Source: Trueperaceae bacterium (GTDB lineage: Bacteria; Deinococcota; Deinococci; Deinococcales; Trueperaceae). From it: a stretch of DNA of 64,000 nt. Positions 1 through 64,000 of the stretch are shown piece by piece. Position numbers and translations under genes: made by a program. The notes beneath the pieces are model-generated. The model made no database searches, was not told the DNA's origin, and saw only the letters and a program-made list of their open reading frames with translations. How positions within the stretch are numbered: the stretch's first letter is position 1; each line of letters begins with the position of its first letter. The stretch spans positions 25,484 to 89,483 of the forward strand of contig JBBDRK010000052.1 of the NCBI GenBank assembly GCA_040905465.1. Reading direction: 5' to 3'.

Positions 1-386
1 AGGAAGGAAACGGCGGCGAGTTACCCAGCGAGCTGACGGAATGGATGCGCGCCTGGCCCTACGAGCTGCTGGTCGAAGGCCTGCACTTCGCCCATGTCGG
101 GCCGCTGCCGGAGCACAACACCTTCGATACCGGCTTCTACCTGGAGAACCGCCGGCGCTGGATCTACGAGGAGCGCGACTGGCTTGACGGTACCGATTAC
201 CGGCTGGGCGTCTACGGTCACACGCCGGTTCGAGGCGGCGTGAACCTCACCTCCAAGGGCCGCGTAATCCTGCTGGATACCAACGGTCACGGCGACGAAT
301 ATTGCTACCTGGAGATCGATACCGAGCCGGACAGTTACCGCTTGCGGATGCGCGGCCTGTTCTTCGACGAGATCGTGAGCCGCTAG
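1..386 (+). CDS. Calcineurin-like metallophosphoesterase (Ser/Thr phosphatase-like), 5'-truncated by the window edge
   Basis: Frame open from the window edge. C-terminal PPP-type motifs FAHVG, VYGHTP and LLDT. Confidence 0.65.
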   Translation, partial: EGNGGELPSELTEWMRAWPYELLVEGLHFAHVGPLPEHNTFDTGFYLENRRRWIYEERDWLDGTDYRLGVYGHTPVRGGVNLTSKGRVILLDTNGHGDEYCYLEIDTEPDSYRLRMRGLFFDEIVSR

Positions 387-462
387 ATCTCCTCGCCATG
401 AGCCGTTAGGTCCATCGGTCGGCGGCCTGTCCTCTGGCGAGATGGTGAGCCGCTACGTTTCG

Positions 463-488
463 TCGGGCGGCAGCCTGTGCTCGCCCGA
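463..488. terminator. Hairpin between convergent genes (possible terminator)
   Basis: TCGGGCG-GCA...TGC-T-CGCCCGA inverted repeat; no strong U-tract. Confidence 0.35.
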
Positions 489-509
489 ACCCGCAACAGC
501 CTGTACGGT

Positions 510-2591
510 TCAGTTTTCGGCTACCTGCGCATATCCGGGGGCGAACAGGAGCCAAATGCGAAACGGCCTCAGGTCCACCGGCCTCCCACCGGAGTCGACG
601 AACGTCACGCCCCGGCCGCCGTCTTGCGCCGGCAGCCACCTTCCCGATATCGCTCTGCCCCGCAGGTGCAGCGTCGCCTCCCCTCCACGGAGCGGGATGT
701 AGAGCCGCCCGGCCGGGTCGTCGGGGATCTGACGGACGTCGATGCTGGCCACCAGCACCGCTTCGACGAACACGGCCTCCCCCCGGAAGTCCACTGCGTT
801 CTCCCCGTTGCGGCGCCACCGGTAGATATCCAGTTCCTGGATGTAGCCGAAGCCGCTCCGGTAGTTGCCGCCGTAGCGCACCTCCACCGATTGCGCCTCG
901 CGGGCGTCCTCGGGAGGGCGCGGCACGACGCCCCGCAGTTCCAACGACCGGTCGAGCCGCAGCCGATTTACCGCTTCTCGCAGAGATACGCCGTTGGAAT
1001 AGAGGTTATACGGGGCGTCCCTCCCCTGCTGGCGGGAGAACAGGTCACCGAAGCGGAAGGCGTTGAGCGTCGGCAAAGTTCCCCTGTCGATGGCGGCGAG
1101 CGCGTCGGGGGAGCCTCCGTCGTGAACCAGGATCCCGTCGTAGCTCCGGGCCAGGTTCACGAAGTAATCGCGAGCGCTGCGGATCGGGCCCACCTGGCCG
1201 GGATCACGACGGTCGTACATGGCCATCAGCCTGGTCAGGCCGCCCTCGACCGGCATCTCGGCGATCAGGGAGGCCTCGGTGAGCCCGGCCTGCGGGTAGC
1301 CCCGGGCATTATCGAGCAGGACGGCCAACGGCCGCTCGCGCTCCTCGCGGTAGGGAATCTGCGGACGCACCGACCTGGCACCGGTTGCGTCGCCCTCGGC
1401 GGTGTCCGCCGCCCGGCCCAGATTACCGGCCTGAGCACCGTCGGCTGCCCGGTCCTGGGCGGTGCGATCGGCATTTCCGCCGGGACGCCTGTCGTCGTTC
1501 CGATTGCTCGGATTGGGAGCCGTGCCGGCAGGGGCGGCGCCGGCGAGTGCCGCGCCACCCTCCGGCTCGGGCGCGGTTACCTCGGCTCGGATCGACGGCG
1601 TAGGTACGGCCACCGGCCGGCTCACCGCCACCTGGGCCGATACCGTGACCGGCCGCGCAGGTGCGACCTCGGCCTGCGCACCCGGCATCGGAATCGCTCG
1701 GGCTCCCGCCACCTCGGCAGCGGCCGTCGGGACCGGCACCGGGCGGGCGGCGGTAACGCTCGCCTCGGCAGCGGGTCGCGGCACCGGTGTGGCCTCGGCA
1801 ACCTCCGCGGCCGCACTCGGTCGTGGGATCGCTACCGCCTCGGCCACCTGGGCCGTGGCCGCCGGCGTAGGTACCGGCTCTGCCGCCGCAACCTCGGCGG
1901 CGGCGCGTGGAACCGGTACCGGCCGCTCCGCCGCGACCCGCACGCTCGGCGTGACCGCCACCGTTCGACTCTCCGGAACTCGTGCCGCGGCTGAGGGCCG
2001 CGGAATCGTGACGGCCTGCTCGGCCGGCCTCGGCGCCAGCTCGACCTCATCGATCTCAGGCAGTGCCGTGGCGGTGGTGGCGGCCACCGGCAAGTCGGCC
2101 GCGGCGGCTGCCGGTTGCGGTTGCCGCACCTGCGGTGTCGGCGCCACGGGAGCCGCGCTTCGGCTGTCCCGGCTGCGCTCGACCGGTTCCTCCGGGGGAG
2201 TGCGCTCCTCGACCGCCTGCTGCCGGGGCCTGGGTTGCGGCTGCGGTTGCGGCACCGGTTGCTCGGTGCGCGGTGCCGGATCGGGCGCCACAGTCTCCGT
2301 ATTGTCGGAAGTCCGCGCTTGCGGCTCACCCGTCTCCTCGTCAGCGACCTGAGGCGTGGGGGCCGCTGGCGCCGCTTCGTCCACCGTCGGGGCCTGCACC
2401 ACCCGGTCGGCCTGCTCCGGATTACCGAGATCTATCACCAGAAACTGCTCGAGCGGCACCGGGCGCGGCTGCGACAGCCACAGGACGAACAGCAGCAGGG
2501 CGCACAGGTGCGCGACCAGCGAAAGCATGAACGCCCGCCGGCGGTCGGCATCGTTCCACCAGCGTCCAAGCACGGCACGGGCGCTCTCCAC
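510..2591 (-). CDS. TonB/TolA-like membrane-anchored Pro/Ala-rich protein with C-terminal DUF3048 (YerB-like) domain
   Basis: N-terminal TM helix with S-x3-H (LSLVAHL) and a long Pro/Ala linker. C-terminus has DUF3048-type motifs (RPLAVLLDN, PQAGL, EMPVEGGLTRLMA, VGPIRSARDYF, VHDGGS). GTG start abuts the exbD stop. Confidence 0.8.
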   Translation of the reverse strand: MESARAVLGRWWNDADRRRAFMLSLVAHLCALLLFVLWLSQPRPVPLEQFLVIDLGNPEQADRVVQAPTVDEAAPAAPTPQVADEETGEPQARTSDNTETVAPDPAPRTEQPVPQPQPQPRPRQQAVEERTPPEEPVERSRDSRSAAPVAPTPQVRQPQPAAAAADLPVAATTATALPEIDEVELAPRPAEQAVTIPRPSAAARVPESRTVAVTPSVRVAAERPVPVPRAAAEVAAAEPVPTPAATAQVAEAVAIPRPSAAAEVAEATPVPRPAAEASVTAARPVPVPTAAAEVAGARAIPMPGAQAEVAPARPVTVSAQVAVSRPVAVPTPSIRAEVTAPEPEGGAALAGAAPAGTAPNPSNRNDDRRPGGNADRTAQDRAADGAQAGNLGRAADTAEGDATGARSVRPQIPYREERERPLAVLLDNARGYPQAGLTEASLIAEMPVEGGLTRLMAMYDRRDPGQVGPIRSARDYFVNLARSYDGILVHDGGSPDALAAIDRGTLPTLNAFRFGDLFSRQQGRDAPYNLYSNGVSLREAVNRLRLDRSLELRGVVPRPPEDAREAQSVEVRYGGNYRSGFGYIQELDIYRWRRNGENAVDFRGEAVFVEAVLVASIDVRQIPDDPAGRLYIPLRGGEATLHLRGRAISGRWLPAQDGGRGVTFVDSGGRPVDLRPFRIWLLFAPGYAQVAEN
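1570..2030 (-). repeat. Degenerate ~15-aa (45-nt) tandem repeats in the linker of the DUF3048 protein
   Basis: Units RPVPVPRAAAEVAAA, EPVPTPAATAQVAEA, VAIPRPSAAAEVAEA, TPVPRPAAEASVTAA, RPVPVPTAAAEVAGA, RAIPMPGAQAEVAPA. Boundaries approximate. Confidence 0.85.
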
Positions 2592-2993
2592 TCAGCCGCC
2601 CGTGGCTATCGAGATGCGCTGCGCCCCGGACTGCCGAATCAGATCGTAGACCCGCACCGCGAGTCCGTGCGGGACGCTCTGGTCGGCCCGGAAGACGACA
2701 ACACCCTGTCCGGTCGCTTCGAGCTGCGCCCTGAGGGCGGCAACGAGCTCCGACTCCTGTATCTCCGTGCCCGCCAGGAAGATCACCTGCTCGCTGGTAA
2801 CGGTGACGGTCGGGATGTCGGTCGCCTGCGCCTGCGAGCTGCTCGCCTGCGGCAGGTCAACCGGCAGTCCGGACTCCAGCGTGATGAAGGTGGTCGAAAC
2901 CATGAAGAAGATGATCAGGAGGAACACCACGTCGACCATCGGCGTGAGGTCGAGGGTCGTGTCGCGCCGGGTGAAGCGCGGCCGGCGTCTCAT
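2592..2993 (-). CDS. exbD: ExbD/TolR family biopolymer transport protein
   Basis: LTPMVDVVFLLIIFFMV with the conserved TM Asp, VDLP and RAD motifs. 4-nt overlap with exbB. Confidence 0.92.
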   Translation of the reverse strand: MRRRPRFTRRDTTLDLTPMVDVVFLLIIFFMVSTTFITLESGLPVDLPQASSSQAQATDIPTVTVTSEQVIFLAGTEIQESELVAALRAQLEATGQGVVVFRADQSVPHGLAVRVYDLIRQSGAQRISIATGG

Positions 2994-3667
2994 GCTTCCG
3001 ACGGAATCGGATCGTAGCTGCGTTCGCTCCTCTTGTCGTCGCCCCGTTTCTCATCGCGCCGCGCCGCTACCACCTGGACGACGTTGCCCATCAACTCCTC
3101 GCGCCGCCGGTCGATCTCGAGCAGAATGCTGTCCACCCGGCTGGCGAGGTAGTTGGCGCCGATGAGCGCCGGGATGGCCACGATCAGGCCGGCGGCAGTT
3201 GTCACCAGCGCCTGCCCGATACCGTCGGCCAGCGCCGCGGGATTGCCGGTACCCTGCTGCGAGATCTCGCCGAAGGCGATGATCATGCCGGTGACCGTAC
3301 CCAACAGCCCCATCAGCGGCGCGATCTGGGCGATCGTCGACAACGGCCTCAATCCGCGCGAGAGACGCTGCTCCTCCTGCAGGGTGGCCTCCTGAAAGGC
3401 CGCCTCCACTGCCGCCCGTCCGTACGGCAGGCGCCTGAGGGCAGACTGGATCACGCGCGCGACCGGGCCCCCGTGACGCTCGCAGGCGGCCAGGGCGAGC
3501 TCCAGATCGCGGTCCCGAACGGCGGCGTTGACCTTCAACATGAGGGCGTCGGCTTCCACCCGTTCCTTCGACAGCTTGAGGAACCGCTCGATGAACAGGT
3601 AGAGAGCGTAAAGCGAAACTATCAGTATAGCGACGAGAATGATGCCGCCGCTCAGAAGTAAATCCAC
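2990..3667 (-). CDS. exbB: MotA/TolQ/ExbB proton channel protein
   Basis: APLMGLLGTVTGMI and GIGQALVTTAAGLIVAIP motifs. SD GAGGAG before the GTG. Confidence 0.92.
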   Translation of the reverse strand: MDLLLSGGIILVAILIVSLYALYLFIERFLKLSKERVEADALMLKVNAAVRDRDLELALAACERHGGPVARVIQSALRRLPYGRAAVEAAFQEATLQEEQRLSRGLRPLSTIAQIAPLMGLLGTVTGMIIAFGEISQQGTGNPAALADGIGQALVTTAAGLIVAIPALIGANYLASRVDSILLEIDRRREELMGNVVQVVAARRDEKRGDDKRSERSYDPIPSEA

Positions 3668-3763
3668 GTGGAGCTCCTCACCTAAATATCACGACATCCT
3701 ATCGGATGATCCCTCCGAAACTGATGAGAGGACACGCTTCCCATGGTACCGCTACCGCGCGGT

Positions 3764-6499
3764 TCAGCCGGTGTTTCGCAATCCGGCCGATATGCCGATC
3801 AGCGTCACCTGCACCGCATATTCGAGGTCGGTCCGGTCCTCGCTCTCGTCGGTAAATCCGCGCAACCGCCGGATCAGCTCGACCTGAAGATGGGAGATGG
3901 GGTCGACGTAGGGGTTGCGCAAATCTATCGCCCGGGCAAGTGTGGCGTCATGTTCCAGCAGGGGTGAACCGGTGGCAGCCTCCACACGCGCGACCGACAG
4001 GCGGTGCTCGTGCCGGATCATCGGCCAGAACCGATCGACGAGCTCGGGATCGACGAGCTGCAGATACCTCTCGAAGATGCCCATGTCCGCTTTCGCCAGG
4101 CTCATCTGGGCGAAATCGAGGATCGTCCGGAAGAACGGCCACTCCCGGTACATCTCTTGCAGCTCGGCGTCCTGCAACTCGGCCAGCCCGCTGCCCAGGC
4201 CGAACCAGCCGGGAAGGTTGGCCCGGCACTGGGTCCAGGAGAACACCCAGGGGATGGCGCGAAGGTTGGCGAGAGCCTTGTCGCCCTTGCGCCTCACCGG
4301 CCGCGAACCAATCTGCAAGCGGCTGATCTCCTCTATCGGGGTCACCTGATGGAAGAAATCGAGGAAGCCGGGCGCTTCCAGTAGTTCGCGGTAACGCCGT
4401 TGGGCTCGCTCGGAGGCGCGCGACAACGCGTTGCGATAGCGCTCGGGCAGCTCCGCCAGGGGCCGGGCGTCTCTCGCGGAGGAGAGTATGAACGCATGAG
4501 CCACCTGCTCAAGGTGGCGGTGGGCGAGGTCGGGGTCGCTGTAACGCTCGCTGAGCGCCTCGCCCTGTTCCGTCAGCCGCATCCGGCCGTTGAGCGAACC
4601 GGGCGGTTGAGCGAGTATCGCCTGGCCGCTGGGGCCGCCGCCGCGGCCGATCGACGTGCCGCGGCCGTGAAAGAGCCGAAGCCGCACGCCGGCTTCCCGG
4701 CAGACGCGCGCTACCCCCTCCTGGGCCCGAAACAGCGCCCAATTGGCGGCCAGGAACCCGGCGTCCTTGTTCGAATCGGAGTAGCCGATCATCACTTCCT
4801 GGACGCCGCGCCGCTCCACGTGGCGCCGGTAGGCTGGGAGGGCGAACAGCTCACTCAGGACCTCGGGGGCGCGGCCGAGATCCTCTTCGGTTTCGAACAG
4901 CGGGGTCGCGTCGATGTCGGGGAAACCGGCCTGCTTGGCCAGCACCAGCACCTCCAGCACGTCGCTGACGCCTTCGGTCATCGACACGATGTAACTTCCG
5001 GTGGCGTGCGGCCCGTAGCGCGCTCGGGCTTGGCGAAACACCCGCAGGAACGCCAGCGCCCGCTCGGTCTCGGGCGCCAGCTCGGCGCCCTCGGGAGCGA
5101 AGGGGCGCAGCGACGACAGCTCGGCGGCGAGCAGCGCGACGCGCTCCCTTTCCGGCAGCTCGGCATATCCGTCGCTCACGCCGGCGATTCGCAAGAGGTC
5201 GGCGGCGGCGGCTTCGTGGACTCGCGAGTGCTCACGCAGGTCGATGGCCGCGAGATGAAGGCCGAACGCCGCGGCCCGGTAACGGAGCGGCCGTACGAAC
5301 GCTCTGGCGGCCCGAACGCCATCACCCTGCGCCAGGGTCTCCTCTATCAGCGCCAGGTCGCGCTCGAACGCCTCCGCCCCACCCGGGTAAGCGCCGCCAC
5401 CCTCCGCCAGGCCACGCTGCTCTTCCTCGCGCAAGAATGCATGCATGTGAAACAGCTTCTGCCGAAACGGCTCGCCCGGGAAGCGCTCCGGCCGGCCATG
5501 CCGTTCGTTGAGCTCCTCGAGGTCGGTGGCGAATGCCGGCGTGATCGACACTCGCCGCTCCCACTGCGACAGACGCTGCACCAGGCCGTCGACGTCGGCG
5601 ATCGCCTGCTGCAAGGCCACATCCGCCTGCAGGCGGTAGGCCTCCTCCGTGGTTTCGGGCAGCACGAACGGGTTGCCGTCGCGATCGCCGCCGATCCAGG
5701 AACGGAAGCGAATAACCGGCGGGAGCAGACGCGAGATGCCGTTGCCCGCTTCGTCCTGGTCGAAATACGTCTCCAACGCACCTTCCATGTCGAGCATCAG
5801 TTGCGGCACGGCCCTCAGGAGCGATCGCCGGTAGTAGTAAAGAGCACTCTTGACCTCGTCGATGACCGTCGGCTTCACGGAGAACAGCTCGCGCGTTTGC
5901 CACAAGGTACTGATCTCGGCGTGGATCTCGTCCTCGAGCGCCCGGCGTTGCCTGGGTGAGAGGGCGTGCTCGGAGAGGCGTCGCAGCGCAGATGCCACGC
6001 GCTCGAGCTTGAGCCGGATGGTGTAGCGCTTCACTTCGGTGGGATGCGCCGTCATCGTCATCCCGATATCGAGGTCCTCGACGAAGCGCCGCACCTCTGC
6101 CCCCGACCAGCCCTGGTCCTTGAGGAACTTCACCGCCGCCGCCACCGACTCGCCCCTGGGCGAGTCCGGCGTGGAGCGTCCTTCACGCAGGCGGTTGACG
6201 CGCACCCGGTGGATCTCCTCGGCGAGATTGATCAGCTGGAAGTACACCGTGAACGCCCTCAGTACCCGCTCGGCGCTGTCCAGGGAGAGCCCTGCCAGCA
6301 GCGCCTGCAGCTCCTCTTTTAGATCCGATCGGTCCGGCTCGCCGCGAAGGCGCTTGGTGAGCGAACGGACACGTTCGACCAGGTCGAATAGCTGCTCGCC
6401 CTCGAGCTCCTTGAGCACGTTCCCGAGCGCGCTCCCGAGGAAGTCGACGTCGGCGCGCAGCCGTGCGAATGCGTCGTCGTTGGCAGGCTGGTCGCTCAT
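3764..6499 (-). CDS. ppc: Phosphoenolpyruvate carboxylase
   Basis: TAHPTE, WIGGDRDGNP, QEVMIGYSDSNKD, FHGRGTSIGRGG, LRAIPWVFSWTQ, C-terminal GLRNTG. Start placed at MSDQP after a TACAAT box. Confidence 0.97.
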   Translation of the reverse strand: MSDQPANDDAFARLRADVDFLGSALGNVLKELEGEQLFDLVERVRSLTKRLRGEPDRSDLKEELQALLAGLSLDSAERVLRAFTVYFQLINLAEEIHRVRVNRLREGRSTPDSPRGESVAAAVKFLKDQGWSGAEVRRFVEDLDIGMTMTAHPTEVKRYTIRLKLERVASALRRLSEHALSPRQRRALEDEIHAEISTLWQTRELFSVKPTVIDEVKSALYYYRRSLLRAVPQLMLDMEGALETYFDQDEAGNGISRLLPPVIRFRSWIGGDRDGNPFVLPETTEEAYRLQADVALQQAIADVDGLVQRLSQWERRVSITPAFATDLEELNERHGRPERFPGEPFRQKLFHMHAFLREEEQRGLAEGGGAYPGGAEAFERDLALIEETLAQGDGVRAARAFVRPLRYRAAAFGLHLAAIDLREHSRVHEAAAADLLRIAGVSDGYAELPERERVALLAAELSSLRPFAPEGAELAPETERALAFLRVFRQARARYGPHATGSYIVSMTEGVSDVLEVLVLAKQAGFPDIDATPLFETEEDLGRAPEVLSELFALPAYRRHVERRGVQEVMIGYSDSNKDAGFLAANWALFRAQEGVARVCREAGVRLRLFHGRGTSIGRGGGPSGQAILAQPPGSLNGRMRLTEQGEALSERYSDPDLAHRHLEQVAHAFILSSARDARPLAELPERYRNALSRASERAQRRYRELLEAPGFLDFFHQVTPIEEISRLQIGSRPVRRKGDKALANLRAIPWVFSWTQCRANLPGWFGLGSGLAELQDAELQEMYREWPFFRTILDFAQMSLAKADMGIFERYLQLVDPELVDRFWPMIRHEHRLSVARVEAATGSPLLEHDATLARAIDLRNPYVDPISHLQVELIRRLRGFTDESEDRTDLEYAVQVTLIGISAGLRNTG

Positions 6500-6612
6500 C
6501 AACGCGGATTGTAACGCGCAACCGCGGGCTGGCTCGTCCGGCCGGGCAGACGCGGCAGCCGGCCGAGTCCCGGGCTCACGCCGCGCGCAGTCGCTGCGGG
6601 CCGCCGGCGCCG

Positions 6613-7389
6613 CTACTCGCCGGGACCCTCCGCCCGCCACTGGATCCGGCTGATCTCGCTGGCCCGACCCGCCTCGACCGAAATCTCCACGGCGCACAGC
6701 GTCCCGGGCCGGTCCGCCGGCCGGAATCGGCGCGGCATCTTGGTTACGAACCGGTGATGAACCTCTTCGAAGTTCATGCCCAGCGACGAGAACTGGACCC
6801 CCGACATGCCCACGTCGGTGATGTAGGCGGTGCCGTTCACCACCAGCTCGTCGGCGGTCTGGACGTGGGTGTGGGTGCCGATCACCGCGCTCGCCCGGCC
6901 CGCCAGGTGAAAGCCCATGACTTTCTTTTCCGACGTTGCTTCGGCGTGGAAATCCAGGATCAGCGCCTCGCCCGGAGCGACCGCTTCGACCAGCGCGTCC
7001 ACCGCCCTGAACGGGTCGTCGAGCGCGTCCATGTAGACGCGGCCCATCGCCTGGGCGACCGTCACCCGCTCACCACCCCTGGCGACGAAGCTGGCGAACC
7101 CCAGGCCGGGCGTGCCGGGCGGATAGTTGAGCGGCCGCAGCAGCCTGGGCGTCTCCTCCACCAGCTCCAGCACCTCGTTCTGATCCCAGGTGTGGTTGCC
7201 GAGAGTGACGACGTCGACACCGGCGGCCCGCATCTGCTCGAAGTGTTTGCGGGTTATCCCGTAGCCCCCGGCCGCATTCTCACCGTTGGCTATCACGAAG
7301 TCGTACTGATCACCGAACCGGGCGAGGAAGTCCTCCATCACCCGCAGCCCGGGCTTGCTGAAGATATCGCCGATGAACAGGACGCGCAT
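6613..7389 (-). CDS. ymdB: YmdB/TIGR00282 family metallophosphoesterase
   Basis: RVLFIGDI, IANGEN, TLGNHTWD, DFHAEATSEK, GTHTHVQTAD, YITDVGM. Confidence 0.93.
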   Translation of the reverse strand: MRVLFIGDIFSKPGLRVMEDFLARFGDQYDFVIANGENAAGGYGITRKHFEQMRAAGVDVVTLGNHTWDQNEVLELVEETPRLLRPLNYPPGTPGLGFASFVARGGERVTVAQAMGRVYMDALDDPFRAVDALVEAVAPGEALILDFHAEATSEKKVMGFHLAGRASAVIGTHTHVQTADELVVNGTAYITDVGMSGVQFSSLGMNFEEVHHRFVTKMPRRFRPADRPGTLCAVEISVEAGRASEISRIQWRAEGPGE

Positions 7390-7509
7390 GACGCGTAGGT
7401 TACCAGTCAGCACGCCCGGACATCGCACCGCTTCCGGCGCTGGTGCGAAGTGCCCGGGTTCCGGTACCGCTGCCGTGCGGGCAAGCGTTCTGGTACTCTT
7501 TGCAGAGCC

Positions 7510-7974
7510 ATGAACTTCGACTCGATCGACAGACAGATACTGCTGATCCTGCGCGAGGACGGCCGTTCCTCACACGCCGCCTTGGCCAAAGCCGTCGGAC
7601 TGTCCGCACCGGCCGTGGGCGAGCGAGTCAGGAAGCTCGAGCAGTCCGGCGTGATAAGGGGCTACCGGGCCGTGCTCGATGCCGACACATTGGGGCTCGA
7701 CATCTGCGCGTTCGTGGCGATCGCTCCGCAGCCGCGCAAGCCGGCAACCGAGCTCGTAGAGCGGCTGTTGAGCCTCCCAGAGATCGAAGAGCTCCACGCC
7801 GTAGCCGGAAACTACGCTTATATCGCAAAGGTGCGGGTGGCCTCTACCCAGGCGCTCGACGGCTTCCTGGACAGACTGTTCATGATGGACGGGGTCGAGC
7901 GAACCGAGACGACCATGGTGCTGCGGACCAACGCAGAACGGCCGATGCACCTGCCTTTCGACGAAAAACTCTGA
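7510..7974 (+). CDS. Lrp/AsnC family transcriptional regulator
   Basis: DSIDRQIL..L.EDGR HTH, LSAPAV.ERV.KLE..GVI.GY, and a RAM domain. Confidence 0.93.
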   Translation: MNFDSIDRQILLILREDGRSSHAALAKAVGLSAPAVGERVRKLEQSGVIRGYRAVLDADTLGLDICAFVAIAPQPRKPATELVERLLSLPEIEELHAVAGNYAYIAKVRVASTQALDGFLDRLFMMDGVERTETTMVLRTNAERPMHLPFDEKL

Positions 7975-7975
7975 A

Positions 7976-9145
7976 ATGAACGTGATAAGGCGACTCGTCG
8001 AGTCCGACCTCGACGCACTCATGGCAGTCCGTTCCATCTCCTATCCCGGATCCGGTCTGGAAGAGGCGGAGTTGCGCCGCATCATCGCCACCAGGCTGCC
8101 GTTCACGTGCGGACTGTTCGAGGCAGGCGAGCTCGCCTGCGTGGCAACGATGTGGCCGCTGCGCATGTACCTCGGCGGCAGGGAAGTCGCCATGGGCGGT
8201 CTCGCCGGCGTGGCGACGGCACCAGAGTTCCGTCGCGGGGGCCGGGTGCGCGCTCTCCTGAGGGAAGCTCTCGAGCGACTCCGGGACGAGGGCACCGGCT
8301 GGTGCCTGGAGTACCCGTTCGATCCGCGCTTCTACCATCGTCTCGGCTGGCAATCGGTGCCTTGCGGAAGCGAGGTCGAGATCCCCAGCGAATACCTCCA
8401 CCGGGGAGGTCCGCCGGTCTCGGCCCGGCGGCTGTCCCTGTCGGAGTTCGCCTCGCTGGCGCCGGTCTTCGAGAGCTGGGCCGCCCGATATACCTTCGCC
8501 CTCACCAGGCAGAACGACCCACGCAAGCCGTGGACCCGGATGGTAAGCAAGGAGTGGCTGGAGGACGACGGCTTCCTGTACACCGTCGACGGCGGCTACG
8601 TCCTGTTCACCCTCACGCAGGAGAACCGCCGAAACATCCTGACGGTCGAGGACTACGCCTATAGCGGCGGCAAAGGCCGCGACGACATCTTCAGGTTCCT
8701 CGGCGCCATGCACGGCCAGGCGGCTCTCATTCGCATGCACCTACCCGACGACGATCCCGTGTCGCTGGACCACCGCTTCCGTCATGCCACGCCTCGGCGA
8801 TGGCCGTTGCAGGCGCGAGTCGCCGACCTGGCGGCGGCCCTCGGGCCGCTCTCCGCGCCGGCCCGCGAGCCGTTCCGGCTGCGAGTCCACGACGAACTCT
8901 GTCCGTGGAACGACGGCACTTTCGAGCTGACCTGCGCGGAGTCGGGGACGTCGGTCGCGCGATGCGGCGGCGAGCCGGACGCGGAGTTGCCGATCCAGAC
9001 GATTCCGCTGCTCGTGGGCGGGGCCATAAGCGCCGAGACTGCGCTCGCCCAGGGTCAGGCGAGCGGCCAGATCGGCCCGTTGACAGCCATAGCCGGCCTG
9101 AGCCGGGGGCGCCGCAGCTTCATGCCGCTCAGCGACGCCTTCTGA
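7976..9145 (+). CDS. Eis-like GNAT acetyltransferase (tandem GNAT plus SCP2 domain)
   Basis: GVATAPEFRRGG acetyl-CoA motif, FYHRLGW, DELCPWNDGTF, and a terminal Phe typical of Eis. Confidence 0.88.
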   Translation: MNVIRRLVESDLDALMAVRSISYPGSGLEEAELRRIIATRLPFTCGLFEAGELACVATMWPLRMYLGGREVAMGGLAGVATAPEFRRGGRVRALLREALERLRDEGTGWCLEYPFDPRFYHRLGWQSVPCGSEVEIPSEYLHRGGPPVSARRLSLSEFASLAPVFESWAARYTFALTRQNDPRKPWTRMVSKEWLEDDGFLYTVDGGYVLFTLTQENRRNILTVEDYAYSGGKGRDDIFRFLGAMHGQAALIRMHLPDDDPVSLDHRFRHATPRRWPLQARVADLAAALGPLSAPAREPFRLRVHDELCPWNDGTFELTCAESGTSVARCGGEPDAELPIQTIPLLVGGAISAETALAQGQASGQIGPLTAIAGLSRGRRSFMPLSDAF

Positions 9146-9150
9146 GCCCG

Positions 9151-10077
9151 TCAGGCGGGCAATTCGATCCGCCGGCGCGCCGCCCGTTGCTCTCGCACCG
9201 AGATGAATACCCCACTTGCGACTATCACGGCGGCGCCGACCCAGGTCCAGCCGTCGGGAAAGTCGCCGAACACGACCAGGCCGACGATGGTGGCGGTGAC
9301 GATCTCGAAGTAGCCGGCGGGAGCCAGCAGCGACGCGGGAGCAAGATCGAACGCCCAGATCACGAAGAAATGCCCGCTGGCCGCCAGCAGCCCCATGAAC
9401 ACCATCAGGAACCATCCGAAGAGCGTGGGAGCCGTCCAATCGAACGGTACAACGATCGACATTCCCACGGCGCCTACGATCGCCGTATAGGCGAGCGTGA
9501 CCAGCGGCGGCGAACTGCCCGAGAGCTTGCGCGTCGTCAGCAGGTAGAGAGCGTGCACCGTTCCGGCCGCCACCGCGAACAGGCCACTCAGCATGAACGC
9601 CGAGGTGCCGGGACGCATCACTATCCACACGCCCGCGAAGCCGACCAGAACCGCCAGCCAGCGTGACCAGCCCACCCGCTCACCGAGCAACACCGGCGCC
9701 AGGGCGGTTACCACCAGCGGTGACACGAAGAGGAGCGTCATGGCGGTAGTGAGGGGCATTCGGGAGATCGCCGTGAAGAAGAGCGCCGTCGCCAGCAACA
9801 GCAGAGCGCCGCGGAGCAGTTGGACGGCGGGTCGCTGCGGCCACAGCGAGCGGGCGCCGTAACGCCAGATCAGCCAGGGAAGCATGGTTATCAGGTGAAA
9901 GAAGTAGCGCGCCCAGATCACCTGGGTCAGCGGATAGCTGGAACTGAGGTGCTTTGCCACCCCGTCCATAAGCGGCAACAACGCCGCCGCCGCCAGCATG
10001 AGCAACAGGCCCGCGAGCGGTCTGTGCTGCGCCACGGCCGATGACGGTTCGCCCTCGACCAGCGCCCGCGGTCTCAT
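9151..10077 (-). CDS. DMT/EamA family transporter
   Basis: About 10 hydrophobic helices, LGERVG, VGFAGV.IV.RPG, VFGDFPD. ATG overlaps the helicase stop (ATGA). Confidence 0.9.
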   Translation of the reverse strand: MRPRALVEGEPSSAVAQHRPLAGLLLMLAAAALLPLMDGVAKHLSSSYPLTQVIWARYFFHLITMLPWLIWRYGARSLWPQRPAVQLLRGALLLLATALFFTAISRMPLTTAMTLLFVSPLVVTALAPVLLGERVGWSRWLAVLVGFAGVWIVMRPGTSAFMLSGLFAVAAGTVHALYLLTTRKLSGSSPPLVTLAYTAIVGAVGMSIVVPFDWTAPTLFGWFLMVFMGLLAASGHFFVIWAFDLAPASLLAPAGYFEIVTATIVGLVVFGDFPDGWTWVGAAVIVASGVFISVREQRAARRRIELPA

Positions 10078-11627
10078 GCAGTCGTGCTGACGGCTTCCAG
10101 GACCCACTCGGGAAGTCGCGCGCGTTGGCGCCGGAGGAAAGAGGGAAAATCGGCGTCGAGCAGGTAGGTGACGGCGAAGTCGTTGCGGCTGCGGACCGAG
10201 CGGCCATACGCCTGCACCACGGTCAGGCAGGTCCTCCACTCGTACCAGGCCGGGTCGATCTCACGACGCATGGCGATCTGCGGATCGCCCAGGTAGGGAT
10301 AGGGGATCTTGCAGATGATCTGCCAGCGCGACAGTTCATCGGCCAGGTCGATGCCCTCGGTCATGCTGGGTGTGAGGAGCACCGTCGGTTCCCGGCTGCC
10401 GACGTGGTTGTCCAATGCGACGTCGCGGCCGGCAGCGTTGTCGTGCGTGACCAGCCGTGAACGCTGGTGCGGCGGCAGGTTTGCCGCCAGGTGGCGCGCT
10501 ATTCGGTACGAGTGCGCGTGGATCACCCCCTTCTCCTCGGGATGGTCGTCCAGCACCCGGGAGACGGCCGACACCAGGCGCGGCAGCTCCCGCTCCAGGT
10601 GATGACGGGTGAGCCTGGCGGCGGGGCGCACCACGATCGGACGGTTCTCGGGTGGGAAGTCGGACTCCACCCGCAGCACCGTGACATCCTGCGGATCGAT
10701 CCCCAACGAGGCGAGGTAGGTCTGCGGGTCGAGGATGGTAGCGGACAGCATCAGCACCCGATCGGCGAATCCGAACAGCAGCGGTTCGGCGAAGCTGGCC
10801 ACCCTTACCGGCTTGAACGTCAGCGCCTGTCCACCGTCCTCCTGGCGGCGTTCGACGGTCCAGTCGACGAGGTCGTCGTCGATGCTGTCCAACAACAACC
10901 GCAGCCGCTTGCCCTGATTGTCGAGCCACTGCTTCGCCTGCAGGCGGCTGAGTTCGACCTCGCTGCCCGGACCGCCCTGCCGCAACTCGAGCTCTACCTC
11001 ACGGCCGCGTCCCAACAGGCGCGGCAAGAGCTCCTCGACGAAGTCGAAGTAACCGAGCCGATCCTGCACGAACGGTATCCGCTCCACGAGACCGGCCCGG
11101 GCGAGCGCTTCGTCGGAAACGGTCACCTGAATGAAACCCATGAGTGCGGCCTCGGCGTTGTGCGCCTCGTCGAGCACGAGCAGGTCACGGCGACCGAACC
11201 CGCCCGAATAGTTCAGCTCGGCCAGATAGTAGGCGTAGTTCATGGTGGTGTTCGACGCCGCGGCAGCTATGTCCTTTTTGGTGAAGTACGGGCAATCCTC
11301 GCACTGGGTAAAGCGCCGGCCGGCGATGCAAGGTGCCGCCGCGGCGTGGGTGGGCGCGACCAGGCAGTCGTAGTTCGAGCGACCCTTCATCAGCGCCAGG
11401 TCCGGGAAGTCTCGCACGTACTGGTCCTGGAGGATCTTCTGCGCGGTCAGCACGTACGAGCTGGTCGCCTCGCGCGCCAGGGTCACCGCTATGGCCGACT
11501 TTCCCGAGCCGGTCGGCGCCTCGATCACCACGAACCGTTTGCCTTCGCCGAATGCCTGGCGGGCGGCGTCGATCGCCTCCCGCTGGCCTGCGCGATAACT
11601 CTTGTACGGGAATCCGACCGAAGCCAC
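10074..11627 (-). CDS. DinG/XPD-family SF2 ATP-dependent DNA helicase with Fe-S cluster
   Basis: Q motif, APTGSGKS, KGRSNYDC...C...CEDCPY, DEAH, SAT, EGID, QAYGRSVR. GTG start 5 nt after TAGCCT (alternative ATG at 11678). Confidence 0.88.
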   Translation of the reverse strand: MASVGFPYKSYRAGQREAIDAARQAFGEGKRFVVIEAPTGSGKSAIAVTLAREATSSYVLTAQKILQDQYVRDFPDLALMKGRSNYDCLVAPTHAAAAPCIAGRRFTQCEDCPYFTKKDIAAAASNTTMNYAYYLAELNYSGGFGRRDLLVLDEAHNAEAALMGFIQVTVSDEALARAGLVERIPFVQDRLGYFDFVEELLPRLLGRGREVELELRQGGPGSEVELSRLQAKQWLDNQGKRLRLLLDSIDDDLVDWTVERRQEDGGQALTFKPVRVASFAEPLLFGFADRVLMLSATILDPQTYLASLGIDPQDVTVLRVESDFPPENRPIVVRPAARLTRHHLERELPRLVSAVSRVLDDHPEEKGVIHAHSYRIARHLAANLPPHQRSRLVTHDNAAGRDVALDNHVGSREPTVLLTPSMTEGIDLADELSRWQIICKIPYPYLGDPQIAMRREIDPAWYEWRTCLTVVQAYGRSVRSRNDFAVTYLLDADFPSFLRRQRARLPEWVLEAVSTTA

Positions 11628-11680
11628 AGCAAAGGCTACCAGAGGGAGGGAGATGGGCGGCCTCACCGGGCGCACCATTT

Positions 11681-11706
11681 GAAAAGCCAGCCTTTGCGGC
11701 TGGCTT
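11681..11706 (-). terminator. Intrinsic terminator downstream of tRNA-Leu
   Basis: Minus strand AAGCCAGCC-GCAAA-GGCTGGCTT followed by TT. Confidence 0.7.
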
Positions 11707-11708
11707 GG

Positions 11709-11796
11709 TGGTGCCGAGGAGGGGACTTGAACCCCTACGCCCTTAACGGGCACCAGCCCCTCAAGCTGGCGCGTCTACCAATTCCGCCACCTCGGC
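11709..11796 (-). tRNA. tRNA-Leu (anticodon GAG)
   Basis: GCCGAGG acceptor stem, D-loop GGAATTGGTAGAC, anticodon arm CCAGC-TTGAGGG-GCTGG, long variable arm, GGTTCAAGTCC T-arm, encoded CCA. Confidence 0.97.
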
Positions 11797-11825
11797 ACGA
11801 TAAAGGGGGGTCGGACGCAAAGTGA

Positions 11826-11855
11826 ATGATACGAGATGCCCCAGGGGCATGTCAA
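11826..11855 (-). promoter_or_regulatory. Sigma70-type promoter of tRNA-Leu
   Basis: Minus strand TTGACA-18 nt-TATCAT about 30 nt upstream of the tRNA. Confidence 0.7.
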
Positions 11856-11913
11856 GCAATCACGAACGCCCGGTCTCTTTGACGAAACTCCGTCCACGAC
11901 GTATTCTCGGCTT

Positions 11914-12561
11914 GTGACAAGCGAGCGCTACCGGCGCATCATGCAGATATTGGCTCAGCGCCAGCCCGACCTGACGATCCTCGCCGAGGACGTCTACAAG
12001 CCGCATAACCTCTCCGCGATGCTCCGCTCCTGTGACGCCGTAGGGATCGGCCTGGTGCACGCGATCGACCCTACCGGCGGGGTCCCCACCTTCAATGAGA
12101 CCAGCGCGGGTGCCGACCGCTGGGTCGAGGTCCGGGTGCATGCCGACTTCGCCGAGGCGTCGGCGCAGGTCCGCGATCAGGGGATGCAACTGCTGGCCGC
12201 TCACTTCTCGGACCGGGCCGTGGACTATCGCGACGTCGATTACACGCGGCCGACCGCCGTGCTGTTCGGGAACGAGAAGAGGGGCGTGAGCCACCAGGCG
12301 GCGGCTCGTGTGGATGGCCACGTGATCATCCCGATGCTGGGAATGGTGCGGTCGCTCAACGTGTCGGTGGCGACCGCCGTGATCCTGTTCGAGGCGCAGC
12401 GGCAGCGGCGGGAGGCGGGGATGTTCGAGCGGCCGCGCTTGTCGCCCGAGCAGATCAACGCCCAGGCGTTCCGCTGGCTCTTCCCGCGCGAGGCGGCGGT
12501 GCGGGAGGCTCGGGGCGAGCCTTTTCCCGGGGTTCTGGAAGATGGAACGTACGAGGGGTGA
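11914..12561 (+). CDS. trmH: tRNA (guanosine(18)-2'-O)-methyltransferase
   Basis: RQPDLT...EDVYKPHNLSAMLRSCDAVG, FGNEKRGVS, IPMLGMVRSLNVSVA, EAQRQR. Leaderless GTG start. Confidence 0.93.
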   Translation: MTSERYRRIMQILAQRQPDLTILAEDVYKPHNLSAMLRSCDAVGIGLVHAIDPTGGVPTFNETSAGADRWVEVRVHADFAEASAQVRDQGMQLLAAHFSDRAVDYRDVDYTRPTAVLFGNEKRGVSHQAAARVDGHVIIPMLGMVRSLNVSVATAVILFEAQRQRREAGMFERPRLSPEQINAQAFRWLFPREAAVREARGEPFPGVLEDGTYEG

Positions 12562-12630
12562 ACGTCGCTTGCAAATGAGAGAATTCTTATACCACGCGGT
12601 TTCGCCGGCAAGCCGCCTTTAAGATGACCC

Positions 12631-13563
12631 ATGTCCCCGGCGTTCCACGATCTCCAGCAACAGGTATTCGCGCTCCACGCGGAGGAGCGCTACCACGACG
12701 CACTCGAACTGGCCCTCGCCAACCTGGACCACCACCAGGAGAACGCCTCCCGGATAGCCTTCTGGGTCGCCTGCTTGCAATGCAGGCTCGACCGCTGGGA
12801 CGATGCGCTGGCGACGATCGGCGGGGTGGTCGACGCGGGGGGCTGGTTCAACCCCGACCGGCTGCGTGACGACCCGGATCTCGCCCCCCTGCGGGAGCTG
12901 TCGGAGCTGGGCGGGATCATCGGGGCCTGCGACGAGAAGCGCAGGGTGGAGCAGGCTGACGCTCGACCCGAACGGCGCCTGGTCCGGCCGGAATCGACCG
13001 AGCACCAACCTCCCCCGCTGGTCATCGCCCTGCATATGGCGGGCGGCAACGCTCGACAGAGCGAGCACCACTGGCGCCGGGCCAGCCGTGACGGCTACCT
13101 TCTGGCCCTGCCCCAGGGAACGCAGATCCTGGGTCCCGGCGAGTACGGGTGGAGCGAAAACACCGAGGCGGAACTCAAGAAGCACCTGCTGGCGGTCGCC
13201 GGCTGGCACGCCTACGATTCGGCTCGGGTCGTGCTCGGCGGCGCGTCCCGCGGCGCCGGCGTGGCGGTCGAGTTCGCCCTGTGTCAGGCACCGTTCGCCA
13301 GTCGCGGCTTCATCGCGGTGGTCGGCAGTCCCGCGCCCGAAAAGATCGAGGAGCACGTCGCCCGGGCGGTCGCTGCTCAGGTCAGAGGCGTGTTCATCAC
13401 CGGAGAGCACGACGGTGCGCGAGATCGAGTCGAGTCGACCTATCGGCTACTGCACGCCGCCGGAATGAACGTGTGCCTGAAGGTCTTGCCCGGTCTCGGC
13501 CACGACTATCCGCCCGACTTCTCCGAGCACCTGAGCGAAGCGCTGGCTTACGTGCTCGCCTGA
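12631..13563 (+). CDS. TPR-like N-terminus plus alpha/beta-hydrolase (esterase/phospholipase-like)
   Basis: Helical N-terminus (DPDLAPLR), PLVIALH, GASRG nucleophile elbow, TGEHD, GLGH. Confidence 0.7.
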   Translation: MSPAFHDLQQQVFALHAEERYHDALELALANLDHHQENASRIAFWVACLQCRLDRWDDALATIGGVVDAGGWFNPDRLRDDPDLAPLRELSELGGIIGACDEKRRVEQADARPERRLVRPESTEHQPPPLVIALHMAGGNARQSEHHWRRASRDGYLLALPQGTQILGPGEYGWSENTEAELKKHLLAVAGWHAYDSARVVLGGASRGAGVAVEFALCQAPFASRGFIAVVGSPAPEKIEEHVARAVAAQVRGVFITGEHDGARDRVESTYRLLHAAGMNVCLKVLPGLGHDYPPDFSEHLSEALAYVLA

Positions 13564-13611
13564 CTATGATCCATGAGCGACCTGGAGCGCCTGCGTCTAC
13601 TATCGTTGGGT

Positions 13612-14790
13612 ATGACCACATCGAGAAGTTGGATCCGTCCGCGCACGCTGCTGGCAGCAACGATGCTGCTGCTGGCGGTCGCCTGCAGGCCTGACGCCTC
13701 CGCGCAAGGCTCGGAAGGCGTGCCCGATCCGGTTCTGGAGGAGATCGCCTCGGGCCTCCAATCGCCCACGGCGATAGTCGACGCCGGCGACGACTCGGGG
13801 AGACTGTTCGTGCTCGAGCAACCCGGCCGCATCCGGATCATCGCCGACGGCCAGCTGCTGCCTGAGCCGTTCCTCGACCTCAGCGGGAGCATCTCGGACG
13901 GCGGAGAGCGCGGCCTGCTGGGACTCGCCTTCCATCCCGACTACGCCGGCAACGGCAGGTTCTTCGTCGATTACACCGACCCGAACGGTCATACCGTGGT
14001 GGCGCGTTACAGCGTTTCCGCCGACGACCCGAATCGCGCCGACAGCGAGAGCGCCGCCGAGGTATTGCGCGTCGAACAGCCGTACGCCAACCACAACGGC
14101 GGTCAATTGGGTTTCGGGCCCGACGGCTACCTGTACGTCTCGCTCGGCGACGGCGGCGCGGGAGGCGACCCGCACGACCACGGGCAGAATCCGGCCACCC
14201 TGCTAGGCACGCTCCTCAGGCTCGATGTCGACGCGGCCGAACCGTACGCGGTTCCTGCCGACAACCCCTTCGTCGACAACGACGACGCCAGACCCGAGAT
14301 CTGGGCGTACGGGCTGCGCAACCCCTGGCGGTTCTCGTTCGACCGGGAGACCGGCGACCTGTGGATTGCCGACGTGGGGCAGAACGTCTGGGAGGAGATC
14401 AATCTCCAGGCTGCCGGGAGCGGCGGCGGTGAGAACTACGGCTGGAACGTCATGGAGGGGGCCCACTGCTTCGAGCCCAGCGAGGGCTGCGACAGAGAAG
14501 GATTGGTCCTGCCGGTGATCGAGTACGACCACGACCAAGGCTGCTCGGTGACCGGCGGTTACCGCTATCGCGGCAGCGCACTGCCGGGACTCGCCGGTGT
14601 CTACGTATACGCCGACTACTGCAGCGGGGAGATCTGGGGAGCCAGCCCGAACGATGAGGGCGGCTGGACGTCCGAATCGCTCCTGCAGAGCGGAGTTCGG
14701 GTGTCGGCGTTCGGTGAGGACGAATCCGGCGAGCTGTACCTGGCCGATCACGGTGGCGGGGCGATCTACCGACTTAGGGCGGCCGAGTAG
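13612..14790 (+). CDS. PQQ-dependent sugar dehydrogenase (GSDH family) lipoprotein
   Basis: Lipobox LAVAC, GERGLLGLAFHP, NHNGG, GPDGYLY, AYGLRNPWRFSFD, ADVGQ. Confidence 0.92.
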   Translation: MTTSRSWIRPRTLLAATMLLLAVACRPDASAQGSEGVPDPVLEEIASGLQSPTAIVDAGDDSGRLFVLEQPGRIRIIADGQLLPEPFLDLSGSISDGGERGLLGLAFHPDYAGNGRFFVDYTDPNGHTVVARYSVSADDPNRADSESAAEVLRVEQPYANHNGGQLGFGPDGYLYVSLGDGGAGGDPHDHGQNPATLLGTLLRLDVDAAEPYAVPADNPFVDNDDARPEIWAYGLRNPWRFSFDRETGDLWIADVGQNVWEEINLQAAGSGGGENYGWNVMEGAHCFEPSEGCDREGLVLPVIEYDHDQGCSVTGGYRYRGSALPGLAGVYVYADYCSGEIWGASPNDEGGWTSESLLQSGVRVSAFGEDESGELYLADHGGGAIYRLRAAE

Positions 14791-14932
14791 CCGACGCTGT
14801 CGCCGGGTGGCAAGTGAACGCTACGGCGGTTGGGGCAACGGCCAGCGACTGCTCGACTCCGGGCGGGAATTGCACGCCGTCCGTGCATCGCGCCATGCCG
14901 GGCCGGCGCACGGGCTCTGTTATCCTCGGCCC

Positions 14933-15586
14933 ATGGATCCCACGACGGATGGATTCGTGGTTCGCGACCTGGGCCGCATGTCGTACCGGGAAGCCTGGGA
15001 CGTGCAGTTGCAGACCCACGCCGCGGTTGCCGAGGGACGGACGGAGCCCACTCTGTTGCTGGTGGAGCACCCGCCGGTCGTCACCTTCGGACGCAAGGGC
15101 GGCCGCGAGAACCTGTTGGCCAGCGAGTCTTTCCTGAAGGAGCAAGGTTTCGACCTCTTCGATATCGAGCGGGGCGGCGACGTCACCTATCACGGGCCGG
15201 GTCAGCTGGTGGGCTACCCGATCCTGCGGGTGGGCAGGCGAGTACAGCAGTACCTCAGAAGCCTCGAAGGGGTGATGGTACGGGTGCTCGATCAGTTCGG
15301 CATCGCCGGCGAGGGAAGCCCGGGGTACGCCGGCGTGTGGGTAGGGAACAGCAAAGTGGTGGCCATCGGAGTCGCCATCAAACGGGACGTGTCGTTCCAC
15401 GGCTTCGCCTTGAACGTGCACACCGACCTGCGGCACTTCGACTACATAATCCCCTGCGGCATCGCCGACCGGGGCGTTACCAGCATGTCCACGCTCCTGG
15501 GGCGCCACGTCTCGATCGAAGAGGTGAAGCCGGTGCTGTTGGGGGCGATGCGAGACGTGTTCGACCCGGTCGCGGTGCCAGGATGA
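14933..15586 (+). CDS. lipB: Lipoyl(octanoyl) transferase
   Basis: LVEHPPVVT.G, RGGDVTYHGPGQLVGYP, KVVAIG, HGFALN, IIPCG. Adjacent to lipA. Confidence 0.95.
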   Translation: MDPTTDGFVVRDLGRMSYREAWDVQLQTHAAVAEGRTEPTLLLVEHPPVVTFGRKGGRENLLASESFLKEQGFDLFDIERGGDVTYHGPGQLVGYPILRVGRRVQQYLRSLEGVMVRVLDQFGIAGEGSPGYAGVWVGNSKVVAIGVAIKRDVSFHGFALNVHTDLRHFDYIIPCGIADRGVTSMSTLLGRHVSIEEVKPVLLGAMRDVFDPVAVPG

Positions 15587-15652
15587 GCGGTGCCTTGATG
15601 AACAGTGCCAGGTTGAGCAGTGCTAGGAAGAGCAGGGTCAGGATGAACAGTC
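15568..15652 (+). repeat. Degenerate 15-nt tandem repeat at the lipB-lipA junction
   Basis: ATGAGCGGTGCCTTG / ATGAACAGTGCCAGG / TTGAGCAGTGCTAGG / AAGAGCAGGGTCAGG / ATGAACAGT. Confidence 0.7.
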
Positions 15653-16615
15653 ATGATTGAGCTCGACGACATCAAGGTCATCAAGAACGGCGTGCAGCGC
15701 AAGGGCGCCGCTTCCGAGCCGCGCCAACCGAAGCCGGACTGGCTGCGCGTCAAGCTACCTTCCGGCGGACGCTACGGTGAGGTCAAGGAGAACGTCCGCA
15801 AGCACGGCCTCTCCACCGTCTGCGAAGAGGCGATGTGCCCGAACATCGGCGAGTGTTGGAACGCCGGCACCGCCACCATCATGCTGATGGGCTCGGTCTG
15901 CACGCGCGCCTGCCGCTTCTGCGCCGTCGACACCGGCAACCCGCGGGGCCGGCTCGACCCGGATGAGCCGCGACTAGCGGCCGAGTCGGTGAAGCTGATG
16001 GGGCTCAAGTACATCGTCCTGACCTCGGTCGACCGCGACGATCTGGCGGATGGAGGCGCTTCGCACTACGCCGCCTGTATTCGCCGCATACTCGAGGTGA
16101 ACCCGGAGACGGCGGTCGAAGCCCTGACTCCCGACTTCGCCGGCGACACCGACGCGGTGCAGACCGTGCTCGACGCAGGCATCCAGGTCTACGCGCAGAA
16201 CATCGAGACCGTCGAGCGTCTCACTCATCCGGTCCGCGATCCTCGGGCGTCCTACGCTCAGACGCTGTCGGTACTGGCCTACGCGAAGCGCTCGCGGCCG
16301 GACGTGCTGACAAAGACCAGCCTGATGCTGGGCCTGGGCGAAACCGAGGAGGAGATCCTCGACACGATGGACGACCTGCGGGCGATCGGCGTCGACATAG
16401 TCACTTTCGGCCAGTACTTGCGGCCGACCGCCAGTCATCTGCCGGTCGAGCGATTCGTGACGCCCGAGGAGTTCAGGCGCTACCGCGAACTGGGCCTGGC
16501 CAAGGGCTTTCTCGAGGTCGTCTCCGGTCCGTTGGTTCGCTCCTCCTACCGTGCCGAACGGGCGCTGGAGAAGAACAACGTAGGATTGGGCGCGACGGCC
16601 GGCGGCCCTGCCTGA
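15653..16615 (+). CDS. lipA: Lipoyl synthase
   Basis: [38 protein letters not shown]. Confidence 0.97.
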
Positions 16616-16796
16616 TCTTCCGGCCGCTCGGCTTGTCTTAATGCGGTGCGTCAGCCGTCCGCCCAGGACGGCGCATCTTCGTCGCAAAGGAGTCGAACCC
16701 GCGGCCGTAAGCACCGATTGTGCACGTGATACATTGCAGTCGCGTGATCACAGCGAACCGTATGGAGGTAAGCGTAACTGCCGGTCCTCGTCCCCG

Positions 16797-17990
16797 ATGC
16801 GGAGAACGTCGACACCGAAGGCTGCCCCGTCCGTGACCCCAGGAACAGTGAACTACAGACAGTTCCACATTTCTGCCGAGAAACTCGAGCCGATCGAAGC
16901 CATGGCGACAGGCATTGCTACGGCGAGCAGCCAGCAAGAGGTGTTCCGGGCCCTCCTCCTGTTCGCCTCATATACAACTCCCGGCAGAGCTATTTTCATC
17001 ACCCTCTACACGCCCAGTACCGGCCTGCGCAAATGCATGTACGCCGGCGAGATCATCGAAGGGGACGATGGTCGTCGGGTTATCGAGGAGGCGGATATCC
17101 ACATGTACCCGGAGTTGCCTCTAAACACCAGCCCCCAAAGCCGAGCCATCCTCAGCGGAACTTTTTTCATCGCCAATGACTACGACAAGTCGGTAGCCGG
17201 TCTGCCCGTTACCGACAGCGGCAGCGACATGTCCAAGGACCTTCCCCGATCCAGCCTCGCCATTCCGCTCGGGTTCGAAGGCCGTACTCGTGGCGCCCTC
17301 GAAATCCAGAGCCCGGCCCTCTCGGCTTTCGATGAATCCCATGTCCCACCGCTGAGCCTGGCCGCCAGCCTAGCGGTAACCGCCCTCGAAAACCTCGACC
17401 TGATGGAGCGCGAGCGTGCACAACACGAGGCCACCCTTCGAACACTCGGCCTAGCCCTCGAGTACCGCGACTACGAGACCAAAGGCCATACCGACCGGGT
17501 AGTACGACTGAGCGTGGCGTTCGCTCATGCTCTTGGTCTGAACGACGCCGAAACCAATGCATTGCGTTGGGGTGCCTACCTGCACGACCTCGGCAAGGTC
17601 GCACTGCCCGACCAGATCCTCCTCAAACCTGGGCGTCTCAGCGCGAGCGAGTACCAGGTAATCCGCCGCCACACCCTGATAGGCATCGACATGTGCCGCG
17701 ACATCCCCTTTCTGGAAACGGGCACCAGAGACGTCATCAGGAGCCACCACGAGCGATGGGACGGCCGCGGCTACCCGGACCAACTCGCCGGGGACCAGAT
17801 TCCCCTGCTTGCCCGAATTTTCAGCCTCGTCGACGTGTACGATGCCCTCATCAGCCGCCGGCCCTACAAGGACGCCTGGCCCCATGAACGCGCGCTGGCC
17901 GAGATCAGGGACAACAGTGAAATACAGTTCGATCCGAAGCTGCTCGAGACCTTTGTTCGAGTCGCTGCAGCCAGAGATCTCGAGAACTGA
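16797..17990 (+). CDS. GAF plus HD-GYP domain protein (cyclic dinucleotide phosphodiesterase)
   Basis: GAF-like RSSLAIPL..GALEIQS, ETKGHTDRV, LHDLGK, HHERWDGRGYP, RRPYK. Start uncertain. Confidence 0.87.
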   Translation: MRRTSTPKAAPSVTPGTVNYRQFHISAEKLEPIEAMATGIATASSQQEVFRALLLFASYTTPGRAIFITLYTPSTGLRKCMYAGEIIEGDDGRRVIEEADIHMYPELPLNTSPQSRAILSGTFFIANDYDKSVAGLPVTDSGSDMSKDLPRSSLAIPLGFEGRTRGALEIQSPALSAFDESHVPPLSLAASLAVTALENLDLMERERAQHEATLRTLGLALEYRDYETKGHTDRVVRLSVAFAHALGLNDAETNALRWGAYLHDLGKVALPDQILLKPGRLSASEYQVIRRHTLIGIDMCRDIPFLETGTRDVIRSHHERWDGRGYPDQLAGDQIPLLARIFSLVDVYDALISRRPYKDAWPHERALAEIRDNSEIQFDPKLLETFVRVAAARDLEN

Positions 17991-18082
17991 ATGTGGCGGT
18001 CGTAAGTGGGCATGTTGCAGGGTGTAACCGAAACCCCGATCTGCCGCCTCAGTCTGCGGCCTGAGCCTGCTCCACTCGGCCG

Positions 18083-18673
18083 TTACCCGGTCACCGCAAC
18101 GGCGGCGGCAACCTGCTCCAGGAAGTAGCGGTGAACCCGGTCATCCCCGCTCAACTCGGGGTGGAATACACCCGCCAGCAAACGGCCCTGGCGCACAATC
18201 ACCGGATCGCCCTCGAGACTGCCGAGGACCTCCACCCCTGGGCCCACCCGCACCAGCCGGGGTGCCCGAATGAACACAGCGTGGAACGGACCCTCCACCA
18301 GACCCGTGATTTCCAGGTCCGCTTCGAACGAGGCTATCTGGCGACCGTAAGAGTTGCGCTCGACGGTCATGTCGATCAGGCCGAGCGTCGGCTGCTCCGG
18401 TCGTCCGACGATGTCCGAAGCCACGGCTATCGCGCCGGCACACGTTCCCCAAACGGCGCCTCCGTTGTCATGGAACCGGTGCAGCGCCTGGTCGAGTCCG
18501 TAGCTGAGCATCAGTTTGGCCATGGTGGTGGACTCCCCACCAGGGATCACCACGGCGGAAAGTCCCTTCAGATGATCAGGCAGGCGGACTTCGCTCACGT
18601 TTGCGCCGAGACGCTCGAACGCCCGTCTGTGCTCCCGGAATGCCCCCTGCAGGGCGAGGACGCCAACGTTCAT
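18083..18673 (-). CDS. pdxT: PLP synthase glutaminase subunit
   Basis: GVLALQG, IPGGEST, GTCAG, RNSYGRQ, FIRAP, FHPEL. Confidence 0.96.
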   Translation of the reverse strand: MNVGVLALQGAFREHRRAFERLGANVSEVRLPDHLKGLSAVVIPGGESTTMAKLMLSYGLDQALHRFHDNGGAVWGTCAGAIAVASDIVGRPEQPTLGLIDMTVERNSYGRQIASFEADLEITGLVEGPFHAVFIRAPRLVRVGPGVEVLGSLEGDPVIVRQGRLLAGVFHPELSGDDRVHRYFLEQVAAAVAVTG

Positions 18674-18740
18674 GGCGCCATCATGCCACCACCGGGCACC
18701 TTTCCGCGGTCCGCCGACTACTCTCGTTGCCGAATCGATC

Positions 18741-21032
18741 TCACGGTTGCGAATCGGTCGTCTGGCCGGCGTTTGCCTGAGGACCGGACAGGAAGGCGTC
18801 CAACTCCTCCGGGCTGACCTCACGGATCTCGACCTGCTCGAACGGCGTCTGCGAAGTGGCTCGCTCGCCGGTTCGCTTGTCAACGGCAATCTCGATCCGT
18901 ATTCCCGTTCCGAACGCCTGGCTGCTCAGGTCGGTGGCCGTGCGAAACGCGCCGCGCGTACCGGCCGAGTCGGGAGCGCCGCTGCGCAGATCGAACGGCT
19001 GAAAGGCGATGCCATCGGGCACCGGGAAGCTGTCTGCGGTTGCCCGACCGCGCAGGGCGTTGCCCACGAAATCGCGCCAGGCGTAGATCGGGTGCCGCGA
19101 CGAATTAACGGTCCGTAACTCGACGATCTCCGAGTCCATGCGCGTGGGCAGCGAGGTGCCGTTGTCGTTGCCGATCCACACGGCTGCCACCATGCCGGGG
19201 GTGGCGCCCACGAACCAGATGTCGCGATCCTCGTTGGAGGTGCCGGTCTTGCCCGCCACCCAGCGCCCCGCCATCTGCTCGTTGTCGGCGCGGTGCGAGT
19301 AACCGATGATGGAACCGCCGCGGTCCTGGTCGACCACGTTGCCGCGCAGGGCGTCCAGCATTATGTACGCCGTCTGCTCGCTCCAGACCTGCGCTTCCCG
19401 CGGGTTCGCCTGATAGAGGACGTTGCCTTCGGAGTCCTCGACCCGCTCCACGAAATGCGGCTCCACCCACACGCCGCCGTTGGCGAAGGACGCGAACGCC
19501 GACGCGTGAGTGAGCGGAGTGGCCTCGAACGAGCCCAACGCAAGCGAGTAGTACGGCTCGATGTTCTTGTAGCCGAGCTCGCGAGCCCGTTGCGCTACCG
19601 CCTCGGGTGACGCGGCCTCGAGCGCCTTTACGGCCGGAATGTTGCGCGAGTGATCGAGGTGGTACCGAACGGTTCCCGGACCTTCGAAGATGTCGTCGGC
19701 GTTCTTCGGCTCGTACGGCGGCTGGCCGCGCTGCTCGAACGACGCCGGCTCGTCCACCAGCACGGTCGCCTGGCTGAACCCGCCCTGTTCGATCGCGGTG
19801 GCGTACACCACCGGCTTGAACGAGGATCCGGGCTGACGGCGGGCCTGCGTAACCCGGTTGAACTGCTCCCGATAGGTTCCGTCGGCGCGCAACTTCTCCC
19901 CCACCATCGCCAGAACGCGTCCGGTGCCCGGCTCGATCCCGACCATGGCCAACTGGGCGCCGGGCGGCACGACGGCGCGCGCCGACGCCTGATTGGCCGC
20001 CTCCTGGGCACTGTAGTCGATGGTGGTATAGACCTTGAAGCCCCCCGAACCGAACACCACGTTCTCGCCGTAGCGGTCGGTGAGCCAGTTGCGCACGGCC
20101 AGCACCACATGGGGCGACAGGTCGGACGACACGCTGGTGCGAATCACCGGCCGCTCGCCGGTCCGCTCGGCGCTTACGACACTGCCCTCGTCGTCATACT
20201 CGACCCGCCAGCCGCGCGGCTCCAACGGCTCGAGCCAGGCGATCTCGGCTTGCGCGCGCGTGATCTGATCGCGCTCCACCATCCTGGAGAGTACCTGGCG
20301 CATAGACGCCCGCGTCTCCCGGATGTCGTTATGCCGTTCGTTGGGAGCTGGGATCAGCCGGGCCAGGTAGAGGCCCTCGGCAAGGCTCAGCTCGATCGGC
20401 TCCTTGTCGAAGTAGGCCTGGGCGGCGGAGCGGATCCCGTAGACGTTTCCGCCCCAGAAAACGACGTTTACGTAGCGCTGCAGGATCTCGGCCTTGGTCA
20501 GGCGGCGCTCGAGCTCCACCGCCAGCATCAGCTCCTTCACCTTTCGCTCCAGCGAGCGCTCGCTGCGGATCTCCTGCAAAACGGTGTTCTTGATCACCTG
20601 AGAGGTGATCGTCGAGCCGCCACGGCTGCTGGAGCCTAGAAACTCCTCGTAGGTCGCTCGGAGGAGGCCGGGAACATCGAAACCGTAGTGCTCGAAGAAC
20701 TCGTCGTCTTCGTAGGCCACGATAGCGGCCACGGCGGCCGGCGACACGTCCTCCAGCGCCACCGGGATGCGGTTGGTGGTTTCGCGTCCCTCGCCGGCCA
20801 GCGGGAGTATCTCGCCGATCAGCCGGCCGTCGCTCGAAAACACCTGCGAGGTCGAGGTGTACTCGAGGGCGTCGAGCTCGGCCAGGCCGGGAAGCTCTCC
20901 CGCCCACTTGAGCGCGGACGCGGTCAGCAGTGAAGCCACCGACAATACGACCGTCAACAGCAACACGATCAGCGCCTGGATCAGTTTCACGGTCTTCAGC
21001 TTACCAAGCGCCGCCCGAGTTCCGATATTCAC
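18741..21032 (-). CDS. Class A penicillin-binding protein (transglycosylase/transpeptidase, PBP1A family)
   Basis: N-terminal TM, YEDDEF..HYG, GGSTITSQ, RKVKE, QPGSSFKP (SxxK), SRN, KTG. Confidence 0.93.
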   Translation of the reverse strand: MNIGTRAALGKLKTVKLIQALIVLLLTVVLSVASLLTASALKWAGELPGLAELDALEYTSTSQVFSSDGRLIGEILPLAGEGRETTNRIPVALEDVSPAAVAAIVAYEDDEFFEHYGFDVPGLLRATYEEFLGSSSRGGSTITSQVIKNTVLQEIRSERSLERKVKELMLAVELERRLTKAEILQRYVNVVFWGGNVYGIRSAAQAYFDKEPIELSLAEGLYLARLIPAPNERHNDIRETRASMRQVLSRMVERDQITRAQAEIAWLEPLEPRGWRVEYDDEGSVVSAERTGERPVIRTSVSSDLSPHVVLAVRNWLTDRYGENVVFGSGGFKVYTTIDYSAQEAANQASARAVVPPGAQLAMVGIEPGTGRVLAMVGEKLRADGTYREQFNRVTQARRQPGSSFKPVVYATAIEQGGFSQATVLVDEPASFEQRGQPPYEPKNADDIFEGPGTVRYHLDHSRNIPAVKALEAASPEAVAQRARELGYKNIEPYYSLALGSFEATPLTHASAFASFANGGVWVEPHFVERVEDSEGNVLYQANPREAQVWSEQTAYIMLDALRGNVVDQDRGGSIIGYSHRADNEQMAGRWVAGKTGTSNEDRDIWFVGATPGMVAAVWIGNDNGTSLPTRMDSEIVELRTVNSSRHPIYAWRDFVGNALRGRATADSFPVPDGIAFQPFDLRSGAPDSAGTRGAFRTATDLSSQAFGTGIRIEIAVDKRTGERATSQTPFEQVEIREVSPEELDAFLSGPQANAGQTTDSQP

Positions 21033-21049
21033 CTGGCTGCCCGCCGGCC

Positions 21050-21973
21050 CTACCAGCCCCGGCTCGCCAGGAGCTCGCCCTCCGCCAGGGTGTCGATGTT
21101 TATACCGACCATCGCCTCGCCGAGGTCACGGGACACCTCGGCCAGAATCGCCGGGTCGTTGTAATGGGTGACCGACTTGACGATGGCGTTGGCGCGCTTG
21201 AACCAGGCCTGATGCTTCTTGCTCAGGTCGACCTCGCTGGCCGCCGACTTGAAGATACCCGAGCCGACGAACACGCCGTCCACTCCGAGCTGCATCATCA
21301 GGGCGGCATCGGCCGGGGTCGCTACTCCGCCGGCCGCGAAGTTGACGACCGGAAGCTTGCCGTTCTCGTGAACGTAGAGGACCAGCTCGAACGGAGCTCC
21401 GTTCTCCTTGGCGTAGGTCATGAGCTCTTCACGCGGCATGGCCTGCAGCCGCTTGATCTCGCCGATGACCGACCGGGCATGCCGCACCGCCTCGACTACG
21501 TTGCCGGTGCCTGCCTCGCCCTTGGTGCGGATCATGCTGGCGCCCTCGCCGATGCGCCGCAGCGCCTCGCCGATGTTGGTGGCGCCACAGACGAACGGCA
21601 CCTTGAACGCGTGCTTGTCGACGTGGTAACTCTCGTCGGCCGGCGTGAGCACCTCGGACTCGTCGACGAAGTCGACACCGAGCTCCTGAAGTATCTGCGC
21701 CTCCACGAAGTGCCCGATGCGAACCTTGGCCATGACAGGCACCGACACCGCTTCGATGATCTGGGTGATCATTCCCGGGTCCGACATGCGCGCCACGCCG
21801 CCTTGTGCCCGGATATCCGCCGGGACCCGCTCGAGCGCCATCACCGCAACCGCGCCCGCCTCCTCGGCGATGCGCGCCTGCTCCGCATCCACCACGTCCA
21901 TGATCACGCCGCCTTTGAACATCTCGGCGAACCCGGTTTTGACTGTGATGCTGCCTATCGCTTTTTCAGCCAT
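21050..21973 (-). CDS. pdxS: PLP synthase lyase subunit
   Basis: [53 protein letters not shown]. Confidence 0.97.
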
Positions 21974-22101
21974 GGTCTCTCCTACCGTCCAACTCCCGGC
22001 GCCTGGAGTCAACTGTCGCGCCGCGGACGTTCTGGCTCCATTCTGCCTCAGCGGGACGGCAGCCGGTGGCCTCCAGTTTACGTTCCGGCCGACGAAGATT
22101 G

Positions 22102-23145
22102 CTATGAACGGCTGAACTCTATGAACTCGTCTAGTTTGGCCGCCGCGGCGCCGGAGTCGACCAGCTCCGAAGCACGCGCGACACCCTCCCGCAGGTCTTC
22201 GGCCCGATCGGCCAGGTAGAGCGCCGCTCCGGCGTTGAACAGCACCACGTCGCGCTTGGCGCCGCGCTCGTCGCCGCTGAGAATCGCCCTGGTGGTCACG
22301 GCGTTGGCCGCCGGATCGCCTCCGGCCAGCTCCTCCTTGGGACGGCGCGCCAGGCCCACGTCTTCCGGCACCACCGTGTACTCGCGCACCTCGCCGCCGA
22401 GCAGCAGTTCCGCGACCAGCGACTCACCCGACACCGTGAAATCGTCGAGGCCGTCGCCGTACACCACCAGTGCTCGCTCGGTGCCCAGCCCGCCCAGCAC
22501 CTGCGCGAGTTGCCTGGTCAGTTCCGGCGCGAACACCCCCATCAGCTGCCTGGTGGCGTCGGCGGGGTTGGTGAGAGGGCCGAGGCTGTTGAAGATTGTG
22601 CGTGCCTGCAGGTCCGCGCGAATCGGGGCCACGAACTTCATCGACGGGTGGTGGGTGCGGGCGTAGATGAAAGCCACGCCGGTGAGCTGCAACGACTGCG
22701 CCAGTCGCTCCGGGCTTTGCTCGAGCCGTACCCCGAGCGCCTCGAGGACGTCGGCCGAGCCCGATCTCTTGGTCACCCCGCGGTTGCCGTGCTTGGCGAC
22801 GTGTACCCCGTCGGCGGCGGCGACGAACACCGCGGTAGTGGAGATGTTGAGGCTGCTGAAGCCGGTTCCGCCGGTCCCGCAGGTGTCCAGCAGCGGGCCG
22901 TCGACGACCGGCGTCACCTTTACCGCCCGGGCACGCATCGCCTCGGCGAAACCCACTACCTCGTCGACGGTTTCGCCACGCGTGCGGAGCGCCGCCAACA
23001 GGGCGGCGGCCTGCATCTGCGACAGTTGGCCGTCCATCAGCCGTCCCATCACGTCGCGCGCCTCGTCTCGGGTGAGCGTCCGGCCGTCGAATACCGAGCC
23101 AAGCAACGGGGCGATCTCGAAGTTCTGGGATGCGGTTGGGGTCAT
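22102..23145 (-). CDS. trpD: Anthranilate phosphoribosyltransferase
   Basis: [38 protein letters not shown]. Confidence 0.96.
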
Positions 23146-23148
23146 GGG

Positions 23149-24000
23149 TCAAATCCTCCCGTGGTCTTCGCTTCGCCCGCCGAGTTCGTCGAGGGCGGCA
23201 TCCAGGTAGGCGCGCTCGTACCGATACGAGGGCGTGTCGACGAGCCGCCAGGCCAGTCCGAGTGGCGGATGCAACAGGACCTTCTTCAGGCCCAGCGACA
23301 GCGGGTGCACGCCGAGCCGAACGCCGAGCCGGGGATAACGCCTGGCGATATGCACGGCATTTCTACCGGCGCTGCGGGCCTTGAGCGGGTCCGCGGCCCG
23401 CATCGGATTCGCGCCGATATGGCGCACGAGCACGTCCGGCAACGAACGGAACCGGTACCCCGCTTGCCGCAGGCGGAAGCCCAGGAGCACATCCTCCAGC
23501 CCGTAACCGGTCAGCGATTCGTCGAAACCTCCGGCCCGGTCGAAGGCGGCCCGGGGCAGACTCGTGTTCATGCCGTGCAGGTTCCAGTATCTGACGCGCG
23601 CCGGTCGCATGTACTCATGGCCGCCGTCGAATTCCCAACGGATCCCGCCGACCAGTACTCCAGGACGGGTCTGCGCCTGCAGGTGTCGCTCGAGAGTATC
23701 AGGCGCCAGCAGGCAGTCGTCGTCGGAAAAGTACAGGATCGGGGCGTCGCTGAGCCTCACGCAGGCGTTGCGTCCCGGGCCGGGGCCGCGGTTTTCTTCC
23801 GACCTCACCACCTTCAGCGAAAACGCTGGTCGCACTTCACTCAGTGCCGCGGTGGTGCCGTCGTCGCTCGCGTTGTCGCAGACGATCCACTCGAACTCTT
23901 CAGGCGGCAGGCTCTGCCCTTCGAGGCTGTGCAGCTTACGCCGCAGCAAGTCGCGCCGCTGGTGCGTCACTGTGATGACGCTGACCCGCACCCGATTCAC
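23149..24000 (-). CDS. Glycosyltransferase family 2
   Basis: VSVITVT, CDNASDDGT, RNACV, FSDDD (DxD), GGFDE, YGLEDV. Confidence 0.9.
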   Translation of the reverse strand: MNRVRVSVITVTHQRRDLLRRKLHSLEGQSLPPEEFEWIVCDNASDDGTTAALSEVRPAFSLKVVRSEENRGPGPGRNACVRLSDAPILYFSDDDCLLAPDTLERHLQAQTRPGVLVGGIRWEFDGGHEYMRPARVRYWNLHGMNTSLPRAAFDRAGGFDESLTGYGLEDVLLGFRLRQAGYRFRSLPDVLVRHIGANPMRAADPLKARSAGRNAVHIARRYPRLGVRLGVHPLSLGLKKVLLHPPLGLAWRLVDTPSYRYERAYLDAALDELGGRSEDHGRI

Positions 24001-24578
24001 GTGCGCGTCGACTCCAGGAAGTTGCGCAGCATGTCGTGCCCCGATTCGGTGAGGATGCTCTCCGGGTGGAACTGCACCCCCCAGACCGGGTAGATTTCGT
24101 GCCGCATGCCCATCACCACGCGCTCACCGGCTTCCTCTACCCAGGCGTTCACCACCAGCTCCCCGGGAAGGTCACGAACTATCAGGGAGTGGTAGCGGGT
24201 GGCGGTGAGGGGCGTGGGCAGGTTGCGGAACACCCCGCTGCCGTCGTGGCTGACTGCGCTGGTCTTGCCGTGCATCACGTTGCCTGCCCGCACCACCGTG
24301 CCGCCGTAAGCCTCGGCTACCGCCTGGTGGCCCAGGCATACGCCCAGAATCGGCAATGCGTGCCCGAAACGGCGAATCAACTCGACCGAATGGCCGGCGT
24401 CCTTCGGCGTGCAGGGGCCGGGCGAAACCAGCACGGCGTCCGGCGCCAACCGCTCGATGTCGTCCAGCTCGAAGCGGTCGTTGCGCCAGACGATCACCTC
24501 GGTCTGCAGTTCACCGAGGTACTGCACCAGATTGAAGGTGAACGAATCGTAGTTGTCGATCATCAGGACGCGCTTCAT
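23997..24578 (-). CDS. trpG: Anthranilate synthase component II (glutamine amidotransferase)
   Basis: IDNYDSFT.NL, SPGP, GVCLGHQ, RYHSL, QFHPES. Confidence 0.95.
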   Translation of the reverse strand: MKRVLMIDNYDSFTFNLVQYLGELQTEVIVWRNDRFELDDIERLAPDAVLVSPGPCTPKDAGHSVELIRRFGHALPILGVCLGHQAVAEAYGGTVVRAGNVMHGKTSAVSHDGSGVFRNLPTPLTATRYHSLIVRDLPGELVVNAWVEEAGERVVMGMRHEIYPVWGVQFHPESILTESGHDMLRNFLESTRT

Positions 24579-24623
24579 GTCAGGTTCCTCGCTCCGGACC
24601 CGGCAGAACGTGCGGCGCCCATT

Positions 24624-26057
24624 TCAGCCCAACCCTTCGGTGGCCAGCTCGACCGCCTTGCGGAGCGCCGCCAGCTTGTTCAGCGACTCCTGGTATTCGA
24701 ACTCCGGGTCTGAATCGGCCACCACGCCTCCGCCGGCCTGAAGGTGCACCCGGCCCTTCGCCACCACTACTGTGCGAAGCGTGAGCGCCATGTCCATCGC
24801 GCCGGTTGCCGAGAGGTAGCCGAACGCTCCGGCGTACGGCCCACGCCGTACCGGCTCCAGCTCGTCGATTATCTCCATCGCCCGGATCTTGGGCGCTCCC
24901 GAGGCGGTACCCATCGGCAGGGTGGCCGAGAGGGCGTCGAGGGGCGTGAACTCCGGCGCCAGCTCGCCGGTCACCGTAGAGACGATGTGCATGACATGGC
25001 TGTAGCGCTCGATCCCCATCAGCTGGTCCACCTTGACAGTGCCGAACCGACACACGCGCCCGAGGTCGTTGCGACCGAGATCGACGAGCATCACGTGCTC
25101 GGCGCGCTCCTTGGCGTCGGCCAGCAGTTCCACGGCCAGCGCCGCGTCCTCTTCGGCGTCGGCACCCCGGCGTCGGGTACCGGCGATGGGCCGCGTTTCT
25201 ACCTGCTTGCCGTCGCTTCGCACCAGGCTCTCGGGACTGGAAGCCACCAGCGTGACCGGTCCCAGGTCGAGATAGCCGAGGTAAGGGCTCGGGTTCACGG
25301 TGCGAAGCGCACGGTAGATGGCGAACGGGTGGACCCCCAGGTCGGCCGACATTCGCTGACTCGGCACCACCTGGAACGCGTCGCCGGCGTGGATATAGGC
25401 GACGACCCGCTCGACAGCCGCCATGAAGCCTTCCTTGCTGAAGTTGCTGGTGAACTCGGTGAGTCGTCCGGCCCGGTCTCCCGGAACCCCAGGCAGCGGG
25501 CCGCGCAGGCGCTGGTAGGCGGCTTCCACCCGCTCGGCCGCTATCTCCTCGTCGGCGGCATTCCCCTCCTCCGCCGCCGCGACGATGAAGATCTTGCGAC
25601 GCAGGTGGTCGAAGATCACCATCACCTCGGGCTCGACGAAAAGGAGATCGGGTGTGCCCAACTCGTCGGGATTGGCGTCGGGAAGCCGCTCGTACTGCCG
25701 GATCAGGTCGTAGGCGGCGAAACCCACCGTACCTGTCCAGAAGGGCGGCAGTTCGGGGTGAGGCCCGACGTCGCGGACGGTGTTGTCCCAAAGAATACGG
25801 AGGGGATCATTCGTTTCCGTGCTCTCGCTGCCGCCCGGCCCGGTAACGGTGACCCGGGAGCCGCGAGCTTCGATCCGGCGCCGCTCGCCGCTGCCGATGA
25901 ACGAGTAGCGAGCTACCCGTTCGCCCTGCTCGACGCTCTCGAGCAGGAACGACGGGTGGCCGGCAACTTTCAGGTAGGCGGTGAGCGGAGTCTCGAGGTC
26001 GGCCAGGACCTCGCGATACACGGGCTTGACCGTGATCTTGGGTGGCGCTGCGATCAT
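24624..26057 (-). CDS. trpE: Anthranilate synthase component I
   Basis: DLETPL, LLESVE, NPSPY, SSPE, PIAGT, EHVMLVDLGRND, SGAPKIRAM, GGGVVADS. Confidence 0.96.
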   Translation of the reverse strand: MIAAPPKITVKPVYREVLADLETPLTAYLKVAGHPSFLLESVEQGERVARYSFIGSGERRRIEARGSRVTVTGPGGSESTETNDPLRILWDNTVRDVGPHPELPPFWTGTVGFAAYDLIRQYERLPDANPDELGTPDLLFVEPEVMVIFDHLRRKIFIVAAAEEGNAADEEIAAERVEAAYQRLRGPLPGVPGDRAGRLTEFTSNFSKEGFMAAVERVVAYIHAGDAFQVVPSQRMSADLGVHPFAIYRALRTVNPSPYLGYLDLGPVTLVASSPESLVRSDGKQVETRPIAGTRRRGADAEEDAALAVELLADAKERAEHVMLVDLGRNDLGRVCRFGTVKVDQLMGIERYSHVMHIVSTVTGELAPEFTPLDALSATLPMGTASGAPKIRAMEIIDELEPVRRGPYAGAFGYLSATGAMDMALTLRTVVVAKGRVHLQAGGGVVADSDPEFEYQESLNKLAALRKAVELATEGLG

Positions 26058-26085
26058 CTGTTCCTCTATTCCGGAAGGCGTTGTT

Positions 26086-26172
26086 TCAGGTGGCGCCGTC
26101 AGGGCACCGATCGATATCGGAAACGTTCCGCCATCGACCCAAAACGCCGGTCCAGGAAAATGGAGCAGTCAT
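26086..26172 (-). CDS. Putative leaderless trp leader peptide (28 aa, 2 Trp)
   Basis: TATACT box 6 nt before the ATG. MTAPFSWTGVLGRWRNVSDIDRCPDGAT ends 28 nt before trpE. Confidence 0.55.
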   Translation of the reverse strand: MTAPFSWTGVLGRWRNVSDIDRCPDGAT

Positions 26173-26268
26173 TGTTCGAGTATAACCGCGCAAGCGAGGT
26201 TCAGTCGTCGACTACGGGTCGCGCCCGAATATCGAGCCGGGCCCGGGCAATAGAAGCGGCAGCGCGCG

Positions 26269-27069
26269 CTAGCGGTCCGTTCCCTCGGGCAGGAACATGC
26301 CGATCGCATTGAAGCCGGCATCGACATAGATCGTCTCACCGGTGATTCCGCCGCCGAGTTGGTCGGAGATCAGGGCCAGGCCCAGCCCGCCGACCTCCTG
26401 CTGTTCGATGTTGCGCTTCAGCATCGACAGCCGGCCGGCTTCTCCGTACATGTCACCGAACCCGGAGATCGAACGGGCCGCGACGGTGCGCAGCGGACCG
26501 GCCGAGATCGCGTTGACCCTTATGCCCTTGGGACCGAGTTCGAACGCCAGGTAGCGCATGCTCGCCTCGAGAGCGGCCTTGGCCACACCCATCATGTTGT
26601 AGTGCGGCACGACCCGTTCCGCGGCGAGGTAGGACATCGTCACGATGCTGCCGCCGTTTCGCATGAGAGGCGCGGCGCGCTGTGCGACCGATACCAGAGA
26701 ATAGGCGCTCACGTCCATGGCGGTCTGCCAGTCCTGACGCGCGGTCTGGTGGAACGGATTGGAGAAGGTCTCGGGCGGCGCGTAAGCCAGGGAGTGCACC
26801 ACGAAGTCGAGTCCGCCCATCTCACGGTCCAGCGTGGCGAACAGCCGGTCGAGTTGATCGTCGTGCTGGACGTCGCACTCGGCGAGAAGCACATCCTTCT
26901 GACCGGCCGTGAGTTTCTCCAGGGCCGGCCGCAACCGCTCCGCCTGGTACGAATAGGCGAGGCGAGCCCCGGCCTGGGCCAGCGGTTCGGCGATAGCCCA
27001 GGCGACCGAGCGTTGATTGGTCACGCCCAAGATCAGGCCGTTCTTTCCCTGCAGATCGATGGAATACAT
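26269..27069 (-). CDS. fabI: Enoyl-ACP reductase
   Basis: GVTNQRSVAWAIA, VHSLAYAP, YNMMGVAKAALE, VNAISAGPLRT. Confidence 0.96.
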   Translation of the reverse strand: MYSIDLQGKNGLILGVTNQRSVAWAIAEPLAQAGARLAYSYQAERLRPALEKLTAGQKDVLLAECDVQHDDQLDRLFATLDREMGGLDFVVHSLAYAPPETFSNPFHQTARQDWQTAMDVSAYSLVSVAQRAAPLMRNGGSIVTMSYLAAERVVPHYNMMGVAKAALEASMRYLAFELGPKGIRVNAISAGPLRTVAARSISGFGDMYGEAGRLSMLKRNIEQQEVGGLGLALISDQLGGGITGETIYVDAGFNAIGMFLPEGTDR

Positions 27070-27147
27070 GGCTTGCTCCTAAGGGTTGAAGTCGACGGCA
27101 GTCTACCGCAGCCTTCGCCGGCGACTCCGGGCCGCCGAGAACTGCGG

Positions 27148-28197
27148 CTAGCTTTCGGCCATCAGCGCCGCGAAGCGGCCGCGCGCTTTCTCGGCCTTGC
27201 CCGGCTCGCCGCGAGATTCCCAGGTCCGCGCCAGACCGTTCCAGGCGGTCTCGCTGAACGGCTCGTGTTCGGTCATCGACTGGAAGTAGCGGGTGGCTGC
27301 CTCGAGGTCGCTCCGTTTCTGCGCCAGCTCGGCCGCGGCCTGAAGCAGCGACAGGTGCTCCGCGTGGAGTGCCTGTCGGGCCTCCTCGACCCAGGCCGAA
27401 TCGAATCCGATGAGAAAGTGGCCTCCGTAGAGGCGCACGGCCTGCTCGAATCCGTCCGGCGAGGCCGAGTCCCGGGCCTTGCGGCCCGCGGCACGGTACT
27501 GGTCGACGTCGTAGTCGATGCGGAACTCCCGTCGCAGGTAGTAGCGCCGGTTCGCCGACTCCACCAGCTCGCCGCCCATGACCTTGCGCAGCCGATAGAG
27601 CGTCGTATGGAACGAGCTCGAGGCCTTCGCTTCGGTCTTTCCCGGCCACAGCGCTTCCGCTACTTCGAAGGTAGTGACCCCGTTGCGATGCTCCAGCATG
27701 TAGAACAGCAGCTCGAGCGCCTTCAACGAGTCCCAGTCGAGACGCTTGCCGTTTCGCTCGATGAACGGGTGGCCCAGGCCGCGAGCGCGAACCGTACCCT
27801 CCAGCGGGTGACGAAGCTCCTCGATTCGCTGCAGGCGGATGCGAACGGCGTCCACCAGCTCCTGGCGTTCGAACGGCTTGGTGAGGTAGTCGTCGGCCCC
27901 GAGCGTCATCCCCTGGCGCACGTAGCTTCGGTCCTCCATCGCCGTCAGGAACAAAAACGGGATGGCGTGGAGCTCCGGGTAGGTGCGAACCCTCTTGTAG
28001 AACTCGAAACCGTCGAGACCGGGCATAGAGACGTCGGAGACTATAACGTCGGGTCGCAGGCCCTCTTCCAGTTCAGCCGCCGCGTCACGAGGATCGTCGA
28101 ACGACAGCACATTGAAGCCCGCGGCCACCAGAGTAAGCTCGATGAGCTTTAGGACCGCCGGATCATCGTCAACCACAAGGACGAGCGTGGCCGTCAT
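27148..28197 (-). CDS. Response regulator with receiver plus SARP-like wHTH/BTAD output
   Basis: VVDDD, SDVSMP, GADDYLTKP receiver; ALWP, LYRLRK, YDVD, EPFSE BTAD features. Confidence 0.88.
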   Translation of the reverse strand: MTATLVLVVDDDPAVLKLIELTLVAAGFNVLSFDDPRDAAAELEEGLRPDVIVSDVSMPGLDGFEFYKRVRTYPELHAIPFLFLTAMEDRSYVRQGMTLGADDYLTKPFERQELVDAVRIRLQRIEELRHPLEGTVRARGLGHPFIERNGKRLDWDSLKALELLFYMLEHRNGVTTFEVAEALWPGKTEAKASSSFHTTLYRLRKVMGGELVESANRRYYLRREFRIDYDVDQYRAAGRKARDSASPDGFEQAVRLYGGHFLIGFDSAWVEEARQALHAEHLSLLQAAAELAQKRSDLEAATRYFQSMTEHEPFSETAWNGLARTWESRGEPGKAEKARGRFAALMAES

Positions 28198-28258
28198 ACG
28201 AGTCATGCTAACGCGGCCCCGAACGCGTGAATATGAACTTCCCGTCCTGACGCTGCGC

Positions 28259-28453
28259 TCAGCTCCAGCTCTCGGTACGCTGGAATCGCACGAGCGCGCT
28301 GAACTCGAGCCCACCGCTCGCCAACTGGGTGGTGGCGAACTCGACGTCGACGATCAGGTCGCCTCGATCGAGCGAATCGACGAACGCGTTCATACGCTGC
28401 TCGAAGAGCTCGACCTCGTTCGCGGTCACGAGCTTGAAACGGACACTTTCCAT
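28259..28453 (-). CDS. Small hypothetical protein (64 aa)
   Basis: SD GAAGGGAG before the ATG. Globular alpha/beta-like composition. Fills the gap between GDPD and the regulator. Confidence 0.7.
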   Translation of the reverse strand: MESVRFKLVTANEVELFEQRMNAFVDSLDRGDLIVDVEFATTQLASGGLEFSALVRFQRTESWS

Positions 28454-28492
28454 GTTGATCTCCCTTCGCGAACGAGACTCGGGCTCGTTCGG

Positions 28493-29314
28493 TCAGCGCC
28501 CTGCTGCCCGCTTCATCGCCGATGGATCGTCGGCAATGATACCGCTCGCTCCGAGGCTCACCAGCCGCCGAACCTCGTCGGCGTCGTTCACTGTCCAGGC
28601 GTTCACCAGCAGTTCCCGGGCCCCTGCCCGGGCGATCAGGCGCTCGTCGACCTGATCGAAGCGCGGATGCACCGCGTCGACATGCAGCCAGCCGGCCAGC
28701 ATTCCGTTCTCGAGCAGGCCGGGCAGTCCCGGGGAGTACAACAGGGCGATGCGGAACTCCGGGGCGGCCAGACGCAGTCTCACGAGCGCCAATGGATCGA
28801 ACGACGACACCAGCACTCGGTCGGTCAGGTCGTTAGCACGTACCTCCTCGGCCAGGCGGCGTTCGATTCCGCCGCCGCGCCGCCGGTACAGCTTCAGCTC
28901 CAGATTCAGGACGGTTCCCGGGTAGCTCTTGGCCAGTTCCAGCAGGTCGGCCAATCTGGCGATAGCGGGATCGATCTCCTGCAGCTCCGCCAGCGTGCTG
29001 CGCGTGATGGCCGCGTCGGCGAGGCGCTCGTCGTGAAACAGCACCAGCACGCCGTCACGGGTCTGCTGCACGTCGCACTCGACACCATCGAGGCCCGCCT
29101 CGAAGGCAGCCCGGAACGCCTCGCGCGTGTTCTCCGGTGGCAGTGCGGCTGAGCCGGTGGACGGGCCGGTTGCACGGACGCCGCGATGGCCGAGCAGCCA
29201 GGGCTTCTGCCGGTCCACGCCGGGAAGGGGTCGCGGGCGCCACAAGGCGGTACGCCAGGCCGTCACGACCAGAACAGCCAACAACAGGAACAACGGAACG
29301 GCAGAATCGCTCAC
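28493..29314 (-). CDS. Glycerophosphodiester phosphodiesterase with N-terminal TM
   Basis: GHRG, PENT, ECDVQ.TRDG..VLFHD, NLELK, SSFD, WTVND. Confidence 0.92.
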   Translation of the reverse strand: MSDSAVPLFLLLAVLVVTAWRTALWRPRPLPGVDRQKPWLLGHRGVRATGPSTGSAALPPENTREAFRAAFEAGLDGVECDVQQTRDGVLVLFHDERLADAAITRSTLAELQEIDPAIARLADLLELAKSYPGTVLNLELKLYRRRGGGIERRLAEEVRANDLTDRVLVSSFDPLALVRLRLAAPEFRIALLYSPGLPGLLENGMLAGWLHVDAVHPRFDQVDERLIARAGARELLVNAWTVNDADEVRRLVSLGASGIIADDPSAMKRAAGR

Positions 29315-29492
29315 GCGGCAGAGTATACCGTCCTGCCGCCGCGATCGCGGCTCAAACCAGAAGCCACTCGCTCGCGCTTGACGGGTCGGCAGCAGCCGGT
29401 GGAATAATGCCGGCCATGAGGCGCGAACTCGAAGCAGGTCGACCCGGCTCAGCCGGTTGCGCGCGGGCGCGGAATTTCCCGATCGGTTCGGG

Positions 29493-30203
29493 ATGAGCGG
29501 AGCCCTGGTTACCGGCTCGGCCCGGGGTATCGGTCGCGCACTGGCGCTCGCCCTGGCCGAGGATGCTCACGACGTGGTGGTCCACTACCGCTCCAGCCGA
29601 GACGAAGCGGAGGTCGTCGCCGAGTTGGCGAAGGCGAGCGGGGTGCGCGCCTTCGTCGTGCAGGCCGACGTGAGCGACCCGGAGTCCGCCGCCGAGCTGG
29701 TGGACGAGGCCGAACGGCTGACAGGCGGACTGCGGGTGCTGGTCAACAACGTCGGTAACTATCACAACGGACCGCTCGATGAACTGGCTGTCGAAACCTG
29801 GCACGAGATGTTCGCCAGCAACCTGCACGCCACCTTCTATACGTGTCGCCGGGTGGTGCCGTTCATGCGGGCGGCCGGAGGCGGCAGAATAATCAATCTC
29901 GGTTACGCCGGTGCCGAACAGCTGATCGCCAGACCCGGCATCGCCGCCTACGCCATCGCCAAGACCGGGGTGATCCTCTACAGCAAGTCGCTGGCGAAGG
30001 TGGAGGCGGTACACGGAATAACGGTAAACGTCATCAGTCCCGGTGTAATGGAAAACAGCCTCGCCAAGCCGCGACGAGAGATACCGATGGACCGACTGGG
30101 GCGGCTCGACGAGCTGGTCGCGGCCGCGAGGTACCTGATCTCGGACGAGGCCGGCTATGTTACCGGAGTAACGCTGGAGGTGGCCGGCGGCTGGAACGTA
30201 TAA
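29493..30203 (+). CDS. tmpR: SDR-family dihydropteridine/dihydrofolate reductase (Thermus TmpR-like)
   Basis: ALVTGSARGIG, VHYRSS, LVNNVG, GRIINLGYAGA, YAIAKTGVILY, ENS..KP..EIPM, LEVAGGWN resemble Thermus TmpR as recalled. Confidence 0.78.
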   Translation: MSGALVTGSARGIGRALALALAEDAHDVVVHYRSSRDEAEVVAELAKASGVRAFVVQADVSDPESAAELVDEAERLTGGLRVLVNNVGNYHNGPLDELAVETWHEMFASNLHATFYTCRRVVPFMRAAGGGRIINLGYAGAEQLIARPGIAAYAIAKTGVILYSKSLAKVEAVHGITVNVISPGVMENSLAKPRREIPMDRLGRLDELVAAARYLISDEAGYVTGVTLEVAGGWNV

Positions 30204-30288
30204 CGACGGTCGGCGATACTCCCTCACGGCCGCGCCGACCGCGTTAAGCTGGGCCAATGAGATCGGCCCCACTACCGGTGGCTACCGC

Positions 30289-32826
30289 ATGAGCATGCAG
30301 GACGAACTGTTCCTGGCTGGGCAACCGGCACCGCGGAACGGAAACAAGATCGTCCTGATAGACGGTCACGCCCTGGCATTCCGCAGTTATTACGCGATCC
30401 GCGAGCTGACCACCTCGCGCGGTCGTTCGGTGAACGGCGTCTACGGGTTTCTGCGCTCGCTCCTGCGCATCCTGAACGAGGAGGGCGAGCACGACGCCAC
30501 CGTCGTCACGTTCGATGCGCCCGCCAAGACGTTCCGCCACGAGCAGTACGAGGATTACAAGGCTGGCCGTGCCCCCATGCCTCACGATCTCCCCGAGCAG
30601 ATCGAAACCATCAAGCGGATGGTCGACCTGTTGGGCCTCTACCGCATAGAGGTGGCCGGGCTGGAGGCCGACGACCTGATCGGCACCATCGCCAAGAGTT
30701 GCGAGGCCTCCGGCTACACGGTTGAGATCGTCACCAGCGACCGGGACGCCTATCAACTGGTGAGCGATCACGTGTGCGTGCGCGGCCTGGACAAGACGGA
30801 CCGGTTCGGTCCCCGTGAGGTGCTGGAAAAGTACGGCGTCACCGTCGACCAGTGGACGGACTACCGGGCCTTGACCGGGGACAGCTCGGACAATATCCCC
30901 GGGGCCAAGGGCATCGGCCCGGTGGCTGCCCGAAACCTCCTGCAACGCTACGGCTCGCTCGACTACATCCTCGAAAATCTGGACGATATCGAGCCCGCCG
31001 GTGCAGCCAGGAAGATTAGCGATTCGCTGGCCAACGTTCGCTTCTCTCGGGAGCTCTCGTGCATAGTCACCAACGCCGAGATCTCCATCGAACCGGTCAC
31101 ATGGTCGCAACGGGAGATGCAACGAGACGGCCTGCGCGAGCTGCTGGTGGAGCTCGAGTTCAACTCGCTGCAGCGCGAGCTCGGCCTGGAAGAGACTCCC
31201 GAGTACAGCACCGCCGAGTGGACCGGCGAGCTGCGAGGAGCGCTGGGCTTCGTGCTGTCGGGCGACAGCCCGATGCAGGCCGAGCTGACGGAACTGTCGG
31301 TTGCCCACGAGGGCACCGTCGCATCGGCTCCCGGCAGTGAGGCGGCGGCCGCCTATCTCGCGACGCTGGAGCGAGTCGACGCCTGTGACGCAAAAGCGCT
31401 GGTCGTATGGGCTCACGGCCGCGGCGTCGACATCGAGCCGGGGGACGATCCGCTGCTGATGGCATACGTGGTCGATCCCAACGTCGCTCAACCGGAAACG
31501 GCCGCCGGTCGCTACGGGGCCGGCGACTGGACCGGTTCGGCGGCGGACCGCGCGAGCGTGACGGCAGAACTGCTACGCACCTTGCCGGGCAAGCTGGCGG
31601 GCCCGCAGAAAGCGGTCTACGAGCAGATCGAACGTCCCGTCCAGAGAGTCCTCGCCAACATGGAGGCGCGCGGCGTGATCCTCGACAAGGGCCTCCTGGC
31701 CGCTCAGTCGGATCGGCTGGCGACCCAACTGGCCGAGATCGAAGGGCGCCTGCGCGGCATCGCCGAGGACGACGGCATGAACATCAACTCGCGCGATCAG
31801 GTCGCCGCCCTGCTCTACGAGAAGCTCGGCCTGCAGGCCGGGCGCAAGACCTCTACCGGCAAACGCTCGACCGCCGTGGGCGTGCTCGAGGGCCTGCGCG
31901 ATCAGCACGAGGCGGTAGGTCTCATCCTCGACTACCGGGAGCTGTCCAAACTCAAGAACACCTATCTCGATCCTCTGCCTCGCCTCGTGAACCCCGCCAC
32001 CGGCAGGCTCCACACCACCTACAAGCAGACGGTAGCGGTCACCGGCCGACTGTCGAGCATCAACCCCAATCTTCAGAACATCCCGGTGCGCAGCGAGCTC
32101 GGACGCCAGATCCGGCGGGCTTTCGTTGCGGCGCCGGGCCACAGACTCCTGGCCGCCGACTACTCGCAGATCGAGCTGCGGGTGCTCGCCCATGTCGCCG
32201 GCGAACAGGTGCTGATAGACGCGTTCCGCGAGGGCGAGGACATCCATCGTCGCACCGCCGCCCAGGTACACGAGGTGAGCGTCGAGGACGTCACGTCCGA
32301 CATGCGGCGGGTGGCCAAGGTCATAAACTTCGGCGTTCTCTACGGCATGGGCGCGCACAGGCTGACAAGGGAGCTGGGCATCGACTACGCCCAGGCGGAA
32401 GCGTTCATCCGCACCTACTTCGAGCGGTACCCCAAGGTGCGCAGTTACATCGACGGCACGCTCGAACTCTGCCGCCGGCAGGGTTACGTGGAGACGGTAC
32501 TCGGCCGGCGCCGGCTGATCCCCGACATCGCCGCCAGCAATCGGACCGCCCGCGAGTACGCCGAGCGCACCGCTTACAACATGCCGATCCAGGGCACCGC
32601 CGCCGACATCATGAAGCTCGCCATGGTGAACCTGGCGCCGGCGCTGGAGCCGCTTGGAGCGCACATGATCCTGCAGGTGCACGACGAGCTGATCATCGAG
32701 ACGCCGGCCGAGGTGGCCAGCGAGGCGGCCGCGGTGGTGAAGGCGATCATGGAGTCGGCATATGCGCTCGACGTGCCGCTGCTGGTCGAGGTAGGTGAAG
32801 GTGACAACTGGCTCGACGCCAAGTGA
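30289..32826 (+). CDS. polA: DNA polymerase I (Taq-like)
   Basis: LIDGH.LAFR 5'-exonuclease, EADD, TGRLSS.NPNLQNIP, DYSQIELR, KVINFGVLYG, QVHDEL. Confidence 0.98.
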   Translation: MSMQDELFLAGQPAPRNGNKIVLIDGHALAFRSYYAIRELTTSRGRSVNGVYGFLRSLLRILNEEGEHDATVVTFDAPAKTFRHEQYEDYKAGRAPMPHDLPEQIETIKRMVDLLGLYRIEVAGLEADDLIGTIAKSCEASGYTVEIVTSDRDAYQLVSDHVCVRGLDKTDRFGPREVLEKYGVTVDQWTDYRALTGDSSDNIPGAKGIGPVAARNLLQRYGSLDYILENLDDIEPAGAARKISDSLANVRFSRELSCIVTNAEISIEPVTWSQREMQRDGLRELLVELEFNSLQRELGLEETPEYSTAEWTGELRGALGFVLSGDSPMQAELTELSVAHEGTVASAPGSEAAAAYLATLERVDACDAKALVVWAHGRGVDIEPGDDPLLMAYVVDPNVAQPETAAGRYGAGDWTGSAADRASVTAELLRTLPGKLAGPQKAVYEQIERPVQRVLANMEARGVILDKGLLAAQSDRLATQLAEIEGRLRGIAEDDGMNINSRDQVAALLYEKLGLQAGRKTSTGKRSTAVGVLEGLRDQHEAVGLILDYRELSKLKNTYLDPLPRLVNPATGRLHTTYKQTVAVTGRLSSINPNLQNIPVRSELGRQIRRAFVAAPGHRLLAADYSQIELRVLAHVAGEQVLIDAFREGEDIHRRTAAQVHEVSVEDVTSDMRRVAKVINFGVLYGMGAHRLTRELGIDYAQAEAFIRTYFERYPKVRSYIDGTLELCRRQGYVETVLGRRRLIPDIAASNRTAREYAERTAYNMPIQGTAADIMKLAMVNLAPALEPLGAHMILQVHDELIIETPAEVASEAAAVVKAIMESAYALDVPLLVEVGEGDNWLDAK

Positions 32827-32868
32827 GCGCTCGCCGTCGGGCGTCTTGACGAGGGTAGAATGTCGGCC

Positions 32869-34218
32869 ATGACGACCCGACGCTACTTCGGCACCGATGG
32901 GATTCGCGGTGTTGCCGGTGAACATCCGATGACAGCAACGTTCGCCTACCGCCTTGGGGTCGCGGCGGCCGAGACACTCAAGCGCGCCGGCGTGGCGAAG
33001 CCCCGCCTGACGATCGGCATGGACACCAGGCGTTCGGGCCCGATGCTGGCCCACGCGCTGGTTGCCGGGCTGACCGCCCGTGGCGCGGACGCCCTGTGGC
33101 TGGGAGTCATGCCGACACCCGGCGTTTCGCACCTGACTCACGCCCTGGCCGCCGACGCCGGGGCCGTTGTCAGCGCCTCGCACAATCCCTATCGCGACAA
33201 CGGCATCAAGTTCTTCAACCGGGACGGCGAGAAACTCTCCGACGAACTGGAGGCCGGCATCGAGGCGGTCCTGGCGGAGGACATCGACGCCCTGGTTCCG
33301 GTTACGGGCGAAGAGATCGGGCGCTCGAGCCGCTACCGCCGGGACGACGGCGACTACGGCCGCTTCCTGCTCTCGCACGCGCCCTATCTCGACGGCATGA
33401 AAGTAGGGCTGGACTGCGCGAACGGCGCCGCGTACGACATCGCGCCTCGCGTGTTCACCCAGATCGGCGCTCGTCTCGATGTCATCAACGCCGCTCCCGA
33501 CGGTCAGAACATCAACGTCGGCTGCGGCTCGACCGAACCCGGTGCCCTGCAGGAGCGGGTACGAAGCCACGGGCTCGACGTGGGCGTGGCGTTCGACGGC
33601 GACGCCGACAGGGCGATGCTGGTGGACAAACGCGGCCGGCTCGTTACCGGCGACCAGGTGCTGGCCATCTGCGCGGTAGTGCGGGGAGAGAAGGAGGTAG
33701 TTGCTACCACCATGACCAACCTGGGCGTGGAGCGCTACCTGGAAGGCCGGGGGATCGTCCTTCACCGGGAGCAGGTGGGTGACCGCTACGTCTTCGAGGG
33801 ATTGAAGAGGCGTAGCCTCACGGTCGGCGGCGAGCAGTCCGGGCACATGCTCTTCCTGGACAAGGCGCCGACCGGTGACGGCATTCTCACCGCCCTTCAG
33901 ATGCTGGCCGCGGTGAGAAAGTCGCGCCGCTCGCTGGAGAGCTGGATGGACGAGATCCCTGTCTTCCCGCAGACGATACGCAACGTTCCCGTCCCGGTGG
34001 CGCAAAAGAACACCGTGGGTACGTCACCGTCCGTCCAGCGCGCGGTACGTGACGCCGAGGCGAAGCTCGCCGGCAACGGTCGTATCAACGTCCGGCCGAG
34101 CGGCACCGAGCCGTTGGTGCGAATAATGGTGGAGGGCCCGACCGTCGAAGAGATCTCCGCCGTGGCCGAAATCGTAGCCGGCGAGATCGAAGCCGCGTTG
34201 ACCGGCCAGCCGTCGTGA
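32869..34218 (+). CDS. glmM: Phosphoglucosamine mutase
   Basis: YFGTDGIRG, SASHNP, FDGDADR, GGEQSGH, RPSGTEP. Confidence 0.96.
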   Translation: MTTRRYFGTDGIRGVAGEHPMTATFAYRLGVAAAETLKRAGVAKPRLTIGMDTRRSGPMLAHALVAGLTARGADALWLGVMPTPGVSHLTHALAADAGAVVSASHNPYRDNGIKFFNRDGEKLSDELEAGIEAVLAEDIDALVPVTGEEIGRSSRYRRDDGDYGRFLLSHAPYLDGMKVGLDCANGAAYDIAPRVFTQIGARLDVINAAPDGQNINVGCGSTEPGALQERVRSHGLDVGVAFDGDADRAMLVDKRGRLVTGDQVLAICAVVRGEKEVVATTMTNLGVERYLEGRGIVLHREQVGDRYVFEGLKRRSLTVGGEQSGHMLFLDKAPTGDGILTALQMLAAVRKSRRSLESWMDEIPVFPQTIRNVPVPVAQKNTVGTSPSVQRAVRDAEAKLAGNGRINVRPSGTEPLVRIMVEGPTVEEISAVAEIVAGEIEAALTGQPS

Positions 34219-34273
34219 GCGCTCCTCGTCGAACTCGCGGCGCCGACGGCTGGAGAGGGCCGGGAGGTAGAGA

Positions 34274-34474
34274 GTGGCAGACGTGAGAGCGCGCGAGCGA
34301 GTCTCTTTAGCCGGCTACGCTCTCGGTGTAGGGCTGGCTTTCGTTCCCCTGATCGGCATACCGATCAGGTTCATGCTCCCGGAAACGCCGGCGTTGCTGA
34401 GCTACTCCGGTGCGCTCGCGCTCGGCCTGCTGACCGGCGCACTGGTTGGCTGGCGACGAGGCATGCGCGCCTGA
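34274..34474 (+). CDS. Small two-TM membrane protein
   Basis: SD GGAGG before the GTG; two hydrophobic helices and a basic tail. Confidence 0.6.
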   Translation: MADVRARERVSLAGYALGVGLAFVPLIGIPIRFMLPETPALLSYSGALALGLLTGALVGWRRGMRA

Positions 34475-34579
34475 GGGCCGGCACCGCCCCTTCCGGAATG
34501 GGCAATGCTCCTGGCCAACACATTCGGGCGGTGCTCGGTCTGATAAAAATAAGGGGAGTGAACACGGCAGGAGGGGACG

Positions 34580-34876
34580 ATGAATGGTCCGGCACAACTG
34601 GCCGACTTCACCGGCACTGGGGCGCTGAAGCCTGAGCTTACCGACGGCGGGGAGACGGTCCTGACTGGACTGTGGCAGGCGGACGAGCCCGAACACGCCT
34701 ACGACGAACTGCACCGGCTGTATATGGCGCGTGAGCGTATTCCTTTCCGGGGCCCCGTGGGCGCGATCAGTCATGGAGGACCGAACGAGGAGTCGCTCGA
34801 CGTGATCATCCTCGAGTGGTCCAACGAGGAGCACCCCGCGGCGCTGAAGCTGCAGGGAGCGTCGGAAGAGTTCTGA
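34580..34876 (+). CDS. Hypothetical acidic protein (98 aa) heading the tre operon
   Basis: Strong SD GGAGGGG and codon usage like neighbouring genes; no recognisable motif. Confidence 0.65.
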   Translation: MNGPAQLADFTGTGALKPELTDGGETVLTGLWQADEPEHAYDELHRLYMARERIPFRGPVGAISHGGPNEESLDVIILEWSNEEHPAALKLQGASEEF

Positions 34877-36656
34877 GACCGCCGGGCAGAGGGAGTCCGG
34901 CCGAGCCTTCGCTCGGCGCCATCCCCGGCCCCGAAGGGGTGACCTTTCGCGTGTGGGCGCCGGCGGCCTCTCGCGTCGAACTCGTATTCGACGGCGGAGG
35001 GCCCGTGTCCGCGCTCGCGACCGAACGCGGCGGGTACCACTCGACGTTCGTTCGGGAGGCCGGCTCAGGAAGCCGCTACCGATACCGGCTCGATGGCGGG
35101 CCCGAGTTGCCGGACCCGGCGTCGCGCTTCCAACCGGAGGGGGTGCACGGACCGTCGCAAGTCGTGGACCCAGGGGCATACCGCTGGCGCCACGAGCGCC
35201 CTGACGACGCGTGGGCAGACCCGGTCGTCTACGAGTTGCACGTGGGGACCTTCAGCTCCGCCGGTACCTTCGCCGCAACCGGCGACAAACTCGCCTACCT
35301 GGCGGACTTGGGAGTCGACACCATCGAACTGATGCCGCTGGGGGACTTCCCCGGCCGCTGGAACTGGGGTTACGATCCCGGGGCCAGCTTCGCGCCGGCG
35401 CGCGTATATGGCGAGCCTGACGACCTGCGCAGGCTGATCGACCATGCCCACGGCCTGAAGCTCAGGGTCGTTCTCGACGTGGTCTATAACCACTTCGGTC
35501 CCGACGGCGCCTACTTGCCGGCATTCAGCCAGCACGTTCTCACCTCGCGTCACGCTACCCCCTGGGGTCAGGCGGTTGACTTCGACGGCCCCGAGTCCGA
35601 AGGGGTGCGCCGCTATTTCCTGGAGAACGCCCTCATGTGGCTGCGCGAGTACCGGTTCGACGGTCTTCGGCTCGACGCCACGTTCGCCATCATCGACGAC
35701 GGTCCGACCCATCTGCTGGCCGAACTCTCCGAGTCGGTCTCGCGGCTCGGCGGACCCAAGCGGCTTTTGATCGCCGAGGACCCGCGTAACCAGCGCAACG
35801 TCGTGCTGCCAAGGGAGCAGGGCGGGCTGGGCCTCGACGCCGTCTGGGCCGACGACTTCCATCACTCGCTGCGCGTCCGCCTGGCAGGCGAAGGGCGCGG
35901 CTACTACCGCGATTTCAGCGGAAGCAGTGCCGACCTCGCTCGAACGTTGCTGGGAAACTGGTTCTACCGCGGCCACCACTCGACCGCTCGGGGTGCCCCT
36001 CGCGGCACTCCGGCGAGCGATCTCCCGCCCGACCGGTTCGTGTACTGCATCGAGAACCACGATCAGGTTGGCAATCGGCCGGACGGGAGCCGGTTGAACC
36101 GAGACATCCCGGAAGCGGCTTACCGGGCGGCGAGCGCCCTGCTTCTCTTCCTGCCGCAACTGCCGATGCTGTTCATGGGTCAGGAGTGGGGAGCGGGCAC
36201 GCCGTTCCTGTACTTCACGGATCACGAGGGGGAGTTGGGCCGGCAAGTGAGCGCCGGCCGTCGACGCGAGTTCGAGTACTTCTCCTCAGGCACGGAAGCA
36301 CCCGATCCGCAAGACGAGTCGACGTTCCTGCGCAGCAAGCTCGACTGGTCGGAACCGGAACGCGAGCCTCACGCTGCGACCCTGCGACTCTACCGCGACC
36401 TGCTGAAACTGCGGCGGGGCCTGAGCGGACCGGTGACGATAAGCGAGGTAAACGACGGGGGTTTGTCGGTGCGCCGGTCCGACCGGCTGCTGCTCCTCGC
36501 CCTCGAGCCGAACGTGGAACTGACGCTACCGGCCGGAGCGCGCCTGCTCTGGAGCAGCGAGGTCGCCGACTACGCGGCCGCGCCGGAGCCTCCCATCGTT
36601 CATGAGGGGCACGTGCGGTTTCCGTCGCAGGGGGCGCTGATCGCCGAGGTGCCGGC

Positions 36657-36660
<4 letters not shown>
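34816..36660 (+). CDS. treZ: Malto-oligosyltrehalose trehalohydrolase
   Basis: FRVWAP, PDPASRFQPEGVHG, YELHVG, WNWGYD, DVVYNHFGP, RLDAT, NHDQVGNR. Start uncertain (GTG 34816, CTG 34873 or GTG 34939). Confidence 0.93.
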
Positions 36661-39557
<2,897 letters not shown>

Positions 39558-39590
39558 TCGGCAGGGCAGCGCAAGACGGGAGGGGCAGCA

Positions 39591-41708
39591 ATGACTGAAA
39601 TGTGGCCAGGCGAGCCATATCCGCTCGGAGCAACCTGGAACGGGCAGGGCACCAACTTTGCGCTGGCTTCGGAAACCGCCAGCGGCGTGGAGTTGTGTCT
39701 TTTCGACGACGACGATCCGACGCGAGAGGTGGCGCGCCTGAAGATGACGGAGCGCACCGACTTCGTCTGGCACGCGCATCTTCCGAACGTGGGTCCCGGT
39801 CAGCTCTACGGCTACCGCGTAAGCGGGCCTTACCAGCCGGAGGAAGGGTTGCGCTTCAACCGCCACAAGCTGCTGCTCGACCCTTACGCCAAGGCGATAG
39901 ACGGGACGGTCCGCTGGAACGACGCCAACTTCGGCTACCGCCTGGGCGCCAAGGAGGCCGACCTCGCCTTCGACGAGCGCGACAACGCCCGGTTCATGCC
40001 GAAATGCGTGGTCGTGGACGAGTCGTTCGACTGGGAGGGCGACGAGCGTCCGGAAATCGCGCTTCACAGCTCGATAATCTACGAAGCCCACATCCGCGGG
40101 ATGACCATGCGCCATCCGGAAGTGCCCGAGTCGCTGCGCGGCAGCTACGCCGGCATGGCCACCCCGGCCATAATCGGCTACCTGAAGGAGTTGGGCGTGA
40201 GCGCCGTGGAGTTGTTGCCGGTACACCAGTTCGTCAGCGACAAGGTCCTGGAGGACCGCGGACTCAGCAACTATTGGGGCTATAACACGATTGGCTTCTT
40301 CGCTCCCGATGCCCGCTACAGCTCGTCGGGCTCGCGCGGCGCTCAGGTGCGCGAGTTCAAGGAGCTGGTCAAGGCGTATCACCGTGAGGGCATCGAGGTT
40401 ATCCTCGACGTTGTCTACAACCACACGGCCGAAGGGAGCGAACTGGGCCCCACACTGTCGTTCCGGGGGATCGACAATCCCATGTATTACCGGCTGGTCG
40501 ACGACCAGCCTCGCTACTATATGGACTACACCGGCACCGGCAACACGATGCACGTCGGCAACCCGCGGGTTCTGCAGCTGGTCATGGACAGCCTTCGTTA
40601 CTGGGTGAGCGAGATGCACGTCGACGGTTTCCGTTTCGATCTGGCCGCCGCGCTGGCGCGCGAGCTGCACGATGTCGACCGGCTGTCGACTTTCTTCGAC
40701 ACGATAGGCCAGGATCCGGTCGTGGCGCAGGTGAAGCTGATCGCCGAACCGTGGGATGTGGGACCCGGCGGCTATCAGGTCGGCAACTTCCCGCCCGGCT
40801 GGGCAGAGTGGAACGGGCGGTTCCGCGACGCGGTACGCGCTTTCTGGCGAGGCGATCCGGTTGGAGTGGCGGAGCTTGCCTATCGCCTCTCAGGCTCATC
40901 CGACCTGTACGAGGACACCGGCCGTCGCCCCTACGCCTCGATAAACTTCGTGACCGCACACGACGGATTCACCCTCAACGACCTGGTCTCCTACCAGGAG
41001 AAGCGGAACGAGGCCAACGGCGAGGGGAACCGGGACGGCGAAGAGCACAACCTGTCCTGGAATTGCGGGATAGAGGGTCCGACCGACGATCCCGACGTGC
41101 TGGCGGTGCGCGAGAAGCAGAAACGCAACCTGCTTGCCACACTCCTGCTGTCACAGGGCGTACCCATGGTTTCGGGAGGAGACGAGCAGGGCCGCAGCCA
41201 GGGCGGAAACAACAATGCCTACTGCCAGGACAACGAGATCTCCTGGTTCGACTGGCAACTCGGGGAGTCGGACCAGGGTCTGCTCGATTTCACCCGCAAG
41301 CTGATAAGGCTGCGGCACGAGCACCCGGTACTGCGACGCCGCAAGTACTTTCTGGGACGGCGCGTGTCCGGCTCCGACGTCGACGACATCTCCTTCCTGC
41401 AACCGAGCGGTGCACCGATGAGCGACGAGACCTGGGAGCTGGGCTGGATTCGCACCCTGGGAATGCTGCTCGACGGTAGAGCGATCTCCGAAACCGACGA
41501 GCGCGGCCAACCGATCGAGGACGACGTCCTGCTGTTGTTGATAAACGGCGACTCGCGCGAACAACCGTTCACACTGCCGGAAGTGGGCGGAGTGCGCAAG
41601 TGGCAGGTACTGATCGACACCAATGCTCCCACCGCCGAACCGACAGCGGTCCCGGACGAGCACTTTCTCCTCGTACCACGGACTTTGGCACTGTTGCGGC
41701 TTGTCTAG
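39591..41708 (+). CDS. glgX: Glycogen debranching enzyme / isoamylase (GlgX/TreX)
   Basis: [55 protein letters not shown]. Confidence 0.97.
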
Positions 41709-41729
41709 GCAGGTTCGGGTGGCGCAGAA

Positions 41730-42569
41730 CTAGCCTCGCGGTGGCCGCACGAAATAGTAGTGCTCGCCGGGACGGAGCAGGTGGTGGACGCGAGACGGGT
41801 TCAGGCGATAGAGGAAATCGACGAAGTGGGCGGGGTTGGCGGCGTTGCCCGCCATTAGGTCGTAGTGGGTGGGAATCACCAGCGCAACGTCCAGCGCGTC
41901 GGCAAGCAGTGCGGCTTCGCGGGCGTTGGTGTTGCCCACCAGCCCCTGCGACGTCCTGAAGTAGTCGCGCCCGTTTATCGGCACGAACATCACGTCTATC
42001 GACCAGCCCTTCAGGGTGTCGAGCAATCCAGGGGTATCTGCATCGGCGTCGTAGATGACCGTGTCGCCGGCGTGATAGACGGTAACCCCGTTCGACTCGA
42101 TGATGTAGCCGAAGTAGGGGTATCCGGCCCCGCTCATGTCCAGGCTGGTGTGGGCGGCGGGGATGGGTGTGACCGTGGCCCCTGCCAGCTCCAGCGTTCC
42201 GAACGCCGCCGGAAGGGTCACCCGTTCTCGGGCTATGCCGGCTGCGCTGAAGTCGCACGTGTGCGGTCCCACGAAGTGCGCCTGCGGTGACGCCTCGGCG
42301 ATGGCGGAGAGAGTGTGGGGATCGAAGTGGTCGATGTGCTCGTGACTCACCAGCACGAGGTCGGCGTTGGAAACCGCTTGTGGAGCAAGCGGCGGCGGGA
42401 AGAGACGATCGAGCCGCTTGCCTTCGCCCCCGTTGTAGGTCAGGTAAGGGTCCAGGTAGATCGTGGCGTCCGGCGTCCGGAGAACTACGCCGGCCTGGCC
42501 CAGGCCCACGAGGGCAAGACTGTTCGGCAGAATCGTCAGCTCGTCCAGGAATCGGATCGATGTGGACAT
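41730..42569 (-). CDS. MBL-fold metallo-hydrolase (UlaG-like)
   Basis: GLGQAG, DPYL, SHEHIDH, YHAGDT, VPING, IPTHYD. SD GGAGG. Confidence 0.88.
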   Translation of the reverse strand: MSTSIRFLDELTILPNSLALVGLGQAGVVLRTPDATIYLDPYLTYNGGEGKRLDRLFPPPLAPQAVSNADLVLVSHEHIDHFDPHTLSAIAEASPQAHFVGPHTCDFSAAGIARERVTLPAAFGTLELAGATVTPIPAAHTSLDMSGAGYPYFGYIIESNGVTVYHAGDTVIYDADADTPGLLDTLKGWSIDVMFVPINGRDYFRTSQGLVGNTNAREAALLADALDVALVIPTHYDLMAGNAANPAHFVDFLYRLNPSRVHHLLRPGEHYYFVRPPRG

Positions 42570-42663
42570 GAATACCCCTCCTGTGCGCTCGCGGCGCCGG
42601 TCCTCAACGGTAACGGAAGCGCGGCACGATATCTTGGGGGTAACGGGCCACCGGGCGGCGCAG

Positions 42664-43809
42664 CTACTCGACGACCAGGAGCTCTCGAAATCCCCTGGTG
42701 AGCGCCTCGCCACCCTCGGGCCGGACGGCGACGACGTCTTCCACCCGTGCCGAAAAGGTCTCGAACTGGGTGATGCTCGGCTCCACCGTGAACAGCATTC
42801 CCTCTTGAAGTGTGGTGTCGTCGCCGGCCGTCAGGAACGGGGGCTCGTGAACGTCCAGACCGATCGAGTGTCCGAGCCGATGACGGAACTCGGCGCCGAA
42901 GCCGGCCTCCGAGATTACCTCGCATGCGGCGCGGTCGACCTCGGCCGCCGTCACCCGGCCGGCGCGCATCGCTGAGATTCCGGCCTGCTGTGCCGCCATG
43001 ACGGTTCGAAAGATCTTCTGAAACTCCTCGTCCGGCTCCCCGAAGTGCACGGTGCGTCCGAAATCGTAACAGTAGCCGTCCAGAATGGCTCCGAAATCGA
43101 AGAGGATGGAAACCGGCGGGGTAAGCACACGCTTCCAGGTCGCTTGGCGCTGTCCGAACAGGAGCGGGTGGTCCGGACCGGAATTGTAGAGCGACGTCGT
43201 GAACGACGGTCCCAGGGAGCCGTGTCGTCTCAGCTGGTAGTCGACCTCGGATACGATGTCCAACTCGGTCATTCCGTGCTCGAGCTTCGCAAGCACGTCG
43301 GCGAACGCCTCCTCCGTGATCCCCCCTGCCCGCCGCATGACGGAGATCTCCTCTTCCGACTTGATAACGCGTAGCGGCCGCAACAGGTCGGATGCCGACA
43401 GAAAGGTCGCGCCTGCCAGCGCACGATTCAGGGCGCTGACTGTCGACCCGTGGGTCGTGTCCGCCACGGCGACACGCGCGTCCTGCGGCAACGAAAACTC
43501 GCGGATGAACGCCGCCACGGTTTCCGCGGGATCGTCGCTGTCGGCGAGAACATGCAAACGCATGCCGCTCGCTTCGGCGACGCCTCCGAACTCGGCCGTC
43601 ATCCGCGGCAACGCCAGGATCGGTTGCGACGTCGGAGCCATCCATGCGCCTTCTATCCATGCGCCGGGATGAAGGACAGCACCGTAATTGGGGAAATCGC
43701 GCGGTATGCCCGTCAGGTACTGCAGGTCGGCAGACAATGGAAAGAAGGCGAGATCGGCGACGTCGGCCAGGCTGCGCCGGAAACGGTCCAGTCGGCTTTG
43801 ATGATCCAT
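42664..43809 (-). CDS. M24 family Xaa-Pro peptidase/creatinase-like hydrolase
   Basis: LRVIKSEEE, DFG...YCYDFGRT, HRLGHSIGLDVHE, TVEP, RVED. Confidence 0.9.
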   Translation of the reverse strand: MDHQSRLDRFRRSLADVADLAFFPLSADLQYLTGIPRDFPNYGAVLHPGAWIEGAWMAPTSQPILALPRMTAEFGGVAEASGMRLHVLADSDDPAETVAAFIREFSLPQDARVAVADTTHGSTVSALNRALAGATFLSASDLLRPLRVIKSEEEISVMRRAGGITEEAFADVLAKLEHGMTELDIVSEVDYQLRRHGSLGPSFTTSLYNSGPDHPLLFGQRQATWKRVLTPPVSILFDFGAILDGYCYDFGRTVHFGEPDEEFQKIFRTVMAAQQAGISAMRAGRVTAAEVDRAACEVISEAGFGAEFRHRLGHSIGLDVHEPPFLTAGDDTTLQEGMLFTVEPSITQFETFSARVEDVVAVRPEGGEALTRGFRELLVVE

Positions 43810-43881
43810 CTGAGCAAACCCCGTTCTGTGGTAGAGTTCGGACCTACAAACCGGCAGCATACCGCCAAAGGGAGAACCTGC

Positions 43882-45483
43882 ATGGACAAGAACCCCGGCT
43901 TGCGCGTGCGTTCACGGCACCTGTTTCTCATAGGCATCAGCCTTCTGCTGATAGTTTTCTCTTCTGCCTGGGCTCAGGACGAAGAGGTGATCGTCATCGG
44001 GCATGCTGAAATCGCCGAATCGTACGATCCGGCGCATGCCTTCAATCCGACGACCGGAATGGTCCACCGCGTAACCTATGAAACCTTGGTGACCTTCCCG
44101 AGCGCGGACGCGAGTTCTATCGTTCCGCTTCTCGCCGAATCCTGGTCTATCTCTGAGGACGGGCTCGTCTACACTTTCAGCCTGAACCAGGACGCCGCCT
44201 TCGCCAACGGGGACGCGGTGGAAGCCGAGGACGTCGTCTTCTCCTTCGATCGCCTCAGGAACGTACAAGCTCAACCCTCGTTCCTGACAGACCCGATCGT
44301 CTCCGTCGAGGCGGTAGACCAGTCGACCGTTGCGGTCACACTCGACAGCGCCCGCCCTTCGTTCCTGGCGGAGCTGACCAACAGCGCCTTCTCCATCAGC
44401 AACGCCGAGGTCGTCCGGGCCAACGGCGGTACGGACTCTGCCGACGCAGCCGAAGCGGACGCCGCGATGGACTACCTCAACCAGACCTCGGCCGGCTCGG
44501 GACCGTACATCCTCGACGGCTGGGCCCCGCAAGAACAGACCATCCTCGTGCGCAACGCGGATTACTGGGGCGATCAGCCATTCTTCGATCGCATCGTCAT
44601 CGTGAATATCCCCGAAGCCGCAACCCAGCGAGTAGCCCTCGTTTCGGGCGAAATCGACCTGGCTACCGACCTGACCCCCGACCAGGTCGTCAATCTGGCA
44701 AACAGCGACGAGGTAGACATTTACCTCGGTTCCAGCACCTGGACCCACTTCCTGCTCATGAATCGCGACCCTGAGGTAGGCGGTCCGATGGCGGATCCTC
44801 TCGTCGCTCGGGCCGTTCGCTACGCACTGGATTACCAGGGTTACCTGGACCTCTGGGCTGGAAGCGTAACGCCGGGAACCAACATGTGGATCGGCCTGGC
44901 CGGAGCCCACGGCCAGGAACAGTCCCTGGAACGCGATCTCGACCGGGCACGCGAGCTCCTCGCCGAGGCCGGTTACCCCGACGGCTTCGAAGTGACTCTC
45001 GAATACCCGGACCTGACGTTCGCGGGCGTGAACCTGAGCACCAACGCGCAGAAGATCCAGGCCGACCTGGCGGAGATCGGCCTCACGGTGAACCTGTTGC
45101 CGGGTGAGGTTCAAGTTGCCCTCGAAGGCTACCGGAACGGAACGCAGGGCTTTGCGTACTGGTTCTGGGGTCCGGACAAGCTCGATCCGATCGACTTCCT
45201 GGAGTTCCTGCCCGGTGGCAAGGTGGCAGGGGAACGCGCCCGCTGGACTGAAAACATGGTCAGCAGCGAGATCCTCGACCTGATCGCCGCGGCTCGCACG
45301 GAAACCGATCCAACGGCCCGTACCGAAATCTTCAATCAGCTCCAGGACTACGCGCAAGAGGACAGCGCCTTCGCGCCATTCAATGTGCCCGCCATCCAGA
45401 CTGCCTTCCGCACGGACGTCGAGGGATACGTATGGCACCCGCAGTGGGGCGTGGACCTCTCGCTGCTGAGCCGGTCGCGCTGA
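43882..45483 (+). CDS. Peptide/nickel ABC transporter substrate-binding protein (family 5)
   Basis: Signal peptide (AWAQ), YETLV, PLLAESW, DVVFSF, GSGPY, ARELLAEAGY. Confidence 0.92.
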   Translation: MDKNPGLRVRSRHLFLIGISLLLIVFSSAWAQDEEVIVIGHAEIAESYDPAHAFNPTTGMVHRVTYETLVTFPSADASSIVPLLAESWSISEDGLVYTFSLNQDAAFANGDAVEAEDVVFSFDRLRNVQAQPSFLTDPIVSVEAVDQSTVAVTLDSARPSFLAELTNSAFSISNAEVVRANGGTDSADAAEADAAMDYLNQTSAGSGPYILDGWAPQEQTILVRNADYWGDQPFFDRIVIVNIPEAATQRVALVSGEIDLATDLTPDQVVNLANSDEVDIYLGSSTWTHFLLMNRDPEVGGPMADPLVARAVRYALDYQGYLDLWAGSVTPGTNMWIGLAGAHGQEQSLERDLDRARELLAEAGYPDGFEVTLEYPDLTFAGVNLSTNAQKIQADLAEIGLTVNLLPGEVQVALEGYRNGTQGFAYWFWGPDKLDPIDFLEFLPGGKVAGERARWTENMVSSEILDLIAAARTETDPTARTEIFNQLQDYAQEDSAFAPFNVPAIQTAFRTDVEGYVWHPQWGVDLSLLSRSR

Positions 45484-45500
45484 GTCCGATACAGATATCC

Positions 45501-45530
45501 GGGGAGCGGACGCGGAGTCCGCTCCCCTTT
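45501..45530 (+). terminator. GC-rich hairpin after the SBP gene (partial terminator or mRNA stabiliser)
   Basis: GGGGAGCGGAC-GCGGA-GTCCGCTCCCC followed by TTT. Confidence 0.65.
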
Positions 45531-45545
45531 ACTTGAATCCCTTTC

Positions 45546-46565
45546 ATGCCTTTCTACAAATACATCCTCAGGAGATTCCTGTTCGCGATCCCGCTCGTCC
45601 TGGGGATCACGGTGATCGCGTTCCTCATCGCCAACGCCGTACCTGCCGACCCGATCAACGCCAACCTGCCGCAGAACGCGTTGGGCAATGAAAGACTGGT
45701 CAACGCTTTTCGGGAGAAGTGGGGATTGGACGAGCCGCTCCACATCCAGTACCTGGTCTATCTGGGCAATCTGGTGCGCGGCGACATGGGTGAATCGATC
45801 AAGACGCGGAACCCGGTGGCCAGCGACCTGAGGCAGTTTCTGCCCGCAACCATCGAGTTGGCCAGCTTTTCGATCGTCGTGGGCCTCGTCATGGGTATCG
45901 GTTTTGGGGTCATCTCGGCGGTGTGGCGGAGATCGTTCCACGACTATGCCGTGCGCGTTTTCGCGTTGATCGGCGTCAGCTTTCCGGTCTTCCTGCTCGC
46001 CTTGATCGGGCTTTCGCTGTTTCATGCTCAGCTCGGCTGGTTTTCGGGTCCCGGCCGGTTGGGATTCCTCACGCCCAAGCCACCGCACATAACCGGTCTC
46101 TATACGATCGACAGCCTCCTTACCGGTCGCTGGTCGACGTTCCGTGATGCACTGTCGCACCTGATTCTCCCCAGCCTGGTCCTGGGAAGCTACGTGGCGG
46201 GAATCATCACCCGCATCACCCGTTCGTCGCTCCTGGATGTGCTCGGTACCGATTACGTCCGGACCGCACGGTCGAAGGGACAGATCGAACCTCTGGTCGT
46301 CATGCGACACGCACTCTCGAATGCACTGATTCCCGTCGTCACAATGCTGGGTGTACTCTACGGTAACCTTCTCGCCGGTGCTGTCCTTATCGAAGCGATA
46401 TTCGCCTGGCCGGGAATCGGCCGCTACGCCTTTCGGGCTTCGACGTCACAGGACTTTCCTGCCATCATGGGCGTGAGCATGTTGATCGCGTTCATCTACG
46501 TGGTGGCCAACTTCGTCGTGGACTTCCTCTACTTCTTCCTCGACCCCCGCATCCGGTATACGTGA
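45546..46565 (+). CDS. Peptide ABC transporter permease (DppB-like)
   Basis: GLDEP, GDMGES, PATIEL, DYVRTARSKG, RHAL.NA, LDPRIR. Confidence 0.93.
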   Translation: MPFYKYILRRFLFAIPLVLGITVIAFLIANAVPADPINANLPQNALGNERLVNAFREKWGLDEPLHIQYLVYLGNLVRGDMGESIKTRNPVASDLRQFLPATIELASFSIVVGLVMGIGFGVISAVWRRSFHDYAVRVFALIGVSFPVFLLALIGLSLFHAQLGWFSGPGRLGFLTPKPPHITGLYTIDSLLTGRWSTFRDALSHLILPSLVLGSYVAGIITRITRSSLLDVLGTDYVRTARSKGQIEPLVVMRHALSNALIPVVTMLGVLYGNLLAGAVLIEAIFAWPGIGRYAFRASTSQDFPAIMGVSMLIAFIYVVANFVVDFLYFFLDPRIRYT

Positions 46566-46572
46566 ACTTCCC

Positions 46573-47442
46573 GTGAACAGTGCGACCGTCGACAGAAACT
46601 CGACAATGGCCGACGCGTCCAGGTTCTGGGGGCGGCTGCGAAAGAACCCGGAGGTGCTTCTGGGACTCGTCGTGGTACTGGCCTGGATCGTCGTCGTGAT
46701 TTTTGCACCTCTGCTGGCGCCCTACGATCCGCTCCAGCAGAACGTGAGCGACCGCCTGCAACCCCCCAATGACGTGTATCTCCTGGGCACCGATGAACTC
46801 GGACGCGACATCCTGAGCCGGGTGCTCTACGGCGCGAGAATCACGATTCCCGCGGGACTGGTAGTCATCGTCGTCAACACCGTCATCGGCTGGTTGATCG
46901 GAGCTATCGCAGGTTTTGCCGGCGGTGCCTGGGACGAAGCGATGATGCGCACCACCGAACTGTTCATGGCCTTTCCCACGATCATCCTGGCGATGGCGAT
47001 CACCGCCGCATTGGGGCCCGATATCCGAAACGCCGTGATCGCGCTGGTTATCGTGCGCTGGACCGATTATGCCAGGCTGACGCGCGGTCTCATAATCCAG
47101 GCCAAGACGACCGAATACGTCGAAGCCGCTCGCAGCCTGGGCGCCGGGAACATATACCTACTGTTTCGCACGCTGCTGCCCAACAGCGTGGCTCCGGTCC
47201 TGGTCTACGGCTCCCTCGACATCGGCAACGCGATCCTCCTTTTCGCCGGCCTGAGTTTCCTCGGTCTCGGGCCCGAGCCTTCATCGCCTGAGTGGGGACG
47301 CATGATCTCCGTTGGAGTCAGTTTTTTCGATCAGTGGTGGATGTGGCTCTCCCCTGGCTTGGCCGTGGCAAGTTTCGTGATGGCGTTCAACTTCATAGGG
47401 GACGGCTTGCGCGACATGCTCGATCCGCGGAGTGCAACGTGA
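46573..47442 (+). CDS. Peptide ABC transporter permease (DppC-like)
   Basis: LGTDELGRD, YVEAARSLGA, LSFLGLG, PEWG, GDGLRD.LDPR. Confidence 0.93.
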   Translation: MNSATVDRNSTMADASRFWGRLRKNPEVLLGLVVVLAWIVVVIFAPLLAPYDPLQQNVSDRLQPPNDVYLLGTDELGRDILSRVLYGARITIPAGLVVIVVNTVIGWLIGAIAGFAGGAWDEAMMRTTELFMAFPTIILAMAITAALGPDIRNAVIALVIVRWTDYARLTRGLIIQAKTTEYVEAARSLGAGNIYLLFRTLLPNSVAPVLVYGSLDIGNAILLFAGLSFLGLGPEPSSPEWGRMISVGVSFFDQWWMWLSPGLAVASFVMAFNFIGDGLRDMLDPRSAT

Positions 47443-47599
47443 GCGAGACGCAGGCAGTACGCGGCCTCGCCGGATTTGACTGGACATCCGGTCGGGGCTT
47501 GCCAACCCGACCAATCAGCCGCAAACGCTGGGGAAACCGGGACACGGCATGGCGGACACGCCCCGGGTTCGGTTTCTGGAACTCGGATACGATAGCTAA

Positions 47600-48616
47600 A
47601 TGAGTCTCGATTGGGTCGATAACGTCGTCATCGGCTGCTGGCAGCTTTCGGAAGGACACACCACCCGCAGCCTGTCGGGACCGAACGTGCTGGAAGCTTA
47701 CTACCACGCCGGCTTTCGAGTATTCGACTGCGCCGACATCTATACCGGCGTCGAGAGCCTGTTGGGTGAATTCATCGCGGCGCACCAGCTCGGTGCGGAA
47801 GACATCAAGGTTCATACCAAATACGTTCCGGACCTGGCGTCACTGGCTACCCTGACGCCGGATCAGACCGAACGAGTGATCGACCGATCCCGTTCGAGGT
47901 TGGGGCTCGACCGACTCGACCTGATCCAGTTCCACTGGTGGGATTACGAGGTGCCCGGCTATCTCGAAACGCTCGACACACTCGTCGAGTTGAAGCGAGA
48001 CGGAAAGATCCGGGAGATCGGCCTCACCAATTTCGATGCCGAGCGCCTGGCCGAGATGGTGGCACGCGATATACCCATCGCTTCGATACAGACGCAGTAT
48101 TCCGTCCTGGATCGCCGGCCCGCAAGCTCGCTGGCAGCGCTCGCAGAAGAGAATGCCATCGCCCTACTCTGCTACGGCAGTGTCGCCGGCGGTTTGTTGT
48201 CCGATCGTTTTCTGGGCGCCCCAAAACCGGAGCAGCCTTTCGAAAACCGCTCCCTCGCCAAGTACCTGCCGATAGTCGAGGAGATCGGAAGTTGGAGCGC
48301 TCTGCAGCAGCTACTTCGGGTGATGAGAGAGATCGCCGACGAGAAGGAGACGGATATCGCCTCGGTGGCGGCCGCATACTCTTCCGGCAGGGACGGCGTG
48401 CGAGCCTGCATAATCGGCGTTCGGCATACCGGTCATCTGCAGCGGCATCTGGCGCTTCGCGAGGGAATCATGCTCGAACAGGGTGATCTCGCAAGGATCG
48501 AAAGCGTGCGACGTAATTTCCGGGAAGTACCCGGGTCCGTCTACGAGCTCGAGCGCGACGTTGACGGAAAGCACAACAAGATCATGAAGTTCAATCTGAA
48601 CGCCGGACCTGCCTGA
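47600..48616 (+). CDS. Aldo/keto reductase
   Basis: GCWQL, FDCADIY, HTKY, DLIQFHWWD, IGLTNF, QYSVLDRRP. Confidence 0.92.
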   Translation: MSLDWVDNVVIGCWQLSEGHTTRSLSGPNVLEAYYHAGFRVFDCADIYTGVESLLGEFIAAHQLGAEDIKVHTKYVPDLASLATLTPDQTERVIDRSRSRLGLDRLDLIQFHWWDYEVPGYLETLDTLVELKRDGKIREIGLTNFDAERLAEMVARDIPIASIQTQYSVLDRRPASSLAALAEENAIALLCYGSVAGGLLSDRFLGAPKPEQPFENRSLAKYLPIVEEIGSWSALQQLLRVMREIADEKETDIASVAAAYSSGRDGVRACIIGVRHTGHLQRHLALREGIMLEQGDLARIESVRRNFREVPGSVYELERDVDGKHNKIMKFNLNAGPA

Positions 48617-48954
48617 TGACGGATACGGAGAGGACGTTCCAGCTCTACGACCTCAGGGTGGAAATCGTAAGCGTCGAGGAGGGCCTCGAAGACATCTGTA
48701 ACCACCACATCGGTGATTACTTCGAGGTTTCGGGGGAGAACATCCGCATACCCGATGGCAAGACGTTCAGCATGTACGCCATGGCGGCCGTCCTTCCGCT
48801 TCTGCCCGCCAAGCAGCGGCCCACGAATGAGAACGACTGGATGACAAGCGATGACCGGGTAATGTGCCCCGATCCAAATTGCAAGGCAGTGATGAAGATT
48901 ACCCGGACCGGCTTGCGCGAATTCAGAAGGGCGCAGGTGACTGCGACTCCCTGA
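48616..48954 (+). CDS. TIGR04076 family protein
   Basis: LYDLRVE, C.H..GDYF, FSMY..AAVLPLLPAKQR, DWM, CPDPNC. TGATG coupling to the AKR. Confidence 0.8.
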   Translation: MTDTERTFQLYDLRVEIVSVEEGLEDICNHHIGDYFEVSGENIRIPDGKTFSMYAMAAVLPLLPAKQRPTNENDWMTSDDRVMCPDPNCKAVMKITRTGLREFRRAQVTATP

Positions 48955-50431
48955 GCTCGGAAGCTCGCTCGGAGACGACGGCCTCCGCCTCCACTTCGAC
49001 CAGATAATCGTCGCCGACGAGCCCCGCTTGAACCAGCGTGTTTACGGGAAGGATCTCCCGAAAGCGTTCCCCGTGGGCGCGTGCCACCGCCTCCCAATCT
49101 TCCAGGCGCCGAACGTACACGCGGGTACGCACCACGTCCTCGAGCTGCGCCCCCAGCGACCGAAGCGCTCCCCCGATCTTGTCGATAGCGAAATGAGCCT
49201 GAGCCGCGGCGTCGGTCCCGCCGATCACCCGGTCACCGTGGGTGGCAGTGGTCCCGGAAACCAGGACCCGGTCGCCGTGGCGCACCGCTCGGCAGAAGCC
49301 GGCCATCTCTTCCCACTCGGTTCCGCTCGTTGCAAATCGCCGGCCGCTTCGGCCGGTACTTACGTCGAAAGGTGGCGGAAAAGCTTCGACATGATGACTA
49401 AGGTCTCCCGAGGCCGTGAGGTAGGGCGCCTTACGATATTCATCGCCGCTGTCCCCGGGCAGCCGGCGCAACCTCCCGACGGCTTCATCCAGCATATCGC
49501 GACTCGTCGAGTCGAGCGAGAACCGGAAGAGCCGCTGGGTGTCGCGAATATGTTCGCTCTTTCCGAGTCGGGCGCCCACGATTACGCCGCCGACGGCGGG
49601 TTGATCCAGGATGTAGCGGGTGGCGACGTTCGCCATGGAAACCCCGTGCCTTCGCGCCACTTCGTCGACCGTGCCCAGAAGCGCCTGGAGAGCGTTCCAT
49701 CCGCCTGCCTCCTCGACGAACCGTCGATACTTCATCTGAGACCAGGTGGTGAGGCGATCCGGTTCCGGTTCTCCGAACCAGCGTTCCGTCAGGAACCCGC
49801 CGGCAAGGGTTCCGTAGGCCAGGATCTTTATGCCGTGCTGCTGGCATAACTGCGCCATCCGCGACTTGGGGCGTCGATCGAGCAGAGAGAAGCAGACCTG
49901 ATTCGAGACGACCTCTATGCCGCTGGTCACGGCGATCCGCAGGTGCGCGGTGTCGAAGTTGGTGAGTCCCAGGTTCCTGATGAGGCCCTCCTCCTTCAAC
50001 TCCTGCAACCAGTACAGACAGTCGAGCCAGCTTGGATCGGAAAAGGTCCAGGCGTGAAACTGCAGCAAGTCCAGGCGATCGACGTGCATTCGCTCGAGCG
50101 AGCGCTCGACGGCGGCTCTTGCGTCTTGTCGCGTGATTCGTCCCGGCGCAGGCACCCACTTGGTGAAGAGCTGCGTTCGAGAGGCTATCTCGTGTCGATC
50201 GCGAAACGATCCGCTGATGTCCTCGGCTGAGCCGTAATGATCGGCCATGTCGAAGGTGGTGAAGCCCGCTTCGGCGTACGGCACCATACTGTCGGCGGCT
50301 CGATTCCAGTCGAGTTCACCACCGTCACGTTCCATATCCGCGACCTGCCAGAGTCCGGTCAAAACCCGCGACATGGTCAGGCCCGGCGCCAGTTCGCAGC
50401 GTTCAACGTCTTCGTTCATCGCTTCCTCCAT
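48923..50431 (-). CDS. Aldo/keto reductase fused to a C-terminal Rid (YjgF/UK114) domain
   Basis: GLWQ, FDMADHY, FTKW, QFHAW; then SGTEWE..GFCRAVR.G..V.VSGTT, DVVRTRVY, VEVEAEA. Confidence 0.88.
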   Translation of the reverse strand: MEEAMNEDVERCELAPGLTMSRVLTGLWQVADMERDGGELDWNRAADSMVPYAEAGFTTFDMADHYGSAEDISGSFRDRHEIASRTQLFTKWVPAPGRITRQDARAAVERSLERMHVDRLDLLQFHAWTFSDPSWLDCLYWLQELKEEGLIRNLGLTNFDTAHLRIAVTSGIEVVSNQVCFSLLDRRPKSRMAQLCQQHGIKILAYGTLAGGFLTERWFGEPEPDRLTTWSQMKYRRFVEEAGGWNALQALLGTVDEVARRHGVSMANVATRYILDQPAVGGVIVGARLGKSEHIRDTQRLFRFSLDSTSRDMLDEAVGRLRRLPGDSGDEYRKAPYLTASGDLSHHVEAFPPPFDVSTGRSGRRFATSGTEWEEMAGFCRAVRHGDRVLVSGTTATHGDRVIGGTDAAAQAHFAIDKIGGALRSLGAQLEDVVRTRVYVRRLEDWEAVARAHGERFREILPVNTLVQAGLVGDDYLVEVEAEAVVSERASELRESQSPAPF

Positions 50432-50553
50432 GACTGCCCAGACGAGCCGGAGCTCTTCCTATGCCGTCTCTACCTTAATGGGGAGTTCGTGAGCACAAAC
50501 ACTAGTAAGACTGATTCAACACCTTTTGCCCTCAAGTCCCAAGAGCTCCACAA

Positions 50554-50619
50554 CGTAACTGGTAGCGTTATCGAAGTACGGCATTACAACCGCCATACTT
50601 CATAACGCTACCGATTGCG
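50554..50619. repeat. Long imperfect inverted repeat
   Basis: GGTAGCGTTAT-C-GAAGTACGGC ... GCCATACTTC-ATAACGCTACC. Confidence 0.75.
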
Positions 50620-50648
50620 ATTTAATTTGACTCAAAGGGTCAGTTTTC

Positions 50649-50795
50649 CGATGTCCACCTGATGACCCGTTCAGGTGGACATCGAATACGGTTACATGCG
50701 ATTTTCTGCCGTCTCCGACGCCGCTATTCGCTACGTCCATCTGTACCTTTAAATCGCGCCCTTGATGTCCACCTGTACTTTTACAGATGGACATC
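50649..50795. repeat. Array of GATGTCCAYCTG dyads (two inverted pairs and one half-site)
   Basis: CGATGTCCACCTGA-8-TCAGGTGGACATCG (50649-50684), GTCCATCTGTAC (50735-50746), GATGTCCACCTGTA-4-TACAGATGGACATC (50764-50795). Confidence 0.85.
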
Positions 50796-51150
50796 CCGTA
50801 GAACCCGGTTCCAGCCGATGCCGTCAATTGCCTTTCGTTCCCCACGGGCTCTACGGCCGCCAGACGTCCGCTTTGCCCGCAGCTCGCTCGCTAAAAAACG
50901 AACTCTAATGTTTTCCACTTTTCCAAAAACGAACCGGATTGTTTTCTTTCGCTTGCTACCCGCCGGCACTCGCTGCGGTTCGATTCGTTGCACTTCAGCC
51001 GAAACTGCCCTCTAGTGACCTTGCGTCCTACACGTAACTGCCTGATTGCGGTTTCGAAAAATTACGCTAGTTTCGCCTGGGCTGAGAACCCTGTGCCCCT
51101 CCAACACAAAACGAACTAGATTTCTTTGCATTACAACTCGCTCGGACCGC

Positions 51151-51203
51151 TTGACGTTCCGGGGGCCGGCGAAGTACCCTTCTGACATCTGACTCATCCG
51201 TCA
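51151..51203 (+). promoter_or_regulatory. Promoter and putative TetR operator
   Basis: TTGACG-18 nt-TACCCT, followed by the dyad TGAC-TCATCC-GTCA (51190-51203). Confidence 0.55.
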
Positions 51204-51238
51204 TGTTTGGGCGTTCAGCGTCCATGGAGGGACACGCC

Positions 51239-51844
51239 TTGTCTGATCTACCCCAGCCTGCCACTGCCCGTGGTGAGGCCACGCGCCGCAAGTTGCTCGA
51301 CGCGGCGGAGCTGGAGTTCGGAGAGCGTGGGTTTCATGCCGCGTCGATTTCCAGCATCACCGGACGTGCAGGAGTAGCTCAAGGCACCTTCTACCTCTAC
51401 TTCCCCTCCAAGGAGGAGATCCTGCGCGAGCTGGTCCGCTATATGGGCCGGGAACTGCGCCGATCGCTGAGCGAGGCTACGAGTTCCTGCCACGACCGAA
51501 TGGAGGTCGAGCGCAAGGGGCTTCAGGCGTTCGTGGAGTTCAGCCTGGCGCACGAGAACCTCTACCGGGTCGTCATGCAGTCGCAGTTCGTGGACGAAGG
51601 CGTTTACCGCGAGTACTACCGGACTCTCGCCGACGGCTACAGCCAGGGCCTCGCCAGGGCCCACGACGCCGGTGAGATTCGGTCCGGGGATGCCGAAGCA
51701 CAGGCCTGGGCGCTAATGGGGATAGCCCACTTCCTCGGCCTCCGCTACGCGATCTGGGAGAAGCGCGAGCCTCCGCCCGAGGCGATGGAGACCCTCTTCG
51801 ACCTGATAGCAGTCGGGCTTGCGCCGAGGGACGAAAACACGTGA
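51239..51844 (+). CDS. TetR/AcrR family transcriptional regulator
   Basis: TRRKLL.AA...F...GF..ASI..IT..AGVAQGTFYLYFPSKE. TTG start after GGAGG (alternative ATG at 51203). Confidence 0.93.
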   Translation: MSDLPQPATARGEATRRKLLDAAELEFGERGFHAASISSITGRAGVAQGTFYLYFPSKEEILRELVRYMGRELRRSLSEATSSCHDRMEVERKGLQAFVEFSLAHENLYRVVMQSQFVDEGVYREYYRTLADGYSQGLARAHDAGEIRSGDAEAQAWALMGIAHFLGLRYAIWEKREPPPEAMETLFDLIAVGLAPRDENT

Positions 51845-52851
51845 TCGGCATGACCGGCATCGGCGTCTACCTGCCGAAGGAACGCATCGACGCCGGCGAA
51901 ATCGCCGCTGCAAGCGGCCTACCCGAGTGGGTGGTGCGCGAAAAACTGGGAGTCCAGGGCAAGCCCCGGCCGGGACCGGAAGACCATCCCACCCAGATGG
52001 GCGTCTGGGCGGCACAGGACGCGCTCGAGCAGGCCGGGATCGCAGCGTCGGAGGTAGACGTCGTTATCTCCATCACCGAGGAGTACAAGGAGTACCCGGT
52101 CTGGACCGCCGGCATCAAGCTCGCCTTCGATCTGGGAGCCGACCGCGCCTACGCCTACGATCTCGGACAGAAGTGCGGCAGCGGCGTGCTTGCCCTCAAG
52201 CAGGCCCGCGACCTGATCCGGGCCGACGACAGCGTGAACACGGTGCTGGTGGCCGGCGGTTACCGGAACGGCGACCTCATCGACTTCGAGGACCCCAATG
52301 TCCGCTTCATGTACAACCTCGGGGCCGGCGGCGCTGCGGCGGTGGTGCAACGGGACGCAACGCGCAACGAGGTGCTGGAAGCGGCCATTCGTACCGACGG
52401 TTCGTTCTCGCTCGACGTGCTGGTGCCGGTGGGGGGAACCAAGGAACCGCTCACGCGCGAGAACGTTGACCGCTTCCGGCTGCAGGTCGGCGATCCCAAG
52501 GGAATGAAGGAGCGCCTGGAACAGGCCTCGCTCGACAACTTCGTGGCGGTGGTACGTCAGGCGGTGACCCGCTCCGGCGCGAGCCTCGGCGATGTCTCCT
52601 ATCTGGCTGCGTTGCACGTGAAGCGAAGCGCTCACGAGTATCTGCTGAGCGAGCTCGGCCTCGGCCGGGAACAGTCGATCTACCTGGAGGAGTTCGGCCA
52701 CCTCGGTCAGGTAGATCAGTTCCTGAGCCTGCAACTGGCGCAACGGCAGGGCAAGCTCAGGCCGGGCGACCTGGTGGTGCTGGTAGCCGCCGGAGTCGGC
52801 TACGTCTGGAACGCCCTGTGCCTGCGCTGGGGCGAGACGGAGCAGCAGTGA
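51841..52851 (+). CDS. FabH-like (KAS III/thiolase-fold) condensing enzyme
   Basis: IG.YLP, QKCGSG catalytic Cys, GAGGAA, LHVK His, FGHLG (His in place of Asn), AAGVG.VW. Confidence 0.87.
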   Translation: MIGMTGIGVYLPKERIDAGEIAAASGLPEWVVREKLGVQGKPRPGPEDHPTQMGVWAAQDALEQAGIAASEVDVVISITEEYKEYPVWTAGIKLAFDLGADRAYAYDLGQKCGSGVLALKQARDLIRADDSVNTVLVAGGYRNGDLIDFEDPNVRFMYNLGAGGAAAVVQRDATRNEVLEAAIRTDGSFSLDVLVPVGGTKEPLTRENVDRFRLQVGDPKGMKERLEQASLDNFVAVVRQAVTRSGASLGDVSYLAALHVKRSAHEYLLSELGLGREQSIYLEEFGHLGQVDQFLSLQLAQRQGKLRPGDLVVLVAAGVGYVWNALCLRWGETEQQ

Positions 52852-54347
52852 TCGTCGATCTGGCCCACAAGCGTGCGCAGCTCGCCCCGCGCCGGCCAGC
52901 CGTACGGTTCGACGGCCGCTGGCACGACTACGGCGAACTCGATCTGCGGGCCGGCCGGCTGGCCGGCCGGTTGGCCGAAGCCGGCTTGGCCAAGGGCGAT
53001 CGCGTGGCGATACTCGCCCACAATCACATAGCCCACATCGACCTGCTACTGGCCACGGCCAAGCTCGGCGTCATCTACACGCCATTCAACCACCGCCTCG
53101 TCGAGCGCGAACAAGCCGCCCTGGCCGCTTATGTCAGGCCCGCGCTGCTGCTCTACGACGAGCCGAACGGCGGGAAAGCGCGTGCCGTCGCCTCCGGCCA
53201 CCCCATGCCGCTGCGCTCGCTGACGGCGCACGAGGAGTGGCTCGACTCTTCGCCGGGACCGCCCTCCGTTACCGAACTGGATCCCGAGGACACGCAGATG
53301 ATCCTGTTCACGGGCGGCACCACCGGAACGCCCAAAGGAGCGATGCTCCCTTACCGGCAAGGCTTATGCAACGCGGCAAACACGGTGTTCTCCTGGGGAC
53401 TGCGCGAAGACGACTGCGTGATCCAGGCGACCCCATGCTTTCACGCCGCCCTGAACGCATTCACCGTTCCGCTGCTCTTCCTGGGCGCCCGGGTGGTGCT
53501 GCAGGAAACGTTCGATCCCGGCGAATACCTGGGCCTGGTCGAGGCGCAGGGGGCGACGGTGCTCTTCATGGTTCCGACGATGTACCAGATGCTGATCGGC
53601 CATTCGGCCTTCTCCGAGGCCGATCTGTCGACCGTCCGCTGGGCCATATCAGGCGGGGCGCCCTGCCCGGAGCCGGTGCGGGCCGCCTTCGACGAGCGCG
53701 GAATCCGTTTCCGCCAAGGGTACGGCCTCACCGAAGCCGGGGTGAACTGCTTCGCCATAGACCTGGACGACGCAGCCGAGAACCCCCTGTCGGTCGGTCA
53801 TCCCATCTTCGACTCGGAAGCGGTGATCCGCGACAGCGAAGGCGAACCGGTGCCGCCAGGCGAGGTCGGCGAGCTCACGCTACGCGGAGGCCATCTGTTC
53901 AGCGGCTACTTCGAGAAACCCGCCGCTACCGCCGAGGTACTGCGTAACGGCTGGCTCTGGACCGGCGACCTCGCCCGGCAGGACGACGCTGGACGCTTCT
54001 ACCTGGTAGGGCGGCGCAAGGAGATGTTCATATCGGGCGGCGAGAACGTCTTCCCCGCTGAGATCGAGAACGTGCTCTACTCGCACCCCGCCGTGTCCGA
54101 ATGCACCGTGCTGGCAGTGTCGGACGACCGCTGGGGCGAGGTCGGCCTCGCCGCCATAGTGCTCAGGCAGCAGCACCGGTTGAGCACGGAGGAGGCCGAA
54201 GCCTTCCTGCGGTCCCGGTTGGCCGGCTACAAGGTCCCGAAGCACATCCATTTCCTCGAGGCGTTGCCCAAGAGCGGGGCGGGCAAGATCCTCAAGCAGG
54301 AGATCGCCCGTTGGTTCCTGGAGGGAGGACAGAGTGCCGCGTCTTGA
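52848..54347 (+). CDS. Acyl-CoA synthetase (AMP-binding)
   Basis: FTGGTTGTPKG, GYGLTE, TGDL, GRRKEMFISGGENV, GKILK. Confidence 0.93.
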   Translation: MIVDLAHKRAQLAPRRPAVRFDGRWHDYGELDLRAGRLAGRLAEAGLAKGDRVAILAHNHIAHIDLLLATAKLGVIYTPFNHRLVEREQAALAAYVRPALLLYDEPNGGKARAVASGHPMPLRSLTAHEEWLDSSPGPPSVTELDPEDTQMILFTGGTTGTPKGAMLPYRQGLCNAANTVFSWGLREDDCVIQATPCFHAALNAFTVPLLFLGARVVLQETFDPGEYLGLVEAQGATVLFMVPTMYQMLIGHSAFSEADLSTVRWAISGGAPCPEPVRAAFDERGIRFRQGYGLTEAGVNCFAIDLDDAAENPLSVGHPIFDSEAVIRDSEGEPVPPGEVGELTLRGGHLFSGYFEKPAATAEVLRNGWLWTGDLARQDDAGRFYLVGRRKEMFISGGENVFPAEIENVLYSHPAVSECTVLAVSDDRWGEVGLAAIVLRQQHRLSTEEAEAFLRSRLAGYKVPKHIHFLEALPKSGAGKILKQEIARWFLEGGQSAAS

Positions 54348-55182
54348 AGTCGCCGCCAGCGTCGAACTCCATTATCGGTTGGCGGGCGTTGCCTCCGAGG
54401 AGGCAGTTGTCTTCATCAACGGGCTGACGATGGACAGTTCGGCATGGCGTGAGGTCGAAGCGGAGTTCGTCGACGGCTTCGCGACCGTGCGTTACGACTG
54501 CCGGGGCCAGGGCGAATCGGACAAGCCGGCCGGCCCCTATAGTCCACGGCAGCACGCCAGCGACCTCATCGTCCTGCTCGACGCGCTCGAGCTGGAGCGC
54601 GTCCACCTGGTGGGCCTCAGCAACGGCGGACTGATCTCGCTCATCGCCGCCGGCGAGCTGGCGACCTCTGCGCCGGACCGCATCCTCAGCGTCACTACCA
54701 TCGACTCGTTCGCCCGGGTGGACACCATGCTCCGCACCGTCCTGAAGTCGTGGAGAGCCGCCCTCGACAGCGGAGGAGCGGCTCTGCGCTTCGACGTGGC
54801 CACACCCTGGGTATGGGGCCACTCCTTCCTGAGCGAACATGCCACCGAACTGGCCGGTTTTCGAGAGGTGGCAGCCCAGGCCGACCGCGAGGCGATCGGC
54901 TATCTGATCGACGGCCTGGCCGACTCGGCGGACGAGCGCGAGAGCCTGCGGGCCTACCGGGGCCCGCTCCTCGCTGTAGTCGGCGAGGAGGACCTACTCA
55001 CCCCGCTTCGTTACAGCCACGAGATCCTCGAATGGGCCCGGCACGGGACGCTCGTAACCGTCGGCAAAGCGGGACATGCCGCTCCGGTGGAGCGCCCGGA
55101 GGCGGTGGCGCCGCTGGTACGGAACTTCATCAGGGAACGGCAAGCGCTCCCGGCGCAAGCCGAACGTGAACGTGATGAATAG
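54334..55182 (+). CDS. Alpha/beta hydrolase (PcaD enol-lactonase-like)
   Basis: FINGL, YDCRGQGES, GLSNGG, GEED, AGH. Confidence 0.87.
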   Translation: MPRLEVAASVELHYRLAGVASEEAVVFINGLTMDSSAWREVEAEFVDGFATVRYDCRGQGESDKPAGPYSPRQHASDLIVLLDALELERVHLVGLSNGGLISLIAAGELATSAPDRILSVTTIDSFARVDTMLRTVLKSWRAALDSGGAALRFDVATPWVWGHSFLSEHATELAGFREVAAQADREAIGYLIDGLADSADERESLRAYRGPLLAVVGEEDLLTPLRYSHEILEWARHGTLVTVGKAGHAAPVERPEAVAPLVRNFIRERQALPAQAERERDE

Positions 55183-56002
55183 CGGCGCCTCACGAAACGC
55201 CCAAGCGGACGCCCGGCAGGAGCGAGAGCATGTGCTCAGGGCACACGTGAACGGCGTGTCGATCGCTTACCAGGAGGCCGGCGCCGGGCGCCCTCTGGTC
55301 TGCGTCCACGGCAACTTCGCCAGCAAGCGGTGGTTCACCGAACAGCTCCGAAGTCCGCCCCCCGGTTGGCGCGTCATAGCCCTCGACCTGCCGAACTTCG
55401 CTCAGTCCGATCCGTCGCCCGAGCCGATCCGCGTCGAGACATACGCCCACTACCTCAACGGCTTCCTCGAGAAGCTGGTCATCTCGGCGCCGGTGCTGCT
55501 GGGTCACTCTTTCGGGGGAGCGGTCGTGCAACAGCACGCAGCGGACCGACCCGCTGCGGCGGCCGGCCTGGTGCTGCTCGCTTCCGCTCCGCCCGGCGGG
55601 CTGAAAACGCCGGAGGACCGCTATCCCCTGCTCGAGTCCCTCGGCCGCAGCCGCGAGTCGATGGAGCAGGCGATTGCGTCGACCATGCCTTCCCGGAAAC
55701 CGGACTACTTCGTCCAACTCGTCGAAGAAGCTCTCCTGATGGATCCGGCTGCTTTCAGCGGCAACGCCCGGGCGCTGGAACGGCACGACCTGACCGCCGC
55801 ACTGTCTTCGGTGACCTGCCCCGTCCTGGTCGTTCGCGGCGAACTCGACTTCCTCATCTCCACTGCCGCGGCCGAGGAGACGGCCCGCGCATTCCCCAAC
55901 GCCGGGCTCGAGAACCTCGAGGGCATCGGCCACTCTCCGCAGCTCGAGGATCCCGACAGATTCAACGCCCTCGTCTCACGCTTTCTGGGGGGCCTGCCAT
56001 GA
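55175..56002 (+). CDS. Alpha/beta hydrolase
   Basis: VHGN, ALDLP, GHSFGG, GELD, GHSP. Confidence 0.88.
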   Translation: MNSGASRNAQADARQEREHVLRAHVNGVSIAYQEAGAGRPLVCVHGNFASKRWFTEQLRSPPPGWRVIALDLPNFAQSDPSPEPIRVETYAHYLNGFLEKLVISAPVLLGHSFGGAVVQQHAADRPAAAAGLVLLASAPPGGLKTPEDRYPLLESLGRSRESMEQAIASTMPSRKPDYFVQLVEEALLMDPAAFSGNARALERHDLTAALSSVTCPVLVVRGELDFLISTAAAEETARAFPNAGLENLEGIGHSPQLEDPDRFNALVSRFLGGLP

Positions 56003-56083
56003 ATTAGGTCGCCGACAGTGAAGAGCCTTGACATTCCCCAAGCTCGATACCAAACGCAAACGGCTGTTTCCAAAGGAGAAAGC

Positions 56084-57274
56084 ATGAAAAGACTGCTGAC
56101 GCTCACCTTGATGCTCGCGCTAGGCCTGGCCCTGGCGCAGCCTGTAAAGATCGGAATCCTCAGCCCGCTCACGGGCGGCGCTGCGGGAACCGGACAGGCC
56201 CAGTTGGAGGGCTTCGAACTCGCCCTGCAGGAGATCAATGATGCTGGCGGCATCCTCGGCGAGCCGCTCGAGATAGTCGTCGAAGACACCAAGGCAGACG
56301 CCCAGACTGCGCTTGCCGCGTTCGAGAAGCTGATGACCGAAGACGAGGTCGGCTTCATCGCCGGCGGATATTCGTCCGGAGTCACTCTGGGACTCGTCGA
56401 ATCGTTCAAGACCTTCCAGCCGGTCGTCACCTGGATCGGCGGGGCGGTGTCCGGCGTCGGACTGGACGGCTTCGAGGGGATCGAGGAGACACTCGGCAGC
56501 GAAGAGTGGTTCTTCCACATCCACCCCTGGGACTACCACAACACCGCTGCTGCCAACGCGTTCATTGCTTCCGCCGACATAGAGACAGTCGCCATCCTGC
56601 ACGAGGACTCCGCCTTCGGCGGTCCAGGCGCGGCCACCGCCGCGAGGCTGCTCGAGGAGCAGGGCATCGAGGTCACCCTCAACGAAGCGTTCAAGTCCAC
56701 GCTTCTCGGCGGGACCGGTGACTTCCGCGCTGCCATCAGCAAGGCCAAGGCGACCGGTGCCGACATGCTCTACTGGATCGGCTACGACAGCGACGTCGTG
56801 CCCATGTCGTCGCAGATCCGCGAGCTCAACTACAACCCGGCGTACATCTTCGGCACCCCGCCAGGCTGGCCCAGCGGCTTCGCCGAAGCGTCGGAAGCGC
56901 AATGCGTCACCGGGCTCATCGGTTTCCTGCCCAATCTGCCCACCTCCGAGGCTCAAACCTTCAGCCGCGACTACCAGGCAATGCACGGCAAGGCGCCGGA
57001 AAACTACATGGCCGCCCTGGCCTACGCCCAGCTCTGGGCCTACGCCGACGCCATCAACAGCGCCGGCAGCACCGATCGTGAAGGTGTCATCGATGCGCTC
57101 GAACAGGGAACCTTCCGCTCCCCCGCGGGCGATTGGTCGTTCGGTCCCTCCGAGATAAGCCAACACCAGGGCTTCAGCGACGACCTGTGGCTGGTGTTCC
57201 AGTATCAGGACGGCGTGCGCGAGATCGTCTTCCCGTTGGAGCGCAGCACCGCGCCATTGCGCAGCTGCAACTAA
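56084..57274 (+). CDS. Liv-type (branched-chain amino acid family) ABC substrate-binding protein
   Basis: Signal peptide ALAQ, KIG..PLTG, EIN.AGG.LG, ED...FG. SD AAGGAG. Confidence 0.9.
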   Translation: MKRLLTLTLMLALGLALAQPVKIGILSPLTGGAAGTGQAQLEGFELALQEINDAGGILGEPLEIVVEDTKADAQTALAAFEKLMTEDEVGFIAGGYSSGVTLGLVESFKTFQPVVTWIGGAVSGVGLDGFEGIEETLGSEEWFFHIHPWDYHNTAAANAFIASADIETVAILHEDSAFGGPGAATAARLLEEQGIEVTLNEAFKSTLLGGTGDFRAAISKAKATGADMLYWIGYDSDVVPMSSQIRELNYNPAYIFGTPPGWPSGFAEASEAQCVTGLIGFLPNLPTSEAQTFSRDYQAMHGKAPENYMAALAYAQLWAYADAINSAGSTDREGVIDALEQGTFRSPAGDWSFGPSEISQHQGFSDDLWLVFQYQDGVREIVFPLERSTAPLRSCN

Positions 57275-57282
57275 GGGCTCCC

Positions 57283-57308
57283 CAGGGGCGCAGCGCGCTG
57301 CGCCCCTG
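57283..57308. repeat. Perfect 26-bp palindrome after the SBP gene
   Basis: CAGGGGCGCAGCG|CGCTGCGCCCCTG. Confidence 0.8.
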
Positions 57309-57318
57309 ACCCTTTCCC

Positions 57319-58185
57319 ATGGATCTGTCGCTACTCCTGCAAGGCATCGTCTCGGGCGTCCTCGCCTCGGGTCTATATGCACTGGTCTCGGTCGGCCTGG
57401 CGCTCGCCATAGGCGTGATCGGCATCATCAACTTCGCCCACGGCGAATTCTTCATGATCGGCGCCTTCCTCGCCTACCAGCTATTCGTCTCCTTCGGCGC
57501 CGATCCCGTGTTGTCCCTATTTTTCGTCGCTCCCGGGCTGTTCCTCATCGGCGCAGTGATCTACCGGTCCAGCATCCAGTACGTCCTCAAGGCGCCCGAG
57601 CTCAATCAGATGCTGCTCACCTTCGGGATCGGCATCATCCTGCAGAACCTGGCGCTGGTTATCTGGGGCGGGGACCCGGTTTCGATAAGCAACGTCCCCT
57701 ACCGTTCGGTCGGCTGGCAGATCGCAGGTGTCAGCGTGGGGGCAGTGCCGCTCTTCAGCTTCCTCATCTCGCTCGTCATCGTAGGCGGGCTCTATTACGT
57801 CCTGCTCAGAACACGGCTCGGCAGGGCGATGCGGGCGGTCGCCCAAAACCGCACGGGCGCGAGCCTGGTGGGACTGGAAGTAAACCGCATCTACCTGATC
57901 GCCTTCGCGCTCTCCGCGGCGCTGGCGGGACTCGGCGGGGTCATGATCGCCGTGATCCAGTCGCCTACCCCCACGGTAGGCTTCGCCTTCACGCTCAAGG
58001 CGTTCGCCATCGTCGTTCTCGCCGGACTGGGCAACATCCGCGGCATAGTGTGGGCCTCGCTGGCCGTCGCCCTATCCGAATCCCTGGTGGCCACCTTGGT
58101 TCCCGACGGCGACGTGCTGAGAAACGCCGTATTCTTCGCAATCATCTTCATAGTGCTGATCGCCAGAAGCCGGAGGGTAGCATGA
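57319..58185 (+). CDS. Liv-type ABC permease (LivH-like)
   Basis: INFAHGEF.M.GA, TRLGRAMRAVAQN, KAFAIVVLAGLG. Confidence 0.92.
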   Translation: MDLSLLLQGIVSGVLASGLYALVSVGLALAIGVIGIINFAHGEFFMIGAFLAYQLFVSFGADPVLSLFFVAPGLFLIGAVIYRSSIQYVLKAPELNQMLLTFGIGIILQNLALVIWGGDPVSISNVPYRSVGWQIAGVSVGAVPLFSFLISLVIVGGLYYVLLRTRLGRAMRAVAQNRTGASLVGLEVNRIYLIAFALSAALAGLGGVMIAVIQSPTPTVGFAFTLKAFAIVVLAGLGNIRGIVWASLAVALSESLVATLVPDGDVLRNAVFFAIIFIVLIARSRRVA

Positions 58186-59267
58186 CCTCCAACAGACGAA
58201 GTACCGAAAGAAGGCCCGCCCTCCAAGTACCCTTCGATCTCATCGCGGTGGCTGCAGCCGCGACGCTCCTGTACTTCGTGCCCGAGCTCCTCAAGCTCGT
58301 CTTCGACAAGGCCTCAGTGAGCTACCTCTCGCTGGTGACCAACGCCCTGACCCTGGCGATCCTGGCGCTCTCCTGGGACATCCTGGCGCGAACCGGACAG
58401 CTCTCGTTGGCCCACGCCGCCTTCTTCGGCGCCGGGGCTTACGCCACCGCGATTCTCGGCAAGCTCACCGGCTGGCCGTTGTGGCTGGGCATCCCGTTCG
58501 GCGGGGTCGTCGCGGTCGTGCTGGCGCTGCTGCTCGGCTCGGTGACACTGCGGTTGCGCGGCATCTATTTCGCCATAGCCACCCTCGCTTTCACCGAGGT
58601 CTTGCGGGCGGTCGTGCAGCAGCTTCCTACCGCTATTGCCGGGGGGTCCGCGGGGATCAACATCAGCCCGCTGTTCCGGCCCACGTTCGTGCCCGGCGAA
58701 ATGGACCGCTGGGAGATCGCCTTCACCCGCAACGAGCACTACTTCCTGGTCTACGCCGGCATCCTCCTGTTCACTATCCTGATAAGCATCTACCTGCAAC
58801 GCTCCCGGTTGCGGTCCGCATTCACCGCCATCCGAACCAATGAGGAGGTCGCGGCCGTCATGGGCGTCTACCCGGCGGGCCACAAGTTGCTGGCCTTCGC
58901 ACTGTCGAGCCTGGTGGTGGGCTTCCTGGGAGCGGTGCAGGCGCACCGCATCGGCTCGGTAAGTCCCGACTCGACGTTCGGCATCGGCACGACCGTCTTC
59001 GCCCTGGTAACCCCGATCTTCGGCGGGCTCTACACCACCCTCGGCCCGATCATCGGCGCCGGCGTGCTCGCGGGAGTCGAGGAGACCCTGAAACGGACCT
59101 TTCAGGAAGGCTATCTGATCGGCTACGGCCTCGTCCTGGTCCTGTCGATCCTCTTCATGCCGAGAGGAATCCTCGGAGTCATCAACGGACTCGTCAAGCG
59201 GCTTCGAGGCGAGGGTCCGCCAGCAGATCCCGATCATGAGCTACCCGGGGAGCGTGACTCCGAATGA
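58182..59267 (+). CDS. Liv-type ABC permease (LivM-like)
   Basis: GQLSLAHAAFFG.GAY, LRLRGIYFAIATL, AIRTNE. Confidence 0.92.
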   Translation: MTSNRRSTERRPALQVPFDLIAVAAAATLLYFVPELLKLVFDKASVSYLSLVTNALTLAILALSWDILARTGQLSLAHAAFFGAGAYATAILGKLTGWPLWLGIPFGGVVAVVLALLLGSVTLRLRGIYFAIATLAFTEVLRAVVQQLPTAIAGGSAGINISPLFRPTFVPGEMDRWEIAFTRNEHYFLVYAGILLFTILISIYLQRSRLRSAFTAIRTNEEVAAVMGVYPAGHKLLAFALSSLVVGFLGAVQAHRIGSVSPDSTFGIGTTVFALVTPIFGGLYTTLGPIIGAGVLAGVEETLKRTFQEGYLIGYGLVLVLSILFMPRGILGVINGLVKRLRGEGPPADPDHELPGERDSE

Positions 59268-60025
59268 GCATCCTGACCGTCCGAGGGCTCGGCAAGCGTT
59301 TCGGCGGGCTGGCCGCGGTCGACGACTTGAGTTTCGACGTGTCCCAGGGAGAGATCCTGGCCATCATCGGACCCAACGGCGCCGGCAAGACGACGACACT
59401 CAACCTCATCTCTGGCCTGCTCTCGCCTACGGCAGGGTCGCTCGGATTCAAGGGCAAGGAGATCGGCCGGCTCACTCCCGAACAACGCTGTCGCCTGGGT
59501 CTAGGCCGGGCCTTCCAGGTGGTGCAGCCCTTCCCCGAGATGACCGTGGCCGAGAACGTGCTGGTCGGAGCGCTCTTCGGCAAAGCCGGCGTGTCGGACG
59601 CCCAGGCTCGGCGGCTCAGCCGGGCCGCGCTCGAGCGTACCGGTCTCCTTCGCGTCCGCGACACGGCCGCCGAAGATCTCACCCTGCTGCAGGAGAAACG
59701 CCTTGAGATCGCCCGTGCGCTGGCCACGCAGCCGGACGTGCTGCTCCTGGACGAAGTCATGGCAGGCTTGCGCCCCAACGAGGCGAGGCAGGCGGTTGAG
59801 CTGGTCAGGAGCGTGCGGGACAGCGGCATCACCATCATCTTCATCGAACACGTAATGCCGGTGGTTCGCGACCTGGCCGATCGGGTGATAGTGATGGACC
59901 ACGGCCAGAAGATAGCGGAGGGGAGCTACCGAGAGGTGACCGGCGACCCGCAGGTCGTCGAAGCCTACCTGGGCCCGGACGATGAAATCGATTCACCGGA
60001 GGATGCACGCAATGCCGGAGTCTGA
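59264..60025 (+). CDS. Liv-type ABC ATPase (LivG-like)
   Basis: FGGL.AV, GPNGAGKT, LLLDE, IEH, V.EAYLG. Confidence 0.93.
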   Translation: MSILTVRGLGKRFGGLAAVDDLSFDVSQGEILAIIGPNGAGKTTTLNLISGLLSPTAGSLGFKGKEIGRLTPEQRCRLGLGRAFQVVQPFPEMTVAENVLVGALFGKAGVSDAQARRLSRAALERTGLLRVRDTAAEDLTLLQEKRLEIARALATQPDVLLLDEVMAGLRPNEARQAVELVRSVRDSGITIIFIEHVMPVVRDLADRVIVMDHGQKIAEGSYREVTGDPQVVEAYLGPDDEIDSPEDARNAGV

Positions 60026-60106
60026 GACATTGAGCGCAAGCGGCCGGAGCCTGTCGCGGGCTTCCGCCTTGAAAGCCGGCCGAGGGTCTTCCCGGCGAGG
60101 TCGACC

Positions 60107-60826
60107 GTGAGTCGCGCATCGCTGGCGGTCGAGTCCCTGAGCGCCGGCTACGGCAAGATCCAGGTCTTGTGGGGCGTCAGCGTGACGGTAGGTAAGGGCG
60201 AATTCGTCGCCATCATCGGAGCCAACGGCGCCGGCAAGACGACTCTGCTACGGGTGATCTCCGGGCTCATCCCCGCCTGGAGTGGAACGGTAACCGCCTT
60301 CGGCGAACCCCTCAAAGGCAAGAGCGCCGCAAGGATCGTCAGGCGCGGCATCGGCCACGTTCCCGAGGGCAGGCAGCTCTTCCCGTTGATGACGGTGCAG
60401 GAGAACCTGGAGAGCGGCGCGGACTACCTGCCGGCGGCGAAGAGAGAAGCCGGCAGTAGCCGGGCTTTCGTCTACGACCTGTTTCCCAGGCTCGCCGAGC
60501 GAAAGGACCAGCTCGCGGGCACTCTGTCCGGCGGCGAGAGGCAGATGGTCGCCATCGGCCGGGCACTGATGAGCAAACCCGGGATCCTGTTGGTAGACGA
60601 GCCGAGTCTGGGCCTGGCGCCTGCGCTGACGAAGACGGTGTTTGCCGCGCTGAAGTCCATCAACGAGGAAGGCGTCACGATAGTCCTGGTCGAACAGAAC
60701 GTCCGCCAGTCACTCAGGCTGGCGCACCGGGCCTACGTGCTGGAAAACGGCGCGGTCAGGAAAGAGGGTAGCGGTCAGGAGCTGCTGAACGACCCCGACG
60801 TACAAGCCGCCTACCTTTCGATGTGA
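60107..60826 (+). CDS. Liv-type ABC ATPase (LivF-like)
   Basis: GANGAGKT, VPEGR, LSGGERQM, DEPSLGLAP, VEQN. Confidence 0.93.
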   Translation: MSRASLAVESLSAGYGKIQVLWGVSVTVGKGEFVAIIGANGAGKTTLLRVISGLIPAWSGTVTAFGEPLKGKSAARIVRRGIGHVPEGRQLFPLMTVQENLESGADYLPAAKREAGSSRAFVYDLFPRLAERKDQLAGTLSGGERQMVAIGRALMSKPGILLVDEPSLGLAPALTKTVFAALKSINEEGVTIVLVEQNVRQSLRLAHRAYVLENGAVRKEGSGQELLNDPDVQAAYLSM

Positions 60827-60829
60827 GGA

Positions 60830-62350
60830 GTGATGCCCGTGCACGCCTTCGACTGGCTGAATAAGCAGTCCGAGTTGCGGGCCGACCAACTGGCCCTGGT
60901 CGACGCCGCCAGCGGACGGGAGTCGACCTACGCACAGGTGAACGAACGCGCCAGCCGATGTGCCGAGTACCTTCGGGATCGGACAGGCATCAGGGTCGGC
61001 GACCGCATAGCCATACTCGCCCACAACAGCTCGGACTACATCGAGATCCTCTACGCCTGCGCAAAGCTGGGAGCGATCCTGGTGCCGCTCAACTGGCGCC
61101 TTGCTCCGGCGGAGCTCGATTTTGTCCTGGCCGACTGCAGGCCGAAGATGTTGATCTACGACCCCCCCTTCCGGGAAACGGTGGACAGGCTCAGGCAGAA
61201 GCCCGACGGACCGGCGATCACCCTGGGCACTGGCGACGACGGTGGCGTTACCTATGAGCAGGCGTTGGCCGACAGCTCGGGCGAAATCCTGCTCATGCCG
61301 GAACGCGACCCCGGCGAAACCTGGAGCGTCCTCTACACCTCCGGGACCACGGGACGACCCAAGGGGGTGCTGCAGACGTTCGACATGGCTCTGTTCAACA
61401 TGCTGAACATCGGGCTGCCCATCGAGCTCGGCTCGAGCGACACGACCCTGAACGTCCTCCCCTTCTTCCACACGGGCGGGCTCAACCTCTACCTGAATCC
61501 CACCCTCATCGTTGGGGGCACCGCCATAGTTCAGCGTAGCTTCGAGCCCGAGGAAACGCTACGGCTCCTGGCCCAGCGCACCACGGTTTTCTTCGGGGTT
61601 CCCGCCGTCTACCTGTTCCTGAGCCAGCACCCGGGATTCGACGACGCCGACCTCACAGGTGTTCGCTCCTGGGCGTGCGGCGGGGCGCCGATGCCGGTGA
61701 GTCTGCTCGAGCGTTACGCCGGAAGAGGTATCCGCATCCGCCAGGGTTTCGGCATGACCGAAACCGGACCGACGGTTTTCCTCATCGACGAGGCCAGCGC
61801 CCTCGCGAAGGCCGGGTCGGTCGGCAAGCCGCAGCTTTTCGTCGACGTACGCATCAAAGACGCCCAGGGCCGGGACGTTGCCGATGGCGAGCCCGGCGAA
61901 CTGCTGGTGAGGGGGCCAGCCGTAACGCCGGGTTACTGGGAGCTCCCCGCGGTCACCGCCGAAGCGCTGGAGAAGGGCTGGCTCCACACCGGCGACGTGG
62001 CGCGCCGCGACGAGGACGGCTACTACTACATCGTCGATCGGCTGAAGGACATGTACATCTCCGGCGGGGAGAACGTCTACCCGGCCGAGATCGAGCACGT
62101 TCTCCACACCCACCCCGCCGTGCTCGAGGCGGCGGTAATCGGCGTGCCCGACGAGCGCTGGGGCGAGGTCGGCAAGGCCGTGGTGGTGCTGAATGCAGCG
62201 GGGGACGTGAGCGAGCCCGTCCTACTGGAGCTCTGCCGGCGAGAGCTGGCCGGCTTCAAGGTGCCTAAGTCGATAGTCTTCGTAGCTGCACTCCCGCGCA
62301 ACGCAGCGGGAAAGGTGTCCAAGGCCGAGTTGCAGGAGAAGGCCAGATGA
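60830..62350 (+). CDS. Acyl-CoA synthetase (AMP-binding)
   Basis: YTSGTTGRPKG, GFGMTE, HTGD, DR.KDMYISGGENVYP. Confidence 0.93.
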   Translation: MMPVHAFDWLNKQSELRADQLALVDAASGRESTYAQVNERASRCAEYLRDRTGIRVGDRIAILAHNSSDYIEILYACAKLGAILVPLNWRLAPAELDFVLADCRPKMLIYDPPFRETVDRLRQKPDGPAITLGTGDDGGVTYEQALADSSGEILLMPERDPGETWSVLYTSGTTGRPKGVLQTFDMALFNMLNIGLPIELGSSDTTLNVLPFFHTGGLNLYLNPTLIVGGTAIVQRSFEPEETLRLLAQRTTVFFGVPAVYLFLSQHPGFDDADLTGVRSWACGGAPMPVSLLERYAGRGIRIRQGFGMTETGPTVFLIDEASALAKAGSVGKPQLFVDVRIKDAQGRDVADGEPGELLVRGPAVTPGYWELPAVTAEALEKGWLHTGDVARRDEDGYYYIVDRLKDMYISGGENVYPAEIEHVLHTHPAVLEAAVIGVPDERWGEVGKAVVVLNAAGDVSEPVLLELCRRELAGFKVPKSIVFVAALPRNAAGKVSKAELQEKAR

Positions 62351-62763
62351 CGGAGCGGCTGGAGATCGGCCGGGTGATCGAGTCGACTCGAACGTTGAGC
62401 CAGGACGACTTCGACCGCTTCGCCGCGCTCAGCGGAGACGACAATCCGATTCACGTCGACCCCCAGTTCGCCGCCACCACCCGCTTCGGTCGTACCGTCA
62501 GTCACGGCATGCTCCTTTACGGCGTGCTTTGCGCCGCCGTTCACGAGAACTTTCCCGGCGCAACGCAGCTCGGCCAGGACCTGATGTTCCCGAGCCCGAC
62601 ATTCGCCGGGGAAGAGATAACGGTACGTCTCGAAGTTACCGGGGCCGAACCGGGGACCGGTCAAAGAACTCCCGGCCTGCGCCTCGCCGTAGTAATGACC
62701 AAAGCGAACGGCGAGACGGTGTGCCAGGGCGAGGCGTTGCTGACCAGGAGGCAAGCGGAGTGA
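62347..62763 (+). CDS. MaoC/PhaJ-like (R)-specific enoyl-CoA hydratase
   Basis: FAALSGDDNPIHVD hydratase-2 motif and VSHGML. Confidence 0.9.
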   Translation: MTERLEIGRVIESTRTLSQDDFDRFAALSGDDNPIHVDPQFAATTRFGRTVSHGMLLYGVLCAAVHENFPGATQLGQDLMFPSPTFAGEEITVRLEVTGAEPGTGQRTPGLRLAVVMTKANGETVCQGEALLTRRQAE

Positions 62764-63533
62764 GCCCTCTTCTGCTCGAGGAGCGAGACGGGCAGGTGGC
62801 CACGCTGACACTGAACCGGCCGGAGCGGCACAACAGCCTGGTACCGGAACTGCTCGAAGCGATGCTCGACGCCCTCGCCGGCCTGGCGGCTTATCCCGAC
62901 CTGCGCGCCGTCGTGCTGCAGGCGAACGGTCCCTCCTTCTCGACAGGCGGTGACGTTCGGCGCTTCCACGACCAGTTGGGCACGATCGAGGAGTACGCCG
63001 GGAGGATCGTGGGGCTGCTGAACCGGGTGGTTCTCGCCATGATCTCGTTTCCGGTGCCCGTGGTGAGCGCGGTTCAAGGCATGGTCACCGGCGGCTCGCT
63101 GGGCCTGGTCGTCGCCTCCGACATCGTGCTTCTCGGACCGAGAGCGAGCTTCACGCCCTACTACGGCGTGGTCGGCTTCAGTCCGGACGGCGGCTGGACG
63201 GCACTCCTTCCCGCCCTGATCGGGCCCAGGCGGGCCGCCGAGGCGCTGCTGCTCAACCGCACAATCGGTGCCGAGGAGGCGGTCCTCTGGGGCTTGGCCA
63301 CTCGGCTGGTGGAGGAGCAGGCGCTGCGCCAGGAGGCGCAGGTGGTGGCGGCGGCGATAGCCGGGATGCAGCGGGGTAGCGTTCGGCGCAGCAAGACACT
63401 GCTCGCCGAAGCCATGCAGGGTGCCGCAGCGGGTTTACGACGCGAATACGAGCACTTCCTGGAACAGATCGTCAGTCCGGAGGCCAGGCTCGGGATGGCG
63501 GACTTCCTGGGCGAGGGCGAAGGAGACGGATAG
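62760..63533 (+). CDS. Enoyl-CoA hydratase/isomerase (crotonase)
   Basis: LTLNRPE..NSL, FSTGGD, PVVSAVQG..TGG, GFSPDGG. GTGA overlap with the MaoC gene. Confidence 0.9.
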   Translation: MSPLLLEERDGQVATLTLNRPERHNSLVPELLEAMLDALAGLAAYPDLRAVVLQANGPSFSTGGDVRRFHDQLGTIEEYAGRIVGLLNRVVLAMISFPVPVVSAVQGMVTGGSLGLVVASDIVLLGPRASFTPYYGVVGFSPDGGWTALLPALIGPRRAAEALLLNRTIGAEEAVLWGLATRLVEEQALRQEAQVVAAAIAGMQRGSVRRSKTLLAEAMQGAAAGLRREYEHFLEQIVSPEARLGMADFLGEGEGDG

Positions 63534-63535
63534 CC

Positions 63536-64000
63536 TTGAAATCGTTTCACCTCGGTCAGATCGCCTCGACGAGCCGCGCCTTCACAGAATCGGACGTCGC
63601 CGCCTATCGCTCGCTCAGCGGGGATCACGGCCTCGCCTTCGGACCGGGCCAGCAGAGTGGCGTGCCCGGTCCCCTGCTGAGCGGGATGTTCTCCTGCCTG
63701 CTGGGCACCAAGCTACCCGGACGCGGCACGAACTGGCTCAAACAGTCGCTGAGCTTCCCGGCTCGGGCCTCACCGAACGAGCGGATAACGGCTTCCGTGG
63801 AGATCGTCAGGATGCGGTCGGAGAAGGGGCTCGTCAACCTGCGAACCGTATGTACCGGCGATGGCGGCCGGGTCGTATGCGAGGGCGAGGCGCTCGTGTT
63901 GATCGCGGATGTCGCGCCTCGCCGCCTCGCTGCCGGTGACGAGACCGTGCCCGATAACGCGCCCAGGGCCGCGCTCGAAACGGATCTCGCGAGCGGGCTG
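63536..64000 (+). CDS. Second MaoC-like hot-dog fold protein, 3'-truncated by the window edge (absent from the ORF track)
   Basis: Own translation: MKSFHLGQIASTSRAFTESDVAAYRSLSGD...VPGPLLSGMFSCLLGTKLPGRGTNWLKQSLSF...VCEGEALV. SD AAGGAG. Confidence 0.8.
   Translation, partial: MKSFHLGQIASTSRAFTESDVAAYRSLSGDHGLAFGPGQQSGVPGPLLSGMFSCLLGTKLPGRGTNWLKQSLSFPARASPNERITASVEIVRMRSEKGLVNLRTVCTGDGGRVVCEGEALVLIADVAPRRLAAGDETVPDNAPRAALETDLASGL

Follow-up and report, generated by a model that had tools for sequence, protein, structure and literature searches.

A DUF3048-tipped, TonB-like stalk encoded behind exbB and exbD in a Trueperaceae bacterium suggests a variant, so far undescribed, of the machinery that energises the outer cell envelope

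The closest described relatives of the locus discussed here are the vWA-tipped "motor-driven force transducers" of Williams-Jones et al. (2025, Mol Biol Evol, PMC12204202), in which a TonB-like stalk ends in a head other than that of TonB and is encoded beside tolQR-like motors. For TonB itself, the text of PMC10907165 describes a D-box, i.e., a proline-flanked beta-strand right after the TM helix that is captured by the ExbD dimer. In PMC12215075, a TolQ-type Ser/Trp pair is named from cryo-EM as the contacts of TonB Ser16/His20, and the Leu/Ser half of the SHLS motif is given as less conserved in Ton.

The stretch of DNA analysed (the window) comprises 64,000 nucleotides from a Trueperaceae bacterium and carries three genes on its minus strand. 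Near-identical proteins in the databases bear the name of this group, and the source is not a Deinococcus. The first, exbB (2990-3667, 225 aa), encodes a MotA/TolQ/ExbB-family proton-channel subunit (PF01618, E 1.2e-32); the second, exbD (2592-2993, 133 aa), encodes an ExbD/TolR-family subunit (PF02472, E 2.4e-30); and the third, gene 3 (510-2591, 693 aa), encodes a TonB-like stalk with a DUF3048/YerB head. An earlier reading of this DNA from its letters alone (the sequence-only reading) had described three tightly coupled genes, and the ORFs and junction sequences bear this out: the exbB stop and the exbD ATG share ATGA, a 4-nt overlap, and the exbD TGA is followed with zero spacer by the GTG of gene 3. 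This GTG is favoured by the orthologue alignment over Met22, the start in the public annotation. No tandem repeats, promoters, or terminators above chance were found within positions 1-4200 of the window. Among the Deinococcota loci compared (n=49), no further partner gene is conserved inside the operon; 15 loci have ppc upstream, and 24/49 have a convergent gene downstream, both outside the operon and uninformative.

Placement of the first two products in the ExbB/TolQ/MotA and ExbD/TolR families is supported by PF01618, PF02472, and the ExbD TM aspartate (Asp21), which is invariant among 42 aligned orthologues. Pro166 of the window's ExbB aligns with Pro190 of E. coli ExbB. When scored against NCBIfam equivalog models, the window's ExbB reaches 86 for tolQ (cut-off 221) and 75 for exbB (cut-off 206), i.e., it is marginally nearer to the TolQ than to the ExbB model, as ExbD is nearer to TolR, with all scores far under the cut-offs. 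The motor thus belongs to neither canonical subtype. It is the only one available, since the window's exbB is the single MotA/ExbB-family gene in the whole genome (a 3.53-Mb assembly, 95% complete). A weak HMMER alignment, not significant by itself, puts S18 and L22 of the window's ExbB TM1 opposite the TolQ Ser/Trp. All Trueperaceae rows have S and L/V at these positions, and 9/9 rows from the Oceanithermus family have T and A/G.

Gene 3 begins with a single TM helix (residues ~20-41; 2469..2534, minus), preceded by R17-R18-R19 (N-in) and containing S24-L-V-A-H28; the N-terminal helix with S-x3-H that had been proposed from the sequence is therefore present, and it is conserved in Trueperaceae. 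The RRA before the helix is invariant in 34 aligned N-termini, and S-x3-H is kept in the window and in 39/39 assessable Trueperaceae loci. The SHLS motif is only half matched, in that the x6 position after His28 is Phe35 rather than Leu, the x3 position is Leu39, and Ser40 is one residue off. In the Oceanithermus family the anchor His is present in 0/9 loci and the operon is kept nonetheless, so whether the His is essential may not be decisive for how the stalk is read. Stalks of the Atribacterota type have S-x3-N (mostly Asn) or S-x3-H, plus a similar strand. As a separate observation, the change at the ExbB TM1 positions coincides with the loss of the stalk His in the Oceanithermus family, which represents one split between two families only.

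Just past the helix lies a proline-flanked motif of the hydrophobic beta-strand type, L-E-Q-F-L-V-I-D-L-G-N-P (residues 47-58; 2418..2453, minus), which by its sequence appears to resemble the TonB D-box (PMC10907165) in place and form. It is conserved in 33/34 of the aligned N-termini, as xYLVIDLGxP in Trueperaceae and GYLLLELG in the Oceanithermus family. A complex prediction with two copies of ExbD residues 45-133 and gene 3 residues 40-80 scored 0.29 and 0.21, against a mark of 0.32, a result that weighs on neither side of the question of binding. The strand is followed by a Pro/Ala-rich, low-complexity linker without a Pfam match (residues ~59-412; 1356..2417, minus), whose composition over residues 60-405 is 25% A, 16.5% P, and 11% V. 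The sequence-only reading had given this Pro/Ala linker a length of about 380 aa; its nature stands, and its length is corrected to about 350 aa, since the ordered head begins at about residue 413. The spacer of E. coli TonB is several times shorter. Among 39 Trueperaceae orthologues the stalk protein ranges from 624 to 840 aa.

The C-terminal head consists of a DUF3048 N-terminal domain (residues 415-543; 963..1349, minus; PF11258, E 2.6e-35, 122.2 bits) and a DUF3048_C domain (residues 569-680; 552..887, minus; PF17479, E 9.3e-07, 29.7 bits with the cut-off at 25), the latter lying inside the alignment to PDB 2psb. Both domains score above the gathering score, and the head has the 2PSB fold: it matches 2psb at E 3.3e-26 with 27-28% identity, and its AF2 model (pLDDT 93.4) superimposes on that structure with a Foldseek TM of 0.80 and a VIA Z of 33. 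No TonB_C or TolA domain was detected on gene 3 in a Pfam scan at E<=0.1, which returned solely PF11258 and PF17479, and the only structural match is 2psb, so that the C-terminus is indeed DUF3048 rather than TonB_C. The anatomy first proposed, with a TonB/TolA-like anchor, a long linker, and a DUF3048 head, is supported.

Foldseek of the head against the PDB found no relative beyond 2psb at E <0.001, the next VIA match had a Z of 3.5, and a feature search of the ESM Atlas with DUF3048 clusters excluded gave no usable match. No functional data on DUF3048/YerB were found in the literature searched, where DUF3048 is mentioned only in passing. With no informative structural relative beyond 2psb and no reported function, an "envelope ligand" for the head is a guess. 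Nevertheless, residues N428, E445, E449, R454, R471, S472, R474, Y476, H490, S494, R520, N529, and D625 of the head each occur in >=85% of 78 members of the DUF3048 family, and because this near-invariant polar set is kept, the head probably shares its type of ligand with the YerB proteins of monoderms. At E<=0.001 the family numbers 5,734 representative clusters, and it is found mainly in monoderms; most of its members are short (about 340-400 aa; YerB-type proteins, about 320-400 aa) and have no motor genes nearby. Gene 3 is the only DUF3048 gene in the whole genome (assembly 95% complete).

The association with the motor genes is strongly conserved. In Deinococcota, exbB and exbD lie directly upstream and co-directional in 48/49 DUF3048 loci, and the remaining locus is cut at a contig start. 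By family, DUF3048 occurs in 40/40 Trueperaceae genomes sampled in addition to that of the window, 9/9 of the Oceanithermus family, 0/92 of the Deinococcus-like family, and 0/57 of the Thermus-like family. An argument from the thick Deinococcota envelope, which had been offered to explain the system, is weak, since the Deinococcus-like family itself lacks DUF3048. Locus L029 encodes a protein identical to the one in Oceanithermus desulfurans. Among 33 loci of the Atribacterota type, exbB and exbD are directly upstream in 24, and nine are undecided at contig ends: two show exbD only, at the contig edge, and seven have <=631 nt upstream. Locus L081, where 478 nt precede the stalk gene and contain no ExbD-like ORF, is counted as undecided because related loci carry a spacer of ~300 nt at this place. 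ExbB and ExbD of the two phyla share 35-45% identity. No exbB or exbD was found beside Bacillota YerB genes within 6-kb flanks (0/47 loci). As to whether the fusion arose once or twice, a quick tree places the heads of Atribacterota type among the short forms, apart from the Deinococcota clade, and one clade of all fused forms is not rejected by the AU test (p 0.53).

The stalk head is exchangeable within Deinococcota: at the same operon slot, a Cys-bracketed head of ~110 aa takes the place of DUF3048 in 66/68 Deinococcus-like and 10/42 Thermus-like cases. This alternative head was found in 0/4 Trueperaceae, 0/6 of the Oceanithermus family, and not in G000, and exbB lies upstream of its gene in 15/15 wide loci. 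Such exchange bears on a passive-anchor reading, under which gene 3 would be no more than a YerB-type periplasmic protein, tethered to the membrane and co-transcribed with exbBD by chance; its helix would serve as a generic signal anchor, with no action of the motor on it. The many short DUF3048 proteins with no motor nearby would suit that idea, as would the evolutionary dispensability of the His in the Oceanithermus family. We nevertheless regard it as improbable, given that sister families fill the same slot with a different head, that adjacency is kept in two phyla whose motors have diverged so far, that the anchor of gene 3 carries TonB-type motifs with a D-box-like strand, and that the genome offers the motor no other candidate partner.

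To place the operon in its genomic context, the whole assembly was searched for components of the Ton and Tol systems. The TonB-dependent receptor barrel (PF00593) and plug (PF07715) and TolB_N (PF04052) each gave 0 matches in the assembly, so the absence of a TonB-dependent receptor or tolB first noted for the window extends to the whole assembly, a 95%-complete draft that cannot prove absence. TonB_C (PF03544) stayed below threshold, its match lying in a cytoplasmic baeRF-like ORF, and TonB_2 (PF13103), a model for which the control was weak, likewise gave only a sub-threshold match of 16 bits outside gene 3. Across Deinococcota, PF00593 barrels occur in 1/201 sampled genomes, and that one is a 190-contig assembly. 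Nutrient uptake via TonB-dependent receptors, which the sequence-only reading had set aside, is excluded as far as a genome of this completeness allows.

There is still the case of uptake via unrecognised receptors, in which the DUF3048 head would open a non-TBDT outer-membrane channel for nutrients as a true TonB analogue. General Ton logic applies to it, and for both Deinococcota and Atribacterota the catalogue of outer-membrane proteins is poor. We consider it very unlikely, as neither a barrel nor a plug homologue turned up in the genome, the operon has no conserved outer-membrane or transporter gene next to it, and the head family occurs mainly in monoderms, which have no outer membrane.

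We therefore favour, at a probability of roughly 0.65, a reading in which exbB, exbD, and gene 3 form one operon for a PMF-driven, Ton/Tol-type transducer that acts on the envelope through a YerB/DUF3048 periplasmic tip. By family membership, ExbB and ExbD would make up an inner-membrane motor. Motif conservation, position, and synteny suggest that the N-terminal helix of gene 3, with Ser24/His28, sits beside this motor, and that the strand following the helix is placed for grasp by the periplasmic domains of ExbD, as with the TonB D-box. The linker would carry the head away from the inner membrane. Like the YerB proteins that monoderms tether to their membrane, the head probably binds or processes an envelope ligand, and one of the same kind. 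As the genome lacks TonB-dependent receptors, the output is more plausibly envelope maintenance or remodelling (of the wall, an outer-membrane tether, or a surface layer) than receptor-mediated import.

A more specific version of this reading makes the operon a Tol-Pal analogue, i.e., the counterpart of TolQRA in diderms without Pal/TolB, with the head binding peptidoglycan or an outer-membrane tether and helping the outer membrane follow the septum. The slightly closer scores to the TolQ/TolR models, all far under the cut-offs, would agree with it, as would the lack of TBDTs in the genome, the near absence of barrels from Deinococcota, and the single-copy, housekeeping-like nature of an operon found in every other Trueperaceae (40/40) and Oceanithermus-family (9/9) genome sampled. 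Furthermore, Atribacterota loci have a gene for a giant TPR protein upstream. The tol-pal cluster includes the TPR-containing CpoB, which this gene recalls. A second parallel is the TPR gene that accompanies the vWA transducers according to PMC12204202. However, no TPR gene was found adjoining the Deinococcota operons, which also contain no division or peptidoglycan genes, TolB_N is without a match in the assembly, and peptidoglycan binding by DUF3048 is conjecture. On balance, we think this version doubtful.

More broadly, and only tentatively, DUF3048-tipped stalks might constitute a third functional class of Ton/Tol-like machines: an envelope-maintenance motor of outer-membrane-bearing lineages without Pal/TolB or TonB-dependent receptors (Trueperaceae, the Oceanithermus family, and Atribacterota), in which the PMF would gate, or put in position, a YerB head of enzyme-like character that acts on the wall or on how the outer membrane is tethered. 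If this were true, the exchangeable heads of Deinococcota would show the motors to be general-purpose drives that take different periplasmic effectors.

In most Deinococcota families an ExbB/ExbD motor is retained together with a TonB-like partner, although barrels are found in so few of their genomes, which raises the question of what the motor does in this phylum. The operon names a candidate partner for the motor, and the question becomes testable in cultured relatives such as Oceanithermus desulfurans. It also offers a first functional lead for DUF3048/YerB, a family whose structure was solved in 2007, and extends the idea of motor-driven transducers with heads other than that of TonB, put forward in 2025, to a further type of head, to further phyla, and to the exchange of heads inside a single phylum. 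Overall, the operon points to a variant, not described before, of the machinery by which energy reaches the outer cell envelope.

The sequence-only reading had called this a candidate new system, and that holds in part. We did not find the DUF3048-tipped form in print in main texts (supplements aside), including the literature on ExbB in Deinococcus and on ExbD/TonB in Atribacter, and the terms "DUF3048" and "Deinococc" are absent from the main text of PMC12204202, whose supplements might list such loci. Non-TonB-headed stalks beside motors, on the other hand, were described in that same 2025 paper. To judge from its sequence, gene 3 has the features of the force-transducer class (a Ser/His TM helix, a linker with a motor-box-like strand, and exbBD adjacency). 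With the vWA transducers as described there it shares the Ser/His part of SHLS within its TM helix, a linker that is disordered or rich in Pro and carries a strand of the motor-box type, a C-terminal globular domain with no relation to TonB/TolA, and adjacency to tolQ/tolR-like motor genes, and the TPR gene alongside those transducers has a parallel in the TPR gene upstream in Atribacterota. It differs in its head (DUF3048/YerB, PF11258 plus PF17479, versus a vWA fold), in having one exbD versus a heterologous pair, and in its taxa, which are Deinococcota and Atribacterota here versus Proteobacteria, PVC, Bacteroidetes, and Rhodothermaeota in PMC12204202.

With E. coli TonB, gene 3 has in common a single TM helix of N-in topology that carries S-x3-H, what appears from the sequence to be a strand between prolines just after it, a Pro-rich spacer, and the operon link to exbBD (PMC12215075, PMC10907165). 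In contrast to TonB, it has no TonB_C, its genome has no TonB-dependent receptors, and the second half of SHLS is not kept; a canonical TonB reading was rejected because the TonB_C domain and the receptors are missing. The likeness to TolA/Tol-Pal lies in the anchor logic, a plausible envelope-maintenance role, and a motor marginally nearer the TolQ/TolR models, whereas the TolA C-terminal domain is absent from gene 3 and a TolB_N match from the genome. Finally, the head is a clear homologue of B. subtilis YerB (2PSB) and keeps the family's near-invariant polar residues; YerB has a short N-terminal anchor and no motor nearby, whereas here DUF3048 is carried on a TonB-like stalk.

The best-supported reading of the three genes at the start of the window is a Ton/Tol-type transducer with a YerB-domain tip, coupled to the only motor of its genome and acting on the envelope, not in receptor-mediated uptake. 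The genes exbB (2990-3667, 225 aa; PF01618, E 1.2e-32), exbD (2592-2993, 133 aa; PF02472, E 2.4e-30) and gene 3 (510-2591, 693 aa; PF11258 and PF17479) are co-directional on the minus strand within the first 3.7 kb. The tight coupling claimed in the sequence-only reading was borne out, as the exbB stop and the exbD ATG overlap in ATGA and the GTG of gene 3 abuts the TGA of exbD with a 0-nt spacer. Near-identical database proteins are titled 'DUF3048 domain-containing protein [Trueperaceae bacterium]', and the public start of gene 3 is Met22 (672 aa), which would remove an Arg cluster and the first part of the transmembrane (TM) helix; the longer form, with a GTG start at 2591 and its extra upstream part at 2529-2591 (minus strand), is favoured by the aligned orthologues. 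The motor genes score far under all cut-offs of the NCBIfam equivalog models for ExbB, TolQ, ExbD and TolR, i.e., the motor is a family member of neither canonical subtype. Just downstream of gene 3 lies a convergent gene (3-386, plus strand, cut by the window start) which has no Pfam match and occupies the same place, at 63-88% identity, in 24 of the 49 Deinococcota loci.

The C-terminal head of gene 3, read earlier as DUF3048, was identified as such in a Pfam scan: DUF3048 (PF11258) covers residues 415-543 (E 2.6e-35) and DUF3048_C (PF17479) residues 569-680 (29.7 bits vs. a cut-off of 25). These are its sole matches, with none to TonB_C or TolA at E<=0.1. The only solved structure matched by the sequence is Bacillus subtilis YerB (2psb, E 3.3e-26). 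Residues 400-693 were modelled with AF2 from 33 orthologues; the model has a mean pLDDT of 93.4 and matches 2psb with TM 0.80 (Foldseek) and Z 33 (VIA); since the VIA runner-up reaches just Z 3.5, the fold offers no functional hint. Thirteen polar residues (N428, E445, E449, R454, R471, S472, R474, Y476, H490, S494, R520, N529 and D625) are each shared by 85% or more of the 78 family members compared, mostly short forms, so the head is not a degenerate spacer, and by this conservation it probably keeps the ligand-binding or catalytic site of the DUF3048 family.

Of the 201 Deinococcota genomes sampled, 50 contain DUF3048: all 40 Trueperaceae as well as the window's own genome, all nine of the family that includes Oceanithermus (the protein of its locus L029 has the same sequence as an O. 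desulfurans database entry), 0/92 Deinococcus-like, 0/57 Thermus-like and 0/2 of a further family. Deinococcus radiodurans and Thermus thermophilus, whose genomes served as controls and are part of the basis on which we infer the Deinococcus-like and Thermus-like labels, have ExbB and ExbD and no DUF3048. When the neighbourhoods of all 49 Deinococcota DUF3048 loci besides the window's were surveyed, the expected synteny proved to be kept: in 48 of them exbB and exbD immediately precede the DUF3048 gene in the same orientation, and the exception, L009, is cut by a contig end within its linker. The exbD stop lies at most 35 nt from the gene 3 start in 45 of these 48 (starts picked by rule).

The stalk of gene 3 begins with Arg-Arg-Arg at residues 17-19, followed by a hydrophobic helix (residues ~20-41) containing Ser24-x3-His28, a short Pro-rich turn, the sequence L-E-Q-F-L-V-I-D-L-G-N-P (residues 47-58) and a low-complexity linker, which over residues 60-405 is 25% Ala, 16.5% Pro and 11% Val. 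Across 34 aligned N-termini RRA never varies, and the strand after the helix is conserved too, with the form xYLVIDLGxP in Trueperaceae and GYLLLELG in the Oceanithermus family. This strand matches, in form and place, the TonB D-box, a proline-flanked beta-strand directly after the anchor that is captured by an ExbD dimer (PMC10907165). The Ser/His part of the TonB SHLS motif contacts ExbB Ser34/Trp38 in a cryo-EM structure (PMC12215075); gene 3 retains this pair, whereas the second half of the motif is absent (Phe35; Leu39, with Ser40 beside it).

S-x3-H occurs in all 39 assessable Trueperaceae loci (S-L-L-V-H in L028), and its His is missing in all nine Oceanithermus-family loci. The stalk helix of that family usually has no Ser either (L004, L016, L029, L033, L039, L040, L042, L043 and L049). 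A weak HMMER alignment to TolQ, not significant alone, pairs S18 and L22 of the window's ExbB TM1 with the Ser and Trp of TolQ; Pro166 corresponds to Pro190 of ExbB. The S18/L22 positions hold S and L/V in every Trueperaceae row and T and A/G in 9/9 rows of the Oceanithermus family, the same group whose stalk has lost Ser/His. The parallel change hints at contact and, as it reflects a single evolutionary split, is no more than suggestive. A rival explanation is that gene 3 is a passive anchor not driven by the motor; under the transducer reading, the stalk would dock on ExbB-ExbD and pass force or energy to its head.

The same motor and stalk chassis carries a different head in sister families. 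In Deinococcus-like genomes, the gene after exbB-exbD encodes a ~600-950-aa protein that has a T-x3-H helix and a strand flanked by prolines, then a long linker of Pro, Ala and Thr, and at the C-terminus a ~110-aa domain without a Pfam match. Stalks with this head, from Deinococcus-like and some Thermus-like genomes, include L054:5387-7180 (plus strand) and those of L053, L055 and L136-L177. This head occurs in 66/68 Deinococcus-like and 10/42 Thermus-like genomes, 0/4 Trueperaceae, 0/6 of the Oceanithermus family and not in the window's genome, a mirror image of the DUF3048 distribution. Its gene has exbB upstream in 15/15 wide loci; exbD was undetected by tblastn nearby in three Thermus-like loci. 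Two cysteines of this head are invariant, and it also has a W-P pair; its model (pLDDT 82) gives a sole, weak match, to Treponema pallidum Tp0624 (5jir, E 0.016, TMq 0.65); a TonB_C fold was rejected on this structural comparison of the predicted model.

The absence of a TonB-dependent receptor and tolB, claimed for the window, extends to the whole assembly (3.53 Mb, 81 contigs, 95% complete), in which receptor barrel, plug and TolB_N had 0 matches and the single MotA/ExbB and single DUF3048 matches both fall within the operon. A rival to an envelope target is uptake through unknown channels; a Tol-like division role would be a special case of the envelope reading. TonB_2 gave 16 bits elsewhere in the assembly, with a weak control for that model. 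The sole TonB_C signal (16.7 bits, under the cut-off) was rejected as spurious, lying in a cytoplasmic 385-aa ORF that resembles a release-factor-like protein, baeRF-type by eye (L003:1489-2646, minus strand; contig C29 of the window's genome); a baeRF family 10 gene is also found near an Atribacterota operon (L057:11480-12646). Receptor barrels occurred in one of the 201 Deinococcota genomes, a 190-contig assembly (G199, contigs C13 and C15). One of five Atribacterota genomes had a receptor barrel or TonB_C, both matches sharing one short contig (receptor match on G205 contig C89), and a complete Atrimonadaceae chromosome had neither. The receptor matches, on short contigs of fragmented assemblies, may be contamination.

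The arrangement is conserved in a second phylum. The head was used as query in a search that was exhaustive and profile-free, and 5,734 representative proteins matched it (E<=0.001), of which the first ~50 are long fused forms and the remainder mostly 320-400 aa. Among the long matches, by cluster names, Atribacterota proteins (Thermatribacter, Atrimonas, Caldatribacteriota) carry TonB-like N-termini; these contain either S-x3-N or S-x3-H, as well as a hydrophobic strand with E-[LI]-P after it. A genome scan yielded 80 loci, 33 full-length-type (30 with Atribacter-type titles) and 47 Bacillota. The former have exbB and exbD upstream in 24 cases and exbD alone at a contig edge in two; the remaining seven have at most 631 nt of upstream DNA, among them L081, whose 478 nt (L081:1-478) hold no ExbD-like ORF and whose relatives have a ~300-nt spacer there. 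Such a non-coding spacer between exbD and the stalk gene marks one Atribacterota clade (L070:5260-5590). No exbB or exbD was found within 6 kb of the Bacillota YerB loci (0/47). The tree of heads is compatible with the stalk-DUF3048 fusion having arisen once or twice. A giant TPR protein gene precedes exbB in Atribacterota wherever the DNA extends far enough, and in one clade lgt overlaps the end of the stalk gene. In Clostridia, a short YerB-type gene lies between dgkA, which it directly follows and which is sometimes fused to PAP2 (as in L123), and cdd-era-recO, within a conserved phoH-(7TM-HD)-ybeY-dgkA ... cdd-era-recO cluster (L123:5042-6834, L133:4784-6879, L090:1034-3098). The dgkA and lgt settings hint only faintly at a link with the chemistry of membrane lipids or carrier lipids.

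In our literature search DUF3048 was mentioned in passing only, and a YerB-tipped stalk should be of real interest both to the Ton/Tol field and to workers on the DUF3048 family. Non-TonB-headed stalks adjoining tolQR-like motors were published in 2025 as the vWA class of force transducers (PMC12204202), in a paper whose main text makes no mention of DUF3048 or Deinococcus; the transducer proposed here would likewise be a non-TonB-headed stalk beside its motor, with YerB at its tip.
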